Made by a program: the position numbers and the translations under genes | Virus record (IMG/VR): IMGVR_UViG_3300024259_001623 | Source of the DNA: a virus | Lineage: Duplodnaviria > Caudoviricetes | Strand: one strand, 5' to 3' | DNA: 64,000 nucleotides | Part shown: piece by piece, positions 1-64,000 of the stretch | Numbering within the stretch: position 1 is the stretch's first letter | Layout: each line of letters opens with the position of its first letter | The notes under the pieces: generated by a model | The model's input: the letters and a program-made list of their open reading frames with translations, nothing else | Told to the model about the DNA's origin: nothing | Database searches by the model: none

Positions 1-280
1 AAAAAATTCCTCTTATGCCTAAAATAAAATCGCCTGGACAAACAACGAATTCTTTACCATCATTATCATAATCATCAATCCAACCATGATTATGCATTAT
101 ATGACCACAATGAGGACACTTCATTTGTCCATCGATACCAGGATGTCTATAATAACGAACGACTTTACCTTCTCCCTCAAATGGTTGACCATCAGAATCC
201 TCAAACATCTCAGTATTATCTTCTGGATGATCTCCATTTTCAAACCATTGCGCAAGCGTAAAATTTTTAATTTCAATCAT
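1..280 (-). CDS. Conserved phage hypothetical protein (partial, runs off window start)
   Basis: Manual translation from ATG at 280 after AAGGA: MIEIKNF...GKVVRYYRHPGIDGQMKCPHCGHIMHNHGWID...VVCPGDF; open to position 1. Confidence 0.75.
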   Translation of the reverse strand, partial: MIEIKNFTLAQWFENGDHPEDNTEMFEDSDGQPFEGEGKVVRYYRHPGIDGQMKCPHCGHIMHNHGWIDDYDNDGKEFVVCPGDFILGIRGIF

Positions 281-311
281 ATTATTTTCCTTATAATCTT
301 CTTATTATATC

Positions 312-503
312 TCAGAATGGTACATGTTCTTTATAGGCTTCACATCCATCACATATAGGATATAAATCTGTTCTATTACATGACTCTGCTACTCTATCAC
401 TTTTATGTTGAAAAGTTAAATAAATTCCACAACTAGGACATGGTTTGAGTACCATATAATGCTTTTTTCTGCACCACTTACAATATAACTTTACAGATTT
501 CAT
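312..503 (-). CDS. Small Zn-finger hypothetical protein
   Basis: Three CxxC pairs; ATGA overlap with upstream gene. Confidence 0.6.
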   Translation of the reverse strand: MKSVKLYCKWCRKKHYMVLKPCPSCGIYLTFQHKSDRVAESCNRTDLYPICDGCEAYKEHVPF

Positions 504-931
504 TGATAATCCTCATCTTGAATAATACCGTATTTATGGAAATACCTTAATGGTCGCCATTTATGGTCATTCACATAGAAACCCCATTTATGTCGAGGTC
601 TGCCGAACAATAACAATGTCCAAGCACCTTCTTTAGGAATATCCAAATAATGTTTTTGTTCTGCTTTAGCTTTCCAAATGCTAATTGCTTTGACTTCTTT
701 AGCTCCATCAGGCGTTACATTCTTGTATTTACCCTTCAAAACAATAGAAATCAAATCACAAGAATGGTCATGAAAAAATCTTCTATCATCCGATTTAATC
801 CAATGATGCAATCTGATAGAGAAACCAAAGATAATCAGAGTCCATCTATATAGATAAGGGCAATCTTTTTTACCTAATGGTTCCTTCCATCTAAATTGAA
901 GCCATTTATTAAATTTCTTATAAGGTTTCAT
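500..931 (-). CDS. Cupin-like hypothetical protein
   Basis: LHHW...HDH...SIVLKGKY and AWTLLLFG are cupin-like; start moved to ATG 931, just after the tRNA-like RNA. Confidence 0.55.
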   Translation of the reverse strand: MKPYKKFNKWLQFRWKEPLGKKDCPYLYRWTLIIFGFSIRLHHWIKSDDRRFFHDHSCDLISIVLKGKYKNVTPDGAKEVKAISIWKAKAEQKHYLDIPKEGAWTLLLFGRPRHKWGFYVNDHKWRPLRYFHKYGIIQDEDYQ

Positions 932-933
932 AA

Positions 934-1059
934 TCAACGAAGTGGGAGTCGAACCACGCCTATAGATTCATATATATTTTCCCGGGAAATTATATATTCC
1001 AAAATAAACTCACACACTACGGCTTAGTTGCCGCTGCTCTACCGTTAAGCTATCCGCTG
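934..1059 (-). ncRNA. tRNA-like RNA with 55-nt insertion in T stem (51/52); atypical 6-nt anticodon loop
   Basis: Acceptor CAGCGGA/TTCGTTG, D arm GCTT-AACGGTA-GAGC, stem GCGGC/GCCGT; removing 956-1010 restores GTGGG-TTCGACT-CCCAC. Confidence 0.75.
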
Positions 1060-1079
1060 TTTTCATATAATCTATCCAA

Positions 1080-1295
1080 CTACTGCGACTCGTCCGGGTC
1101 GCCAGAAACAAGTACAGAGAACGAGTCCCTTCCGCACTTCGGGCATTTGGCCCACCACCACCCATCATCATCCGTAGATATGTCTTCTGCTGGGTTGGAT
1201 TCCTGCGGGAAGTAATTCCAATTGCCGTGTTCCTCGCACCGGAATATGGCTAATTTCGCATCTTCTATGCCCACCGCATTCTCTCCTTTTTCCAA
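1080..1295 (-). CDS. Small hypothetical protein (C-terminal CxxC)
   Basis: ORF track; probable GTG start after AAGGAG. Confidence 0.5.
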   Translation of the reverse strand: MEKGENAVGIEDAKLAIFRCEEHGNWNYFPQESNPAEDISTDDDGWWWAKCPKCGRDSFSVLVSGDPDESQ

Positions 1296-1329
1296 AGTGG
1301 AAACTTCTGTTTTCTATAAGTTTTCATAA

Positions 1330-1457
1330 TCAGTGGGGAGGGACTCGCACCTTTCTAGCCAACTACTAATACACTTTCCGGAAGCCATATTAGCGTTCTA
1401 CTAACTCTCGACCTTCCCCGTGTTACGGGGGACGCTCTGCTACTGAGCTACCCACTG
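1330..1457 (-). ncRNA. tRNA-like RNA with 55-nt insertion in T stem (51/52); 8-nt anticodon loop
   Basis: Acceptor CAGTGGG/CCCACTG, D arm GCTC..GAGC, stem TCCCC/GGGGA; removing 1352-1406 restores GAGGG-TGCGAGT-CCCTC. Confidence 0.75.
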
Positions 1458-1473
1458 GTTTACAATTTTATAA

Positions 1474-1627
1474 TCAACAGTGAGGGAATCGAACCTAAAC
1501 CTATTCTCATCAAAAAACGTTTCGAACCGCTTAATGACTACTAATAGATTCTCTACCTTCCACCATAATAGACGACTGCACCTTTCGCCATATTAGGTGG
1601 TTGCTCCGTCCAATGAGCTACCTGTCG
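1474..1627 (-). ncRNA. tRNA-like RNA with 55-nt T-stem insertion and extended anticodon arm
   Basis: Acceptor CGACAGG/ACTGTTG, D arm GCTC..GAGC; removing 1496-1550 restores GAGGG-TTCGATT-CCCTC; anticodon arm CCACC-TAATA...TATTA-T-GGTGG. Confidence 0.7.
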
Positions 1628-1640
1628 GTTTAAACTACTG

Positions 1641-2054
1641 TTACTGTTTGCTTCTTTTACTTATAATTAATCCTTTTAAACGATCACATACATGTTTTCT
1701 ACAATCATCACCAAAATCTTGGTCTAGATCATGGAAACCAGGTCTGGCGTTTTTTTTGCTCTTTTTAGCAGACTTTTTTCTTCTCGTTTCCCAACCTTTT
1801 TTAGAAGCTGCGCTACGTTTCTTACATTCAGCTTCCCATTTATCTTTGCATCTATTTACTGCTGACATCATATCATCTCCTAGAGTATCAGGCGTTAGCA
1901 ATGATATAGTAATCAATTCAACAGTACCATGTACTAATCCAGCAGCAAGAACATCTTTTGCTTCTTCGGTCATTGTATCAGTATCATATTCAACAATACT
2001 ATAGCCATCATAAGGACAATTTTCAGCTACCGTTATTTTCATCTTCTTCTCCAT
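1641..2054 (-). CDS. Hypothetical protein with basic low-complexity segment
   Basis: ORF track, co-oriented with neighbours. Confidence 0.6.
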   Translation of the reverse strand: MEKKMKITVAENCPYDGYSIVEYDTDTMTEEAKDVLAAGLVHGTVELITISLLTPDTLGDDMMSAVNRCKDKWEAECKKRSAASKKGWETRRKKSAKKSKKNARPGFHDLDQDFGDDCRKHVCDRLKGLIISKRSKQ

Positions 2055-2238
2055 CTTCGACTATTTGAAAATAAGAATCAGATAATCTATCTGATAATTT
2101 ATTTATAGTCTCAATATCTTTTTTCGTATTTTTAGGTCTTGCAGGATCATCTCTAAGAACTTGTAAAGCCCAAAGAATACAATTAAACTCATTTACAGTG
2201 AATTTCATTTCATTAACTCTTTTACTTGAGTAGTACAA
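2023..2238 (-). CDS. Hypothetical protein
   Basis: ORF track, packed operon. Confidence 0.5.
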   Translation of the reverse strand: MYYSSKRVNEMKFTVNEFNCILWALQVLRDDPARPKNTKKDIETINKLSDRLSDSYFQIVEDGEEDENNGS

Positions 2239-2399
2239 CTAGGATCAAGAATAAATTTCTGTTTGAATTTACCTCGTTTTATTTTTCGCGTCCAAAGTAA
2301 TCTTCGCATAAAATTTAAAATTGGTCTTCCTTTGAAAGTTACAACCGGCCAACCCAATTTATCTAGATACTGCATATTCTTTTCCTTATTGTCTATCAT
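2205..2399 (-). CDS. Hypothetical protein
   Basis: ORF track. Confidence 0.45.
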   Translation of the reverse strand: MIDNKEKNMQYLDKLGWPVVTFKGRPILNFMRRLLWTRKIKRGKFKQKFILDPSCTTQVKELMK

Positions 2400-3258
2400 A
2401 GTATTCTAGCCATTTTTTAATACATTTGTCAGAAACATTATATTTTCTACCAACAGCACAATAAGACATTGTTTCTAAGTCTTTTAAAAGCTGTTGCTTT
2501 GAAGGTCGTTCCACTTTTCTTTGATTTACTCTTGGAATATAATTTTTAGAAATATAATCAAAATATTCTTTTCGACTCCCATATTTTCTTTTCTTTTCTG
2601 GATAAAAAGTATATTTTGCTGCTCGATATCCTTTAGCATTTTTATTTTTTTTAAGATGTATAGTTTTTATTTCACATGGTTCTACATTTTGTTTCTTTCT
2701 GTTATCAATAAATTTAACAAGCTCTTTAAGAATTATTTTACTATTTTTCTTAAGTTCTTGCCAGCTTATACGAAAAACTTCCCATCCTTGAGATAACGCA
2801 TACTTATCTCTTTTTATATCTTTTTTAATAGTTTTATCATCTTTGAAGTGATGTTGACCATCTATTTCTATATCAATTTTTAATTCTAAAATAACAAAAT
2901 CGAATACGTATTGCTTGTTTTGAACTTTTTCTAAAATAGTAAAATTATCAAAATACTTAGTATTATTTATCAACGTTAAAAAATATTGCTCTGGATAAGT
3001 CCTATTTTCTTTATTTAAATTTACAGAAAGCCAACCTGGGTGCCGTCCTTCGGAATGAGCTTTTTTCATAGATTTAGAAATTTTTTGTGCATTAATTTGA
3101 GCGACCTCTTTACAACTTCTGCTACTTATAAGTTTATTTTTCTTAGCTTTTCTTATATAATGCATTCCTATTTGAAACTTTTCACAAATCTCTTTCCACG
3201 AGTGCCCTTCATTATAATATTTTTGTATTTTTTGCCAATTATAATTTTTGTTTTTCAT
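2386..3258 (-). CDS. Free-standing DUF559/Vsr-like endonuclease with HTH modules (putative homing endonuclease)
   Basis: YVFDF...IEIDGQHH...RD...GWEVFRISW motif; C-terminal HTH; ATG at 3258 follows GGAG. Confidence 0.8.
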   Translation of the reverse strand: MKNKNYNWQKIQKYYNEGHSWKEICEKFQIGMHYIRKAKKNKLISSRSCKEVAQINAQKISKSMKKAHSEGRHPGWLSVNLNKENRTYPEQYFLTLINNTKYFDNFTILEKVQNKQYVFDFVILELKIDIEIDGQHHFKDDKTIKKDIKRDKYALSQGWEVFRISWQELKKNSKIILKELVKFIDNRKKQNVEPCEIKTIHLKKNKNAKGYRAAKYTFYPEKKRKYGSRKEYFDYISKNYIPRVNQRKVERPSKQQLLKDLETMSYCAVGRKYNVSDKCIKKWLEYYDRQ

Positions 3259-3321
3259 TTCGAACTCCAATCTTTTTTATTACATTCTATTGAAGTTCGA
3301 GAAAACCTTCTTAAAAATAAC

Positions 3322-3398
3322 TATTCCTGGCTGGACTCGAACCAGCATAATCATCCTGCTTCGTAGGCAGGGGCCTTATCCAATTAGACTACAGGAAC
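3322..3398 (-). tRNA. tRNA-Arg(ACG)
   Basis: Cloverleaf; CCTGC-CTACGAA-GCAGG; T loop TTCGAGT. Confidence 0.9.
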
Positions 3399-3437
3399 AT
3401 ATAGCCGGGTGTTTTAATCCAATTATACTATAGGGAC

Positions 3438-3707
3438 TTATGGAACATAAAAGACAGGACGACCATCAACATCATCAAACTCCATTACCGCATCTTTCAT
3501 TTCAAAAGGTCTTTCAACAGTCTCACAAATAGGCTTTGAAATCTTCTCGCCTTCCCGACTAACAACTTCAAAAATCTCATCAGTCTCAACAACATCATAA
3601 CCATACGTAGGCAATTCCAAACAATGCTTAATAGAATTCAATATCTTTACTGCCACTTCCTCAGTAACTTCAGGATTGAATACTAGAACCGCTGATAACC
3701 TTTTCAT
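3438..3707 (-). CDS. Hypothetical protein
   Basis: ORF track; start adjusted to MKRLSAV. Confidence 0.55.
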   Translation of the reverse strand: MKRLSAVLVFNPEVTEEVAVKILNSIKHCLELPTYGYDVVETDEIFEVVSREGEKISKPICETVERPFEMKDAVMEFDDVDGRPVFYVP

Positions 3708-3921
3708 CGTTGATTTCCTTTTGAACAGCATCAAATTTACAAGTATGACAAACCAATTTGCCATTATGAACTTTCATGTAGCTACGATGTTCCCATTTTC
3801 CGCACTCAGGACAGGGAAGTTGACCACAGTGAATCTTCAAAGCATTGTCCATGCCTCTCTTAATAGGTTTTATACTCAGACAAACTATAAATAAACCTAA
3901 TGCTATTAAAAAACCAGTCAT
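3670..3921 (-). CDS. Small protein with N-terminal TM helix and Zn ribbon
   Basis: Hydrophobic N-terminus; CPECG...CHTC. Confidence 0.55.
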   Translation of the reverse strand: MTGFLIALGLFIVCLSIKPIKRGMDNALKIHCGQLPCPECGKWEHRSYMKVHNGKLVCHTCKFDAVQKEINDEKVISGSSIQS

Positions 3922-3945
3922 TATATAATCCTTTATATTATGTAA

Positions 3946-4018
3946 TAGGAGCAGCAGGACTTGAACCTGCGGCCGGTCGCTTATCGGGCGACTGCTCTGC
4001 CATCTGAGCTTTGCTCCC
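3946..4018 (-). tRNA. tRNA-Ile(GAT)
   Basis: GTCGC-CCGATAA-GCGAC (C33 instead of U33); acceptor GGGAGCA/TGCTCCT. Confidence 0.85.
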
Positions 4019-4023
4019 TTATG

Positions 4024-4218
4024 CTATAACAAATACTTATCATCGACATCTTCAACTTTCCAAGAAAATTGCCAATTGGCACCTGAAACAGAACATTGTT
4101 TTGATTCATGATTAGTTAATACACTCTCTTTGAGCCTATCTTCATATTCATTAAAAAGTTTTCTTAAACAATCGTATCTATTTTTTCCATAAACTTCGAC
4201 AATTAACTTTTTTGCCAT
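4024..4218 (-). CDS. Hypothetical protein
   Basis: ORF track with AGGAAG RBS. Confidence 0.55.
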   Translation of the reverse strand: MAKKLIVEVYGKNRYDCLRKLFNEYEDRLKESVLTNHESKQCSVSGANWQFSWKVEDVDDKYLL

Positions 4219-4232
4219 TTTTTCTTCCTTAT

Positions 4233-4439
4233 TTAATCGCTAAACATATTTAATTGGAAAGTATGTTCTTTACCACATGCAGGACAAATAAAACACGCCT
4301 CTGTAAAAATGCAAGAGTCCTCGTCTAAATACATTTCTATATTGTCAGAACTTAATGAACAATTAACCCAACGAATTTTGTTAGAACACCGAAAAGCGAT
4401 AATCAACGATGTACTTTGAGATTTAATCTCTCTTATCAT
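4233..4439 (-). CDS. Small Zn-ribbon protein (paralog of 12005 and 12234)
   Basis: F-x-C ... CPACGKEH motif. Confidence 0.55.
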   Translation of the reverse strand: MIREIKSQSTSLIIAFRCSNKIRWVNCSLSSDNIEMYLDEDSCIFTEACFICPACGKEHTFQLNMFSD

Positions 4440-4455
4440 TTTTTACTTCCTTTAA

Positions 4456-4527
4456 TGGGCCGACCCGGGATCGAACCGGGGACCCCGCCTTTTCAAGGCG
4501 GTGCTTTACCTCTTAAGCTCTCAACCC
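4456..4527 (-). tRNA. tRNA-Phe(GAA)
   Basis: CCGCC-TTGAAAA-GGCGG; acceptor GGGTTGA/TCGGCCC. Confidence 0.9.
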
Positions 4528-4590
4528 AGTTTTTAATGAAAAAAGCTCTACTAATGGCCCTTCACATACATATTACTTCAAAAACATTAA

Positions 4591-4663
4591 TGGGATGAGA
4601 TGGAATCGAACCAACTTCTGGCGATCTTCAGTCGCCCGCTTGGACCACGTAAGCTATCATCCC
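4591..4663 (-). tRNA. tRNA-Phe(GAA), second divergent copy
   Basis: GGCGA-CTGAAGA-TCGCC; acceptor GGGATGA/TCATCCC. Confidence 0.88.
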
Positions 4664-4703
4664 TTCTATATTTAAGACCCAAAAGCTCTACCTAATAACT
4701 GAG

Positions 4704-4940
4704 CTAACGGCCCGTATATATTGTTAAAATATCTGTCTCTTGCGATACATCATCAATCAAAACCCAATCAGCCAATTCAACTTTTTCGCTACCACAAAAT
4801 ACCCAATCTACTATTTCACCATCAAAACAAGTCATATGATCTTCGTATATTAGAAAATAAACAAATTTTGTAGTAACTTGAAAAACGACTCTCATAATAT
4901 TATCATGCACATAAGCATGACCTATTAATGCTTGACTCAT
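4704..4940 (-). CDS. Hypothetical protein
   Basis: ORF track. Confidence 0.5.
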   Translation of the reverse strand: MSQALIGHAYVHDNIMRVVFQVTTKFVYFLIYEDHMTCFDGEIVDWVFCGSEKVELADWVLIDDVSQETDILTIYTGR

Positions 4941-4944
4941 TTTA

Positions 4945-5268
4945 TTATTCCTCTCGGTTAAAAAATCTAATCAATTTATAAGTCTTAATTTCTTTTACTT
5001 CTACAATAATCATTTCATCCAAGTAACTTTGAAGACCATTCCCTCGATAATCTTTCTCACTCTCTTTTATAAAAGAAATTAAATGAGATAATGCTTTCTT
5101 AGCTTCCTTTGAAGTATTGAAAAACTTAGCTTCATCAGGTGTCAATGCGAACCTTTCTCCATAGCACAAATATCTATGCTTCCAACAGGGAACGAGTTCT
5201 TCTTCACTATAACCAAGAAATAAAGATTCTCTTTGAGAATTATAAATTACATATTTATAAGCATCCAT
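4945..5268 (-). CDS. Hypothetical protein (F-x-T/K-x-EA-x-x-AL paralog family)
   Basis: AKFFNTSKEAKKAL motif shared with 5268 and 5806. Confidence 0.6.
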   Translation of the reverse strand: MDAYKYVIYNSQRESLFLGYSEEELVPCWKHRYLCYGERFALTPDEAKFFNTSKEAKKALSHLISFIKESEKDYRGNGLQSYLDEMIIVEVKEIKTYKLIRFFNREE

Positions 5269-5576
5269 TACTCTTTCTCTTTCTTAATAGCAAAACAACT
5301 AACGCAATTTACTGGCATAACGCTCAGATTATAATATACTTTTACATCGCCACTGTCCTTGGTATATGCCTTAAAAATCTTCGACAGGGCTGTTTCTGCT
5401 TCTTCTTTTGTACCAAAGATTTTTGCGCTGGAAATTAAAACTTGTTCGTCATCTTCTGTTTCTCTAAGATAACTTCCGAACCATTGTCCCATTGGATCAT
5501 CTTCTGACCATTCAGAAAGAAAACTATCTTCTTCTTCATCTACAATTACAAATCCATCATAACTTACTTCTTGCAT
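5268..5576 (-). CDS. Hypothetical protein (same paralog family)
   Basis: AKIFGTKEEAETAL. Confidence 0.6.
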   Translation of the reverse strand: MQEVSYDGFVIVDEEEDSFLSEWSEDDPMGQWFGSYLRETEDDEQVLISSAKIFGTKEEAETALSKIFKAYTKDSGDVKVYYNLSVMPVNCVSCFAIKKEKE

Positions 5577-5588
5577 ATTATTATCCTT

Positions 5589-5798
5589 TTATCTTCTTTC
5601 GCCGCATTTATCACAGAAATCGCATAATTTTAGTTCGCCGCTATCAGATGACCTTAACTCTTTCCAATTATGATCACATTGATCACCAGTATGATCATAT
5701 TGACCACCAAGAATAGTTGTATTCTTTTCCATTTCCATAACTATTCTATGAGATTCTTGAATAGACTCTTTCGTAATATATTTTTTTTGTTGTGACAT
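5589..5798 (-). CDS. Small hypothetical protein, C-terminal Zn knuckle
   Basis: CDHNW...CDFCDKCG; start adjusted to MSQQKK. Confidence 0.5.
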   Translation of the reverse strand: MSQQKKYITKESIQESHRIVMEMEKNTTILGGQYDHTGDQCDHNWKELRSSDSGELKLCDFCDKCGERR

Positions 5799-5805
5799 AT
5801 TAATA

Positions 5806-6207
5806 TTATCTACTAAGATATTCGTAATGATATACTTTAACCATTTTGCGAATAAAATAAGTTGCATCAAGATGTTTCTGATTACAAGCTTTAAGATCTT
5901 TTTTATAACGACATTGATAACGTCTTCCAGCCTCTTCCAATGTCATCTTCTCTTCTTCTCTCTTCTCGTCATGAATTTTTTTCAAGGTATCTTTTGCTTC
6001 TTGTTCGTCAGTAAATATTACAGTTTTAGAAGTTAGATAAGCTCTATTACAATCTACATGAGAACCTTGACCAGGGCCACCGTCGCCACTCCAATCAGAT
6101 TTCCCATCTCCACTATTATAAACATCAAAACCTATGAAACAATTTCCGCCAGAATAACTTATTCTCTTAATGGCATAGTAAACCTTATCTTCATCGTTAT
6201 CGGACAT
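5806..6207 (-). CDS. Hypothetical protein (same paralog family)
   Basis: VIFTDEQEAKDTL. Confidence 0.6.
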   Translation of the reverse strand: MSDNDEDKVYYAIKRISYSGGNCFIGFDVYNSGDGKSDWSGDGGPGQGSHVDCNRAYLTSKTVIFTDEQEAKDTLKKIHDEKREEEKMTLEEAGRRYQCRYKKDLKACNQKHLDATYFIRKMVKVYHYEYLSR

Positions 6208-6227
6208 TTTTCATCTCCTTAAAGAAA

Positions 6228-6267
6228 GCCGGTAGCAGGAATCGAACCCGCAACATCTGACTTACGA
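6228..6267 (-). pseudogene. Orphan 3' half of a tRNA-Thr(CGT)-like gene
   Basis: T-CGT-AA-GTCAG-ATGTT-GCGGG-TTCGATT-CCTGC-TACCGGC directly after the HNH stop; no 5' half nearby. Confidence 0.7.
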
Positions 6268-6272
6268 TTCAT

Positions 6273-6833
6273 TCAATAACTTTGACCATTTTTATATCTA
6301 TTTCGTCTTTCATGGCGCCCATTACCTCTATTTTTTCCTTTATACGTAGGTAAAAGCATATCACAGTTACCACAAATCAAACGTAAATTATTCACTCTAT
6401 CATCATAAGGATTTCCATTTTCATGATCTAAAACTAATGGCATGGGTTTTCCGCACCACTCATCTCCACCACAGATTTCACATTTGTTTCCATTTTCTTC
6501 TTTTAAATATTTTTTTATTGTCGGCGACGAGCTATTAATAAATTTTTTATTCTTTTTAACTTCTTTTTTGTATTCTTTCCATTGGTATTCCTGGTGACAA
6601 GAACAAGAACAGTATTTAGCATTTATTGTTTTTCTCTGACAATTAATACATTTCTTAGTAGCGTATTTCCCAGTTGAAAAATTTCTAGTCACACCTTTAT
6701 TGTTATGAGTCGCGGAACAAGAATGAGAACAAAATTTATTTTGTTTTTTATTATAAGGTATATCTTCTTCACATTCTTTACATTTTTTAGGATTTTTATC
6801 GTATTCTTCTTTTGTTTTTTGATGTTTTTTCAT
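6273..6833 (-). CDS. HNH endonuclease (putative homing endonuclease)
   Basis: CEICG...LVLDHENGNPYDDRVNNLRLICGNC; N-terminal Zn fingers. Confidence 0.88.
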   Translation of the reverse strand: MKKHQKTKEEYDKNPKKCKECEEDIPYNKKQNKFCSHSCSATHNNKGVTRNFSTGKYATKKCINCQRKTINAKYCSCSCHQEYQWKEYKKEVKKNKKFINSSSPTIKKYLKEENGNKCEICGGDEWCGKPMPLVLDHENGNPYDDRVNNLRLICGNCDMLLPTYKGKNRGNGRHERRNRYKNGQSY

Positions 6834-6917
6834 AACTCGAACTCCAAAGTAGTATAAATTTTACTGTCTACTTTAGTATTCAAGTCCTATACTAAAATTC
6901 CTTTTATTTTTCTAAAA

Positions 6918-6989
6918 AGCTCCTGCCCAGGGTCGAACTGGAATTTCATGATTACAAGTCAAGTGTTCTACCAATTGAACTACAGAAGC
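6918..6989 (-). tRNA. tRNA-Thr(TGT)
   Basis: CTTGA-CTTGTAA-TCATG; acceptor GCTTCTG/CAGGAGC. Confidence 0.85.
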
Positions 6990-6994
6990 AAATG

Positions 6995-7411
6995 AAGGTT
7001 TGTGTTCAATTTGCTAAAGGGCCGCGAATACAAAACCTTAAAAACCATATCGGCCTCTAAAATAGCGCTAGCATTAGTATTAGCATTAAGAGGGCTATTT
7101 TAAATCATTATGCTCCTACGCTCTTACATAGGTTCCCTATGGCTAATGATTAACGGTCGCCGTGTTATGACATTGCCACAAGTCTCTGCTTGATTTACTA
7201 GTATCTAAAGCAGGCCCAAACAAATTCATGCTTGGCACAGCGTTATTTTTTTGATTGGAGTAGCTTTACCACTTATGTTTAACAAGAAGTTTTCGCCGTG
7301 GGAGCCTACGGAGTACCGTATACTTACTTGGGCATTGACTACTCATTCAAGTTAGGTTTAAGTATCTACATCGTCCGTTTGATCTACTATTTTAATATAG
7401 CAGTCCAATCA
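6995..7411 (-). ncRNA. Candidate large structured non-coding RNA (~420 nt)
   Basis: No ORF of 60 aa or more; about 12 nested helices, e.g. 7404-7411/7252-7259, 7236-7242/7158-7164, 7144-7151/7103-7110; between two tRNAs; strand inferred from context. Confidence 0.6.
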
Positions 7412-7414
7412 TAA

Positions 7415-7487
7415 TAGGCGATACAGGGCTTGAACCTGTGACCTTCTGCGTGTAAAGCAGACGTTCTCCCAACTGAACTAATCGCCT
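7415..7487 (-). tRNA. tRNA-Val(TAC)
   Basis: TCTGC-TTTACAC-GCAGA; acceptor AGGCGAT/ATCGCCT. Confidence 0.9.
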
Positions 7488-7495
7488 GTACTTTT

Positions 7496-7894
7496 TTACA
7501 AATTATCCTTATATTTTTCAGCTATATTTTTTTGTGCCGCAAAGACTATACCTTTATCTACTTCTGGAGTAGGGGAAAAAGGAATCTCCCAAGCCAAAAC
7601 CTCTCCATATTGATCAACATAACAAACTTCGACTCTATTCATTTTGACATCAGATACATAACTAAATGCAATTCTTGTATATGTTGCTCTACAAGAAGGA
7701 GCATTATGACATTTTACTCTAGCTCTAAACTCATATTGATGCATCTCTTTTGCTCTTGCTCTCAAAGCAGTGATATGCTTATCAATAAAAGCTTTTATTT
7801 TATCTGCTTTTTGCTCTTTTTTCTCTCTAACCTCTCTCTCAGCCATAAAGATTTCATAGTCTAAAACATCAATTTTTTGCATCATATTATTCAT
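7496..7894 (-). CDS. Hypothetical protein, tandem paralog family (W-x-IPF-S motif) copy 1
   Basis: LAWEIPFS...AAQKNIAEKY; start adjusted to MNNMMQK. Confidence 0.7.
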   Translation of the reverse strand: MNNMMQKIDVLDYEIFMAEREVREKKEQKADKIKAFIDKHITALRARAKEMHQYEFRARVKCHNAPSCRATYTRIAFSYVSDVKMNRVEVCYVDQYGEVLAWEIPFSPTPEVDKGIVFAAQKNIAEKYKDNL

Positions 7895-7895
7895 T

Positions 7896-8348
7896 TTATC
7901 CCTTCCATTTCTCATAATGTTCAACGATAAACTTTTTAGCAGCACTCAGTTTCTTCTCATCTTCTTCTGGATCGAGAGAAAAAGGAATAGCCCAAGACAG
8001 TCTACCACCTATTTCATAATTCTCCATATATTGAACTTGTACTCCACCTTCTATTACATAAGATACAGAACCGAAATTGCTTCGTGGATAGAAACTATAT
8101 ACTGTATCATCATTTGTACGACAACTTGCTCGTTCTGCCGCTTCAAACTGGAACAACTCTTCATTTCTTGCCTGTAATAGTTCCATGTTATCTTCAACGA
8201 AGAAATCGAACTTCAAATCTGCTTCTCTTTTAAGCCTTCTGGCGTCTTTTTCAAGACGCTTGGCCGTATCATTCATATCCAGAATTTCTTTCATCTGACC
8301 ATTCAAATCTTCAATTACTGTCGTATTATTATCCATCGCTTTCTCCAA
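7896..8348 (-). CDS. Tandem paralog family copy 2
   Basis: LSWAIPFSLDPEEDEKKL. Confidence 0.7.
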   Translation of the reverse strand: MEKAMDNNTTVIEDLNGQMKEILDMNDTAKRLEKDARRLKREADLKFDFFVEDNMELLQARNEELFQFEAAERASCRTNDDTVYSFYPRSNFGSVSYVIEGGVQVQYMENYEIGGRLSWAIPFSLDPEEDEKKLSAAKKFIVEHYEKWKG

Positions 8349-8802
8349 ATTTTTCTTTCAACTTCAAATACTCTCTGTATTCTCTGTCTCTTTTTTCTTT
8401 TTCTTTAGATTCTTTCTGTTCATTATAAAAATCAATCAATTCTCGCGTTGCTTTCTCAAGCAAAACTTTATCTTTTTCTTCATCAACGGCAAACGGAATA
8501 GTCCATTGCTCCCAATTGTCGTCATAATAATCACTACAATCCTCAACTTCCAAATGATCAGCATAAATCGCAAGAACAGTTCCAAAAACTGAACTTTTAT
8601 ATTGCCAATGACGAGGATAGCCACCAGACAGTTCTAATTCCAAATCATACAATTCTCTTGTTCTTGCAGCAATCCTGTCAAAATATGTATTCAAAAAATC
8701 TTGACATATCTCTCTATGGGCCGCTTCTAATTCCGAGACTTTCTTTTTAGCTTCCTTTAGCTTTTCGCCAACTTCGATAAATTCTTCGATAAAATTTCTC
8801 AT
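8329..8802 (-). CDS. Tandem paralog family copy 3
   Basis: QWTIPFAVDEEKDKVLL. Confidence 0.7.
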   Translation of the reverse strand: MRNFIEEFIEVGEKLKEAKKKVSELEAAHREICQDFLNTYFDRIAARTRELYDLELELSGGYPRHWQYKSSVFGTVLAIYADHLEVEDCSDYYDDNWEQWTIPFAVDEEKDKVLLEKATRELIDFYNEQKESKEKEKRDREYREYLKLKEKFGESDG

Positions 8803-9189
8803 TTATTTTTCCTCATATACTGCTTGAATCTTGTTCTTTGTCTCTTCCAGAATCTTTTTGTCTTCTTCTTCATCCTCAACAAAAGGAATCCAGCACAAAT
8901 GATCATCATACCTGCCGGTATTTTTATGTACTAGAATCCGATCCTCTAATATGTCAACTATAGTATCGAAATAAAGATCACGATACATACCAACATATTG
9001 TACTGGAGATTCTTTCCATGTTGTCATCTCAAAACAATACAATTCCATAAGTCTTTCGTAAATTCTACCACTATATTTTGAATGAAAAGAATTAATAAAA
9101 GCATCTCTAGACTGTTTCAACTTTTTTATATTCTTTTGATTTTCTTGAAAATCTGCTATATCCATTTTAGACTCCATAATGTTCTTCAA
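8803..9189 (-). CDS. Tandem paralog family copy 4
   Basis: LCWIPFVEDEEEDKKIL. Confidence 0.7.
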   Translation of the reverse strand: MKNIMESKMDIADFQENQKNIKKLKQSRDAFINSFHSKYSGRIYERLMELYCFEMTTWKESPVQYVGMYRDLYFDTIVDILEDRILVHKNTGRYDDHLCWIPFVEDEEEDKKILEETKNKIQAVYEEK

Positions 9190-9544
9190 CTTCTTTTTTG
9201 GCTTCTTCTAAAAGAACCTCATCTTTTTCTTCATCAACGGAAAAAGGTAAAACCCACATATATTTCAATGGAGTATCCAGACCGCAATATGACACTTTCA
9301 CACTATCTTCTGATATATCTTCAATTTTTAAAAACACGTTTTTGAAATATATGTAATGTTCATCTCTCCAAGAGATTTTGGCTTGTGAAGAACAGTCAGC
9401 CTCAAACTCATATAATTCTTCCGCTATTTTAAGAAGCCTAGTTCCGTACAAATTATAAAAGTCTCTAACAAACTGAGATTGTTCAGCCCGCAACTGTTCT
9501 ATCTTTTTCTTATTCTCTGCAAAAACTTTAACATCCATTTTCAT
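9167..9544 (-). CDS. Tandem paralog family copy 5
   Basis: MWVLPFSVDEEKDEVLL; start adjusted to MKMDVK because the upstream part overlaps a tRNA-like RNA. Confidence 0.7.
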   Translation of the reverse strand: MKMDVKVFAENKKKIEQLRAEQSQFVRDFYNLYGTRLLKIAEELYEFEADCSSQAKISWRDEHYIYFKNVFLKIEDISEDSVKVSYCGLDTPLKYMWVLPFSVDEEKDEVLLEEAKKEVEEHYGV

Positions 9545-9562
9545 CTTTCCTATTTTAGAAAT

Positions 9563-9682
9563 AGGGCAAGGCTGGACTTGAACCAGCATCTCAGGCCACA
9601 TAAGCATTTGAAGAGTTCTTATGGTTTCTAAAAAACATTCTTATTGTTGTCAGCCCCCGCTCTACCGTTAAGCTACCTGCCC
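9563..9682 (-). ncRNA. tRNA-like RNA with 55-nt region replacing the anticodon loop
   Basis: Acceptor GGGCAGG/CTTGCCC, D arm GCTT-AACGGTA-GAGC, intact T arm GCTGG-TTCAAGT-CCAGC; 9598-9652 lies between the anticodon-stem strands. Confidence 0.7.
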
Positions 9683-9756
9683 AAATATCAACAACCTTTA
9701 CAGCATCCTCTTTTGCTGCGTCCTCATCAGGGAAAAACACCGGACTAAATATAAAA

Positions 9757-9830
9757 TAGGGCGAGAGGGATTCGAACCCTCAACTTTTCGGTTAAAAGCC
9801 GAATACTCTGATCCATTGAGTTACCGCCCC
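9757..9830 (-). tRNA. tRNA-Lys(TTT)
   Basis: TTCGG-CTTTTAA-CCGAA. Confidence 0.92.
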
Positions 9831-9836
9831 GTTAAA

Positions 9837-10109
9837 CTATTCTACTGGAACCCATTTGGTTACAGTAACTTCTTTCTTTACAACTTCTACTGGTTCAGGA
9901 TCATCATAATCAAACGGTCCTTCATCCTGAGTCTCAGTTGCTCCTACGCTCCAACATAAAGAATAATGCTTACCAGAAGGCTTATGTTTGAATACGCCCT
10001 CATAATGAATAGACCATCGACTAGTATCTATAACCTCTCCCTCTATACGTTCCCAATCATCATGATCATTATAAACAATATCAGCACCTTCTACTCTTGT
10101 TAATTTCAT
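9837..10109 (-). CDS. Conserved phage hypothetical protein
   Basis: DTSRWSIHYEGVF...GATETQD pattern typical of small phage proteins. Confidence 0.65.
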   Translation of the reverse strand: MKLTRVEGADIVYNDHDDWERIEGEVIDTSRWSIHYEGVFKHKPSGKHYSLCWSVGATETQDEGPFDYDDPEPVEVVKKEVTVTKWVPVE

Positions 10110-10351
10110 AATATTCTTCCTTCTCTCTTAAAAATCTCTTCCATTCTCAACGCATTGGCATAAGCATCTTCTGGTTCATATCCATGAATCAGATTTGCTT
10201 TAATCCAACCTTCAAAACGAAGTCTATCTCTGTCTCTTGCTTCCCTTTTGATCTTCATAGCCTCAAATCTACAAGTACTATGATAACCTTTTTCCTTATC
10301 ATTTGCCTCATAAAGCTCTATACCGCAAACAAAACATTCTTCTTTGGACAT
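10106..10351 (-). CDS. Hypothetical protein
   Basis: ORF track, ATGA overlap. Confidence 0.55.
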   Translation of the reverse strand: MSKEECFVCGIELYEANDKEKGYHSTCRFEAMKIKREARDRDRLRFEGWIKANLIHGYEPEDAYANALRMEEIFKREGRIL

Positions 10352-10363
10352 TTTTCTTCTTCC

Positions 10364-10585
10364 TTATTCTAAATCTATGCCAAATTCTTTTTTAACAGCA
10401 TCCTTAAACATCTGTACGACCTCTGGATGCAAATCTTTTCTATCTTGTAACTCAGACATAGTATAAAGCCCAAACCTGTCACAAATGGATTTTTTCAAAT
10501 CTTTCTTAAACTTTCTAACATCCACTTTGTGGTCTATTCTAACTTCATGCTCTAATATACGATCCAAAGTTGCTTTAGAAAACAT
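10364..10585 (-). CDS. Hypothetical protein
   Basis: ORF track. Confidence 0.55.
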   Translation of the reverse strand: MFSKATLDRILEHEVRIDHKVDVRKFKKDLKKSICDRFGLYTMSELQDRKDLHPEVVQMFKDAVKKEFGIDLE

Positions 10586-10594
10586 TATAACCCC

Positions 10595-10825
10595 TTAACT
10601 ATTAAAACTATTTACTCTATCTTGGATATCCTGCTGAAACCTCTTTAAATCACTTTCCTCTCCAGAAACAGTTACATAGAACATGGAATCAAGCCATCCC
10701 TTATCCTCATCAACTGTTATTTGAACAGAATGATAAGTAGATGTGTAATATAATAGGCTTCTTACTTGGCGTCTTAGGATAATACCTGCTGACATCTGAA
10801 AACGCAATGTTGCTGTATCACTCAT
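10595..10825 (-). CDS. Hypothetical protein
   Basis: ORF track. Confidence 0.55.
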   Translation of the reverse strand: MSDTATLRFQMSAGIILRRQVRSLLYYTSTYHSVQITVDEDKGWLDSMFYVTVSGEESDLKRFQQDIQDRVNSFNS

Positions 10826-11229
10826 TATTTCTTCTTTCCTATTCCTAGAACATCCTTCCCATACTTTTCAATAGCGTCTGATAACATCCAATCATAATCA
10901 AATACGAAATTATTATCTTCTACCCATTGATTACAATAATTTCGCCAAATCGAAAGAACAGTAAAATCATCTAAACCGAATGTTTCATCATAAGCCCAAC
11001 AATCATCATCTTCCCCAAAACGCATTTTAATTTCTGTTCCCCAGCCTTCTCCACCGAAGAAAAGATCATCATCCTTAATTAATATAAGACGACGTTGACA
11101 GAACATATCGGCGGTGTAACTGCTCCATACAGGCCAACCGATTACAGGTTGTACCTTCTTGACATATTCGTCTATCGCTTCTTTAATGGTTTGATCTTCT
11201 ATACTACTCAAAATAAACTCCTTCTTCAA
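10825..11229 (-). CDS. Hypothetical protein
   Basis: ORF track, ATGA overlap with HNH. Confidence 0.6.
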   Translation of the reverse strand: MKKEFILSSIEDQTIKEAIDEYVKKVQPVIGWPVWSSYTADMFCQRRLILIKDDDLFFGGEGWGTEIKMRFGEDDDCWAYDETFGLDDFTVLSIWRNYCNQWVEDNNFVFDYDWMLSDAIEKYGKDVLGIGKKK

Positions 11230-11777
11230 TCAATTAACTTCAACTTTCTTGCACGTTTTCTAACAGCATTGTCTGTTACTCCCAATATTTTTCCGATTTT
11301 AACAAAAGAATATTGCTCTATTAATGCTTTTAAATCTACTTCTTCCCATTTAACTTTTCTAGATTTTCTTGTGGCACATAATCTACTACAAGTTTTTTGT
11401 TTCTTTATCTTCATATTACCGCATACAGGACATTTATCCGTTTCCGGTTTTTTCTTTTCTTTATAAGTAACAAATAACTCATTAAACTTTTTTGCATTTT
11501 TAGGAATTTTTCTTTCGCCATAATGTATTTCTGCATGACAATTCCCACAAACTAAAACACATTTTCTTAACTCTTTTATGATTTTGCCCCAACTCTTAGG
11601 ATTAGCTTTAATCTTGCCAAAAGAGAATTCTTTTTCATTTGGGTCTAGATGATGTAGATGCAATGCTGCATGACATTTATTATATCCACAACAAACACAT
11701 TTAGACCCCATTGACTTAACAATACGCTCTTTTGTGTGCTTACGCCATCTCTGAACCTTTTCAGCAGGAGAAAACAT
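11226..11777 (-). CDS. HNH endonuclease with C-terminal HTH (putative homing endonuclease)
   Basis: CVCCG...LHLHHLDP...CVLVCGNCHAEIH. Confidence 0.85.
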   Translation of the reverse strand: MFSPAEKVQRWRKHTKERIVKSMGSKCVCCGYNKCHAALHLHHLDPNEKEFSFGKIKANPKSWGKIIKELRKCVLVCGNCHAEIHYGERKIPKNAKKFNELFVTYKEKKKPETDKCPVCGNMKIKKQKTCSRLCATRKSRKVKWEEVDLKALIEQYSFVKIGKILGVTDNAVRKRARKLKLID

Positions 11778-11854
11778 GTTTAACCTCCATATATAAAATT
11801 AACAATACTAGTTAACTCTATATATCGAGATTTGCATCAAAAACCTTTACTTAC

Positions 11855-11927
11855 CTCCTGCGGCAAGCTCTGCCCTTGCAACTTCCGGTTTAACAGACCG
11901 GCGTTCTACTAATTGAACTACGCAGGA
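11855..11927 (-). tRNA. tRNA-Asn(GTT) with atypical T loop
   Basis: CCGGT-CTGTTAA-ACCGG; acceptor TCCTGCG/CGCAGGA; T arm GCAAG-GGCAGAG-CTTGC. Confidence 0.8.
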
Positions 11928-11930
11928 ATC

Positions 11931-11961
11931 TACAATACAAACTATTTACAATACAAACTAT
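11931..11961. repeat. 15-bp direct repeat TACAATACAAACTAT x2
   Basis: Copies at 11931-11945 and 11947-11961. Confidence 0.85.
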
Positions 11962-11962
11962 A

Positions 11963-11992
11963 TCAATCGCTCTACCACTCGACTACCCAGGA
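11963..11992 (-). pseudogene. Orphan 5' half of a tRNA
   Basis: TCCTGGG-TA-GTCG-AGTGGTA-GAGC-G followed by non-tRNA sequence. Confidence 0.5.
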
Positions 11993-12004
11993 ATTTACAA
12001 TACG

Positions 12005-12214
12005 TTACGCCATATTAAAATTAAGTCTAACATCATGAAGTTTATTACAACCAGTACACATAATTTCAACAGAAGCTTCACTTACATATACATCATCATA
12101 GAATCCTTCTTCTTCAATGCATATTTCATTATTTTTGACTTCAACTGTTTTCATAGAATTATCATTAGGACAAATAAAACTGACAACTAATTTCTCGCAC
12201 TTTATTGTTTTCAT
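12005..12214 (-). CDS. Small Zn-ribbon protein
   Basis: SFICPN...CTGCNKLH. Confidence 0.6.
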   Translation of the reverse strand: MKTIKCEKLVVSFICPNDNSMKTVEVKNNEICIEEEGFYDDVYVSEASVEIMCTGCNKLHDVRLNFNMA

Positions 12215-12233
12215 AAGATTTTCCTTCGATTCA

Positions 12234-12488
12234 TTACCAATTAATCTCTACTTCATGTGTTTCGCCGCAAGGACAAGAGATGTTAGTAGTTATACGATAA
12301 ATAGAATCATCTTCGGCATAATGAAATTCTACTTCCTTATTGTATAACTTTTCTTTTAACGCTTCTTGACTTATTGACGTTGATCTAATGCAATCATCTT
12401 TTTCTGTAGCATTAGGGCATTTAAATGCAACAAAAAATGATACAAGTGTCGCTTTTGCTTTTTTCATAAAAATTACCTCAACTCTCAA
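12234..12488 (-). CDS. Small Zn-ribbon protein
   Basis: AFKCPN...SCPCGETH. Confidence 0.6.
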   Translation of the reverse strand: MRVEVIFMKKAKATLVSFFVAFKCPNATEKDDCIRSTSISQEALKEKLYNKEVEFHYAEDDSIYRITTNISCPCGETHEVEINW

Positions 12489-12524
12489 AAATTTTGCTCA
12501 TCGCATCAGGGACATCCTGATTAA

Positions 12525-12550
12525 CAGGGTAAGAAGGATTTGAACCTATA
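12525..12550 (-). pseudogene. Degenerate tRNA 3' fragment (T arm plus acceptor strand)
   Basis: ATAGG-TTCAAAT-CCTTC-TTACCCT-G just after the HNH stop. Confidence 0.45.
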
Positions 12551-12563
12551 CTATAACATTCAT

Positions 12564-13265
12564 TCATCTTACCCATTTTCTAATTGCATTGTCACTAACT
12601 CCATATTTTCTAGCGATTGCACAAATCGACATAGTTTCCATCATTTTTTGTAATTCTTCTATAGATGGTCTTTTTACTTTTCTTCGTTTCAAACCATTTG
12701 CTTTAGCTGAACATTCTTTACATCTTTTCGATTGTAAAGAAATTTTTTTGCCACATTCGCAAAAAATAATTTTCTTTTTGTAGATAACATTTCGCCCAGC
12801 GAATGTAGAAGTTTGACTATTACAGTTAGGACATAAAAACCTTAAATTTTTTATTCTATGATCATTACTAATTCCATTAATATGATCTAGAACTAAAACT
12901 AATGGTTTTTCTTTCCAAACTGAAGATTGTTCACAAATAGAACATTCATATTTTAATATTTTTTCTTCGACCAATCTTTTCTTTAAAGAACCGCGATTAT
13001 AAGTAGAATTCTTAACTAAAACTTTATCTAGAGGTAATTTTTCTTTATTTTTAAAGCCCCTTACCCTAATTTCTTCTGATCTTTTTCGTAGTTGAGTTAA
13101 ATCTATATTGTCAAACTCACATCTGTCTCTTAATGTTTTATAATTCCCACCTTTGTTAGCTAAATCAAAAAATTGTAAAACGTCGGAAAAAGTGTTTCTT
13201 TTTGATATTACATCAACTAAAGTTTCTTTATTTATTTTCCAAATAGGACTGCGATGTTTTTTCAT
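12564..13265 (-). CDS. HNH endonuclease with C-terminal HTH (putative homing endonuclease)
   Basis: CSICE...LVLDHINGISNDHRIKNLRFLCPNC. Confidence 0.88.
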   Translation of the reverse strand: MKKHRSPIWKINKETLVDVISKRNTFSDVLQFFDLANKGGNYKTLRDRCEFDNIDLTQLRKRSEEIRVRGFKNKEKLPLDKVLVKNSTYNRGSLKKRLVEEKILKYECSICEQSSVWKEKPLVLVLDHINGISNDHRIKNLRFLCPNCNSQTSTFAGRNVIYKKKIIFCECGKKISLQSKRCKECSAKANGLKRRKVKRPSIEELQKMMETMSICAIARKYGVSDNAIRKWVR

Positions 13266-13341
13266 AGTGGTACTCCTTTACCACTATATCGGATTAATTG
13301 GAAACATGTCTATTCTTTATTTTTATATGTTTCCAATTAAA

Positions 13342-13415
13342 CAAGGCAGGCTGGACTCGAACCAGCAACCGAGAGAATCAAAATCTCCCATTCTATCCAA
13401 TTGAACTACTGCCTT
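13342..13415 (-). tRNA. tRNA-Gln(TTG)
   Basis: GGAGA-TTTTGAT-TCTCT; acceptor AAGGCAG/CTGCCTT, G73. Confidence 0.85.
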
Positions 13416-13422
13416 ATATAGT

Positions 13423-13528
13423 ATTTACGGGGAGGATTCAAACCTAATCAACTATAAGCGATCAACCTTACAGCGACTCCATCTATCCCTTAAAGAGAGA
13501 TCACTTTATCTTTTTAAGCTACCGTAAT
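13423..13528 (-). ncRNA. tRNA-Lys(TTT)-like RNA with 33-nt hairpin insertion in T stem (51/52)
   Basis: ATCTC-TCTTTAA-GGGAT; removing 13445-13477 restores GGAGG-TTTGAAT-CCTCC. Confidence 0.65.
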
Positions 13529-13533
13529 ACTAA

Positions 13534-13606
13534 TACCCCCAGCAGGGATCGAACCTGCGACCTTTTGGGTAAGAACCAAATGCTCTACCAATTGAGCTAT
13601 GGAGGC
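13534..13606 (-). tRNA. tRNA-Lys(CTT)
   Basis: TTTGG-TTCTTAC-CCAAA. Confidence 0.9.
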
Positions 13607-13613
13607 GTAAAAA

Positions 13614-13787
13614 AGAGAACATGGTAGGATTTTAACCTACAAACTTTTGGGCCTTGATCAAGAGCAACCAAGACTGTACCCAAATTGTTGCCATTGCGGA
13701 CTAGTAACCGTAAGCACGTCTGCCTTCAATGGCCTCGTCCAAACCATTTCTGACGGTCTACACTTAACTTTGTGTAGCATATTCTCT
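13614..13787 (-). ncRNA. 174-nt structured RNA with tRNA-like ends (10-bp terminal stem plus T-arm-like hairpin)
   Basis: AGAGAATATG/CATGTTCTCT; CTACAC/GTGTAG; GTAGG-TTAAAAT-CCTAC; TTTGGG/CCCAAA; lies inside the tRNA array. Confidence 0.6.
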
Positions 13788-13789
13788 AA

Positions 13790-13863
13790 TACGTCTGAGA
13801 GGATTCGAACCTCCAACAACCGCTTTAGAAGAGCGGGACTCTGATCCATTGAGCTACAGACGC
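13790..13863 (-). tRNA. tRNA-Arg(TCT)
   Basis: CCGCT-CTTCTAA-AGCGG. Confidence 0.92.
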
Positions 13864-13872
13864 AAATATAAA

Positions 13873-13947
13873 TTCTCCCGATAGGATTCGAACCTATAAC
13901 CTTTGGTTTAGGAAACCAACGCTCTAATCCTATTGAGCTACGAGAGC
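13873..13947 (-). tRNA. tRNA-Arg(CCT)
   Basis: TTGGT-TTCCTAA-ACCAA. Confidence 0.88.
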
Positions 13948-13952
13948 ATAAA

Positions 13953-14024
13953 AAGAGCAGATAGGATTCGAACCTATATCTAGAGATTCAGAGTCTCTTA
14001 TTCTGCCAATTGAACTACTGCTCT
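13953..14024 (-). tRNA. tRNA-Gln(CTG)
   Basis: AGAGA-CTCTGAA-TCTCT. Confidence 0.88.
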
Positions 14025-14030
14025 ATAAAA

Positions 14031-14114
14031 TGGATCAGGAAGGATTCGAACCTACTCAGCCTTACGGCACAAGATTTACAGTCTTGCCCAACTCTCCCAC
14101 GTTGGCGCTGATCC
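14031..14114 (-). tRNA. tRNA-Tyr(GTA)
   Basis: CAAGA-CTGTAAA-TCTTG; long variable arm GCC-GTAA-GGC. Confidence 0.92.
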
Positions 14115-14177
14115 GTTTTATTACATCCAAGTATATAATTGTCAAAAAGCTCTGAAAACCCTCAACGGTTTTCTAAG

Positions 14178-14252
14178 GGTGCCCAACGGGGTTCGAACCC
14201 GCAACCCCAAGATTCACAATCTTGTACTCTAGCCAATTGAGCTATGGGCACC
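14178..14252 (-). tRNA. tRNA-His(GTG)
   Basis: CAAGA-TTGTGAA-TCTTG; G-1:C73 pair. Confidence 0.92.
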
Positions 14253-14277
14253 ATGAAATAAATTTTAAAACAAACAA

Positions 14278-14349
14278 CACCGCCTGTCAGAATCGAACTG
14301 ACCGCATCGAGTTTTGGAGACTCAATCGCCTGCCTTGGCATTAGACGGC
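14278..14349 (-). tRNA. tRNA-Trp(CCA)
   Basis: TGAGT-CTCCAAA-ACTCG; G73. Confidence 0.85.
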
Positions 14350-14351
14350 AA

Positions 14352-14447
14352 CTAAACCAGCATTACTGGTAAACGTTTAACAAAAAACATAACAGCAGTT
14401 ATATAATCTGCTCTTTGCCATCGGCCATCAATTTGAACTTTAAACAT
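14352..14447 (-). CDS. Putative 31-aa small protein
   Basis: AAGGAG RBS then MFKVQIDGRWQRADYITAVMFFVKRLPVMLV*. Confidence 0.4.
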   Translation of the reverse strand: MFKVQIDGRWQRADYITAVMFFVKRLPVMLV

Positions 14448-14480
14448 TTTTTCTCCTTTCTTTTAAAAAACATTAATAAT

Positions 14481-14513
14481 AAAAAAGCCTACCGTTTTTA
14501 TGCGGTAGGCTTT
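14481..14513 (-). terminator. Intrinsic terminator (possibly bidirectional)
   Basis: AAAGCCTACCG stem with T-tract. Confidence 0.75.
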
Positions 14514-14539
14514 CATTTGCAATTTAAACTTTGAAAACT

Positions 14540-14629
14540 TTAACGCACAGTTCTTCTCCCCTTGACCGCTGTTCTAGCGGCCCATTGATTAATAAACATA
14601 TAATTATGTCGTGTGCGTTTCATAGTCAT
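14540..14629 (-). CDS. Putative 29-aa basic peptide
   Basis: AAGGA RBS; MTMKRTRHNYMFINQWAARTAVKGRRTVR* between promoter and terminator. Confidence 0.35.
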   Translation of the reverse strand: MTMKRTRHNYMFINQWAARTAVKGRRTVR

Positions 14630-14645
14630 AATCCTTTTCTACTAT

Positions 14646-14674
14646 ATTGTAGTATCCTACTTCATCTTTTGCAA
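14646..14674 (-). promoter_or_regulatory. Sigma70-like promoter
   Basis: TTGCAA-N17-TACAAT upstream of the tRNA region. Confidence 0.6.
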
Positions 14675-14697
14675 GTTGTTTTTTAAATTTTCTTTTT

Positions 14698-14744
14698 CTG
14701 GTCAGGGGAAAATTTTTCTGGTCAGGGGAAAATTTTACTGGTCA
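14698..14744. repeat. Tandem 20-bp repeat CTGGTCAGGGGAAAATTTTT (about 2.4 copies)
   Basis: Seen directly; contains a variant of the recurrent TCAGGGA motif. Confidence 0.85.
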
Positions 14745-15643
14745 TCTAGTAATGACTCTAAACTTTCCATAACATTTTTGTTTTCCTCTGTTTCGGCTTT
14801 TTCTTCTTCTGGCGTTTTTCTTTCTTTTCTTTTAACTTCAGACAAAACTTCTAATTTGAAACAACGGATTTTGCCTTTCCCAACGATAGCCCCGATATCT
14901 TCTATGTTGATTTTGACTTTAAATAGTTTTCCTAATCCATGATAATTCAAAGCCCCTTTTCTTGACCAAGCACTCAAACCATGACCATCCACAGCATCTA
15001 AATCACAATTACAATTAGATTCATAAACCCCATCTACCTCATATTTATAATGGAAGTTAAATATAGAATAACCATCTGCTCTGACGCTTTTATAAGCTAT
15101 AATATATTTATCATGAAATATATCATAATCAGTATTGTTTTGGATATATTTTAATTTGAATTCTGTAGAAGCATTAAGCCAATTGCCCTTTTTACAACGA
15201 CTGTCTGGATGATCTAGATAATGATCCAAAAAATTATCTTTAAGAAAACCACTAGAAATTTCTCGGAAAGCTTTTTGATATTTTATAACCCAAGGCCAAT
15301 AAAGGTCTTGGAATTTGTCCATTAGAAACTCTTTACTTAATTGATGATACAAAGTAACTACAGAACATAATCCTTTATGGACAATCACATTCCAAATCTC
15401 TTTAATGAAATCTTCATTTAGATTTTGGAACACAACTATACGCTCGAAATCACATTCTGTATAGAAATCTCTTATAAATTTCTCACTGACTTTTTGATAC
15501 CTAAAGATTACATTCCAATCTTCTTTGTCAAGTTCTATTACGTTATCTCTAATAAACCTTTCGTTAACAGTCCCATTTCGTATTGCCAGCTTCACATCTC
15601 TCATTTTAGGGGCGCATCCATCAAATGCTGTCTTATCAAACAC
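14735..15643 (-). CDS. Hypothetical protein with N-terminal Trp-repeat-like units and C-terminal domain resembling the rIIB-type core
   Basis: Repeated YQ-x-LS-x-x-FI units; IAYKSVR...HGLSAW...KVKI...GKIRC. Confidence 0.6.
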   Translation of the reverse strand: MFDKTAFDGCAPKMRDVKLAIRNGTVNERFIRDNVIELDKEDWNVIFRYQKVSEKFIRDFYTECDFERIVVFQNLNEDFIKEIWNVIVHKGLCSVVTLYHQLSKEFLMDKFQDLYWPWVIKYQKAFREISSGFLKDNFLDHYLDHPDSRCKKGNWLNASTEFKLKYIQNNTDYDIFHDKYIIAYKSVRADGYSIFNFHYKYEVDGVYESNCNCDLDAVDGHGLSAWSRKGALNYHGLGKLFKVKINIEDIGAIVGKGKIRCFKLEVLSEVKRKERKTPEEEKAETEENKNVMESLESLLDDQ

Positions 15644-15645
15644 TA

Positions 15646-16386
15646 TTATGTTCTCCTATTTCCACAGAATTCTCGCTCTGCTGAACTGGTAACATAATCG
15701 ATACCAGTCTCAGTATGTTTAAACGCGACATAGCCACCTGATTTGCCATATCTATTCTTATCTATTTCTAACACAAAAAATCCAGGTAATGCTGGGCCTT
15801 TCTTACATTTCTCATGTGGATACATTTTGGCCTTAATATCAGCAAGATATTCAACATCGTTATTACCTTTGACATCATTTTTCTTATTTAGATGAGCAAT
15901 AAAAATAACATGGCATCCTACATCAGAGATTGCCTTTCTGTATTTCTCCATAATACCTCTAATCAGATAAGGATTAGAGAACCCGTCAATCATATTAATG
16001 GAGTCAACCACCACTACTGCTGGTTGAACGTCTTTAATAATCTTTATTTGATTTTCTAAAGCGTGAGCATTACTAACAAAATATTTTTTAGGATAGACAA
16101 CTGGTTTTTTGATCCAACCTGCGAATTCAGAGGGAGTAACCTCATTTTGGAAAATACAAACTTTATGTCCTTCTCTATTAACAGATAGCGATATTTCTAT
16201 TGCTATTCTTGTCTTGCCTACTCCACCTTTACCAGCCCATATACTAATCTTTCCTTTAGGTAATCCAAAACTTTCTATTCCGTTTATAACTGATTTACCA
16301 TAAATTTGATCCAGATAAGGAAATCCAGTTTTATATCTTTTAATAGGCTCACTTTTTATTTCATCGAACGAAAACACTTTATCCAC
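15646..16386 (-). CDS. RadA/Sms- or DnaB-like RecA-fold ATPase
   Basis: KTGFPYLDQI, Walker A GKGGVGKT, Walker B VVVVDS, KNRYG. Confidence 0.8.
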   Translation of the reverse strand: MDKVFSFDEIKSEPIKRYKTGFPYLDQIYGKSVINGIESFGLPKGKISIWAGKGGVGKTRIAIEISLSVNREGHKVCIFQNEVTPSEFAGWIKKPVVYPKKYFVSNAHALENQIKIIKDVQPAVVVVDSINMIDGFSNPYLIRGIMEKYRKAISDVGCHVIFIAHLNKKNDVKGNNDVEYLADIKAKMYPHEKCKKGPALPGFFVLEIDKNRYGKSGGYVAFKHTETGIDYVTSSAEREFCGNRRT

Positions 16387-16412
16387 GATACCTCCTAATG
16401 ATCACTAATTTG

Positions 16413-17021
16413 TTAAGATTGCGCAGGGACTTTTTTAATCTTTTTAAATTCATTAATAGGTCTTATACTCATATAAGAGCCTGCCCCGGTTCTCAACATA
16501 AAATCAGGCAAATCATCAGATGATTTAAATATGTCGATACACATTTCCAATTCTCTTAGTTTTTCTCCATAAGGATCAAAACCAGTTAATCTTTGCAATA
16601 TATAAGCATTTTGAATAATACGACCATTTACATCTTTAGCACAAAGAGAGTTCTTAGGAACTTTGTTCTTAAACAAGTCCCATGAGTCTCTTTTTGTCTT
16701 CTTGTCTGTTTGGGCGCTCATTATTCTGCGCATTTCTTTCTTTATCTCAAGAAAAGAATGACGTTTATTAATGCCTAAATTGATGAGAGCCTGGATGAAG
16801 GCGTAATAGATTCCGCCTTGCCGATAGGGGTTAGGGGTATTTCCAGATTTAATTTGAGCCTGGAGCCTTGTGAGCTTTTGAGGGGAATTGTGGTACTTCC
16901 TTGGAATCCGATAATTGCCTCTATTTGTTTTTATGATCTTGGAACGTTGTGAGATGGGAAGATCAGCCTCTTTTTTAATCTTTAAATAATCGTCAAAATT
17001 ACGTGATCCTTCGACATGCAT
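16413..17021 (-). CDS. Basic hypothetical protein
   Basis: ORF track, GGAG RBS, own promoter. Confidence 0.7.
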   Translation of the reverse strand: MHVEGSRNFDDYLKIKKEADLPISQRSKIIKTNRGNYRIPRKYHNSPQKLTRLQAQIKSGNTPNPYRQGGIYYAFIQALINLGINKRHSFLEIKKEMRRIMSAQTDKKTKRDSWDLFKNKVPKNSLCAKDVNGRIIQNAYILQRLTGFDPYGEKLRELEMCIDIFKSSDDLPDFMLRTGAGSYMSIRPINEFKKIKKVPAQS

Positions 17022-17064
17022 ATTTCACTCCTTAACTAATGAACTAATTTCGTCTTACTACTTA

Positions 17065-17092
17065 ATTATACATCAAAAACAAAAAAATGCAA
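17065..17092 (-). promoter_or_regulatory. Sigma70-like promoter
   Basis: TTGCAT-N16-TATAAT with extended TG. Confidence 0.6.
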
Positions 17093-17188
17093 TAATCGGA
17101 AAATTCATAATATTATTACAGTTAATTGTTTATATAATGCGACTTCTGAAACATTTCAAAAATTAAATAAATGCAAAAATAAAAATGT

Positions 17189-17228
17189 GAGCCTCTTTTA
17201 GAGTTCTTATGGTTTCTAAAAGAGGCTC
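17189..17228. terminator. Long-stem terminator-like hairpin
   Basis: GAGCCTCTTTTAGA / TCTAAAAGAGGCTC, flanked by A/T tracts. Confidence 0.7.
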
Positions 17229-17747
17229 TTTTCTAAATTATTTTTCAACATTCATTTAATTTACAACATTATAGTTTCACATAACATATACTTCCATTTT
17301 GTACGAGGAGTTCTTTATCTTACATTTCAACGCCTCGATTTATTTTTTTGATACTTGTTTAATATATTCTAGCAAGTATTAAAATACGTCCATTCTTTAA
17401 TTTCTAAATTTACAACCCATAATTATTCTCTCTAATAGTAAGTTTTTATATAACCTACCTAAAAGGTTCTTATCCTTTTATTGTATATAAAAACTCAAAT
17501 AAACCTTTTTAATATACTTTTTAGCGTTGTCACGGAGGATGACTGTTTATAAGCATTTTATTATTTTCCTTAATTATCATAACCTTAAAAATTTCTCGCT
17601 CCCAGTCAGGGAGATTTTTAAAAGATAGAAAAGGCATGTCGGGAGTCGCTTTCAACAGGTTTCGACCCTCGGCGAGTTCCCAACCTTCCGCCATAGCTTC
17701 ATTAAAGTATGACTTTCTTTATTGCTAAATCGAAAGTGCCTTTTCAT

Positions 17748-18236
17748 TCACTTTTGAGCTATAAATCTTTCTTGACTATATCTGACTTTATTCCACCCCA
17801 ACCGATCAAATAATTCTTTTTGCAATGCTAGAGAAGATTCTTTATCAGGAGCCTCACTATCCTTAGCTGCATACAACTCAACCATGATCTGACAATGGAA
17901 CCTGGCAATTCTTTTTATCTCATCAATAACATTTTCACGTTCTTTCTTGTTCAAAAACATGAAAATATAATTAGCAACAATGACATCGACAGACTTATCT
18001 GGAAGAGGGATTCTATCTTTCCCTAAGACTATTTTCTCTCCAAAATCATCTACCATATCAATAGGAACTACATCAAAACCATGTTCCCTCAGAAATACAG
18101 TATTTCTGCCATTGCCGCAGCCAATATCAACTGCTTGCTTGCCTTCAAAAAGCTTACAATGCTTTTTAAGATAAGGAGTTGCTTCTTTTCGTCCACATCT
18201 TACACAATATTTGTCGTTAATATATTTCTTCGGCAA
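17748..18236 (-). CDS. Class I SAM-dependent methyltransferase
   Basis: AVDIGCGNGRN motif I; DVIVANYIFMFL. Confidence 0.85.
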   Translation of the reverse strand: MPKKYINDKYCVRCGRKEATPYLKKHCKLFEGKQAVDIGCGNGRNTVFLREHGFDVVPIDMVDDFGEKIVLGKDRIPLPDKSVDVIVANYIFMFLNKKERENVIDEIKRIARFHCQIMVELYAAKDSEAPDKESSLALQKELFDRLGWNKVRYSQERFIAQK

Positions 18237-18248
18237 AATTATTTCCTC

Positions 18249-18506
18249 TTATAAAACTTCCTGCATACTATATTTTTCTATTTCAACATCATGAAGAATT
18301 TCTACAAATTGATCAAATTTCGCAATAGCATTGTTCTTTGCTTCTTCTTCAGTTTGACCCAGAGCAGAAAGATGTATTCTATTAAAATTGATAAACTCAC
18401 CAGGATTTACATCAACAACTACAGCACAACTATAGCCGTCAACTTTTTCATTTTTTTCTGTAATATACACAGTCTTTTCTGTACGATAAACAGCTTTAAT
18501 TTTCAT
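18249..18506 (-). CDS. Hypothetical protein
   Basis: ORF track, GGAG RBS. Confidence 0.6.
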   Translation of the reverse strand: MKIKAVYRTEKTVYITEKNEKVDGYSCAVVVDVNPGEFINFNRIHLSALGQTEEEAKNNAIAKFDQFVEILHDVEIEKYSMQEVL

Positions 18507-18551
18507 TTGTAATCTCCTTAATTGTTTTATTACTATAAATTAGCAATATTT

Positions 18552-19190
18552 TTATTTTTGCCGGTAAAAAACTACACTTCCCATGTCAGTATAATCTTTC
18601 CCCGTTCCATGATATCCATAAGACTTATTATCATGCAATTTCCAACCACACTGTAAAGCAAATTTGAATTGCTCATGCCTATACAAATAATGAACCATCT
18701 CATTCTGAGAACAACGCCTACCTCTGTTCTTTAATATACAATTACTAATAAGCATTATATCATCAAAACTAGACAATAATGCCATGATCTTTGCAACTTC
18801 GACTGTTCCAGCTTTAGGCATCTGTAATAAATCACAATTTACTATGGCAGGATTCAATTTACCATTATTACCCAATTCTATTAATGTCTTATATAAGTCA
18901 CCAAAATACCAGCTTGCATCAGGGATAGCCTCTCGATTTTCCCGAATTATTTCTTCATCATAATCAATGCCGACAAACTGATCAATTGTAATTAATTTGG
19001 CTTCCAATAATTGATGTAATTCACTACCTTTTAATAGTTTCTTATTGTCGTCGTGATGAGTAGCACATAATGTAATGTATTGTTTCTCTTTTGGGATTGA
19101 TTGTCCAAAATGTTGTCTGTATGGTAAGATAATTGTTTCTTGTCTGGCTTTATGCTTCTTGGGACAAGATTCGTATGTTTTTGTAGACAT
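18552..19190 (-). CDS. Hypothetical protein, possible divergent methyltransferase fold
   Basis: FVGIDYD, WYFGDL, IVNCDL resemble Rossmann MTase strands; coupled to helicase. Confidence 0.5.
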   Translation of the reverse strand: MSTKTYESCPKKHKARQETIILPYRQHFGQSIPKEKQYITLCATHHDDNKKLLKGSELHQLLEAKLITIDQFVGIDYDEEIIRENREAIPDASWYFGDLYKTLIELGNNGKLNPAIVNCDLLQMPKAGTVEVAKIMALLSSFDDIMLISNCILKNRGRRCSQNEMVHYLYRHEQFKFALQCGWKLHDNKSYGYHGTGKDYTDMGSVVFYRQK

Positions 19191-22100
19191 TATTTTTCTT
19201 TTCCTAAGAAATCATACCAATCAATCCAACCTTTATTTTTATAAGCCGAATCCGGACGAACAGGCAAATTTATTGGTTTTTCTTTTTTATACCATTCTAT
19301 GTATTCTATTTTACTTTTAAGACCTAATTTTCTTACATATTTTCTAGCTTCTTCAAAAGAAAGAAAATTTCTACCTTTGCCTCTTTTACCAGTTCCTAAG
19401 AAATCACTCCAACTAGTCCATCCTTTATTTTTATAATAGCCATAAGGATCTCCAGGAATATGATTAGGTCTTTTACCAGATTTACTCCACTCTCGATATT
19501 CTTTTTGAATTTTGAAATTAAATGGTTTTATATATTCTTTGGTTTCTTCAATAGAACAAATGATAATTTTCTCAAACCAATCTAGTCGTATCTCTTTTAA
19601 TTCCTCTCTAAATTCAGTATCATAACAACCATGACTTGTACCAATATAACTTCTTAAACGCATACCTAATTTAGTTTTTTTAGGAGGTTTTGCTCCACCT
19701 GATCTCGCTATATTTAATAGCTTTTTTTTATTTTCTTCAGAATTATCTTTTTTAATAAACCAATCTGGTCTTATTCTTTCTAATTCCTCCCTAAATTCAG
19801 TATCATAAGAAGAACTACTATAAGCTACATAAGAACTTAAACAACTACCTAATTTAGTTTTTCTAGAAGGTTTTCCCCCTCTACTTCTAGCTATCTTCAA
19901 AATCTCTTCTTTATTATCTTTAACGGTATCTTGAAACCAATCAGGTCTTATTTTTTCTATTTTTGCTTTAAATTCAGTATCATAACAAGAATTATTAGAA
20001 TTTGTATAACGACATAGACAACTACCTATATCAATTTCATACTTTGGTTTTTCCAGTCCCAATCTTGCTATATTTAATAACTTTTCTTTATTCTCTTTAA
20101 CTATGTCTTGTGGAGTTATAAACCAATCTGGTCTTATTTTTTCTAATTCTTTTTTGAATTCAAGATCATAAGAAGAAGTAGGATTAATATAATTTTTTAA
20201 GCATTGACCTAACTTAGTTTTGCGAGAAAGTTTATCTCCTCCTGTCCTAGCTATATTCAAAATCTCTTTTTTATTGTCTCTAGCAATATCATAATGAGTT
20301 ATAAACCAATCAGGTCTTATTTTTTTTAACTCCGTTCTAAATTTAAAATCATAACTACTGCTAAAATAAATATAACTTCTTAAAGCTCGACCTAACTTAG
20401 TTTTTTGAGAAGGTTTATTACCACCACTTTTAGCTATCTTTAAAATCTCTTCTTTATTCTCATCTATTGACTTTTGATAGGCTTCCCTCAATCCCTTAAA
20501 AGTCTTAACATCACTTTCACCAGAAGTATAATACTGAACAAAACCAAACAACTTAGCTTCCATAATGGAATAATCAATATCACTAACATCAATACCTTCC
20601 AATGATAATGACTTACGAATAAACCTACGCCGAATCTGTTCAGCTATTGCTTTATGATTATCTTCTACACCACGATTCTTCAACACCCGACTAACAATCT
20701 CTTCAAATTTCTTTTCAGAAATCTCACCATCATCACTAATGATTCTCATGCAATCGTCATAAACTGAAGAATAGACCGCTGTTCTATCATTTTCATCTGG
20801 TAAAGCATTAGCAAAATAATCAAATTCCTCTTCTTTCTCTTTTGCCTTACCTTTCTTCTTTTCCGCCGGAACTTTTATCCTAACAGGCTTAAACACATCT
20901 TCCATAATCATTGTCAAGAAGATAGCCTTCATGTAATCATTAAGATTATCGCAGAATTTCTCATTGTTCACCTGATCTAAAGCATAAGGCAACAGTTGAT
21001 AAACAGATACATGAGATTTTCCTTCAGCATCTCGGAATAATCGTCCCATTGTTTGTATAAGATCGGAAAGGGAATTACGAGGGCCGATAATGATCTCACG
21101 ATCCGCCCAGCGCCAATTAGCACCTTCCTTGAACATATTCAGCGTTATAATAACATCGACGCTCTCAGACGTTTTTGCGTCATGAGCATCTATAATAGCC
21201 TGCTTCTTAGATTCTCTATTCGTTTCAGTTACTAAATCAATAACTTTGATCCATTCCTTATCACGCTTAACCAGCATGATAGGCTTATCTTTATCTTTAA
21301 TAACTGGTTTATCTGTACCTGCAATACCTTTTATGATTTCTTCTACATCTATATACTTTGTTTCTAAAGAGTAGCTACCATTGACTGATGGCACATAAAC
21401 AATAGTCTTGCCTACTTCTTCATCAAATAATTCTTTAATTGATTCTTTATAATTTTGATTGTACAGAATAAAGTCATAGGAGTAACTTCTGAGGTATTTG
21501 CATGTTTTAAGGTATTTATCGAAAGGATAATTGAACCTATCGAATTGAGCTTTATATTCTTCGGGGATAATAGAATTTTTATCGCCGCGAAAAAAAGTTG
21601 CTGTTGTTAATTCGACCTGTATATTGTTCTTAGGATTGTCAAAAGAATATTTAACAACTGATCCAATACCATTTGATACTTCTACATCTTCTACTACATT
21701 ATGCTTAACATGATGAGCCTCATCAACAACAATAATTACATCTTTGAATAACTTCTTATTCTTCTTAAAAGCATAAACCAGCGTTTGATGAGAACAAACT
21801 AAGATACGGTCCTGAACCATGCTTTTTGAATTCGGACCTTTCAAGAATCCTAATAATTCATCTGTAGTCTGGTTTGATGCTTCTTTACAAAGATCATGTT
21901 GAGGGAACCAATCAACCTTCTCTGTATCAGAGAATTGTATTTTATTTTTCCTAAACCCCTCAGCGATGATAGTTTGAGGGACTGCAATGATGGCTCTTAG
22001 GTTAGGATTGTTTTCAAGCTTTTTATAATCTAGGCAGCAAATCATAAAAGACTTGCCTGAACCCATAGGAGCATTTATTATCCAATGATGAGAATCTTTC

Positions 22101-22216
22101 AATTCATCATAACATTCTTGTTGCCATTCCCTCATTTGATAATAACCATCTACGATGGTAGGAGGACAGTCAACCGGCGTCCACTTATTATTAAAAGCAT
22201 TTTTCTTATTAAGCAT
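19190..22216 (-). CDS. SF2 (DEAH-box) helicase with five ~60-aa repeats and C-terminal integrase-repeat-like units
   Basis: APMGSGKS, DEAHH, TAT; repeats ending KIRPDWF; LSFEEAR...GWIDWYDFLG. Confidence 0.85.
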   Translation of the reverse strand: MLNKKNAFNNKWTPVDCPPTIVDGYYQMREWQQECYDELKDSHHWIINAPMGSGKSFMICCLDYKKLENNPNLRAIIAVPQTIIAEGFRKNKIQFSDTEKVDWFPQHDLCKEASNQTTDELLGFLKGPNSKSMVQDRILVCSHQTLVYAFKKNKKLFKDVIIVVDEAHHVKHNVVEDVEVSNGIGSVVKYSFDNPKNNIQVELTTATFFRGDKNSIIPEEYKAQFDRFNYPFDKYLKTCKYLRSYSYDFILYNQNYKESIKELFDEEVGKTIVYVPSVNGSYSLETKYIDVEEIIKGIAGTDKPVIKDKDKPIMLVKRDKEWIKVIDLVTETNRESKKQAIIDAHDAKTSESVDVIITLNMFKEGANWRWADREIIIGPRNSLSDLIQTMGRLFRDAEGKSHVSVYQLLPYALDQVNNEKFCDNLNDYMKAIFLTMIMEDVFKPVRIKVPAEKKKGKAKEKEEEFDYFANALPDENDRTAVYSSVYDDCMRIISDDGEISEKKFEEIVSRVLKNRGVEDNHKAIAEQIRRRFIRKSLSLEGIDVSDIDYSIMEAKLFGFVQYYTSGESDVKTFKGLREAYQKSIDENKEEILKIAKSGGNKPSQKTKLGRALRSYIYFSSSYDFKFRTELKKIRPDWFITHYDIARDNKKEILNIARTGGDKLSRKTKLGQCLKNYINPTSSYDLEFKKELEKIRPDWFITPQDIVKENKEKLLNIARLGLEKPKYEIDIGSCLCRYTNSNNSCYDTEFKAKIEKIRPDWFQDTVKDNKEEILKIARSRGGKPSRKTKLGSCLSSYVAYSSSSYDTEFREELERIRPDWFIKKDNSEENKKKLLNIARSGGAKPPKKTKLGMRLRSYIGTSHGCYDTEFREELKEIRLDWFEKIIICSIEETKEYIKPFNFKIQKEYREWSKSGKRPNHIPGDPYGYYKNKGWTSWSDFLGTGKRGKGRNFLSFEEARKYVRKLGLKSKIEYIEWYKKEKPINLPVRPDSAYKNKGWIDWYDFLGKEK

Positions 22217-22226
22217 ATAAACCTTT

Positions 22227-22721
22227 CTATTCCAGAGAATAAATCGTTACGTCAAAATCTTCCCAAATTTCTTCAATTAAAATCTTAAGGAATTCGAAAT
22301 CCCCGCCAGCCAACCCGCTTCCAAAGGCAGGTGCATGAATCTCAGCCTTGAGAATCTTAGTAACTTCAGCTACATCTTTCATACATTCTACTAACGCAGC
22401 ATATCTAATGGGAGGACGACCATTCAAACCCCAACCCACTCCTTCCTGACCAATCATATTAGCAACAAAAATCTTCTCAGTACAATCAACAAATTGAACT
22501 TTACCTAATTCAAATGGAATACTATCATCATACCAGATAGAATCTGATTCTCCTTTTTTGTACCATTCTCTGTAACTTCTTTCTGCTACAGGATATGTAT
22601 GACCGAGAGGGACTACAAAACCCGCTCCCCAACCGCCGATTGAGTTTACGATGTGTGGAACCATTATAACTTTATCATCAGGTAATGCTTCAAACAAATC
22701 GCCTACAACGTACTTAATCAT
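22227..22721 (-). CDS. Macro domain protein (ADP-ribose binding/hydrolysis)
   Basis: YVVGDLF...HIVNSIGGWGAGF...ANMIGQ...PAFGSGLAGG. Confidence 0.85.
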   Translation of the reverse strand: MIKYVVGDLFEALPDDKVIMVPHIVNSIGGWGAGFVVPLGHTYPVAERSYREWYKKGESDSIWYDDSIPFELGKVQFVDCTEKIFVANMIGQEGVGWGLNGRPPIRYAALVECMKDVAEVTKILKAEIHAPAFGSGLAGGDFEFLKILIEEIWEDFDVTIYSLE

Positions 22722-23239
22722 TTCTTTTCCTTTATTGTTTTTGTTATTTCCCCAGGTTCAGTATCGCGCAATTCGATATTCTTAATAACAGTTCCCTTTG
22801 GAACATAAATGTCATACTTTGTAGCCCTTCTAACTCTGCTGTTGATATCGAAAGGTGCAACCCAACCAGAAGTCTTTTTAATACCAGAAGACCATTCCAC
22901 TCTTGGAATGACATCTTCATCTGTTTCAATGATATTAGCTTCTTTAGCTAGGCACTTAAACATTTCTTTCACAGGTCGACCAGAATAGTAAACGACAAGC
23001 TCATCATCTGCCAAACCTATTACAAAAGAATCTTTTTCTATGCTTTCGATTTTACAAGAATATTTTTCCAACTCGCAAAAATCTGAACCATCCAGACTAT
23101 TAACGACAACAACACAAAATACTCCTGCAAGTATAATTCCAATAACTATACCCATAAAAGCGGCGCACGGCAGGCCTTCAGCACAATAAGATGCAACAAC
23201 AACAACGACCCACAACATCAGCAATAATATAAAAGCCAT
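22718..23239 (-). CDS. Membrane-anchored hypothetical protein
   Basis: Two N-terminal hydrophobic segments; YVPKGT motif. Confidence 0.6.
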   Translation of the reverse strand: MAFILLLMLWVVVVVASYCAEGLPCAAFMGIVIGIILAGVFCVVVVNSLDGSDFCELEKYSCKIESIEKDSFVIGLADDELVVYYSGRPVKEMFKCLAKEANIIETDEDVIPRVEWSSGIKKTSGWVAPFDINSRVRRATKYDIYVPKGTVIKNIELRDTEPGEITKTIKEKK

Positions 23240-23257
23240 TCTAAAATCCTTTCTTTG

Positions 23258-23956
23258 TTATACGAAATGTAGTACTTTCTTATATATAGGAGGCGAATTA
23301 GAATCTGTCGCACCATACCAATCTCTGACCTCAACCTCAATTTTATCCACTTGTTCTTGGAAATCATCCTTATTCAGGAAAACTTTCATAAACACGGCGT
23401 CGTATTGATTTCCTGCTGCAACAAAGTCTTTTTTGTAGACAGTAACAGGGACCAGAACGGGCTTCAACTCATAATTATAATAATATTTTCGATATGAATC
23501 AGATTCTCGTAAAGCTGCTTCTTTATTTGTATAAACATGAATACCTTTACGGATACCTTCAGACCACTCAGCTTTCTCTTCCCAGGATAGTTTTTGCTTT
23601 TTTCTATTAGATTTGACCCATCCGAAACTACCAAAATCTATACCTTTTCTGTAAAGATGTTTGATAGTATATCTAATATTCCTACATCCTTTTTCTGGCA
23701 GGGAAAATTCAACCATATAGATTTTCCACATTGTAGTCTTTCCGCCACGCTCTGTCAAGGTTCGTAGAACCCTTTTAGTTCTTTCTTTATCGATTTTGCA
23801 ACACATATTAAAGCTCCTTAATCGCTTTAAACGTAAAGCCTTCTGGAATATAGAGCCGATGACCGGGAACTTTACTATGAGTCGTAGTTCCCCAAGGAGT
23901 AAACCACCATCCAATAGTTTTATGTCCTTCGTCCCATTCCACTCTAGGGTTTTCAC
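23258..23956 (-). CDS. Hypothetical protein
   Basis: ORF track. Confidence 0.6.
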   Translation of the reverse strand: MKTLEWNGTKDIKLLDGGLLLGELRLIVKFPVIGSIFQKALRLKRLRSFNMCCKIDKERTKRVLRTLTERGGKTTMWKIYMVEFSLPEKGCRNIRYTIKHLYRKGIDFGSFGWVKSNRKKQKLSWEEKAEWSEGIRKGIHVYTNKEAALRESDSYRKYYYNYELKPVLVPVTVYKKDFVAAGNQYDAVFMKVFLNKDDFQEQVDKIEVEVRDWYGATDSNSPPIYKKVLHFV

Positions 23957-24083
23957 AATCCTTTTCTTCTATAATTTCGACAGTATTAGATTCTAATTCA
24001 TAAAGTTCTTTAATGCCTTCATTACGTTCTACGTAAAAGATAATATGATTTTTCTTTTTGATATTTCTATATACATAGATTAA

Positions 24084-24329
24084 TCACTCGCTCTTATTGA
24101 AGAGAATTTGCTTTATGCCATGCGGGCTTATCCAAGCGATATTCTTTTTACTATCTATTTCCATATCTCTTACATAAGATAATATGCCTTTGTCCATACA
24201 AACGAAAAAACCATTTTCGTTGATATTTGTAGCGAATTTGCGTATTTCATCGAATTTTGCTAAAGTAATGACTGTATCTACTGTGTGTGTTTTCGATGAC
24301 AGAACAATTGAGACTCCTACTTTAATCAT
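24084..24329 (-). CDS. Hypothetical protein
   Basis: ORF track. Confidence 0.55.
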   Translation of the reverse strand: MIKVGVSIVLSSKTHTVDTVITLAKFDEIRKFATNINENGFFVCMDKGILSYVRDMEIDSKKNIAWISPHGIKQILFNKSE

Positions 24330-24604
24330 TTTTTCTTCCTTATTTCAATAAATGTTATATAATGTGGAGGTATATTGATAACTCTTACACATCTAGAGGA
24401 CATGTCTGGAGATAAAGAATAAGTTCTTTTCATTTGGTCAGAATATTCATTCATAAAAATCCCCTTTTTATTAATCATCTCTATTGGCTTCTCTAAACTA
24501 TGCCAGTCAACATATTCTATAACAGTACTAAATTCGTTTATAAAGTTAGGCTCAAAAGGTTCATTCTTTTTTAGATGTACAATAATTTCAGCTTTTTTTA
24601 TCAT
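24326..24604 (-). CDS. Hypothetical protein
   Basis: ORF track; resembles 24084 (IPPHYI/ISPHGI). Confidence 0.55.
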   Translation of the reverse strand: MIKKAEIIVHLKKNEPFEPNFINEFSTVIEYVDWHSLEKPIEMINKKGIFMNEYSDQMKRTYSLSPDMSSRCVRVINIPPHYITFIEIRKKK

Positions 24605-25028
24605 TATGACTTTCTCCTTCTACACCGTCCTGTTTTTCCCGGCAGGAGTCAGGGGCGAACTCCCTAAAATAACCAAGAATGTCTTTCCATTCTTTACTTA
24701 TTTTTATTTCGTATGTTTTTATTCTTCTAATTAATGTATAATCATGATCAAATACTAATAATTCTATTTGATCATCCTCTATCTCCAACGTCAAAGACTT
24801 ATACTTCTTATGAAAATGTTTATGCCACTCGAAACAGATACCTCTGTCTCCGTCTAGCATGAAACCAAGCGGGGCAATGACATTATTTTTACGTAATTCT
24901 TTAGTAACTTCAATAGATCTTTTTATATCTTCTTTGGATGGAGGATAAAAATAATCATCTATGTCTTCTAAAGAATCATAAGTTTTCAGCCAAGTCTCGG
25001 CTCTTTCAAATATTTTATCGTATTCCAT
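24588..25028 (-). CDS. Hypothetical protein
   Basis: ORF track. Confidence 0.6.
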   Translation of the reverse strand: MEYDKIFERAETWLKTYDSLEDIDDYFYPPSKEDIKRSIEVTKELRKNNVIAPLGFMLDGDRGICFEWHKHFHKKYKSLTLEIEDDQIELLVFDHDYTLIRRIKTYEIKISKEWKDILGYFREFAPDSCREKQDGVEGESHNDKKS

Positions 25029-25030
25029 AT

Positions 25031-25675
25031 TTACTCTAAATTATATATGTATTGCAGAGCGTAGTATATATCAACAGCAAAATTCACAGGTACATACTCA
25101 GGCTTATCGCTTTTATCAGTTTTTTCTAACGACATAATAACAACAGAATTATTGTCATATACTTGCAGGAATAATCTGTTTAAAAATGAGCCTGGAGTAA
25201 TAACGCTGATTTTCTTATAATCTTGCCCTTCTACTTTTTTAATAAAAGGAATATATGCCTCAATACCTCTTTGAACTTCAAGAGATTCTTGTTTATTCAA
25301 ACATACGGCAAGAAGAACTTGAAACTCTGGTGTGTATGTATCATCTTTGATAATAACAGACCCATCAAAAACTACACCTTTAGTATGCTCAAAAACATAA
25401 GTCTCCATAATATCTAACCACTTGAACATATTATTAGAAGTTTCCAAATCATGCCAATTGACCTCCATAATCTTCTCGGGAACAATATCATCAGATAAGA
25501 TTTCAGAGACTCTTCTATTACTGTTTTTTTGTCCCAAAGCGACCATGACTTTAAAAGCTTCTTCCATTTCTCTCTTGAGAACTAGATATCTATCTGTAGC
25601 TTCTTCAAATTTCGTTTTGGGCGTAATTCTTCTTTCTATTCCCCTTCCCACTGTCAATCTCCTTTCTGGTGCCAT
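25031..25675 (-). CDS. Hypothetical protein (C-terminal domain similar to next gene)
   Basis: ORF track, GGAG RBS. Confidence 0.65.
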   Translation of the reverse strand: MAPERRLTVGRGIERRITPKTKFEEATDRYLVLKREMEEAFKVMVALGQKNSNRRVSEILSDDIVPEKIMEVNWHDLETSNNMFKWLDIMETYVFEHTKGVVFDGSVIIKDDTYTPEFQVLLAVCLNKQESLEVQRGIEAYIPFIKKVEGQDYKKISVITPGSFLNRLFLQVYDNNSVVIMSLEKTDKSDKPEYVPVNFAVDIYYALQYIYNLE

Positions 25676-25683
25676 TATATCTC

Positions 25684-26412
25684 CTAATAGCTCTCGCCTA
25701 GTTTTATATATGGATGTTTTTCATATATGTATACCAAAGCTTCTTCCATATCTGAAAAAGATTTTATCTTACTAGTATGACCCCAAGCAGTTTTGAATAT
25801 AGCAACTTCGTCATCATACGCTCTCATAAAGTATACTCCATCCTTGCTGCAAGTATGTTCAAAAATACCTATATATTTAAAATCTCTGTTATCATTATAC
25901 ACATTACAATTATCTACATCATCTGTATATTTTTTCGATTTTTCATCAGCAGTTTTTTTTCTTATGTATGGAAACAACTTTAACATATCTTTTTGATCTT
26001 CCAAAGAATCATTCTGATTTAAAGCTATATCGCAAAAAAATTGTATAAAAACAATTTCTCCACCTTCATAAAAAAGACTTTGACCTGCCAAATGTAAACC
26101 TTTTAGATTATCAAAAAATCTAGTAATCTTTTTATATAATTCATCTGATTTCTTTTTTCCCATTAAATGTAAAAAAGTTCTATCAAACTTCATAACATTT
26201 TCAGCAGACAATCCATCTTTAAAGTACTCTTCTACTTTTTTATTATAGAACACAGACTGCAATCGTCTAATTCTGTTATGAGCTTTCTCAGCTTCTTTTT
26301 GATGCTTCGCTCTCTGCTCATCTAGTTCTTCCATTCTATCTAATTGTTTTTGAGCCATGTCCCAATGGAAACTCTCTTTTTGTTCAAGCTCTTTTATTTT
26401 CTTAGATTTCAT
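25684..26412 (-). CDS. Hypothetical protein, N-terminal coiled coil
   Basis: ORF track. Confidence 0.65.
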   Translation of the reverse strand: MKSKKIKELEQKESFHWDMAQKQLDRMEELDEQRAKHQKEAEKAHNRIRRLQSVFYNKKVEEYFKDGLSAENVMKFDRTFLHLMGKKKSDELYKKITRFFDNLKGLHLAGQSLFYEGGEIVFIQFFCDIALNQNDSLEDQKDMLKLFPYIRKKTADEKSKKYTDDVDNCNVYNDNRDFKYIGIFEHTCSKDGVYFMRAYDDEVAIFKTAWGHTSKIKSFSDMEEALVYIYEKHPYIKLGESY

Positions 26413-26424
26413 AATTTTTCTTCC

Positions 26425-26805
26425 TTATAACGCTTGAGCTTTAAAAGCATCACAGGTACCATTTTCAAATGCGATTTTCCCTCGTCTTATCTTACAGATA
26501 TGTTCCCCATCAACCGTTTTTACATAATGACAATTTTTGCAAACCTTGAATAAACTAAATTCCTCATATGTAGAATTAGCCTCATATATAAGAGACTCTG
26601 CCATACTTGCGATAGAATCTTTTCCGAGTCCGGGTTCTTGTAAATAACTATCCCTATTAGGATGAAGACATATCTTTCCCCGTAATTGTTCCAAAAGCTT
26701 TTCTATAGAATGACAATCTGTACAATAATAATAACCAAGGTCGTCGCTATCAGTTGTTTTCCTTTCAAATGCAACATTACAGTTATCGCAATTATGTTTT
26801 TCCAT
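26425..26805 (-). CDS. Cys-rich hypothetical protein
   Basis: Multiple CxxC. Confidence 0.55.
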   Translation of the reverse strand: MEKHNCDNCNVAFERKTTDSDDLGYYYCTDCHSIEKLLEQLRGKICLHPNRDSYLQEPGLGKDSIASMAESLIYEANSTYEEFSLFKVCKNCHYVKTVDGEHICKIRRGKIAFENGTCDAFKAQAL

Positions 26806-27154
26806 CGTTATCTCTCCAAGTAGCTTCTATTTTCAGCACTGGCATCTTATACCATTTTTCGGCGCCACACAACTCTATCAATTTTCTTTCTAACTCTTCC
26901 ATTTGAGGCTCAATAGAGTAATCACCGCCCAAATAATTCAATGTTGATTCATAGAATTCAACTTCATCCCATACATGTTGGAATAACGTTCTTATATTCA
27001 TATCTCTATATGAGATTACTTTTGGTTTTGGATCAAAAACTATTCTTTTTGACAACTCCATCCACTCAGACTTATTATAACCTGGTTCTCCTACGGCTTT
27101 AGTCCATAGTTGATGAAAAAGTTGATGAGTAGTTTGCTTGTCTGTAGTTTCCAT
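26792..27154 (-). CDS. Hypothetical protein
   Basis: ORF track. Confidence 0.55.
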   Translation of the reverse strand: METTDKQTTHQLFHQLWTKAVGEPGYNKSEWMELSKRIVFDPKPKVISYRDMNIRTLFQHVWDEVEFYESTLNYLGGDYSIEPQMEELERKLIELCGAEKWYKMPVLKIEATWRDNDGKT

Positions 27155-27162
27155 TTTATATC

Positions 27163-27591
27163 CTAATCAATACTGTATTTTTCTACAACATCCATTACCT
27201 TATCAGTTCTATTACTGATCCAAGTTTGAGTAACTTCCATATTCTCTACCATAAGTTCCGGCGTCTTTCCCAATAACACATGATAATACTTGCTAGAAAC
27301 GACTTTCAAAATACCTTCTAATTCTTCTTCTGAGAAATTCTTAGCATAAGAAGCTGAATAAATTTCCATAAGTTCATCAACCTCCATAGCATCCATTACT
27401 TCATCCATAATTTCATCGACGGGCTTAGAGAATTCTGGTGCGACATCTTCTATCCCTGCTTTTTCAAGCATACCAGATAGATTAGAGAACATTGCTTTTA
27501 TTACCTGCCTTGTCGTTTCTTTACAATTCATTGCGGATACAACTTGCATTGCCAGCTTGTCTTTGTTGTCCATTTTAATATCCTTCCTCAA
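27163..27591 (-). CDS. DUF2059-like helical protein
   Basis: LMEIYSASYAKNFSEEELEGIL pattern. Confidence 0.6.
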   Translation of the reverse strand: MRKDIKMDNKDKLAMQVVSAMNCKETTRQVIKAMFSNLSGMLEKAGIEDVAPEFSKPVDEIMDEVMDAMEVDELMEIYSASYAKNFSEEELEGILKVVSSKYYHVLLGKTPELMVENMEVTQTWISNRTDKVMDVVEKYSID

Positions 27592-27601
27592 TAAATAGTT
27601 T

Positions 27602-27913
27602 TTACAATCCTAAGTCTTCCATTAATTCAGCCAATTTTTCAGAAACAATTTCTCCCTTATTAAAAGCCAATGTTTGAAGGTCATTTGACCAATCTTCCAA
27701 TTCAGCAACAGTATCAACTTTTTTTGATTTTAACAGAGCTAATTGGCACTCTTTAAGTTGTTCTTGCAACGCCCGTATTACTTCATCAAATTTTTCTGAA
27801 AATGAATCATCATATTTAGGCTTACACCTTCTCATTTCTTTTATATTATCATTATTAGATTTTATTATCTGTTTTAATACTTTTATGCCATCTTCTTTGA
27901 TTGACATTTTCAT
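27602..27913 (-). CDS. Hypothetical coiled-coil protein
   Basis: ORF track. Confidence 0.55.
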   Translation of the reverse strand: MKMSIKEDGIKVLKQIIKSNNDNIKEMRRCKPKYDDSFSEKFDEVIRALQEQLKECQLALLKSKKVDTVAELEDWSNDLQTLAFNKGEIVSEKLAELMEDLGL

Positions 27914-28590
27914 TCTCCCAGCATATCAAAAATCTCTATATTTCTCTGTGCCATCTTCGAGATAATTGAATTTCTTCTGCGGAGAAGTTCTTTTATTGCA
28001 AACTTTCTCGACTTGAAAAGGTCACAAGTATTAGCTCGTATATCTGGAGCATCACTATGTCTTACAAAAACTCTTGTATTAAAAGTAAGTTTATTACCAG
28101 AATCAGTAAAATAGGCAGTATGATCTATCTTAGCTGTTATTGCTATAACATCATCATTTGATATATGATAGTAATAACCGTCGTAGCATATAAGGCTACC
28201 GTCATTCGTTTTGCCGCAGTCACATGACCAGAATAAATCCAAAAACTTTGACATTTTATTTTCTAATGACAAAAAATCAACAATGAATGCTATAAAAGGT
28301 CTTTGTTCTGATTCATATCCTCCCAGGAAAGTCGCTAAATCCTCTTTGAGATGTTTAAACATTGTACTTGGAGCATATATAAACTTATCATATAACATTT
28401 TTTGTAGAATTTCGATTAAACCAAATCTGTTAGGATGTTTTTCTTTAAGCCAATTTAAATCTTCAACTAAAAAAGTCTTGGCAGAATAAGTCAGATTTTC
28501 TAATTTGTTCCCTAAAACCATACCGTTAACAGAATAAAAATAATCTGTTTTTATTTCTTTAATGATTTCTTGTATCTCTGTATCGGACAT
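27910..28590 (-). CDS. Hypothetical protein
   Basis: ORF track, GGGAG RBS. Confidence 0.65.
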   Translation of the reverse strand: MSDTEIQEIIKEIKTDYFYSVNGMVLGNKLENLTYSAKTFLVEDLNWLKEKHPNRFGLIEILQKMLYDKFIYAPSTMFKHLKEDLATFLGGYESEQRPFIAFIVDFLSLENKMSKFLDLFWSCDCGKTNDGSLICYDGYYYHISNDDVIAITAKIDHTAYFTDSGNKLTFNTRVFVRHSDAPDIRANTCDLFKSRKFAIKELLRRRNSIISKMAQRNIEIFDMLGE

Positions 28591-28610
28591 GTAATTTTAC
28601 TCCCTATAAT

Positions 28611-28715
28611 TATAGTTTAATCTCTTCCACAATTGTTCCTCTAGGAACATGTAGCTCTACCTTTTCCAAATATTTGCAGTGACGATCCTCACTTCTCCGA
28701 TACCAATCAGACCAT
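28611..28715 (-). pseudogene. Start-less gene remnant (...ELHVPRGTIVEEIKL*), similar to the C-terminus of 22718-23239
   Basis: Manual translation; no in-frame start upstream. Confidence 0.4.
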
Positions 28716-28728
28716 TTATGATATCTGT

Positions 28729-28822
28729 TCAGTCGTCCTGCATAACCTTATCTACGGTCATATCGTACTCATATCTATTCACCATCTTTTCCACTGCCTG
28801 GTCAGGGACTTCTTCCCTTTAG
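28729..28822 (-). pseudogene. Displaced duplicate 3' end of the P-loop kinase gene
   Basis: LKGR [11-nt deletion] VPDQAVEKMVNRY vs LKGRNTHGVPDHAIKRMIDRY in 30043-30534. Confidence 0.75.
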
Positions 28823-28985
28823 CCTACTAGGCATAATTTTTGCCCACTACGCAGGGAGATAATTTATTCAAATACAAATATTATATATTTAATCCACTTT
28901 CATGAAAATTATGGAAGGATAATAAAATAATTAGTTGAATAACACTAATACACAACTTTATATCTCTAATAATAGGATTTTACAA

Positions 28986-30077
28986 ATGAAAATTACTTAT
29001 GAATATCTTTATAAAGAATATATAATAAAAAGAAAAAGCATGACACAAATAGCAAAAGAAAATAATTGTGCATATAGCAGCATAAACAGATACCTAAAAT
29101 TATATAATATCAAATCAAGAACCAATGGCGAAATCAAAATAAAAGATATTTCAGGTAAAAAATTTGGACAATTAACAGCAATATCTTTAGATAAATCTAA
29201 AAAAAATAAAAAAGGCTGGATACTTCCAAGATGGCTTTGTCTTTGTAATTGCGGCAATACATATAAAGTCTATTATAATCATTTACGCGATGGCACCACC
29301 ACCAGATGCTTACAATGCACTCACAAATCACAAGAAAATAAAGAAGAATTTTCTAATTTATTTTGGAGACAAATTGTTAAAGAGGCAAAAAAAAGAAACA
29401 TCAACATCTCAATAAAAAAAACTGACGCTTATAATGTTCTTATAAAACAAAATAAAAAATGTATATTAAGTAACATACCTTTATATATGAGTAATAGCGT
29501 CAGAAATCATAATAAAACAACGGCCTCTTTAGATAGAATAAACTCTAATAAAGGCTATACAATAGACAACATACAATGGGTCCACAAACATATAAACATA
29601 ATGAAACATAATTACGATTTAGAATATTTTTTATTTTTATGTTTATGCATCAACAAAGATTTTTGTCTTCCAAAATTCGATATCAATAGTTACAAACTTT
29701 TACCCTACTATTATAATATGATACAACGCAGAGCCAAAACAAAAAAAAGGCAATTTAATATAAAACGTGAAGAATGTTATCGGCTTCTGGAAGAACAAAA
29801 CTTTAAATGTAAAATCAGTCAACTTCCAATATTTTTCACTTCTAGCTATAAACATCAACATGGTCAGAAATCTACTGCTTCCTTAGACAGAATAGATTCT
29901 TGCAAAGGTTATACAACAGATAATATACAATGGGTACATAAACATGTTAATATGATGAAAAATAATTATGATTTAAAATATTTTACTAATATTTGTGAAC
30001 AAATATCCCACAATATACCGAAAAAAGAAAAAAATAATATTTTTAATTTTCAACTAAATCAGAAACTCTTTTTGTAA
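28986..30077 (+). CDS. Homing endonuclease with duplicated His-Me-finger-like nuclease domains
   Basis: TASLDRI-x-S-x-KGYT-x-DNIQWVHKH-x-N-x-MK twice; N-terminal GKKFGQLT...WLCLCNCG; only real plus-strand CDS; start adjusted to MKITYE. Confidence 0.8.
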   Translation: MKITYEYLYKEYIIKRKSMTQIAKENNCAYSSINRYLKLYNIKSRTNGEIKIKDISGKKFGQLTAISLDKSKKNKKGWILPRWLCLCNCGNTYKVYYNHLRDGTTTRCLQCTHKSQENKEEFSNLFWRQIVKEAKKRNINISIKKTDAYNVLIKQNKKCILSNIPLYMSNSVRNHNKTTASLDRINSNKGYTIDNIQWVHKHINIMKHNYDLEYFLFLCLCINKDFCLPKFDINSYKLLPYYYNMIQRRAKTKKRQFNIKREECYRLLEEQNFKCKISQLPIFFTSSYKHQHGQKSTASLDRIDSCKGYTTDNIQWVHKHVNMMKNNYDLKYFTNICEQISHNIPKKEKNNIFNFQLNQKLFL

Positions 30078-30534
30078 AAGCATCATCTGTTTCATTATTA
30101 TTTTTATAAAGATATCTATCTATCATCCTTTTGATAGCATGATCTGGAACTCCATGCGTATTCCTTCCCTTCAAAAAATCCATATTCCATTTACCTTCTT
30201 CATCTTTCAAATCAGGACTCCAATCAGGTTCTATGTAAGATATATTATATCCAAAAGTTTTTCCTAACTTCAAATAACTATAAATTTCCCAAGCCTGAGT
30301 ATTTGTATTATCAACAACAATCAGAGGATATCCCTTACTCATCGCTGTTGCCGCTCTATCTTGATTCCACTTATGAGCTTGTCCTAACTTAGACGGATCG
30401 AACTTATACATGCCGCCCTGCTCAAAAAATTCATCAGAAGACAAAATCATACCTTGACTCCCAGCTACTTCTTTAGCCTTGGTAGACTTACCTGAACCAC
30501 TAACTCCCCGCATTATAATTAAACGTTTTTCCAT
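30043..30534 (-). CDS. AAA_33-type P-loop kinase (polynucleotide kinase/N4BP2-like)
   Basis: RGVSGSGKST; SSDEFF; VVDNTN; RNTHGVP. Confidence 0.85.
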   Translation of the reverse strand: MEKRLIIMRGVSGSGKSTKAKEVAGSQGMILSSDEFFEQGGMYKFDPSKLGQAHKWNQDRAATAMSKGYPLIVVDNTNTQAWEIYSYLKLGKTFGYNISYIEPDWSPDLKDEEGKWNMDFLKGRNTHGVPDHAIKRMIDRYLYKNNNETDDAFTKRVSDLVEN

Positions 30535-30548
30535 TTCTTCTCCTATTC

Positions 30549-30854
30549 TTAATATACAACCCTAGATGAAGATATGATATCTAAGATCGCCATATATCCA
30601 TCGTCAACTTGATAAATTTTTAAATCTGCATTTGAAATGCATGATACTCTGCTAGGTTTCTTATCCTCTTTAGGAATATCAACTTCATAACTAGCAGTAA
30701 CCCTAATAGTAAACAGATCGAAACCTTTCGACTTAGCAAACTTCTTTATAGACTTCAATACAATTTCTAAAAAATCAGAACTAGAATCATATATGTCTGG
30801 AAGAAATGCTGTTACTTCACCGCCTACTGTCTCATATACTAACTTCGATGCCAT
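30549..30854 (-). CDS. Hypothetical protein
   Basis: ORF track, GGAG RBS. Confidence 0.55.
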   Translation of the reverse strand: MASKLVYETVGGEVTAFLPDIYDSSSDFLEIVLKSIKKFAKSKGFDLFTIRVTASYEVDIPKEDKKPSRVSCISNADLKIYQVDDGYMAILDIISSSRVVY

Positions 30855-30863
30855 TTCGACTCC

Positions 30864-31280
30864 CTATATATCCAAAAACTTGAAACTTTTCGACTTCTTT
30901 TCTATAACCTTTACTGGTTTTTTCTTTACTGGTTTTTTCTTTACTGGTTTTACCGGCTTATTTGGATAAGCCGAGTCTTCCCATTTATCCCAAGAACTAT
31001 TTGGATATGGTTTCGCACTATTCATATCTCCATACATACTTTTGTTTGGATTAACCACCAGATTATCTTGAGAATACGAAACAAAACCACATTTTCTACA
31101 AATGACTAAAGACTGTTTTGGTTCACTACCACATTTCCCTTCAGACAATTTATAATCGCCTGGCGATTTACAATTATAACAAGGCACACTATAAGCAAAC
31201 AAATACTTTAAAAATGCTTTATTATTCTTGTTATATTGTTTTGTATCTAAAGGCTTAAAATCATACTGTATTAGCTTCAT
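30864..31280 (-). CDS. Zn-finger protein with PVKK low-complexity tail
   Basis: CYNC, CRKC; KPVKPVKKKPVKKKPVK. Confidence 0.6.
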   Translation of the reverse strand: MKLIQYDFKPLDTKQYNKNNKAFLKYLFAYSVPCYNCKSPGDYKLSEGKCGSEPKQSLVICRKCGFVSYSQDNLVVNPNKSMYGDMNSAKPYPNSSWDKWEDSAYPNKPVKPVKKKPVKKKPVKVIEKKSKSFKFLDI

Positions 31281-31297
31281 GTGGCTATCCTAAATTT

Positions 31298-31906
31298 TTA
31301 CTTGATGAATTTGAAACTAATGCAATTGATCCCAGCATCTTGCATTTCTCTAATAGCATTTGCAGTACCAAACGCTTCAGCGTTAACTCCACGACAAGCA
31401 TCAGTTAAAACAAACGTTTTGAAGCCTTCCTTAACTGCATCCAAAGCAGTAAACTTAACGCAATAATCAGTAGCAAGACCACAGATATATACATCTGTTA
31501 CTCCCATTCCATGCAAGAATTCAGCGAGACCAGTAGGGTTCTTTCCATTGTTATCACAGAAACCGCTATAGCTGTCCACAGAAGCGTCCAGACCCTTCTG
31601 GAATACAGCCACGCCGTCGAGGTCCAAATCCTTGTGGAAATAGGCTCCTGGGCTATCCTGGACGCAATGATCAGGCCACATGATCTGAGGTTGTCCAGAC
31701 AATTCTCCCATCTCATAAGGATTAGCTCCATTATTAGAAGCAAAACTTCCATGATTCTGAGGATGCCAATCTTGAGTAGCAGTAACAAAATCGAACTCAT
31801 CAATAATGCTATTGATGATTGGGACAATCTCATCTCCACCTGTAACTGCCAAAAACCCGCCCGGACAAAAATCATTCTGCACATCAACAATAACCAAAGC
31901 CTTCAT
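31298..31906 (-). CDS. pncA: Nicotinamidase/pyrazinamidase
   Basis: LVIVDVQNDFCPGG-x-LAV, TQDWHP, WPDHCVQ, KG...YSGF, GLATDYCV. Confidence 0.95.
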   Translation of the reverse strand: MKALVIVDVQNDFCPGGFLAVTGGDEIVPIINSIIDEFDFVTATQDWHPQNHGSFASNNGANPYEMGELSGQPQIMWPDHCVQDSPGAYFHKDLDLDGVAVFQKGLDASVDSYSGFCDNNGKNPTGLAEFLHGMGVTDVYICGLATDYCVKFTALDAVKEGFKTFVLTDACRGVNAEAFGTANAIREMQDAGINCISFKFIK

Positions 31907-31994
31907 TACGATCTCCTTAAATAATTATTTATACAAAAACTCTACGACATTACAGGGAAAAATTATACCACTTTCTTTGCCACTTCCAACTTTA

Positions 31995-33968
31995 TTATGC
32001 CTCATTATATTTAATCATGTTCTTGACAACTCTTTTTAACTCTTTATATTTCGAGCTAAAATAATATGGCAATTGACTTTCTCGTCTGTCATATCCAAAT
32101 GCCGTTTTACTAGTAATAACATTAGGAGGCGACTGAACTCTCTTGAACACATTAATATTCATCAACTTAACAAACCACTCCAAGTCAACGATAAAAACTT
32201 GAGGATCATCAATATTCCATCTCTTAATCATCTCCAAGCTAATATTCAGATTATCAGCTAAAGTCCCATCGATATACCATCTCAAAATCTCTTCTACAGA
32301 TTTAATCCTATAATCCATAAATGCTTCTAACAAAGCACAATGATAACCGAACTTCATAGGATCAATCTGATCATTCTTCAACTCAGCAGAAGGTTTGATC
32401 TGATCATCGTTAAAAACATTCAACGCATCAGGAATCATCTCATTCGGAATAACTTCATCATTGAAAATTTTATCATTCATAAAACGAGCTAATTCAAATA
32501 CTTCTGTCTTTGTTAAATCTCCGATAGGAGCAATGGCTCCACCTACATCTCCATACAATGTAGCATAACCTAAAGCAGTCTCCAACTTATTACCATTATT
32601 AGTAAACAATGCATTCTTTCTAGCGGCAATACCAGCCAAAACTACAGAACCTCTAATCCTAGCTTGTTCATTTTCTACATTTAAATCACTCGCTTCGCTA
32701 CCAGAAGAATCCATAAACATTGAGGATACATCAAAAATATCATTAATAGGTATTACTGTATATTCAATACCCAACTTCTTCGCTATTTTAGCAGCAGCGT
32801 TTTTAGTTTTATCTGAATTATATTGAGTTGGCATATTGATAGCTGAAACTTTATCTTTTCCAACTGCCTTAACCAGCAACGCTGCAACAACAGCACTATC
32901 AACTCCACCAGACAATCCAATAACCCAATCATTATGGTCTTGTCTTCCCATAATGTCTTTAATATGTTGGATGCCTCTAATAATAGCTTGATATTTCTCT
33001 TTAATTACATTACGTTTTTCTCTTCTCTCTACATCATACTTGACATCAGAATCGATAACCAAAAGGTCTTCTTTATATGGTTCCCTAATCATAGAAAGAA
33101 TTTCACCTTCTCTACCATAATAAGTAGAGCCACCATCGAAGGTTACAACATTCTTTCCGTTATTCTGGGCACCAACGCAGTTAACATAAAAGAAAGGAAC
33201 CATAGCCTGACCATGCTTTTTAGCATTCTCTACCAAGTAATTAACAGCATTATCTCTGGCTTGATTCTTTCCATGAGTCCAAGGAGAAGCAGATATATTG
33301 ATAATAACATCTGCTCCATTTTTTAGTAATTCATTCGTAGGATTGATAGATTCGCCCCTATATCTATAATCTCTACACCACAAATCTTCGCATAATTCCA
33401 AGCCGATATTAACTTCTTTGCCCTCTATCTCTACACAAAAAGGCATAAAATAATCGTTTAATAAACCATAACCATATTCTTCATACAAATCTAATACAGA
33501 GAAAAAATATCTCTTATCGTCAAAAAATCTATAGTTTGGCAATAATGTTTTAGGTTGGATTCCGCTAGGAATAAATGAACTACTTCTGGATGTACATGAT
33601 CTTTTTACTTCTTTTTTATTTTGGTAGATATAAGCTGCATTATATTTTCTTTTCCTACCATCATGGTTCGGTTGCCAACCACGGGTCATTATGTTATGAG
33701 GAATAGATTCTTCCAGATATACATTGCCATAGATAACAATGATGCCGTCAGAAGCTTCTCTTAACTGTTTATTAAAAGACATGAGCCAACGACAATAATC
33801 ATCATCATTGTACTTGTCGCCTAAAAGATAACCACCAACACACATTTCTGGTGCAACTACTATATCACACCCCTTAGTTTTAGCCTTTTCTATAAAATTC
33901 AAAAGATTGCTAACATTTTTATAAGGGTTGCCAGGAACTACATCCATTTGAATTAATCCGACTTTCAT
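31995..33968 (-). CDS. nadE: Glutamine-dependent NAD+ synthetase
   Basis: Nitrilase domain (PEM, K-x-LLPNY...FDDKRY, ELCEDLW) fused to synthetase (GLSGGVDS, NEQARIR, NKLE-x-ALGY-x-TLYGD, PSAEL). Confidence 0.95.
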   Translation of the reverse strand: MKVGLIQMDVVPGNPYKNVSNLLNFIEKAKTKGCDIVVAPEMCVGGYLLGDKYNDDDYCRWLMSFNKQLREASDGIIVIYGNVYLEESIPHNIMTRGWQPNHDGRKRKYNAAYIYQNKKEVKRSCTSRSSSFIPSGIQPKTLLPNYRFFDDKRYFFSVLDLYEEYGYGLLNDYFMPFCVEIEGKEVNIGLELCEDLWCRDYRYRGESINPTNELLKNGADVIINISASPWTHGKNQARDNAVNYLVENAKKHGQAMVPFFYVNCVGAQNNGKNVVTFDGGSTYYGREGEILSMIREPYKEDLLVIDSDVKYDVERREKRNVIKEKYQAIIRGIQHIKDIMGRQDHNDWVIGLSGGVDSAVVAALLVKAVGKDKVSAINMPTQYNSDKTKNAAAKIAKKLGIEYTVIPINDIFDVSSMFMDSSGSEASDLNVENEQARIRGSVVLAGIAARKNALFTNNGNKLETALGYATLYGDVGGAIAPIGDLTKTEVFELARFMNDKIFNDEVIPNEMIPDALNVFNDDQIKPSAELKNDQIDPMKFGYHCALLEAFMDYRIKSVEEILRWYIDGTLADNLNISLEMIKRWNIDDPQVFIVDLEWFVKLMNINVFKRVQSPPNVITSKTAFGYDRRESQLPYYFSSKYKELKRVVKNMIKYNEA

Positions 33969-34732
33969 CTATTTTTCCTTTTTTTATAAATTTTACCACA
34001 TAATTCACAAAAGAAATCTTCATCATGATTGCTCTTCATTATATTAACTATCCTGTGAACCCATTGTACATTTCCTATTTCATAACCTTTAGAACTATCT
34101 ATTCTATCTAAAGATGCTGTTGTTTTTCCTTGTCTAAACTCTTTACTGTTTTTGGCAAAATACAAACTCAAACCTGACAATGCACATTTACGATTTTGTT
34201 TCAAAAATAAATCCCAAATATATTTTAAATCTATTTTCAATTCATGATCATTGTTTTTAGCATTATGTTTTATTCTACACCAAATAGAGCCAGATATGTC
34301 TCCACACCCAGACCAACCTTTACTTTCTTTTCCTTTACGATGTTTAGTTGTTTTTCCAATGGAACATCCACAACCTATATAATGTCCACTTTTTAACTTA
34401 CCAGCATCTACAACTTTTTTATTTCCACAATCACAACGACATAACCATCTGATTTTAATTTGACCACCTTTGGTTCTTCTCCGTCCATATAGTTTTAAGA
34501 CAGTTAGTTTTTTGAATTTTTGACCTGCTAAATCTTCTATATTATCTCGTTGTTTTTTAAGACAACCACAGCTTTTAGTATGTCCGCTTTTTACTCTATA
34601 TTCTTCCAGTATTACTATTTTGCCGCATTCGCAGTGGCATTTACATCTAGCCTTTCCATTCTTACCTTTTTCAGCTTCTTCAACAACAGTTAATTTAGCA
34701 AATTTTTTACCTATAACATTTTCTTTTTTCAT
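33965..34732 (-). CDS. Homing endonuclease (same family as 28986-30077)
   Basis: Two GKKF-x-KLTV...CxCxCG modules plus TASLDRIDSSKGY...WVH. Confidence 0.8.
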   Translation of the reverse strand: MKKENVIGKKFAKLTVVEEAEKGKNGKARCKCHCECGKIVILEEYRVKSGHTKSCGCLKKQRDNIEDLAGQKFKKLTVLKLYGRRRTKGGQIKIRWLCRCDCGNKKVVDAGKLKSGHYIGCGCSIGKTTKHRKGKESKGWSGCGDISGSIWCRIKHNAKNNDHELKIDLKYIWDLFLKQNRKCALSGLSLYFAKNSKEFRQGKTTASLDRIDSSKGYEIGNVQWVHRIVNIMKSNHDEDFFCELCGKIYKKRKNR

Positions 34733-34892
34733 AAGATTCTCCTGAATAATATTTCTGCTTTTATATTCAAGATCACCTATAAAATATCCTTTTAAAAAAT
34801 ATTCCCGTTAACTGTTTAGAGGTTATTTTACTGGTTTCTCCGCTATAAGTAGAAAAATTATCCGCTGGTTCAGGGACAGGACGGAGGCCAGA

Positions 34893-35405
34893 CTACTTCT
34901 TAGGTTTGATTCTTTTTTCTATATCTGCAAGAATCAATTTAGGATCGCATTCTGGGCAATCATCGAATTGAATATCTTCTAAATCATATCCCTTAAATAG
35001 TTTAGGCCAACGTTTTTTGATATTAACAGCATCAGAACTTTTCTGAGGATTAGAACCATAATCATTACCATAGGCTTTTTTAGTATCTGTATTCCAAGTA
35101 TTACCATCTTTAGGAATGTAGCCTCTCAGGTTTTTGCCATCCCAATATATAATAAAGAAAACTGGCATTTCCCAATCACCACCGGCAACCCAACCCCAAT
35201 ACGGCAGACCATGACTAGTTACATTATAACCAGTTATATCTTTACAACCATTATAGCCGCTTCCCTTAACATATTCATAATTCTCAAAATCAAATTCGAC
35301 CTTAGATATATCTTTCTGTATCTTTTCTGGAAAATCCCATACATTAATATTATCAGTCTTTTTCATTAAAAATGGTAAACTATGACGCTCAAATTTTCTA
35401 GCCAT
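34893..35405 (-). CDS. Hypothetical protein
   Basis: GGDWEMPVFFIIYWDG...GYIP-x-x-GN motif. Confidence 0.7.
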   Translation of the reverse strand: MARKFERHSLPFLMKKTDNINVWDFPEKIQKDISKVEFDFENYEYVKGSGYNGCKDITGYNVTSHGLPYWGWVAGGDWEMPVFFIIYWDGKNLRGYIPKDGNTWNTDTKKAYGNDYGSNPQKSSDAVNIKKRWPKLFKGYDLEDIQFDDCPECDPKLILADIEKRIKPKK

Positions 35406-35416
35406 TTATTGTCTCC

Positions 35417-35998
35417 TTAAATCCTACCAGACATTTTCAAATACATCCAACATTTAGCCCCAAGATGTGAGCCTTTGTCAATCTCTTGTTGAATTTGACC
35501 TTTTTCTAATGCCAGAACTTCGATATCTTCATCTGCTTCATTGAATTCAGTTGAGATTTCTCCATAAGCTTCCACGAAAACGCATACAACAGATTCATCT
35601 GACAGTCCAGCAGAATTACATAGCGGAGGACTAACATCTAAAACTCTTACCACTCCAAGACCAGTTTCTTCCTTAAACTCTCTAATAGCAGCTTGCCCTG
35701 GAGTTTCTCCTTCATCAATCAAACCGGCAGGGAATCCCAACTCATAACCATTCAGAGGAACCCTGAACTGCTTAATCAGAACAATTTTTTCATGTTCTGT
35801 TTGAACACTTTGAAAATATGTATCTTGTCCTAAAGTTCCAATGATTACTACGGCATCGGGCTTTGTCTTTGCCTCTACATTTTGATTCTTTCTGGAAGCA
35901 AAAATCCATCTTCCTTGACAATCCTTATGAGTATACTTAGACTCATAAAGATTTATGAATTTCTCATCAGTAATTTTTGTTGTTGTTGTAACTCTCAT
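35417..35998 (-). CDS. Nudix hydrolase, ADP-ribose pyrophosphatase-like
   Basis: KQFRVP...FPAGLIDEGE...AAIREFKEETG; SAGLSDE. Confidence 0.88.
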   Translation of the reverse strand: MRVTTTTKITDEKFINLYESKYTHKDCQGRWIFASRKNQNVEAKTKPDAVVIIGTLGQDTYFQSVQTEHEKIVLIKQFRVPLNGYELGFPAGLIDEGETPGQAAIREFKEETGLGVVRVLDVSPPLCNSAGLSDESVVCVFVEAYGEISTEFNEADEDIEVLALEKGQIQQEIDKGSHLGAKCWMYLKMSGRI

Positions 35999-37218
35999 TA
36001 TTCATTCTCGCATAAAGGTTTATTCTGGAACATCCACTTGGCGACCTTAACAGCATCTTTATCGCCCGTTTCTTTTCCATCATCATCACTCAACTTAACA
36101 ACTTCAATTCCATTAACAGAACGAAGTTTAATAACCATATTCAAAGACTTACTGCCTTCAAAATCATTGGTAAAATTAGTTCCTATACCGAAAGAACATC
36201 TAATACCAATTTCTTTGCAGTAATGTTCTATTTCAATTGCTTTATCTGGATTCAATCCATCGCTGAAAATAATAACCTTACTCATAGGATCAATATTATT
36301 TTTCTTATAATGATAAACTATTTTATCAGCAAATTTAAAAGGATCACCGCTATCATGCCTAACGCCGTCATACAGTTTAGATAGCCTTAGATTGAAGTTT
36401 CCCAAAAACGCATCGGTACCAAAAGTATCAGTCAATGCAATACCAAGATCAGCATTATAAACTCTAACCCAATTTTGCAAAGCAAAATAGTTTGCATTTC
36501 TTAATCCTTCAAGAGCAGAACATCCCATGAACCATTCATGTGCCATCGTCCCGATAGGCTTAATACCATACTTTCTAGCAAAATAAACATTGCTTGTTCC
36601 CATAAATCTCTTGTTCCATTGGGTTAATCCCTGAGCATAAATAGCTTCATTAATAAAATTATCATGGAAATAATGACTTCTTCTTCGCCTAGTCCCAAAG
36701 TCAGCAAAAGTAACATTATTCTGTACTAACTTAGATACTTTTGCGTTAGCCTTGCGGCAGAAATCTGTATAATCTTTTTCCAAATCAGTTTCTACTGTAT
36801 TAAAGTAAATTTCGCTAATTGCTGCCATCAACGGGACTTCCCATAGAATCGTACTATGCCAAGGTCCGCTGACAGTAATAGACAAATTATTGTCATCATC
36901 AAGATCAATTTCAACCTCATCAGGATTGAACCTATAATCTTTAAGGTACTTAAGATAGGACTTTGTGAAGTAAGGACATGTAGCCTCTAAATATTCATAT
37001 TCACCGCTGGTCAACCTTAACGATGGCAAACCATAATTGATATAAGCTTCTAGCTCTGCCATGAACTTGACATTAAATCTTTGATCGCCTCTATTAGTAA
37101 ATCTGTACGTAACTTCTGCATCAGGGAACAGTTCCAAAACTGCTTGCTGCATTGACAGCTTGTAAGTATCTGTGTCTAATAGACTTACAGCTCTAATAAT
37201 TCTTTCATCGTTTTTCAC
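35998..37218 (-). CDS. pncB: Nicotinate phosphoribosyltransferase
   Basis: [51 protein letters not shown]-x-GK. Confidence 0.95.
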
Positions 37219-37262
37219 AATATTATTCCTTTTAAATATTTAGAATATTTCTTCTTTAAACT

Positions 37263-37937
37263 CTACAACCTTTCGGTCAACCATCCTTTATGATTTTTTC
37301 TTTCTCCATTTGCAACTTTTATCATATTTGATGGAGTTAAATTATGTTCTTCACAAAAAACAGATAGACCATTTTCTGTTATAAATATATTTCCATCTGG
37401 ATCAGTCACTTTATATTTTTTAATATTTATTTTTCCTTTTGAAGTTTTACTACATTTAATTCTTGTTTCCGGCTTTGTAATTCTTTTTTTTCTAGCAATA
37501 CTTAAATTCTTTTTATGTTTTTTAGAGAACTTCATTCCTTTTCTAGCTTCACTCATTTTTTTACGAGATTCTATTGAACGTTTTTGGCCTCTTCTTTTTT
37601 CAGCAGCTTTTTTTTGTATTTCCGGAGTTAAACCTTTTCCTCCTTCTCCACCGTTTGCTATGTTGCACATTTTAAGACCTTCTTGTCTAAATTTTGCAAT
37701 ATAGAATATTTCTCTGTCATCTACCTCTTTATCATTAAGGTCATTTTCCAAAACTATAAAATCAAAATCTCTACCCTCTTTCCATAATTTTCTTATTTTA
37801 TTTTGTAAATGATATCTACGTTTATAGGATTTAGCATCAGACCTATGATGCCTCATTCTATTATAAGTATTATTAGTTTTTCCAACATAAAAAATTAAAC
37901 GAGTATCAATTTCTATAAGTGCGTATATTGTATGCAT
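37263..37937 (-). CDS. GIY-YIG homing endonuclease with NUMOD3-like repeats
   Basis: TIYAL...FYVGKT...R...H; REIFYI; NIANGGEG. Confidence 0.88.
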   Translation of the reverse strand: MHTIYALIEIDTRLIFYVGKTNNTYNRMRHHRSDAKSYKRRYHLQNKIRKLWKEGRDFDFIVLENDLNDKEVDDREIFYIAKFRQEGLKMCNIANGGEGGKGLTPEIQKKAAEKRRGQKRSIESRKKMSEARKGMKFSKKHKKNLSIARKKRITKPETRIKCSKTSKGKINIKKYKVTDPDGNIFITENGLSVFCEEHNLTPSNMIKVANGERKNHKGWLTERL

Positions 37938-38042
37938 ATTTTTTTAATCCTTATATAAGTTATTATCTAACTTATATATCGAATGTTTTATATGCTTTCC
38001 TTTATTTAAGATTAAAATTTATATAAATCATTGTCCGAAAAT

Positions 38043-38306
38043 TTATTCTTCCTTTTCTGGGTTAGCTAAGAGTAAAATCAAATCTCTAGCGGCTTGTTTA
38101 TCTCCACCACGGGCTTTTTGGGTTAACTCTTTTAATTTTGCGTCATATTCAGAAGTGACATTAGGATAAAAAATTTCCAATTGCTCTATAGCCCACTTCA
38201 CAGCTTGTATCGTTTTATCATCTGTAGAAGGCTTTTCGACAAATGCCTTGAGCAATGTCATGTTCTTATTTTCCATCTCTGCCACCTTATTCAAAAAATG
38301 CTGCAA
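38043..38306 (-). CDS. Hypothetical protein
   Basis: ORF track. Confidence 0.5.
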   Translation of the reverse strand: MQHFLNKVAEMENKNMTLLKAFVEKPSTDDKTIQAVKWAIEQLEIFYPNVTSEYDAKLKELTQKARGGDKQAARDLILLLANPEKEE

Positions 38307-38360
38307 AAAATATTATAATCTTCTTGTGAAGAACCACAATATTCCTTGCAGCATCAGGGA

Positions 38361-38377
38361 AAACCGCATTTTTGCGG
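38361..38377 (-). terminator. Intrinsic terminator
   Basis: CCGCA-AAAA-TGCGG-TTTT. Confidence 0.55.
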
Positions 38378-38379
38378 GA

Positions 38380-38664
38380 TTAAACGACCTTATAAGTCTG
38401 TCCGTTAAGCTTCAACTGTCTGATTCCCGAAACATTGACATTACGGAAGTTCTTCTTCGTCATGTCAAAAACAGTCATCAGTCCAGTTCCCTTGCGACTC
38501 TTCTTAGTTCCCTTAACTCCCTTACTGACTCCAGTTCGGCAGTTCATAGTTCGCAACTCGTTATTGCTTCGCTTGATAAAACTAACGGTCATAAACTTAC
38601 CCTTAGAATTCTGCATCTTTGTTACAGCTTCTTGAACAGTAATCTTCTTGCTTCTCGTACTCAT
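38380..38664 (-). CDS. Small basic SH3/DUF2693-like protein
   Basis: FMTVSFIKR...LRTM...TVFD...FRNVN. Confidence 0.55.
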   Translation of the reverse strand: MSTRSKKITVQEAVTKMQNSKGKFMTVSFIKRSNNELRTMNCRTGVSKGVKGTKKSRKGTGLMTVFDMTKKNFRNVNVSGIRQLKLNGQTYKVV

Positions 38665-38690
38665 CTTTTTCTCCTTGTTAAGATTTTAAT

Positions 38691-39617
38691 TTACCATGTT
38701 TTATATGCGTCTTTAATTATTTCCAAACTTTCTGAACTTCTTAAACCATAATTGGAACAAGACAAATCAACCATTTGTTTTCCATCGCAATAAGAAGACG
38801 GTCCTGCTTTGCATTCTACAGCATCAATATACATCGAAAATTTACCATCTTCTGTATCGAACAAACGATCAGGAATATCCGCCTCAAGTATCTGCTCTTC
38901 ATAAGTATAAGCAAGAACAGTATCTATTGACAATCTAGGAAGCTTTTCGCTTTCCTTGAGTTCTTTACAAATCTTAATCCAATTGTCGTTGTTTTCTGGA
39001 GTATAACTCGATCCTCTACCACTTTCTTTATATCCTAGCAGAGTAACTCCATAATATAGTTCATGGGCTTTTTCCAGTATCTCTTTTAAATCATGCTCCG
39101 AAGCAGAACCCATAACATAATGCAACTGCTTACAGAGTCTTTTACCCCAATAAGGATTGCTCTCGATACCATTGAACACCATGCATGATTCTAAAAGCTC
39201 AATATCTTCAACGCATTTAACTGAAAAAGCAAATGAACCACAGTTTTCTATGATGCCGGGCCATTTTCTAGCGTCCCTCATCCAATCCATAGATTTTGTA
39301 GTAAAATTAGGAACAACTCCTTGTTTCCTAAAAGCTTTCAGAATATCAACAAAATCTGGATGGCTAGTTGGTTCTCCACCACCTATTGCAACTTCAAATA
39401 CTCTCATTTCCTGCAATATATAAGCTATGTTTTCTATTGTATTTAAATCTGCATGACTTCCTTTAGTATCAGAATTCTGATAACAATTATGAACAAGAAT
39501 ATTATTTGCAAAATAATTATGTTCTGGAGTAGTTCCGATATTATAAACTTTACCTTTATAAGGGATCTTTTTAACAGATTTAACTTTTATTATGAACTTC
39601 GCCTTGTTAACTTTCAT
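38691..39617 (-). CDS. Split-intein C-fragment (44 aa) fused to C-terminal part of a radical SAM protein
   Basis: ...VYNI...HNYFANNILVHN/CYQ then AIGGGEPT-x-HPDF, VPNFTT. Confidence 0.9.
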   Translation of the reverse strand: MKVNKAKFIIKVKSVKKIPYKGKVYNIGTTPEHNYFANNILVHNCYQNSDTKGSHADLNTIENIAYILQEMRVFEVAIGGGEPTSHPDFVDILKAFRKQGVVPNFTTKSMDWMRDARKWPGIIENCGSFAFSVKCVEDIELLESCMVFNGIESNPYWGKRLCKQLHYVMGSASEHDLKEILEKAHELYYGVTLLGYKESGRGSSYTPENNDNWIKICKELKESEKLPRLSIDTVLAYTYEEQILEADIPDRLFDTEDGKFSMYIDAVECKAGPSSYCDGKQMVDLSCSNYGLRSSESLEIIKDAYKTW

Positions 39618-39636
39618 CTTTTTAATCCTTCTTTCC

Positions 39637-40596
39637 TTAATGTCTTTGAAAATCTACTTTTTTATGACAACTAACGCAATAAGTAATCCCTATTGCATTT
39701 TTATGTTCTTCTATAATTTGATCATTCACCCGTTCAAACTCTTCATAACTTAACAAATCCATTATTCTTCCATTTAATATCTTTTCTACAATATTTTGAA
39801 AAGTTGGACTTATATGATGAACTTCTAGACGACCTCCAACTGATCCACATTTACAACAGGTAAAATCATCTCTTTCTAAAATAGGTCTTATCCATGCCTT
39901 ATACAACCTAGATCGTATAACTTGACACCTATCCCTATTTCCTTTCCATAGATGATGATTTTTACCCCTGATATAAACAATTTCACCACTTTTAACTCTT
40001 CTTTTAATTGTTGCTTTTACTTTTGCGACTACATCTTTACGCTTCATAGGATTCTTTTCACCCTTCATCTTGTCAGACGCAAAACTAGAAAATTCTTCTG
40101 GAGTCATTCTTGTTACAGGCGTTTTAATTTTTTCATAATCATCGATATTAACTTCTTTTTTCATAAAAGTGGACGCCATCTTTGCCCTGACTTCTTTTCT
40201 CTTCATTGGATTATTTTGTTTCATTCTTTGCGAAGATTTTTTGTTATTTCCTTTTTTACAGATATCACATACATTGATATCAAATTCAGATAAAGTTTTT
40301 GTTTTCTTTTTTACAACTGTTTTTATAAATTTATTACACTTGCGACATTTCAAATCAATATTAATCTCTTTAAAATTATGAATCTTAATGTTTTTACAAT
40401 TACCACATAAAACTTCGTTTCTTTTACCTATGAATTCTTTATTACAATATTTACATTTTTTTGTTTTATTTTTTTTATGATATTGATCATTTCTTTTTTG
40501 TTTTTTACATTTTTCAGAACAATATTTTCCATTAGTTTTGGCAATAAATTGTTTTTTACATTTTCCGCAATATGCTATATGTCCCATAATGAACAC
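39637..40596 (-). CDS. HNH endonuclease between split-intein halves
   Basis: ILERDDFTCCKCG...LEVHH...ITYCVSCHK; NPMKR repeats; N-terminal Zn fingers. Confidence 0.85.
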   Translation of the reverse strand: MFIMGHIAYCGKCKKQFIAKTNGKYCSEKCKKQKRNDQYHKKNKTKKCKYCNKEFIGKRNEVLCGNCKNIKIHNFKEINIDLKCRKCNKFIKTVVKKKTKTLSEFDINVCDICKKGNNKKSSQRMKQNNPMKRKEVRAKMASTFMKKEVNIDDYEKIKTPVTRMTPEEFSSFASDKMKGEKNPMKRKDVVAKVKATIKRRVKSGEIVYIRGKNHHLWKGNRDRCQVIRSRLYKAWIRPILERDDFTCCKCGSVGGRLEVHHISPTFQNIVEKILNGRIMDLLSYEEFERVNDQIIEEHKNAIGITYCVSCHKKVDFQRH

Positions 40597-40650
40597 TCCT
40601 TTAAACGAATATATGTATTTTATACATTCGCTAACTTAAAAAAGTATCCT

Positions 40651-41574
40651 TCAAAATTTTAAAATATGATCATTTTCTTCAATATTTTCTGCTTTTATCC
40701 AGCCACGATTTAAAGTATATACTTCATGATTCGGAGTCAATTTAATTTCTGAGCCATCTTCTGCTTCAATAACTATTAAATCACCTTCATAATCTCTTTC
40801 AAAGATTTGTTCTGTAACTAATTCAACTCTTTTTTCTTCTTTATTATTATATCCATAAACTATATCATTAATCTTGATATCTTTTATAGCAACTTCTCCA
40901 TCTGGAGTTAAGATCATAGTCTCTGGGACTAAACAGAATTCGCAACCCTTGTCGCACCAATTGGTTATCTTCAAATCAACCAATTCAGGCGATGAAGATT
41001 TTGTATATTCTTCTTTAGTATCTTCAAAAGAGAACTTTACTTTCCCGCCAGTTTTTCTATTAAAAATAACCCACCAGATTCCATCTTTTCTTGCGATAAC
41101 ATCATCGTTGTGAAAATCCGTTTCCAATGGAAGTCTAAATGCTTGACCTTGATCAGTTAATGGATGACTCTCATCAGAATTATCATTACCACCTAAGATA
41201 ACCAAATCTTCTCTTAGCATATATTTTTTGAAATCTGCGAAAAATTCCTCATCAAAATAATCGCCTTTCCAATTAGTAGGAAGAGCTAAAACACTTTGAT
41301 GGTCAATATAAGCAGTTGTCGATTCGATATCAAGACCTGTAACTTCCTTTACAACCAATCTGGCGACTTTATCATTAAAAATATCTCTTAAATTATTGAA
41401 TAACGTAAGAGACAGATAATCTCCTTTAGATTCTTCAGAAGCAGCAGTAAAAAATCCCCATCCGAAATCTCCATCCGTAGCCATGTGATCGTCAGATATT
41501 CCATCTAAGAAAATCAACGAATGACTTGAGCTACTGTTAGTCGCTAAACCCAATCTTACTTTTGCTATATTCAT
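40651..41574 (-). CDS. N-terminal part of radical SAM protein fused to split-intein N-fragment (94 aa)
   Basis: ATNSSSSHS domain; ...ITNWCDKGCEF/CLVPETMILTPDG...LTPNH (intein blocks A and B). Confidence 0.9.
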   Translation of the reverse strand: MNIAKVRLGLATNSSSSHSLIFLDGISDDHMATDGDFGWGFFTAASEESKGDYLSLTLFNNLRDIFNDKVARLVVKEVTGLDIESTTAYIDHQSVLALPTNWKGDYFDEEFFADFKKYMLREDLVILGGNDNSDESHPLTDQGQAFRLPLETDFHNDDVIARKDGIWWVIFNRKTGGKVKFSFEDTKEEYTKSSSPELVDLKITNWCDKGCEFCLVPETMILTPDGEVAIKDIKINDIVYGYNNKEEKRVELVTEQIFERDYEGDLIVIEAEDGSEIKLTPNHEVYTLNRGWIKAENIEENDHILKF

Positions 41575-42092
41575 TATTCTACCTTTATATCAACTAAAAA
41601 CAGGTTATTAATCCTGAATGTCGGAGGACCATCAGTAGGATTCCGCCAAACAGCAATATAATTTTCATACGTATCAATTTCAAACTTAGAGAACAAAGAA
41701 TTAAACGGCAAATACTTCAAACATGTCTCTCCGATCAAAATCGGTTTATTTAACGTTATTTTAGTCCCTTCAATTAAAACATCACTTTTGTCTACATGGC
41801 AACATTTCAAAAATGAAGATAATTGGACTTTTCCTTGTTCTCTATAGATTTGTGTATGCCGTTTCTTTGGTACAGAAACTTCATTAGAATCGTCAGACGA
41901 ATCAGAGGACTCATCTTCATCTTTTTCATCTTTTTCATCTTCATAAGAAACATATTCGCAGATATAGAAATTACCGTCTTGTCTTTTAACGGAATTTTTT
42001 CTTTGCCTTCCTCTGCCTTTAGATTCTCGTCTTAATTCGTTTTCGTTTTGATCAACCCAAATGTATTCTGCCATCGTTCTTCCTTTCGTCAT
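41574..42092 (-). CDS. Hypothetical protein
   Basis: ORF track; acidic linker. Confidence 0.6.
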   Translation of the reverse strand: MTKGRTMAEYIWVDQNENELRRESKGRGRQRKNSVKRQDGNFYICEYVSYEDEKDEKDEDESSDSSDDSNEVSVPKKRHTQIYREQGKVQLSSFLKCCHVDKSDVLIEGTKITLNKPILIGETCLKYLPFNSLFSKFEIDTYENYIAVWRNPTDGPPTFRINNLFLVDIKVE

Positions 42093-42141
42093 AATTATCC
42101 GTAGATAAGAAATTTTTTGAATCTGTTCAGGGAAAATGCAG

Positions 42142-42177
42142 ACAACCCCCCGCTTTATTTCTAAAACGGGGGATTGT
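42142..42177 (-). terminator. GC-rich terminator hairpin
   Basis: ACAATCCCCCG / CGGGGGGTTGT. Confidence 0.65.
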
Positions 42178-42218
42178 TACTTTCCTAAACTTAATTCTTT
42201 TCTTCGTTTGTTACGGCT

Positions 42219-42785
42219 TTAGATATCTAGCGATGTGACTTTGTTTCCTGCTACTTCTGCTACCGAACCGCTTGTTTCTTCTTTAGCAGTATTAAGACCC
42301 AAAAGTCTGTCTTTCATCTCTTCCAAAGTAGGCAACTCTGCTACTTGATCAGCCAGCTTATTCCAAATATCCGTAGGAATAGGCTTGTCAACAACCTTAA
42401 CGCCTTCGGCATTGTATTCTGTATTCAAACCAGAACCAGTCGAAGTCAACTTAACGAAGCTTAACATATTAAGATTACTAACGGTCTTTTGGACGCTTGC
42501 GATGCCCTTTGCAGCCATCTGACCACAGTTACAGACCTTTACCTTCTTTGTTCCTTCATCATCAATGAAAAGTCCATAAAACAAATAACTTGTTCTAGCC
42601 TTTTCACCTGCTACTGGAGGGCGACTTCTGTTCAGTTCGCTGTCAAATACATTTGCATAAGCAACGATTTCGTTGGAGGGGAGAAAAGTTTGAGGAAGGT
42701 TTTTCGCGCTCAAGAAAACTAAATCATCGTTATTTCCCGAACTCTTTTGATCACCGATACTGTTCCAATCTACTGTTGATGACAT
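42219..42785 (-). CDS. Hypothetical protein, possible gp32-like ssDNA-binding protein
   Basis: KLTSTGSGLNTEY resembles the G-x-G-x-x-T-x-Y motif of phage SSBs; weak. Confidence 0.45.
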   Translation of the reverse strand: MSSTVDWNSIGDQKSSGNNDDLVFLSAKNLPQTFLPSNEIVAYANVFDSELNRSRPPVAGEKARTSYLFYGLFIDDEGTKKVKVCNCGQMAAKGIASVQKTVSNLNMLSFVKLTSTGSGLNTEYNAEGVKVVDKPIPTDIWNKLADQVAELPTLEEMKDRLLGLNTAKEETSGSVAEVAGNKVTSLDI

Positions 42786-42930
42786 TTTTGACTCCTATGG
42801 GTATTATACCCGATTAATGGAATTGGCCGTATGCCTTTTCCTAGCGTCTTATGGCTTTATGACTGCTATAAAACAATGTCCTTAGCCATAATACTACTTC
42901 GTCAAAAATGCACTTTCTCCTTTAACTTTT

Positions 42931-43350
42931 TTACTTTTCTGAATATTTTTTTATTAAATCACAAATATTATTTCGTACCTCGCATATATCAATTATACCA
43001 TTAATGATATTTAGTTGTTTAGTATCTAAAGTAGTTATGACCAAAAACTGATGAAGAAATTGTGATTGTGCGTATTGTTCATTTTTTGAATCTAATTTCA
43101 TCAAATATTGAACCCTGGCTTGAGGATCAAATAATATAAGTTTTTCTCTTAAATAATTAGTTGCGAATGCTAAATCCGCACCAAATCTCATTGTAATAAA
43201 ATATAACATATTATGCCTCCTTCTTTTCGAAGAATCTTGCTCCTTTACCGCAAAATCCCATAACTCGACATTTAAAATATCCGCCCTGTCTTTGAAGAAC
43301 ACAATTTTTAAACGTAAGTTCTCCACCAGTTGTAGAGTCTGGTCTACCAC
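42931..43350 (-). CDS. Hypothetical protein (true start probably near 43209)
   Basis: ORF track; 5' part overlaps next gene. Confidence 0.5.
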   Translation of the reverse strand: MVDQTLQLVENLRLKIVFFKDRADILNVELWDFAVKEQDSSKRRRHNMLYFITMRFGADLAFATNYLREKLILFDPQARVQYLMKLDSKNEQYAQSQFLHQFLVITTLDTKQLNIINGIIDICEVRNNICDLIKKYSEK

Positions 43351-43423
43351 ATTCCAAACCTAAACTCTTAAAACGAGGATCAGATTCGGAATGTTGACAT
43401 TCTGTACATAATTTCTTGCTCAT
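43211..43423 (-). CDS. Small Cys-rich protein
   Basis: GGAG RBS; CTEC, CGKGARFFE. Confidence 0.55.
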   Translation of the reverse strand: MSKKLCTECQHSESDPRFKSLGLECGRPDSTTGGELTFKNCVLQRQGGYFKCRVMGFCGKGARFFEKKEA

Positions 43424-43435
43424 CTTAGTTCTCCT

Positions 43436-44053
43436 TTAATAACCTCTATACAATCTATTTTTATTAATATAATCAAAAACTTTTTCATCTAAAAGACGCA
43501 AAATATTATCATTACCATGAATTTTTTCTCTTACTTCTGTAGAAGATACTTCCATAATTGGAGTTTTATCTCCCTCATCATTTAAAAAGATGTGCGGAGG
43601 CTTCAAAAACCAATTTACTCCTGGCTTCATCTCTATTCCCTTCCTTGGAATAACAACAAATCTGATCATTTTCTCAAGATATTCATAATTTACCCATTTA
43701 TCAAAATTGTTAGCATTGTCCTGTCCGATTATAAAAGAAAAATCAAACTTATGCTTTGCCCAATCTTCATTTTGCAACCTTTTGACTAAATTATATGTCT
43801 CCCCGCTAAGACAATTTACTATTTCATAATCAGATACTTTAATCCTACCATCAACCTGAGCAGCTAACTTACACATCTCCACTCTTTTATCAGGAGAAAC
43901 CATTGACTTGCCGTACATGTGTTCATAGGCAGGCATCAACCAAACTTGTTGAGTAATTTTCTTATTAAGAATATATTTTGCAACATCTATATGTCCTTTA
44001 GTAACAGGGTTAAAAGCCCCTCCTAATAATCCTATTTTAATCTTTTTTCTCAT
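43436..44053 (-). CDS. nadD: Nicotinate-nucleotide adenylyltransferase
   Basis: IGLLGGAFNPVTKGH (HIGH-like), R-x-x-M, IIGQDN, VSSTEVR, V-x-x-YI...LY. Confidence 0.9.
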   Translation of the reverse strand: MRKKIKIGLLGGAFNPVTKGHIDVAKYILNKKITQQVWLMPAYEHMYGKSMVSPDKRVEMCKLAAQVDGRIKVSDYEIVNCLSGETYNLVKRLQNEDWAKHKFDFSFIIGQDNANNFDKWVNYEYLEKMIRFVVIPRKGIEMKPGVNWFLKPPHIFLNDEGDKTPIMEVSSTEVREKIHGNDNILRLLDEKVFDYINKNRLYRGY

Positions 44054-44777
44054 GTTTCCCTAAATTAGACTCACTAATTTTCCTTTTCCATTCAGATGAG
44101 ATTTCTCTACCTTTTAATTTTTCACTAATTTTTAAACGAGTTTCTTTTGTTTGTTTTTTTCCTAAACGAGATTTGCCTATTTTAGCTTTGTGTTCTTCTG
44201 ATAATTGCCTGCCTTTTAATGACTGACTTATTTTCTCTTTAGTAGAAGAATTTAATTTTCTTCCTTTCAAAGATTTAGATATTTTATCTTTCCATTCCTG
44301 AGTTATTATCCTACCCTTCAATGCTTCGCTTCTTTTTTCTAAAGTTTCTGGACTAATTATTCTACCGATTTGCCTTTCTCTATTTTGTTTTTTAAATTCT
44401 TCTGATCTTTTTAGCCCCTTAGTTGCTTTACTAATTTTATCCCTGATTTCTTCTTTCAAAGGATGATTAGTAAAATTATCTCCTCCATTTCCACCTTCTG
44501 AGATATTATAACCATTTTTTATTGTATCTAACTGCTTTATATAAAATTTTTCTTGAGTATTTAAATTTACTTCATTTTTGATACCATCTTCTATGATTTC
44601 CCAAGAAAATTTATCAAAACCATATTTTCTTATAGCATTATAAAATTTACTTTTATATCCACGTCCATTATTTTCCGCATTCCATTTGTGTTCATATTTA
44701 CGTTTATCAAGGGATTTTGCACATTTACCAATATAAATTTTATTATTAATAACGTTCGTTGCCTTATAAATAAACAT
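44037..44777 (-). CDS. GIY-YIG homing endonuclease with NUMOD3 repeats
   Basis: FIYKATN...IYIGK...R...H; GYNI; repeated K-I-S-x-S-L-K-G-R. Confidence 0.9.
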   Translation of the reverse strand: MFIYKATNVINNKIYIGKCAKSLDKRKYEHKWNAENNGRGYKSKFYNAIRKYGFDKFSWEIIEDGIKNEVNLNTQEKFYIKQLDTIKNGYNISEGGNGGDNFTNHPLKEEIRDKISKATKGLKRSEEFKKQNRERQIGRIISPETLEKRSEALKGRIITQEWKDKISKSLKGRKLNSSTKEKISQSLKGRQLSEEHKAKIGKSRLGKKQTKETRLKISEKLKGREISSEWKRKISESNLGKHEKKD

Positions 44778-44843
44778 TTTTTCTTCTCCTATATATAAGT
44801 ATGGCTAATATTAGCCTACTAACATATATTCAGAGAAAAGATA

Positions 44844-45119
44844 TTATATCCTCTTATTTTCTTTAGCCTTTTTTTGCCTTATAATATCTGCTACATCCAT
44901 AGCTACAACAATCAAAAACAATATAGGAAGAATAATGCCAATCAATGATGCAGTACCAAGACACGCAGTAGCCATACCAAAAATAAAACACAAACTATGC
45001 AGAACAACATGTCCTACTCTAGTTACATACTCATTTCCAGATAAAATATGCCAAATAGCTACAGCAACATTTATAAGATATAACAGTCCAGCTATAACAC
45101 TGATATATGGTAACATCAT
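44844..45119 (-). CDS. Small membrane protein (about 3 TM)
   Basis: Three hydrophobic segments, basic C-terminus. Confidence 0.6.
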   Translation of the reverse strand: MMLPYISVIAGLLYLINVAVAIWHILSGNEYVTRVGHVVLHSLCFIFGMATACLGTASLIGIILPILFLIVVAMDVADIIRQKKAKENKRI

Positions 45120-45132
45120 TTCTCCTATTTTT

Positions 45133-45177
45133 AAAAAAACGGGTTACAGATTCGTTAAAACCCATAACCCGTTTTTT
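45133..45177. terminator. Bidirectional terminator
   Basis: AAAAAACGGGTTA ... TAACCCGTTTTTT. Confidence 0.75.
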
Positions 45178-45189
45178 ATCAACTAGTTA

Positions 45190-46398
45190 TTACTTTTCGT
45201 TGACTTTGATACCGTTCATAACATAATCAAAATAAACTCTGAAAGTAGTCGTGCCGACTGTGAATGCCTCATCAACGACCTTCTTCCAAACTCTCAGATT
45301 ACTATCCCTATCGACAGTATACGAAGTTACATAATCTTCATCGCCGGCAACCAAATCGGCTTCCAGATACAGCGTATCTTCGTCTACGTATACATAAGCC
45401 GTATCTCCAGGCTTCAGTCCCATTTCCTTAACGAAACAGTTAGGAATACAGAGTCTTCCATAACTGTCTCTGGAAACGATTCTAGGCTCCAAAAGTTCTT
45501 CATCTTCATCAAAATCATCGTCAGCGTCATCCTCTTCGGCGGTATCTTCGTCAGCATCAGCGTCAAAATCGTCAAAAGGATTGACATCTTCATCGCCATC
45601 TTCGTCAAAAGGATCGACAGCGACTTCTTCATCGTCGTTTACGTAATCCTCATCCTGAGCATCAAACAAAGTATCTTGTCTGGGAGCATCGCATTCCTCG
45701 ATGACATCATAACCGCAAGTTCTCATCTTCTCTTGGGAATAGTCAACCGGAACCGATACAACATCGGCAGGATTAACCTTAACCAAAATCAGCTTGCCCG
45801 TAGAACTATAAAACTCCGAAGCATACTTGAATGCGGCAACGTGAAGACCGCTAGAACAAGTAACATTACGATCAGTATTAACGCTCTCTCTTGGCATTTC
45901 CACTCTGGTACCAGGCGAGTTATCAAACTGATGAGTATGCAAATCCTTGAAATCTGCATCTACCTTCTTATAGGCAACGAAACAGCCATCCTTGGTAATT
46001 GGAATACCATTATGGTTCAGGAAATCATACAAATCCGTAACTGCTTCTGGCAGAGGATTGTCTTGGATATTCTCCCAGAACTTAACCAACGGAGAATAAT
46101 CAAGCCCTGCTTCTGCGAACTCGATAACTCTATTGCTCAACGCATTGGGCATAGGAACGGGTTCAACAGCATCAAGGTAAACAATACCATCCAAAACGTA
46201 GAAATCTCCGCATGGATGCTTTTGCAGCTTCGTAGAAACATCAAAAGTCTCCAATGCTTCAACTGGCTTGTTCTGCATTACCAACTTCTTGATCTTTTCA
46301 AACTCAGGATGAGTATTCTTGACAGTTTTCATCCCATCAGAAAAAACCATTACAATCGATTCATCTGTTACAATCGAGTTCACATACTTTCCAGTCAT
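45190..46398 (-). CDS. rIIB: rIIB-like protein with acidic linker and C-terminal AbrB/MraZ-like domain
   Basis: NP...DLYDFL...PITKDG-x-F-x-AYK, CSSGLH, VKVNPADVVSVP-x-DY...KMR; DSYGRLCIP...GLKPGD. Confidence 0.8.
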   Translation of the reverse strand: MTGKYVNSIVTDESIVMVFSDGMKTVKNTHPEFEKIKKLVMQNKPVEALETFDVSTKLQKHPCGDFYVLDGIVYLDAVEPVPMPNALSNRVIEFAEAGLDYSPLVKFWENIQDNPLPEAVTDLYDFLNHNGIPITKDGCFVAYKKVDADFKDLHTHQFDNSPGTRVEMPRESVNTDRNVTCSSGLHVAAFKYASEFYSSTGKLILVKVNPADVVSVPVDYSQEKMRTCGYDVIEECDAPRQDTLFDAQDEDYVNDDEEVAVDPFDEDGDEDVNPFDDFDADADEDTAEEDDADDDFDEDEELLEPRIVSRDSYGRLCIPNCFVKEMGLKPGDTAYVYVDEDTLYLEADLVAGDEDYVTSYTVDRDSNLRVWKKVVDEAFTVGTTTFRVYFDYVMNGIKVNEK

Positions 46399-46444
46399 TT
46401 TTTGTTCCTTTCTTAAAATTGCCTTTATATATTATAGCATTATT

Positions 46445-48706
46445 TTACGCAGTTTGCAACTCTTTTTTCTCTACTTCATCCTCTTTTCTGTCCTCCAGGT
46501 CAGGGATAATCGCCTCTTGAGACTTTTTTAATTGAGATTCTTTTAACAATTCAATTCCGTTTATATAATCTGCAACCTTTTCAGCCATCTTATTCACTGC
46601 TTTAGCATCATAGCAATAAAAGTTCATATTTCTCAACAACGGATATCTTTGTATAACATAATCGTATAAATCTTTCAAATCTGCTCTGGAATTTTTTACT
46701 TCAATAGTAATACCCAACAAACGAGCCATATTCGTAATCTTCTTTTGCAATGCCACATTCTTCTGGCATTCCAAAGACAATTTAAGATACCTAAAGAGTT
46801 CTGTATCTGTATCATTTAACAAAGCTGGCAAGCACTTAAAAACATCTGAGCCATTATAAAGCTGGCCGAATATACTATATTCTATATTAGTCAAACTCAA
46901 GCATTCATCAACAACCTTCTGGTCTTTGATAAGAAGATCAAACTCTTTTCTCATTTTATCTTCTAGTTTAACCCAACCAGCACCAGCCTTTTTGACAAAT
47001 CTTGTTGGGATACCATGCAAATCCCATTTTCTATTAGTACCAAATATATTTAAATGTGTTTGCAAGGCCGTATAAGAGATTCTCTTCTCATTAATAATCG
47101 CCTCTCTATTTTTGATTTCGACATAAACTCCAGTATCATTTGCCAAATCTTTTTCTGTTTCTAACCAGGCTTCAGACTTATAATAAGAATTAGGATTGAA
47201 TTGCCTAACTCTAGTCATTTTGCAACCGCTATTGTTACCGGAACTGCCGAATCTAGCAACTTTAGATTTATCAATAGTAGACAACTTAATATAATCAAAC
47301 TGCTCAAAATTATCAGACTTATCCAAAGAAGCCAAAGCATCTTTAGCCTTTTTAGGATCAACAGGTAGAATAACAGCATACACAAAAGATGTATCAGGCT
47401 CATCATTGAATAAGGTCTGGACTCTTTGAGAACTACCTCTTTTTGTTCCTGTATCATCTACGCAGATAATACTATCTGTCATAAAATCAATAGCCCAAAT
47501 TTCTTTTTTCTTCAAAGAGAATCCACCGATATTATCGGTTTTCATCTCGAATCTATAAGCATTTACTCCATGTTGCCTTACATTCATATTATCATGAGTA
47601 ATTTTAACACCTTTCCATTCAACAGACAAAATTAACTCATTATAATCGTTTCTTATTTTTTTCCAATTACATTTTGCTTCCCAAAGATTTTTGGAATCCT
47701 TGATCTTGTCTTGCAATTTCTCTCTAATTTCATCGTAAACCTCATCCATCCTTTCTGTGAGCTTTACATTTGTTTTGCTTTCTGGACCTTTTCCATAATC
47801 CAAATCTTCTCTATTAGCGGTAACAGATAACTCTCCGACATCGAAGAACATCCTAATTCTATGACCAGCTAATCTTTTATGCTCAGAAGTCATTGAGAAG
47901 GAATGCTGATTTACAGTATATGGAATACCATCAACAATTGCAACAATATTATCTTGAGAATAATAGTTATTGCTCTTACCTTCTACGAACCAATTATCTC
48001 CCTCAAACTCTCTATTAAACTCTTTCCATTTCCAATTTGGATAGCCCTTAATCTCAGGACGAACTTCCCAATACTTTCCAACATGCCTTACCCATTCTTC
48101 AAAGAGATGGAAATCTTTCTCTAGAGCAGTAATAGAAATCTTTGTTCCTTGAGGCTCATCTGTAACCTCAGAAGACGCACAAATCATCTTGCCAATGCCT
48201 GACTCATCAATATAAGCGATATATTGACGACAAACCAAAACATTCTTATGAACCTTAATGACCTTCCCATCAGGAGACTTCTCTTCATAAGATTCAGATG
48301 GAGTTATACTAACAATAGTAAAGGTATCAGTATAAGCGAAAGGAGTTTTCGCTCCCAAGCCGAATCCACCAGTTTGAACATTGTCTATTCTTTTGGTAGA
48401 TGCCCCATACTTAATGAAAATATCAGTCATTCGTTCTGGCGTGATGCCTGGACCGAAATCTTTGATATAGAATTCAGTATCGACACGATTAGGTAACTTA
48501 ACCTCAATAGGTAAATCGCCCTTTCCTACTTCTCTATGAGCATCTCGACCATTGCTCATAATCTCTTGACAGATAGCTTTAATCGGATTGCTATACATCT
48601 TATCTCTGAGGATACTCATAATAATAGCCTTATCGCCAATATCAAAGTAATCCTCAGAGAATTCGCCGGTCTTCTGAATGTTACGCCTTACATCATCAAG
48701 CTTCAT
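46445..48706 (-). CDS. rIIA: rIIA-like protein (GHKL/Hsp90-type ATPase N-terminus)
   Basis: LYSN-like MYSNPI...EIMSNGRDAH, DFGPGI, YGASTK, GGFGLGAK-x-PFAYTD; adjacent to rIIB. Confidence 0.85.
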   Translation of the reverse strand: MKLDDVRRNIQKTGEFSEDYFDIGDKAIIMSILRDKMYSNPIKAICQEIMSNGRDAHREVGKGDLPIEVKLPNRVDTEFYIKDFGPGITPERMTDIFIKYGASTKRIDNVQTGGFGLGAKTPFAYTDTFTIVSITPSESYEEKSPDGKVIKVHKNVLVCRQYIAYIDESGIGKMICASSEVTDEPQGTKISITALEKDFHLFEEWVRHVGKYWEVRPEIKGYPNWKWKEFNREFEGDNWFVEGKSNNYYSQDNIVAIVDGIPYTVNQHSFSMTSEHKRLAGHRIRMFFDVGELSVTANREDLDYGKGPESKTNVKLTERMDEVYDEIREKLQDKIKDSKNLWEAKCNWKKIRNDYNELILSVEWKGVKITHDNMNVRQHGVNAYRFEMKTDNIGGFSLKKKEIWAIDFMTDSIICVDDTGTKRGSSQRVQTLFNDEPDTSFVYAVILPVDPKKAKDALASLDKSDNFEQFDYIKLSTIDKSKVARFGSSGNNSGCKMTRVRQFNPNSYYKSEAWLETEKDLANDTGVYVEIKNREAIINEKRISYTALQTHLNIFGTNRKWDLHGIPTRFVKKAGAGWVKLEDKMRKEFDLLIKDQKVVDECLSLTNIEYSIFGQLYNGSDVFKCLPALLNDTDTELFRYLKLSLECQKNVALQKKITNMARLLGITIEVKNSRADLKDLYDYVIQRYPLLRNMNFYCYDAKAVNKMAEKVADYINGIELLKESQLKKSQEAIIPDLEDRKEDEVEKKELQTA
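46452..46457 (-). promoter_or_regulatory. -35 box of a sigma70-like promoter (TTGCAA-N17-TATAAT) for rIIB
   Basis: TTGCAA ACTGCGTAAAATAATGC TATAAT on minus strand. Confidence 0.5.
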
Positions 48707-48780
48707 CTGTTTTCCCTTCTAAAAATATAGTTTTCCTTGCCATCCACCGATTTCATGTCGATTTTCAGGGACTTCTGGAA

Positions 48781-49752
48781 TCAGGCTAAAAATTTATTTG
48801 TTAACTGGCAAGCATTGTTGTAATCTTGGCAAACGTCTAAACAGTTTTTATTACAGATGTTATCCTTTTTGCAGTCATGTTTCTTAGACCATTCCATTCT
48901 TTCTTGTCTCATATTCTCTCCGACTTGACCAATGGCTCTACCTCCTTCTCTAAAGTAGATCACACAAGGATAATGCTTACCTTGAACGATCATCGAGTCA
49001 TCTTTAGCAATGTGGCAAACATTAGTATCAATCTTTCTCAAACCTCTGACGTTTCTGCCCTTTTTGATGTTATTGACTCTATACTTCAAAATAGGATGCT
49101 GATTTAAGATTTCATCGCTTATCTTAGAAGCGGACTCTAACAAGAAATTTTCTTGTGCGGAAGAAATTATTCTTATATCAGCCACACCTAATCCATGAGC
49201 GAAGTCAACAATCTTAATCATATTCTTATAATTTTGGTCTGTTATTACAACGCCAACAGTAACATACGTTAACTTAGACAACATCTTAATGTTATCAATT
49301 ACTGTATTCCCAAAATTCTTTTTGCCAGACATCTCATCAATATCTCCAGAGCAACATCCATCTAAAGATATGGAAAAATCATTTACGCCTGCCTTTACCA
49401 ACTCTTTATACAGATCAGCTTTAGCAGAACCATTTGTAGAGATAGCGATTTTTTCTACACCAGCAGACTTTGCCGCCGATACAATCTCGAACAAGCCCTT
49501 GTGAGTTGTTGGTTCGCCACCAGAATATCGTATGTTCTTCAAACCATCAGAAGCCCATAACTGAGTAATTTCGATAGCCCTTTCAGTAGACAAAACGCCT
49601 TGCGCCCCTTTCTTCATGCCTCTACAGTAAGGACACTTGAAATTACATTTGTCTGTGATGATTAATTCACATCTCCACATAGGAGAGGTAGCGCTTACGT
49701 TAACCGCTCTCTCATCGCATAATGTATAAAATCCTATATCTTCCAATTTCAT
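48781..49752 (-). CDS. Radical SAM protein (MoaA/NifB/PqqE-like)
   Basis: CNFKCPYC, SGGEPT, ISTNG, SISLDG. Confidence 0.88.
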   Translation of the reverse strand: MKLEDIGFYTLCDERAVNVSATSPMWRCELIITDKCNFKCPYCRGMKKGAQGVLSTERAIEITQLWASDGLKNIRYSGGEPTTHKGLFEIVSAAKSAGVEKIAISTNGSAKADLYKELVKAGVNDFSISLDGCCSGDIDEMSGKKNFGNTVIDNIKMLSKLTYVTVGVVITDQNYKNMIKIVDFAHGLGVADIRIISSAQENFLLESASKISDEILNQHPILKYRVNNIKKGRNVRGLRKIDTNVCHIAKDDSMIVQGKHYPCVIYFREGGRAIGQVGENMRQERMEWSKKHDCKKDNICNKNCLDVCQDYNNACQLTNKFLA

Positions 49753-49832
49753 TGTCTTACCCTTTCTAAAAATATTTTGCGTTGCAGTTACCCAAAAAGC
49801 GATTCAGAATTCAGGGATAAAACAGAAAATTG

Positions 49833-50603
49833 CTATTTCAACCTTTTTTGGGCGAAATCTACATATTTTTCATCTATGTCTATCCCAATTCCATTTACAT
49901 TTAATTGTTTTGCTGCCACCATAGTTGATCCGACCCCAACCATAGGGTCCAATACAACCATATCATCTTCAACGCCGTGAAGTTCTATACATTTTTTCGC
50001 TAATGCTACAGGGAAAATCGCTGGATGCTTACCCTTCTCTTTCTTAGAGTTAATAGTATCATAAGGTATGTACCAGACATCCCCAGCACATCGCTTATCC
50101 TTCTTAACGCTTTTCCATCTGTTTACATTACCTTTGAAGGTATATGGAACTCCAACGGACAACCTATCGATTTCGACTTCCCCAGTATTTGTTAAATGAA
50201 AAATATATTCAAAGTTATGATTCAGATATCTTTTGCTATTGATCGGCTTAAAATGCCCGAAACTTTTTTCCCCAATACTAATATTCTTGACCCACATAAT
50301 AGTATTTTGCAGTATAAAATGATTTCTCAATATACCTGACATATCGTAAGGTAGCCAAGGATCGGAACTGGATGCTCCTATATTAAGGAAAAACGAACCA
50401 TTAAGCTTCATAGTTCTTTTAATCTCTACTAATACTTTTTCTACCCATTTAAGATATTCTTTCCTTGGTTTATCATCTTTATACGTATTGTATTTTATTT
50501 TCAGATTATAAGGAAAGCTCGTTACGACAACATCAACCGATTCTTTGTCAATTTCAGGTAACTTTGTTAGACAATCACCTAATATAATATTTTGATTACT
50601 CAT
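49833..50603 (-). CDS. N6-adenine/N4-cytosine DNA methyltransferase (beta class)
   Basis: GDCL, TSFPY (variant of SPPY), HPAIFP, VLDPMVGVGST. Confidence 0.88.
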   Translation of the reverse strand: MSNQNIILGDCLTKLPEIDKESVDVVVTSFPYNLKIKYNTYKDDKPRKEYLKWVEKVLVEIKRTMKLNGSFFLNIGASSSDPWLPYDMSGILRNHFILQNTIMWVKNISIGEKSFGHFKPINSKRYLNHNFEYIFHLTNTGEVEIDRLSVGVPYTFKGNVNRWKSVKKDKRCAGDVWYIPYDTINSKKEKGKHPAIFPVALAKKCIELHGVEDDMVVLDPMVGVGSTMVAAKQLNVNGIGIDIDEKYVDFAQKRLK

Positions 50604-50674
50604 AAATAATCTCCTTATTATATTAGATCGTACTTCGACTTAAAAAGTATTAATTAGTAATGAAGTGAAGTGAC

Positions 50675-52393
50675 TTATTTTTGCAAAAATTGTAAAACTC
50701 TTTGGGCGTTATTCATCAAAGAATACCAATTACTATCGCCACATGCCGTTTTAATCATATTGCAAATACTATTAAATGCTAATTCATACTCGCTTTGATA
50801 AGTATCGCTATAATCACCACCCATTCTAGTATATTCACCTTTTGGCAAATGTCCTTGCCTAGAATCTAACCACTCAGTGACTTGTTTTAAAAATCCGCTT
50901 GGTGCATTTCCATAAACTGTATTTTCTGCTAAAGCTAATGATTGCCCCTCATCGTTCTCAAATCTTCTAATTAAAATACGAGCAAGAGGGTGTTCTATAT
51001 CTTCATCATTATCTTCTATCAAATATGCTATCAAACCGCCTTCTGCAACTTCACAAAAAACATTTTGGTGATAACTTCCTTCACCTAATTCCATACAAGA
51101 TTTCCAATCTCTTCCTGTTGACATACTTCCTATATCATGAATATCTTGTGAAATAACAATATTAAGTTTTGATTTCTTGCCAGAACGTCTATTAGTAGAA
51201 TTCATGAAAAGATTTTTAAGATTTTCTATTGTGGAATTAATGTTCACAGACTCTCGTTCAACTTCTTCTGGGTCTTCTGAAGTTTTACGCAATTTTTTTA
51301 TTTCATCACTTCTAATTTTATCTAAAAGTTTACCTATTTTAAAAGTCCTACCATCAAACAAACAATATCCCTTGATATATTCATCAGCAGAAACTTTACA
51401 ATTGTATGATTTCAAAAAATCTGTAACCTGAGAATCATTTTCACTTAGATTTAGGTTAGGATGAAAATCCATATATATTCTATTGCTATCGTTTGTAAAC
51501 CAATCTTTGAAGGGATATTCTTTTCCAACTGCTGCATTTTCTATTTCTCCTTCAAAATCCTCATAATCCACTGTTATATCATCATAACACTTGTCACAAT
51601 ATTCTGCTTCATGATTTTCTACCCAATGCATATTATCTCTATACTCTATTGAACCACACTCAGAACAAATTCCATACTCTCCATTTTCAAAACATTTTTC
51701 ACAGACTAAATCATCATTTGACAGTGTATAATAATTGTCACCTGGCAAAATAACCTCTTCACAATCGTCACATTCTGGATATTTTTTAGAACAATCATCA
51801 CAAACAGGATGGCTTAAAGGTATTTCAAATTTAGAAGCCTTTTCTATATCCTCAAATAAACTGTCTTCTATCTGCTGCGTACTTCTTTGAGAAATCCTAG
51901 ATAATGCATCTACATTGCCACTTTCTATAAACTCTTCTAAATAACGCTTAACAAATAGATAAACTCCATCGCGGCTAGAAAAATAATCCTCTTGACCAAT
52001 GATCTGTGCTAAATTATTAATCTTATCCAGATGAGGTAAAGATTTAATTTGATTAGAAATTATATCTTTAATATTTTCAATATCAGGATTTTCTTTATTA
52101 TATTCAGCAAGATATATATCTATAATATTTTTAACAGCAGCACTAAATTCATGAACATCATTTTCAGTAAAATTTACAGATAGTGAATATGGCAGTCCAT
52201 CACCAGGCTTGTACCAAAAATCTATTTCATTTTCAGAAACAGGTTTTCCACAATCATGACATTTATAAAGAGGAGAGCCTTCCTCATCCTTTCCGACAGG
52301 TTGTTGTTTTTCCTCAACCTGTGAAAAAGGCTTATCAAAAGGATAATAAAGAAGCCTCTGGCGTTGACTGAATTTTATTAAATCAAAATACAT
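50675..52393 (-). CDS. Large hypothetical protein with tandem CxxC Zn-ribbon repeats
   Basis: CDDC...CDDC...CEKC...CSEC...CDKC; C-terminal SMSTGRDWKSCM domain. Confidence 0.7.
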   Translation of the reverse strand: MYFDLIKFSQRQRLLYYPFDKPFSQVEEKQQPVGKDEEGSPLYKCHDCGKPVSENEIDFWYKPGDGLPYSLSVNFTENDVHEFSAAVKNIIDIYLAEYNKENPDIENIKDIISNQIKSLPHLDKINNLAQIIGQEDYFSSRDGVYLFVKRYLEEFIESGNVDALSRISQRSTQQIEDSLFEDIEKASKFEIPLSHPVCDDCSKKYPECDDCEEVILPGDNYYTLSNDDLVCEKCFENGEYGICSECGSIEYRDNMHWVENHEAEYCDKCYDDITVDYEDFEGEIENAAVGKEYPFKDWFTNDSNRIYMDFHPNLNLSENDSQVTDFLKSYNCKVSADEYIKGYCLFDGRTFKIGKLLDKIRSDEIKKLRKTSEDPEEVERESVNINSTIENLKNLFMNSTNRRSGKKSKLNIVISQDIHDIGSMSTGRDWKSCMELGEGSYHQNVFCEVAEGGLIAYLIEDNDEDIEHPLARILIRRFENDEGQSLALAENTVYGNAPSGFLKQVTEWLDSRQGHLPKGEYTRMGGDYSDTYQSEYELAFNSICNMIKTACGDSNWYSLMNNAQRVLQFLQK

Positions 52394-52468
52394 AACAATT
52401 CTCTTATAATTAGTAATTTAGTTCTTTTATTATTTCCAATACAATTGCCAAATTCCTTGTAAATTATA

Positions 52469-52867
52469 TTACTTCTCCTGATATTCTTCTACAAACGACA
52501 ATTTTATATCTAACCAATCCTTAACATTCAAAAAAGACGGGATATCTCTTTCGGTGGCCTGATTTAGCATATTTCTAGTACCTCTGCTATTTTCTATTTC
52601 GGTGGTATAACCCACGACATAATCTGGTTCACCTTCATCCAACATTTGTTTATTTCTTATTGGACCAGCAGATTTTCCATATTTTTTCCAATCAGCAGGA
52701 TATTTTTCGACTATTAATCCTCTTTCGGTGGCACAATTCCTAGCTAAACTATCTGCTCCTTTTGCTTCGCCTTCAATAATTGTGCTGTCATCAGGCAGGG
52801 AATCAATAAACTTTTTTATTGTTTCGGTGTCTGAGAAATTTCTACTTCCGCATATTAATATCTTCAT
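52469..52867 (-). CDS. DUF2493/YspA-like SLOG-family protein
   Basis: ILICGSRNF...GEAKGAD...ADWKKYGKSAGPIRN-x-x-M...GTRNM. Confidence 0.85.
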   Translation of the reverse strand: MKILICGSRNFSDTETIKKFIDSLPDDSTIIEGEAKGADSLARNCATERGLIVEKYPADWKKYGKSAGPIRNKQMLDEGEPDYVVGYTTEIENSRGTRNMLNQATERDIPSFLNVKDWLDIKLSFVEEYQEK

Positions 52868-52868
52868 T

Positions 52869-53477
52869 TCAATCTCCATATTTAGACTTAAACTTAGTTG
52901 ACACATATTTTATAGCGTCTTTGCAGTATAGTCTAGCCATTTCCCTTGTCACACTTAACTCTTTTCCCATCACATCGAAAGTCTTATTTTCAAAAAATCT
53001 CTTTTTGATAACTTTTTTGTACTTATCTGGTGCTTCTTTGATAATAGCCATCATTGCCTTGATTTTTTCTTTACCGATCAAGTCTTCCAGTATATTACTT
53101 TCCACAACAGGTACGAATTGATCTGAGGCGCTATCATCTTCGTTATATTTTTCTGCCATAGCCTCCCTAGAAACGAATCTTGCTTTTCTTTTTTGATTGA
53201 TAGCAAAAACCCTAGCCATGTCTCTACGCATAGCTTTGAAAGCATACGTAATAAACTTTACATTTCTAGTCTTATCAAAGTTTCTGGCTGCATGTATTAA
53301 TCCCCATGTACCAGCTTCAATATAATCATCCATATCCTCATTAGCAGAGGGGAATTTAGAACTAAAGAATCTAAAGACCATATCAACGAGTTTCATATTA
53401 TCTACGACTAATTGCCATTTTTCTTCTGATAGGTCATAATCTCTTTTGTTTTTGATAACTTTATTTTGGTCGATCAT
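52869..53477 (-). CDS. Sigma-70 family RNA polymerase sigma factor
   Basis: Region 2 DDY-x-EAG-x-x-GL-x-x-AA-x-x-FD...KF-x-TYA; region 4 HTH TFDVMGKELSVTRE. Confidence 0.85.
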   Translation of the reverse strand: MIDQNKVIKNKRDYDLSEEKWQLVVDNMKLVDMVFRFFSSKFPSANEDMDDYIEAGTWGLIHAARNFDKTRNVKFITYAFKAMRRDMARVFAINQKRKARFVSREAMAEKYNEDDSASDQFVPVVESNILEDLIGKEKIKAMMAIIKEAPDKYKKVIKKRFFENKTFDVMGKELSVTREMARLYCKDAIKYVSTKFKSKYGD

Positions 53478-53578
53478 TTTACGTACCTCCCATCATTAAA
53501 CGGTGATTATATTGAAAAATTGATGCACAGATAGTGCAAAGATTGAATGTTTTTATTGTTTGAAACGATAGAATGAAA

Positions 53579-54139
53579 TTAGAAAATCTCTGATGTGTTT
53601 TGTGGCTTTCCGAGATTTTGTTGATTTCTATTTTCATTGTTTTCTGGTTGCGTTGTTTCTTGAACTATTATTCCTTGATTTTCTAAATTTACGAGTCCTT
53701 CGACATTGCCTGTTTCATTAGCTTGCTGTTCAGCTTCACTAATTTGATCCATTATACTAGAATCAATTTCGGCTTCCGGCGATGGTTTTCTTCTATCCAT
53801 AAAATAAGTACCATTTCCCACAGCCCAATCCCTACCGGGCTTCTTGCCTCCCTTATCTGGATGCATAACGCTTCTAATAGCCGGGTTATAATTAGGATTC
53901 CTAATCTTACGACCATCATCAAGCATCTCTGAGCCATCAGGATTCAGCATCCAAGGATTTTGCAACTGGTATAAACGCTGCTGCCATCTAGGGATAGGTT
54001 CTTGTTTGCCTAATTCCCAAGCGGCTCGTCCACGTTCGTACAAGTCTTGTCCTTTCTCCCACATATTCGTCAATGAGGAAAACATACCGGATTCTTTGTC
54101 CATTCTCTCGCTAAATTTTTCGGAAAAAACCAATTTCAT
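53579..54139 (-). CDS. Hypothetical protein (contains HPDKGG)
   Basis: ORF track; preceded by putative late-type promoter. Confidence 0.6.
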   Translation of the reverse strand: MKLVFSEKFSERMDKESGMFSSLTNMWEKGQDLYERGRAAWELGKQEPIPRWQQRLYQLQNPWMLNPDGSEMLDDGRKIRNPNYNPAIRSVMHPDKGGKKPGRDWAVGNGTYFMDRRKPSPEAEIDSSIMDQISEAEQQANETGNVEGLVNLENQGIIVQETTQPENNENRNQQNLGKPQNTSEIF

Positions 54140-54214
54140 TTTAATTCACTTAAAAACAATACGTATAATCTTAATTCGGGATAAAGACAGAAAAGCCTTT
54201 AGTAAAAAATTATT

Positions 54215-55237
54215 TTATTTTGGATACCAATTTTTATTTTCTTTAGATAATTCTTCAACTTTTTTGAAAGACACTTTCCCGCTGACGTACAAAATATTAA
54301 CATGATCAAAATGTCTAGCTTGTAACATCTCTAAATGAGTCTCGCCACCGGCTCTCACAACAGTAGAATCATACTCTGCTAATAATAATTGACCAGGACG
54401 GATATTCGGTGGAGTTATAAATATATTCATACCATAACTAGAAATACCACCACGATCAGTAAGTATTCTCATATGTTCCCCAGGGAAAGTAGATTGAAAA
54501 TTATGAATAGTCAAAGTTCTCATATCATTTTCTAATGTTATTCTCTCAGCATTATTTTCAAAACCACGGGCATTCTGGCCTACAGGATATTCGGTACCTG
54601 GTTTTCCAAGTACAACATCAGAACGATCTAATTTATTTGTTTTAACAATAATTCCTATAATATCTGCTGAAAAAGTTACGCTACCGCTTGATGTTGCATT
54701 TTGACTACCAAGAGGATCAAAAAACAAAAAATATGAATCTACCACGGTACCAGCAGGTATAGTTGTGGGATTTCTATCATAATTATTTTCGTAATATCCA
54801 GGCTCATATATGTCTACGTCTACACTTGATGGTAATGAAAAACCATCTTGTTCTATAAAACCATGAATGATAGTGCTACTTTCATATTCATTAAAAACTA
54901 CTGATGGTGGAGGATTAATAATAGTTACACCATTCATCCCCAATGCCCCATCGCTTGTTTGATCTTCATCTTTGGGACATATTAAATTGCCGCTACTATC
55001 TGACCCCATGACTTTAGGAATCCAACTTCTAACATTTGGAAATCTAAAGTTTTCTGGATTTGATCCTGGAGTATGCAACACTTCAAACAAATGATGGAGA
55101 TTGGATCTACAAACAGCGTCATAAGCATGTTCTTTTGCTGCACTTAATGCAGGTAATAAAATAGCCACTAAAAGAGCTATGATCGCTACAACTACAAGCA
55201 TTTCTACTAAAGTAAAACCTTTCTTGATTTTGCTCAT
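54215..55237 (-). CDS. Prepilin-type N-terminal cleavage/methylation protein with C-terminal H-X9-DG-like motif
   Basis: KKGFTLVEMLVVVAIIALLVAILLPAL...A...C-x-SNL; ARH...NILYVSGKV. Confidence 0.88.
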   Translation of the reverse strand: MSKIKKGFTLVEMLVVVAIIALLVAILLPALSAAKEHAYDAVCRSNLHHLFEVLHTPGSNPENFRFPNVRSWIPKVMGSDSSGNLICPKDEDQTSDGALGMNGVTIINPPPSVVFNEYESSTIIHGFIEQDGFSLPSSVDVDIYEPGYYENNYDRNPTTIPAGTVVDSYFLFFDPLGSQNATSSGSVTFSADIIGIIVKTNKLDRSDVVLGKPGTEYPVGQNARGFENNAERITLENDMRTLTIHNFQSTFPGEHMRILTDRGGISSYGMNIFITPPNIRPGQLLLAEYDSTVVRAGGETHLEMLQARHFDHVNILYVSGKVSFKKVEELSKENKNWYPK

Positions 55238-55240
55238 ATT

Positions 55241-55786
55241 TTATCCCCAAATTTGCCAAAACCTTTTCTTTTTTGTTTTTATAATTTCCCGTTTTTCAGC
55301 TATTTTCTCATCTTGCTCTTTTTTGATTCTGTCAAATACATGTTCAAAATCTTTTTTTATTTCTTCAACAACATCATCATAAAAAACATTTTTATGTGCG
55401 ATATTTAATGTCTCTAAATTACCCATATCCTGGATGAGAATACTATCCACATGTGTAACAATAGGGCCAGCAGAACTAGGTATACGTTCACCATATTTTC
55501 TAACGACATGACCATCAATATCTTTGATTCCCCTTTTTAACTTAATAACATAATACGGTCCATTTATGTTTTTTGTATATTGAAAATGTTTTACAATCTC
55601 TTTTACAACTCTGCCAGGAGTGAATATATGAAACGACTTTTTAATATAAATAACTCCTTTGTCATCATCCAATACAATATCTTCTTTATTACAATAATAA
55701 TAATATTCTTGATTCACGATACGGAACTTCAACATTGTTATGTTTTCGTCATCTAATATCACTGTTAATATCTTATTACTTAACAT
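55241..55786 (-). CDS. Hypothetical protein
   Basis: ORF track. Confidence 0.6.
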   Translation of the reverse strand: MLSNKILTVILDDENITMLKFRIVNQEYYYYCNKEDIVLDDDKGVIYIKKSFHIFTPGRVVKEIVKHFQYTKNINGPYYVIKLKRGIKDIDGHVVRKYGERIPSSAGPIVTHVDSILIQDMGNLETLNIAHKNVFYDDVVEEIKKDFEHVFDRIKKEQDEKIAEKREIIKTKKKRFWQIWG

Positions 55787-56648
55787 ATTTATCTCCTAAT
55801 TTCCTCATACCAGCCAAATCTTTATGATCCAATGTTTCTTTTAGTTTTTCGGCTACTTCTGCAATAACAACATCATATCTTTCTTTAAATTCTTCTGTTC
55901 TACTCCAATCCTCATAACTTTTATTAGCTTCGGCAAATTTAAGTAAATCCTTTTTACCAGAAAAATCCTCTTCCGAAGAAGATTTACATTTACTATGATA
56001 CTCTTCGTCTAATATTGTACGAGTCCATCTGTCTAATCTAACATCAGTTGACGGCTGTTTGTCTGCTAACTCTTTTGAGCTTACAAAATGAATACGATCA
56101 GTAGAAGGGCTAAAAGAAAGACTATTAAATGAAGGAATAAATTCATCTTTCATAGCATCTTCCCATTCTTTCCCTCTAAGTTTCCAATCTTCATAATCCA
56201 TACCTTCTGGCTCATCTGAGTTATCCCAATATGGATATTCTTCTACTTCTTTTATATTCTGCCAATATTCAATAAATTCTTTTTTCTCTGCGAATAATAA
56301 GCATAAAATTTTATCTTCTCTAGGAATAAAATCAACAGAAAAGCCCCAATCGAATAATGGATCTTTTTCCTTCTTAGCTCTTTCTATTGTTTTCCCTAAA
56401 CAAAACTCAGCAACGGACACAGGATATATATGACTCATATCCGAATACATATATTTTTCCCAATAAGCAACGTTAAATCTATCTAATGCTAATGAATCAA
56501 CTATCCCAACAGCTATCCTTGACAGGGCTTCCGTATATAGCTCTCTACTGATTATCCTTAATTCTTTGCCTATCTCCATAAAGAATGAATATAATTCATC
56601 CAGGTCCATCCTGGGCAGCTTATACCCATTGTATATCTTAGTACTCAT
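55776..56648 (-). CDS. Hypothetical protein
   Basis: MSTKIYNG...YWDNSDEPE...W-x-x-R-x-x-EW motif. Confidence 0.7.
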   Translation of the reverse strand: MSTKIYNGYKLPRMDLDELYSFFMEIGKELRIISRELYTEALSRIAVGIVDSLALDRFNVAYWEKYMYSDMSHIYPVSVAEFCLGKTIERAKKEKDPLFDWGFSVDFIPREDKILCLLFAEKKEFIEYWQNIKEVEEYPYWDNSDEPEGMDYEDWKLRGKEWEDAMKDEFIPSFNSLSFSPSTDRIHFVSSKELADKQPSTDVRLDRWTRTILDEEYHSKCKSSSEEDFSGKKDLLKFAEANKSYEDWSRTEEFKERYDVVIAEVAEKLKETLDHKDLAGMRKLGDKYVK

Positions 56649-56701
56649 TTCTTACCACCTACACATAGAATTTGTTTCTTCATATCGTTCTTCCTATTCT
56701 A

Positions 56702-56926
56702 TCATAAAAATAAAATAATTAATATTATTATAAATAATAATGTATAATTTATCTTATCTTTTTCTTTAACCACTTTCTTTTCCACTTTTTGTTCCACCTT
56801 TTTTTCTACTTTTTTAACAACCAGTCTCATCTTATTGTCGCAGAAATTACATTTAAAAACTTTTCCTATGTCTTTGTTAGGTGTTCTTACTCTACCTGAG
56901 CATTTTGTACATTTTACAATAATCAT
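56702..56926 (-). CDS. Zn-ribbon protein with C-terminal TM helix
   Basis: CTKC...CNFC; hydrophobic tail. Confidence 0.55.
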   Translation of the reverse strand: MIIVKCTKCSGRVRTPNKDIGKVFKCNFCDNKMRLVVKKVEKKVEQKVEKKVVKEKDKINYTLLFIIILIILFL

Positions 56927-56980
56927 AATATCTCTCCATATTATTATATAATACCCAGTTCTATGTAATAACAAAAAATA

Positions 56981-57424
56981 TTATAAATTATTGAAAATAT
57001 TTCTCAATTCTTTAACAATCTCATATTCCTCTTCTTCTGGAGTTAATGTGTTGATAGAAGCAAGCAATAGAATATCTAAAAACGAAGCTTTTAGTTCTTC
57101 TGTGGATTCATCTTCATTATCATATAAATCCATAGCTATCTTACAAGCTCTGACAATGTTTTCCCAAACAATAATTTCTTTTTCTGGATTGCAATCCCTC
57201 ATGAAATCTAATTCAAACTGTTCTAATGTAGCTATATCTAATGAGTCTCGAATATAATCGTATATATCTCTAATTCTGTCTAAGATATCATCATCCAAAG
57301 AATCATGTTGTATACGACCACATTTTAAATCATCTACATCAATTTCTACAATATTTCCATCATCATCCACAACTTTAGCTTTTCTACTCATCAGATATCT
57401 CCATGTTTTAATAATATTCAACAT
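56981..57424 (-). CDS. Acidic hypothetical protein
   Basis: ORF track. Confidence 0.6.
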   Translation of the reverse strand: MLNIIKTWRYLMSRKAKVVDDDGNIVEIDVDDLKCGRIQHDSLDDDILDRIRDIYDYIRDSLDIATLEQFELDFMRDCNPEKEIIVWENIVRACKIAMDLYDNEDESTEELKASFLDILLLASINTLTPEEEEYEIVKELRNIFNNL

Positions 57425-57755
57425 TCCTGCATATTATTTCTTGTAATTTTTCTATTAACTCATATAAGTCATCTTCTTCAATTTCTTCTGTTATCATGTA
57501 ACATCCATCTTTATCTATATCTATATCTTCAAAATCGAATCTGCCATCAGAAAAATCACTTAACAATAAATCTCCGTACATATATGACAAATCAGCAATT
57601 TCATTTATATATCCTGGTATACTATCTAAATCAGAAATAGCGAATAAAGACAATTCACTTAAATAATGAATATCCCAATCATATTCATTATTATCATTCA
57701 TAATTCCGAGACATAGATAAAACATATTTAAAATCCCTTTTATAGTAAAAATCAA
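57408..57755 (-). CDS. Acidic hypothetical protein
   Basis: ORF track. Confidence 0.5.
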   Translation of the reverse strand: MIFTIKGILNMFYLCLGIMNDNNEYDWDIHYLSELSLFAISDLDSIPGYINEIADLSYMYGDLLLSDFSDGRFDFEDIDIDKDGCYMITEEIEEDDLYELIEKLQEIICRNVEYY

Positions 57756-57761
57756 TATTAA

Positions 57762-58238
57762 TCATTGATTGATTCTTTTACTAATCCTTTCCAAAAAATC
57801 AAATTGAGCCGGATTTATTTTTCCGACAGAATTTTCTAAAGAAAACCATTTTATTTCGTCTATCTCTGGAATAGTAATTTCGTTATCTGAATTTCTTGGC
57901 CAGAAAATAGTACAAGTATTACTTTCCCATTCATCGCCTTCATCCCATTTACCCTCAAAAGCCCAAGCATGAACTACTTTACCAGACTTTTGAGTTATTG
58001 TTCCTAAACAATAGAACATCTTATGTCCAGGGACAAGACCAGTTTCTTCAGTAAATTCTCTTACAGCAGCCGAGAATAAATCTTCATCTTCTTCTACTTC
58101 GCCTTTAGGTATAGTCCAAGCATCCTCATATCTATTAATCCAACATGGACCGCCAGGATGAGCCAACAGGAACTCTAATATATCCTCATTAAATCTGTAC
58201 ATAAGAAGTCCAGAACTTATTTTCTTTTTCTTAGCCAT
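57762..58238 (-). CDS. Nudix hydrolase (predicted NTP pyrophosphohydrolase)
   Basis: LLAHPGGP...WTIPKGEVE...AAVREFTEETG; KSGKVVHAWA. Confidence 0.88.
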   Translation of the reverse strand: MAKKKKISSGLLMYRFNEDILEFLLAHPGGPCWINRYEDAWTIPKGEVEEDEDLFSAAVREFTEETGLVPGHKMFYCLGTITQKSGKVVHAWAFEGKWDEGDEWESNTCTIFWPRNSDNEITIPEIDEIKWFSLENSVGKINPAQFDFLERISKRINQ

Positions 58239-58249
58239 ATATCCTCACA

Positions 58250-58603
58250 TTAAAAAGATATACAAGAAAAAATCTCGTATACCATCCATGCTGCTAAGAA
58301 AAATAAGCCGATCCACAGGGGCGACAGGGCCACATTCAACCAAAAATCACTTGAATCTTTCTCTACAACTTGAACAATAATAGGATTACCATCTTCATCT
58401 CTATCCACATACATAGGCCAAGGCTGAAGTGGTAAATCACCAGCATTATTTTTTTGCTCTCTAATAAAATTCTGCTGTTCAAGAGCAGACTGATTCATCA
58501 TCTCAGTCTGCTTCCTCATTTCTTCATTCCTATCATGCGCTAGCTCATACTCCTTATACTTCGGATCACTAGGGCTATAAGGATTATTCCAAGACGCTCC
58601 CAT
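58250..58603 (-). CDS. Hypothetical membrane protein
   Basis: C-terminal TM segment. Confidence 0.55.
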   Translation of the reverse strand: MGASWNNPYSPSDPKYKEYELAHDRNEEMRKQTEMMNQSALEQQNFIREQKNNAGDLPLQPWPMYVDRDEDGNPIIVQVVEKDSSDFWLNVALSPLWIGLFFLAAWMVYEIFSCISF

Positions 58604-58982
58604 ATTCTCTCTTCTCCATATCTTTATTATACTTCACTATTTCATCTCCAACCGTCCCAAGAGTTTTCATATTTTCTTTCGACCAACCTCTAACAATACA
58701 AGCACAACTATTAACCATATAAGACTTTGCTTGTATTAGTTCAAATCCTTTTTCTGACAAAACAGATGCCAACTCTTCTAAAATATCAAACCATCCTATC
58801 CATATAGGATTAGTATCGTTTTTTGATTCTCTCTCTAAGACATTTCTACCAGCTTTAGGAAGTACAGATTCGCATAAATCTATAAAATCTTCTTTAGATG
58901 TATTGTCGGGGCCATATAATATATATGTCCTACTTTCATCATAATCACTTCCCTCAATAATAAACACATTTTCCTTCGACAT
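58584..58982 (-). CDS. Hypothetical protein
   Basis: ORF track, GGAG RBS. Confidence 0.6.
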   Translation of the reverse strand: MSKENVFIIEGSDYDESRTYILYGPDNTSKEDFIDLCESVLPKAGRNVLERESKNDTNPIWIGWFDILEELASVLSEKGFELIQAKSYMVNSCACIVRGWSKENMKTLGTVGDEIVKYNKDMEKREYGSVLE

Positions 58983-58997
58983 TACTTCTCCTTGTTA

Positions 58998-61157
58998 CTA
59001 ATTTTCTATTAACGAAATCAGTTCGTCAATATCTTCTATAATCATTATCTCTTCCCCTTGTCCTTTCAGTTCAAAAGCCTTATCTTTCTTCTTACCGGGA
59101 TCATCTCCCACAATAACAAAATTTGTCTTCTTGCTTACAGAACTACTAATCTTGCCACCTTCATTTTCAATCTGGTCATACCAATAAGTCTTGCCATCTG
59201 CAAAAGAACCAGTAAAGCAGAACTTCTTACCAGTAAACTTACCAGTCTTGGGAAGTTCTAATTCAACGTAATTTAGAATATCATCCAACATAAATCTATT
59301 ACGAGCAAAGAACTCTACCAATACCTTAGCTGTCTTATTGCCGATATCTTGAACCTTTTCTAATGCATCTACAGGCATATTTCTGATTGTAGTTAAATCT
59401 CCATTGTAATGAGAGATTAAAGCTCTAGCAGTTCCCTTGCCCGCACCAGGAATACCTAATGCAGATAAGAATTTTTCTACAGGCACAACTTTCTTTTTCC
59501 CATGAATCTTCATTATCTTTTTCAGTAACAAATCATTATCTTTGATCTTTTCTGGATTTTTAACCATGTGAATTCTAGCAACGACTAACAATGCAGAACG
59601 TTCTGTAATCCCAGCCTTCTTCAAATCATCTAACGTTATTCTGTAAAAATCTGGAATTGTTTTAACCAAATTATTTTCAACCAATTTGTTAACCATGCTT
59701 TCGGCTATTCCCTTGACCTCAATAGAAGAAAGATAATTAACTAGATTGCCAACATTTTTAGCAGGACAATCTGTATTATAACAGAACAATTCAGAAGCAT
59801 TGGAACTGGTTACCATCTCCAATTCGCCATTGCAAGAGCCGCATTTATCAGGAGTAACTACGTTATTAGCCTTTTTGACGACACCTATCATCTTAGGAAT
59901 AATCTTTCCGCTCTTGATAAGCTTGAACTGAGTTCCAATGCCTACGCCTTCATTTATAATGATACCGACATTGTGAGCAGTACACTGACTAACCATAGTC
60001 CCATCTAACTTAACTGGTTTAAATTGCATAACTGGGGTTACTTTGCCAGTTCTGCCTGTCTGCCAAATAATACTTTCGACAGTAGGAACAACTACTTTCT
60101 CTGAGAATTTCCAAGCCAATTTGCCTCTTGGATTACCATTAGCTCTATCTCCATGACGACCATGTTGTTCGGAATCTTCAAGATTGTTTACCGATATTAC
60201 AACTCCATCAATTTCATAATCCAATGCATCTAGGGTCGATTCAACAAAAGCTAAATCTGAATATTTAAAAGGTCTTGCTTGGACGAAAGGAACTCCCAGA
60301 ATTTGATTACACCACTTGGCTCTTTCGATTTCGGTTTTATATGGAGCTTTTTCTAAACCTTCTATAGAATAAGCAGTAAAACTGATCTTCCTATGTTTTG
60401 TAATAGTAGGATCATCGAATTGACGAATGCTGCCAGCAGTATAGTTTCTCGGGTTAGCAGGTTCCTTTTTGATCTTGGCAGGATTTATACCCTTCTTGAA
60501 ATCTTCAACAATCTTTTCAAAAACAGAAATCTTACATTCCAATTCCCCACGAATGGAACATGTAATCTTCTTTGGCAATACTTCAAGAATACCTTTGACA
60601 TGCTTGGCTTGTTCTGTAACGTCTTCCCCATTAACTCCATCTCTGGGTCTTAGACCAGCCTTAGTCAATTTGCCATCTTTATAATACAGAGAAATTGCTA
60701 CTCCATCACGTTTAAGAGATTGGCAGAAGAAAGGAGTTCCATCATTATCCTTATCCCCCTTATAACCAAGTTCATCAGAACATTTTTTGAGCCAATTAGC
60801 AAGAATGTCATTCTTCATGCTCAATGTTCCATTGGCTTTAGAGATGGAAGTCATGGGAGGGTTATGAACAACTTTTTCGACATCAGTATCTATATTAGAT
60901 GCAGTTACACCATCAAATGTCTTGGAATTAGGCTTTAAAGCCGCCAGTTCTCTTCTAAGAGCGTCATATTGATCATTCGATACTTGATCTCCATCCTCAA
61001 TAGTTTGCCCCCTATACTCTTTATCTTCTGTAAAAGTAAAGGTTATAGGGGCAATACATGTATCACCGTCCTCAAAAAGAGAATCAAGAACTGCGATTAT
61101 TGACTCTAATTCTTCTGCCGTGTTCGTTGGTACATCATTTTTCATATCTTTCTCCAT
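58998..61157 (-). CDS. ligA: NAD-dependent DNA ligase
   Basis: YD-x-L-x-x-EL, KRDG adenylation motif, RGE, NPRN-x-x-AGS-x-RQ, EIDGVV, GRTGKVTP, Zn finger, HhH, BRCT. Confidence 0.95.
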   Translation of the reverse strand: MEKDMKNDVPTNTAEELESIIAVLDSLFEDGDTCIAPITFTFTEDKEYRGQTIEDGDQVSNDQYDALRRELAALKPNSKTFDGVTASNIDTDVEKVVHNPPMTSISKANGTLSMKNDILANWLKKCSDELGYKGDKDNDGTPFFCQSLKRDGVAISLYYKDGKLTKAGLRPRDGVNGEDVTEQAKHVKGILEVLPKKITCSIRGELECKISVFEKIVEDFKKGINPAKIKKEPANPRNYTAGSIRQFDDPTITKHRKISFTAYSIEGLEKAPYKTEIERAKWCNQILGVPFVQARPFKYSDLAFVESTLDALDYEIDGVVISVNNLEDSEQHGRHGDRANGNPRGKLAWKFSEKVVVPTVESIIWQTGRTGKVTPVMQFKPVKLDGTMVSQCTAHNVGIIINEGVGIGTQFKLIKSGKIIPKMIGVVKKANNVVTPDKCGSCNGELEMVTSSNASELFCYNTDCPAKNVGNLVNYLSSIEVKGIAESMVNKLVENNLVKTIPDFYRITLDDLKKAGITERSALLVVARIHMVKNPEKIKDNDLLLKKIMKIHGKKKVVPVEKFLSALGIPGAGKGTARALISHYNGDLTTIRNMPVDALEKVQDIGNKTAKVLVEFFARNRFMLDDILNYVELELPKTGKFTGKKFCFTGSFADGKTYWYDQIENEGGKISSSVSKKTNFVIVGDDPGKKKDKAFELKGQGEEIMIIEDIDELISLIEN

Positions 61158-61164
61158 TACCTAA

Positions 61165-61192
61165 TTATACACGTTTTATGCACTTTTGCAAT
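61165..61192 (-). promoter_or_regulatory. Sigma70-like promoter for ligA
   Basis: TTGCAA-N16-TATAAT with extended TG. Confidence 0.6.
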
Positions 61193-61229
61193 TTCTGGTA
61201 ACCAGTCAGGGAGATTTTAAATAATGGAT

Positions 61230-61739
61230 TTAATCTTCGTCCTTATCTTCACTTTCTTCTTCAATATCTTCATCTTCCGGATCACCAAAAGTGTCATAAT
61301 AATCATATCCATATTCTTCTTCATATTCTGCTATAGATTTACGATCATTCTCATTTCTTTCATCATACCATTCTTCTGGACTAAGCTCATCATTATCATC
61401 TTCAAAATCTCTGGCCAAATCTTTGATTTCTCCGAAATCCTGGTCATCAACACTTAATATACTGAGTCTTTCATCATCTTTCAAAAGGAAATTATTAGTT
61501 AATGTAACTATCATTCCTACCAATCTCTTAAAATTGGTTCTAGAAAAGTTATTTAAGGTAGATATGTACTCTGGTAAATCTATTGTTATGCTATAATCTC
61601 CACCATCTATATAATCAAAAGATGCTATAGAAGTCTCATCGCCAGAATCCCATACAAAAAATATCTGAGCCATCTTGTATGGATCATCTTCTTCTGACTT
61701 TAATATTAGATTATCAATTTTTATATTAAAAGAAATCAT
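61230..61739 (-). CDS. Acidic hypothetical protein
   Basis: ORF track; D/E-rich tail. Confidence 0.6.
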   Translation of the reverse strand: MISFNIKIDNLILKSEEDDPYKMAQIFFVWDSGDETSIASFDYIDGGDYSITIDLPEYISTLNNFSRTNFKRLVGMIVTLTNNFLLKDDERLSILSVDDQDFGEIKDLARDFEDDNDELSPEEWYDERNENDRKSIAEYEEEYGYDYYDTFGDPEDEDIEEESEDKDED

Positions 61740-62131
61740 GATTTTTTATCTTCCACAAATTTTTCTATGTCTATTTTACTCATAGCTGACAACTCATAAA
61801 AAGGCAAAACTTTTACATTTTTATGAGTTTTACTTAAACATTCTTTAATCTTTTGTGCCCCTTGACGATTTAAAGAATGAACGATAACAAAACTATTTTT
61901 ATGAAGTCCATCTTTCTTCATAACTTTAGCCAAATCTATACCATCGCCCAACGGGCCTCTGGTATATGGGCCTCCTAAATCATGATCCAAAAAGATGATA
62001 TCAAGATTATCGTGTTTTCTTAAAATCCTTTCTCCCGCCACAGGATCATTAGCGGCTAACAACTGTGCTGTGCCGAACTTTCTACGTATTATTCTGATTC
62101 TACTATTGTCATCATCTAATATAAATACCAT
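61736..62131 (-). CDS. Cyclic-phosphate-processing receiver-like domain protein
   Basis: ILDDD...IFLDHDLG...DG...VHSLN-x-x-G signature. Confidence 0.75.
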   Translation of the reverse strand: MVFILDDDNSRIRIIRRKFGTAQLLAANDPVAGERILRKHDNLDIIFLDHDLGGPYTRGPLGDGIDLAKVMKKDGLHKNSFVIVHSLNRQGAQKIKECLSKTHKNVKVLPFYELSAMSKIDIEKFVEDKKS

Positions 62132-63036
62132 TATATATCTCCTAATAAATCTATCATTAGTAAAGATTTATTTAATTGTTTTTCTTTTTCTTTATTACCA
62201 GAAAAATCGTCTTTGTAATCAGACCAATATACAGTACAAGGTGGACGAGTTTTACTCTTAACAATACCTGTAATAGGATAAATTACAACATTTTCAAAAT
62301 TATCATCGCTCTTGTAATCTTTAGGATCATATAAAAAATCATCTTTGAGATGCTTCGATATAATTAATTCAATTTTCTTGCTCTGTATTTTATCTATAGT
62401 AAAACCTCTATTGCTATACTTAGATATACGCTTAAACAACCTAGCTACTGAATGAACACGATTTATCACCAATTTCTTTTGAATAAGAGACTTAAAAAAT
62501 CCATTCAAAAAATAGAACTTATCTCTGCCGAGGAATATAGAACAATGGAAAAAATCAAAAGAATTAACCAATAATTGTAGATTACTGCAACCATTGATCA
62601 AATCTAGATTCCGCCCATTAACACGACCTCTTACATGTTCAACGCCAGGATCATAATGATCTTCTTTATCATTATCATAAAATGATAAGCCAGACATCGA
62701 TTGGATCTTATTATATTCTGTTTCACCTATTGCATATATATCTATATCTGTTCGCATAGGGTCTAACAAAAAACCATTTTTGCCTTTATTATGATAATTT
62801 TTGTATACAGAATTTGCTATATTACTTCCAGATAATACGAATTCACAATCTTTCAGAATCTTAAACAAAAAATCATATTCTTTTCTTGCTGCGTTGACAT
62901 AACTAATGATGTTTTTAAGTTCGCTAAAATATTTTGTATTTGCTGCATCTCTCATCCTCAGCTTCTTTATATAATCAGGGTCAATCGGTCCTCTCTCTAT
63001 AAGATTCTCTACACCTATGTAAGGATTATAGCTCAT
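62131..63036 (-). CDS. Pol-beta-superfamily nucleotidyltransferase (CCA/polyA-polymerase head-like)
   Basis: LSGS...TDIDIY...LDLI...SFDF-x-x-C...R-x-x-KY-x-x-RGF. Confidence 0.65.
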   Translation of the reverse strand: MSYNPYIGVENLIERGPIDPDYIKKLRMRDAANTKYFSELKNIISYVNAARKEYDFLFKILKDCEFVLSGSNIANSVYKNYHNKGKNGFLLDPMRTDIDIYAIGETEYNKIQSMSGLSFYDNDKEDHYDPGVEHVRGRVNGRNLDLINGCSNLQLLVNSFDFFHCSIFLGRDKFYFLNGFFKSLIQKKLVINRVHSVARLFKRISKYSNRGFTIDKIQSKKIELIISKHLKDDFLYDPKDYKSDDNFENVVIYPITGIVKSKTRPPCTVYWSDYKDDFSGNKEKEKQLNKSLLMIDLLGDI

Positions 63037-64000
63037 GAGGAAAATACCTTATTTTCTTGTTCGGTGACTCGTATAAAAGTACAACATCTAGAAAAACTCT
63101 TCAAACCCTTGGCTCCTACATAAGTACAAGCACTTCTTAATCCACCTAATATTTGGTTGACTTCATCTTGTACGGGGCCTTTATATTCTACGCTAACTTC
63201 TTTACCTTCCGAAGCTTTGTAATGAAGCATTCCACCGTTCCACATGTCCTGGGCTTCTCTGGAAGACATTCCATGAAACTTTAATGCTACTTTCTTCTCA
63301 CTTTCGTATTCGTATTCCCATTTTCCCTCACATTCGTCAGTTCCAGATAACATACCACCCAACATAACAAAATCAGAACCGCCACCAAAAGCTTTGCAAA
63401 CATCTGCTGGGATTCTACAACCTCCATCAGAACATACCAAACCATTACAACCATGAGCAGCATCAGCACATTCTATGACTGCTGATAATTGAGGGTATCC
63501 TACGCCTGTCTTAGTCCTTGTTTCACATACACTTCCAGAACCGATTCCTACTTTTACAATCTGCACTCCAAGAAGTATTAATTCTTCTACCATATTCGGT
63601 GTTACAACATTACCTGCCATAATAATCGAATTAGGATACTTATCCTTAATTCTTTTGATTCTTTCTAAAAACGATTCGGTGTAACCATTTGCAACATCTA
63701 TACACAGCATCTTGGGAAAAAATGATCCCGTATTCCCCATATTCTTCATAATATAATTTTTGACTTCCCACAACTTATCTTCTTCTTTGTCAGAAATACC
63801 TAATGTATAAAAAACATTATCCCACATATCAGCATTATATGTGAAGAAATGTACTAAATCTTCGACGCTATAATGCTTATGTAATGCTGTTAACATATCA
63901 TTTTCGAATAGAACTTTAGCCATAGCCATTGTACCAACACTATCCATATTGGCACTGATTACAGGTACATATTCCTTATCTATGCCAAGATTCTTAAATG
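63033..64000 (-). CDS. guaC: GMP reductase (5'-truncated by window end)
   Basis: Frame open to the window edge (...VPVISANMDSVGT); CIDVANGY, AGNVVT, KVGIGSGSVC-x-TR, GVGYPQLSA, DFVMLGGML, SEG, GGLRSACTY. Confidence 0.9.
   Translation of the reverse strand, partial: FKNLGIDKEYVPVISANMDSVGTMAMAKVLFENDMLTALHKHYSVEDLVHFFTYNADMWDNVFYTLGISDKEEDKLWEVKNYIMKNMGNTGSFFPKMLCIDVANGYTESFLERIKRIKDKYPNSIIMAGNVVTPNMVEELILLGVQIVKVGIGSGSVCETRTKTGVGYPQLSAVIECADAAHGCNGLVCSDGGCRIPADVCKAFGGGSDFVMLGGMLSGTDECEGKWEYEYESEKKVALKFHGMSSREAQDMWNGGMLHYKASEGKEVSVEYKGPVQDEVNQILGGLRSACTYVGAKGLKSFSRCCTFIRVTEQENKVFSS

Follow-up and report, generated by a model that had tools for sequence, protein, structure and literature searches.

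Three co-oriented and separately translatable genes were found on the minus strand of the window (the whole stretch of DNA analysed, 64,000 nucleotides), each with its own start and ribosome-binding site. The first is the N-half ORF (41574..40651, 307 aa), and its ATG overlaps the stop codon of the upstream gene (TAATG). It comprises an N-extein of 213 aa from a radical SAM gene (40936..41574), which ends in WCDKGCEF, and the N-terminal intein half IntN of 94 aa (40654..40935, residues 214-307), which starts with CLVPE, contains TPNH and is directly followed by the stop codon at 40651-40653. A 63-nt spacer with a predicted RNA hairpin (40591..40649) and a ribosome-binding site separates this stop from the middle gene, a putative free-standing HNH endonuclease gene of 316 aa (39637..40587); the middle ORF is extendable to a GTG at 40596 in the ORF listing. 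The C-half ORF (39617..38691, 308 aa) has an ATG with an AAGGA-type ribosome-binding site, 19 nt past the HNH stop. It comprises the C-terminal intein half IntC of 44 aa (39486..39617, residues 1-44), which ends in ILVHN with the terminus HNYFANNILVHN, and a C-extein of 264 aa plus stop (38691..39485), which starts with CYQNSD and contains GGGEP. The first 9 residues of IntC are an extension beyond the family norm of 35 aa. The cassette of about 1.3 kb (IntN, HNH gene and IntC) interrupts the CxxxCxxC motif precisely between its codons for F and C. The coordinates given to both intein halves in the first-pass annotation, after WCDKGCEF and before CYQ, were reproduced, and a recount of the net charges returned the same values of -12 for IntN and +8 for IntC.

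The two intein halves were scanned with curated profiles and the matches were found to exceed chance. The NCBIfam model intein_Nterm (TIGR01445) scored 47.6 bits on the N-half against a cut-off of 24.5, and intein_Cterm (TIGR01443) scored 20.4 bits on the C-half against a cut-off of 15.6. Pfam Intein_splicing (PF14890) was divided between the two proteins, the N-half covering positions 11-93 of the profile and the C-half positions 121-155; each half alone was below the gathering cut-off (33.0 and 26.1 vs 35.8 bits), and a contiguous relative, P0224, scored 55.2 bits. Similarly, our own HMMs matched the N-extein (E 2.5e-86) and the IntC (E 2.4e-20) of the window. The nearest solved inteins by sequence include NrdJ-1 (E 5.5e-11) and gp41-1 (E 4e-7).

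The host gene was found to encode a radical SAM enzyme. Salmonella phage Arash gp146c is an uninterrupted homologue of 476 aa which lacks the intein and is continuous across the junction, reading ...DWCDLACKF-CYQDST...; two tblastn pieces abut at this point. The N-extein of the window aligns to residues 1-214 of gp146c, and the alignment of the C-extein begins exactly at the third cysteine. Together with the profile matches, this alignment agrees with the earlier proposals of a natural split intein at the F|C position of CxxxCxxC and of a +1 Cys which is also the third cluster ligand. The N-extein consists of an N-terminal domain with an NSSSSHS motif followed by ...ITNWCDKGCEF, and provides the first two cysteines of the motif. 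The C-extein provides the third cysteine along with GGGEP, so that the radical SAM motifs, CDKGCEF+C and GGGEP, are both present once the halves are spliced. The C-extein also matched Pfam Radical_SAM (PF04055, 31.3 bits vs a cut-off of 29.5) and phrog_16999 (E 9.4e-28). The model of an intact homologue, P0008 (pLDDT 86.9), showed structural matches to SuiB, SkfB, viperin and MoaA. Searches of NCBIfam, PDB profiles and Foldseek (PDB and AFDB) revealed generic radical SAM similarity alone for the host function and gave no assignment for the N-terminal domain of about 190 aa, and no specific radical SAM subfamily reached its NCBIfam cut-off. The upstream gene of 172 aa is not conserved next to the related copy in L002, and therefore no partner can be inferred from it.

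The middle protein possesses three Cys4 zinc-ribbon-like units, two NUMOD3-like NPM(K/H)R motifs and a C-terminal HNH core with the pattern CxxC...LEVHH...CxxCH...D. Its match to the HNH endonuclease family phrog_1271 (E 7.6e-15) and its homology over the full length with the corresponding ORFs of further cassettes (E 2e-59) agree with the earlier placement of an HNH gene between the halves. Among 11 HNH homologues, the residues C244, C247, H257, H258, C304, H308 and D312 are invariant, and C307 is present in at least 90%. Residues 217-316 of the AF2 model were aligned by VIA-align to the phage T5 SciA HNH endonuclease with Z 6.9 (a Z level common for this tool), rmsd 3.4 and 90 aligned residues, and to other HNH enzymes with Z 3.2-4.0. 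The tblastn matches of the middle gene to annotated phage HNH genes were weak, none of the Pfam HNH models reached E 0.1 on the middle ORF, Foldseek with the full model gave no significant match, and a profile search of solved structures with the HNH alignment gave chance-level matches alone. On the basis of its motifs and homologues, the middle gene was assigned as a putative free-standing homing endonuclease of the HNH-like type.

The hairpin in the spacer has a predicted folding energy of -21.7 kcal/mol (z -4.08), and 1 of 200 shuffled sequences was equally good. Its 3' arm includes AAGGAG, the HNH gene's ribosome-binding site, and masking of this site would damp translation of the endonuclease. 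Hairpins were found at the equivalent place in L002 (z -5.5), L014 (-4.1), L018 (-3.1) and L012 (-2.9), and none was found there in L013. The number of sigma-70-like promoters was that expected from shuffled sequence. As a separate observation, the TATAAA in the hairpin loop resembles a T4 late promoter, an idea offered in passing.

The residues needed for splicing were located in both halves. In block A, Cys1 directly follows the N-extein (CEF|CLVPE), and about 93% of the 40 IntN sequences in the family have it. The TxxH of block B (LTPNHEV) is conserved in the family alignment, and block G carries the penultimate His and the terminal Asn followed by the +1 Cys (ILVHN|CYQ). In block F, the Asp conserved in Npu DnaE, gp41-1 and NrdJ-1 is replaced by Asn in the window (KVYNIG) and, without exception, in the 20 family IntC sequences; Asp is retained in some cassettes from other radical SAM families. 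IntN and IntC are on separate polypeptides, divided in the loop that joins blocks B and F of a class-1 mini-intein, which is the canonical place of endonuclease insertion. For the predicted complex of IntN and IntC, ipSAE was 0.57 as compared with 0.01 for the best control; 51 of 78 solved complexes attain this mark, as do 2 of 108 mismatches. The pLDDT of the partners was 67 or higher, and the runs shared 95% or more of their contacts. The prediction gives weak support, consistent with binding, and may reflect solved split inteins already known to the predictor. The conserved residues, the position of the break and the separation of the halves support the assignment of a class-1 intein which is naturally split and putatively trans-splicing.

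From this anatomy we infer that the two halves of the window are joined by trans-splicing. The acidic IntN and the basic IntC tails would associate and fold into a HINT domain, and splicing would give a protein of 477 aa in which the cluster cysteines are restored (CDKGCEF-CYQ). The predicted tryptic junction peptide of this product is GCEFCYQNSDTK. Since splicing would bring the three cluster cysteines together, it is proposed that activity of the enzyme depends on it.

The cassette was found to recur widely. The search for the allele in metagenomes which the first-pass annotation had suggested revealed that the split allele is common there, with about 40 split N-halves and 20 C-halves of diverged relatives at 37-47% identity. 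Full cassettes of IntN, HNH gene and IntC were identified in L002, L012, L013, L018 and L076. No fewer than two radical SAM families carry this cassette at CxxxCxx|C; it was found in a SPASM-type radical SAM gene (L014) and also in genes with a short N-extein (L015, L016, L019 and L021). Contiguous mini-inteins (P0224, P0225 and P0229) occupy the same site, and IntN and IntC of the window tile them with 56-59% identity, IntN being 59% identical to the N part of P0224. Inteins with LAGLIDADG, of 333-342 aa, were also found at this CxxxCxx|C site. The phage GenBank collection gave no match in a megablast search with the locus; protein searches of its 50,697 records found no IntC match, no N-half match joining a radical SAM N-extein to an IntN, and no full-length HNH match.

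The whole cassette is transferred together among diverged radical SAM genes, as observed at other loci of the family: two pairs and the N-extein tree. L002 and L018 share 90% identity in IntN, 81% in the HNH protein and 97% in IntC, compared with 50-56% in the exteins. The dS between them is 0.5-0.9 in the cassette and 1.5 in the C-extein, and it is saturated in the N-extein. L076 is fractured and L075 has an empty site; their DNA is 91-97% identical, and a precise insertion of 1,260 bp at TAC|TGC distinguishes the two. In the N-extein tree the split alleles are scattered, with 23 changes, at least 6 of which are forced by the starred branches. For the gene of the window itself, no closely related allele without the intein was found; its nearest N-extein is 52% identical. 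According to the proposed mechanism, the HNH enzyme would cut intein-less alleles in co-infecting phages and repair would copy the whole cassette in. The cassette is under purifying selection: dN/dS between L002 and L018 is 0.115 for IntN, 0.115 for HNH and 0.017 for IntC, and the exteins show values of about 0.24-0.28.

Three other readings of the locus were weighed. The halves may no longer splice and may act as a non-covalent zipper which holds both enzyme fragments together, as in the fragmented Aeh1 NrdA. The family-wide replacement of the block-F Asp by Asn favours this reading, and an enzyme functional in pieces and without splicing has a known precedent (Dassa 2009, PMC2677866; PMC3045599). 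Against it, Cys1, TxxH, the terminal HN and Cys+1 are all retained across 36-52% divergence of IntN, and dN/dS values of 0.02-0.12 indicate a constraint stronger than a zipper requires. Moreover, P0224, P0225 and P0229 must splice in cis for any enzyme to be formed and yet carry the same Asn, and in an unspliced pair the third cluster cysteine would stay behind a tail of 44 residues, apart from the other two. The zipper is thus considered quite improbable. Invasion by the endonuclease could instead have killed the radical SAM gene, leaving a decaying pseudogene with intein-like flanks as remnants. A host enzyme without an assigned function and the absence of the cassette from many related phages would fit such decay. 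However, none of the copies examined, even the deeply diverged ones, has a disrupted ORF, and each of the three ORFs has its own start and ribosome-binding site; the dN/dS of exteins and cassette parts given above also speaks for maintained genes, which leaves decay with very little probability.

The third reading is an artefact of assembly or gene calling, and the independent assemblies bear on it directly. Assemblies of JGI, ENA and Logan samples show an identical three-gene layout on 22 contigs (8 places shown), and the cassette is present in 20 seawater runs; among the sequencing runs recorded, none is of RNA. Contigs of runs X7 and X8 span both gene boundaries with zero differences, and contigs from four runs are without differences to the window. 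A read joint which skips 39662-40739 was discarded, since its basis is a match of 21 nt to contigs from other organisms. Thus a contiguous intein with a nested endonuclease, broken by sequencing errors, has a negligible probability even though contiguous inteins (mini-inteins and LAGLIDADG-bearing ones) occupy exactly the same site in other genomes: stops, spacers and starts are identical on the 22 contigs from three assembly sources and unchanged in the contigs of four runs, the middle gene is arranged differently, with its 63-nt spacer carrying a hairpin and a ribosome-binding site, and the layout recurs in homologues just 35-45% identical. A contiguous intein broken by assembly error, which the first-pass annotation had named as the finding that would overturn it, is ruled out by these assemblies. 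The locus is very probably a true fractured gene of a marine jumbo phage; an identical C-half was found on a contig of about 435 kb.

The layout was compared with known systems. Fractured genes were described by Dassa, London, Stoddard, Schueler-Furman and Pietrokovski (2009, PMC2677866) for gp41-1, NrdJ-1, NrdA, IMPDH-1 and others. In common with them, the host gene of the window is broken in place with both parts in the same orientation, a split intein lies at the break, and a free-standing endonuclease gene stands between the halves. The intein is likewise cut at the canonical endonuclease-insertion point, a hairpin lies in the 5' region of the endonuclease gene, IntN is acidic and IntC basic, and the DNA is aquatic and phage-like. 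The window intein is also detectably similar to the fractured-gene inteins NrdJ-1 and gp41-1. A GIY-YIG or Vsr-like endonuclease and a host in DNA synthesis or repair were features of the 2009 sample and stand outside its definition of a fractured gene (PMC2677866). Unlike that sample, the window has a radical SAM host, a break inside the Fe-S motif and an HNH-like protein with zinc ribbons. The fractured UvsW helicase of Salmonella phage S16, a cultured T4-like phage (gp114 / gp114.1 / gp115, NC_020416), shows the same three-gene layout, and its IntN is about 40% identical to that of the window. Its host is a helicase, and its middle gene encodes NUMOD3 with a TnsA/Vsr-like endonuclease which has no detectable similarity to the window HNH protein. 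A fractured helicase is also present in L002. In phage Aeh1, nrdA is split by the gene of MobE, an HNH endonuclease (Friedrich et al. 2007, cited in PMC2677866). This case resembles the window in that a free-standing endonuclease gene of the HNH type separates two parts of a phage enzyme gene and in its regulated endonuclease expression; it differs in having no intein and in the non-covalent assembly of its halves.

Inteins in radical SAM proteins are already known. Pyrococcus abyssi MoaA carries a contiguous intein with a Cys-3/Cys1 redox trap, as reviewed in PMC3922620 and PMC10663303 (Callahan et al. 2011), and judging from the Cys-3/Cys1 description its site would be that of the window. 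Two curated NCBIfam models also describe intein-containing radical SAM proteins, NF038136 (Rv2578c family) and NF045703 (Tes), and the NF038136 profile spans the extein-intein junction of the window (residues 207-300 at profile positions 69-162). The inteins of MoaA, the Rv2578c family and Tes are contiguous, cis-splicing and found in cellular genomes, whereas the window intein is split, is carried by a phage and has a free-standing HNH gene with it. Hence the novelty which the first-pass annotation had seen in a radical SAM host does not extend to inteins as such; it holds for a fractured radical SAM gene with an HNH gene. Literature searches on split inteins, radical SAM, phages, HNH and metagenomes found no description of such a gene, and only the combination of fractured gene, radical SAM host and HNH is absent from the literature searched. 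A paper on Campylobacter phage IBB_35 mentions both inteins and radical SAM; these are different genes, and it was rejected as a precedent.

A further possibility, tentative and on balance unlikely, is that redox state or the supply of Fe-S controls trans-splicing, so that the window would carry a conditional split intein of natural origin. Before splicing, the two cysteines of the N-extein and the intein Cys1 form a decoy CxxxCxxC in the N-half, and Cys-3 and Cys1 (C-E-F-C1) have the CxxC geometry of the P. abyssi MoaA redox trap. The first splicing step would be gated by either a disulfide or a cluster bound to the precursor, so that the phage would assemble its oxygen-labile radical SAM enzyme in a reducing cell only. 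The family-wide Asn at block F could be part of such redox or Fe-S tuning.

The coincidence of a splice junction with a cluster ligand, in the CxxC1 geometry of a known redox trap, is a structural peculiarity and makes conditional splicing directly testable. The dozens of diverged Cys1/Cys+1 split inteins (IntN of about 94-102 aa, IntC of 35-44 aa) are candidate orthogonal ligation tools. A putative endonuclease of the HNH type, which Dassa et al. 2009 explicitly only predicted could fracture genes (PMC2677866), is now found in the fractured-gene layout, and this layout extends from enzymes of DNA metabolism to an Fe-S radical enzyme. The sister pairs, mini vs split and empty vs split, bear on the origin and spread of split inteins.

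The split radical SAM gene consists of three adjacent minus-strand ORFs, and an ORF check returned them with the coordinates and features described in the first-pass annotation. The N-half (41574..40651, minus strand, 307 aa) has a radical SAM part ending in ...ITNWCDKGCEF, followed by a 94-aa N-terminal intein half (IntN) which starts with CLVPE and contains TPNH. The C-half (39617..38691, minus strand, 308 aa) starts with a 44-residue C-terminal intein half (IntC) ending in HNYFANNILVHN and continues as CYQNSD...GGGEP. The presence of a split intein between radical SAM halves was borne out by the curated intein models TIGR01445 in the N-half (47.6, cut-off 24.5) and TIGR01443 in the C-half (20.4, cut-off 15.6), and by the Pfam Intein_splicing profile, which is covered in complementary pieces by the N-half (11-93) and the C-half (121-155). 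The C-half also matched Pfam Radical_SAM (31.3, cut-off 29.5). Net charges claimed as about -12 for IntN and +8 for IntC were recomputed as -12 and +8. IntC (39486-39617) possesses a 9-residue lysine-rich N-terminal extension over the family norm of 35 aa. The block F position is Asn (KVYNIG) and not Asp in all 20 IntC sequences of the family and in contiguous relatives, while Npu DnaE, gp41-1 and NrdJ-1 carry Asp there. Complex prediction of IntN with IntC gave weak support, with an ipSAE of 0.57 against 0.01 for the best control, partner pLDDT of at least 67 and at least 95% of contacts agreeing between runs; 51 of 78 solved pairs attain the mark used, as do 2 of 108 mismatches.

An uninterrupted homologue, the 476-aa gp146c of Salmonella phage Arash, reads straight through the junction. 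The tblastn pieces of the window N-extein and C-extein abut there, and ...DWCDLACKF-CYQDST of Arash aligns to the would-be spliced ...NWCDKGCEF-CYQNSD. Therefore the intein separates the third cysteine of CxxxCxxC from the first two, and the first C-extein residue (Cys+1) is the third Fe-S cluster ligand, as had been proposed. The predicted spliced product would contain 213 + 264 = 477 aa.

An assembly error breaking a contiguous intein was excluded, since the same layout was obtained from JGI, ENA and Logan assemblies and contigs of two seawater metagenome runs bridge the boundaries. Stops, spacers and starts are identical at the eight places shown, six of which hold the layout whole. The two bridging runs, not flagged as possible sources of the window, span both the IntN/HNH and HNH/IntC boundaries with zero differences. 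The stretch is present in 20 seawater metagenome runs, the listed runs including none of RNA, and the identical C-half is recorded on 22 contigs. The longest of these is 434,625 bp and no DNA-level match to the locus was found among GenBank phage records; therefore the source is an uncultured marine jumbo phage.

ATG 40587, which is preceded at 8 nt by an AAGGAG site, is the most likely start of the middle gene. CxxC pairs recur along its 316-aa product, which also has two NPM(K/H)R motifs and, at the C-terminus, a CxxC...LEVHH...CxxCH...D core. The protein matched phrog_1271, annotated as HNH endonuclease (E 7.6e-15), and weakly matched annotated HNH genes of cultured phages, while Pfam HNH models gave no match. 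In the AF2 model (pLDDT 75), residues 217-316 resembled the SciA HNH endonuclease of phage T5 (Z 6.9) and other HNH nucleases with lower Z; Foldseek returned nothing significant for the model. On motif and PHROG grounds, the gene is assigned with moderate confidence as the putative HNH gene already suspected between the halves. The 63-nt spacer 5' of its start is predicted to form a hairpin (-21.7 kcal/mol, z -4.08); the HNH ribosome-binding site lies in its 3' arm, and four of five other cassettes have hairpins of unrelated sequence at the same place. The ribosome-binding site of the IntC gene is unstructured, and the N-half ATG overlaps the stop of the upstream gene (TAATG). Hairpins likewise occur at the endonuclease genes of Dassa et al. 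2009 (PMC2677866). Such a hairpin may damp translation of the nuclease.

Different intein forms occupy the same insertion point: contiguous mini-inteins of 131-135 aa (proteins P0224, P0225, P0229), inteins of 333-342 aa (P0242, P0258, P0265; LAGLIDADG domain detected in P0242 only) and the split form. The window IntN and IntC tile the mini-inteins with 56-59% identity, the break falling within the loop that links block B to block F. In the N-extein tree, mini-intein P0224 is sister to split P0223 (99% support) and intein-less P0170 is nested among split P0022 and P0028; split alleles require 23 changes on the extein tree, at least 6 of them forced by well-supported branches. Phage contigs L002 and L018 share 90% identity in IntN, 81% in HNH and 97% in IntC, and just 50% and 56% in the exteins. 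Their dS is 0.5-0.9 in the cassette, 1.5 in the C-extein and saturated in the N-extein, and dN/dS is 0.115, 0.115 and 0.017 for IntN, HNH and IntC. Two phage DNAs, L075 and L076, share 91-97% identity and are set apart by an exact insertion of 1,260 bp, placed between TAC and TGC; downstream of it the first 60 nt hold 13 mismatches and the next eleven 60-nt windows 0-4 each. Taken together, these comparisons show a cassette that moves as a unit, all three parts, nuclease included, being kept functional. The window cassette represents a deep lineage (IntN 36-52% and HNH 31-38% identical to other cassettes), and the homologues searched included no closely related allele with an empty site. A separate ~1.24-kb insertion directly downstream of the radical SAM gene in L076 holds a 371-aa ORF (L076:5749-6864, plus strand); L075, elsewhere 96-97% identical, lacks this insertion.

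With 2,912 cluster representatives reaching E <= 0.001, the host radical SAM family is large. The model of an intact homologue, P0008 (pLDDT 86.9), shows the radical SAM fold and resembles SuiB, SkfB, viperin and MoaA, and none of the NCBIfam radical SAM subfamilies matched the host enzyme at cut-off. The N-terminal domain of ~190 aa has invariant R-x-G-x-A-x-N-S-S-S-x-H and G-x-N-D-N motifs in the window (40936-41574) and in the collected N-extein homologues. In IMG/VR phage L019 (L019:1258-2615, plus strand) this NSSSSHS domain is an ORF of its own upstream of a short N-half with N-extein and IntN; therefore this domain exists both apart from the radical SAM core and fused to it. The Arash record labels its radical SAM copy 'methyltransferase'.

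In architecture the locus matches the fractured genes that Dassa et al. 2009 (PMC2677866) described, 26 loci with GIY-YIG or Vsr-like endonucleases in DNA synthesis or repair hosts; HNH genes that fracture others were only predicted there. The locus differs from those genes in its radical SAM host and HNH endonuclease. Sequence comparison detects a relationship of the intein to NrdJ-1 and gp41-1. The first-pass annotation did not count radical SAM genes among the recognised hosts. This did not hold for contiguous inteins, since the Pyrococcus abyssi MoaA intein is contiguous in a radical SAM host, with a Cys-3/Cys1 disulfide trap (PMC3922620, PMC10663303), and NCBIfam NF038136 and NF045703 are radical SAM models with contiguous inteins; it stood for the split or fractured form, no description of which was found in the literature searched. 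The observation itself was confirmed and its first reading supported.

Other fractured genes and mobile nucleases were also noted. In cultured Salmonella phage S16 (NC_020416; L077:1814-4540) the UvsW helicase is fractured into gp114 with IntN, gp114.1 and gp115 with IntC. The halves are annotated just 'DNA helicase', and gp114.1, annotated hypothetical, is a NUMOD3 plus TnsA/Vsr-like protein to which the window HNH is unrelated. A related 460-kb phage contig has a second fractured gene adjoining the radical SAM one (L002:1639-4422, plus strand). Its N-half is a DEAD/ResIII helicase part joined to IntN, its other half is Helicase_C, and an endonuclease of NUMOD3 plus TnsA/Vsr-like type lies between them; at the same position in L012 a DEAD/ResIII helicase gene is one intact 485-aa ORF. 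The window also possesses a free-standing GIY-YIG homing-endonuclease gene (37263-37937, minus strand; Pfam GIY-YIG E 1.1e-09, phrog_314 E 2.2e-25), three genes downstream of the cassette and just before the NAPRTase gene, as a second mobile nuclease of the array.

Searching metagenomes for the allele, a step proposed at first pass, was done with the half-sequences and recovered ~40 N-halves of split genes and 20 C-halves, their identity being 37-47%. Intact homologues, about 460-500 aa long, numbered more than 200. Full cassettes with a homologous HNH gene were found in L002 (460 kb), L012 (341 kb), L013 (85 kb), L018 (65 kb) and L076, and the HNH genes align end to end (E 2e-59). An IMG/VR scan by HNH alignment and then custom HMMs showed that further radical SAM genes, whose N-exteins are short, carry this cassette too, among them L014 (SPASM-domain family), L015, L016, L019 and L021; in every case that has an N-half, the insertion point is CxxxCxx|C. 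One further contig (L022:2968-4499, plus strand) has an HNH gene together with a radical SAM C-half that bears IntC, and no IntN was found in the 3 kb upstream; its N-half may be displaced or lost. The family is a well-populated, mobile group of HNH-associated split inteins of uncultured phages which targets the radical SAM cluster motif, and the CxxC1 geometry of the junction would add to its interest if it is true that trans-splicing is thereby redox-conditional.
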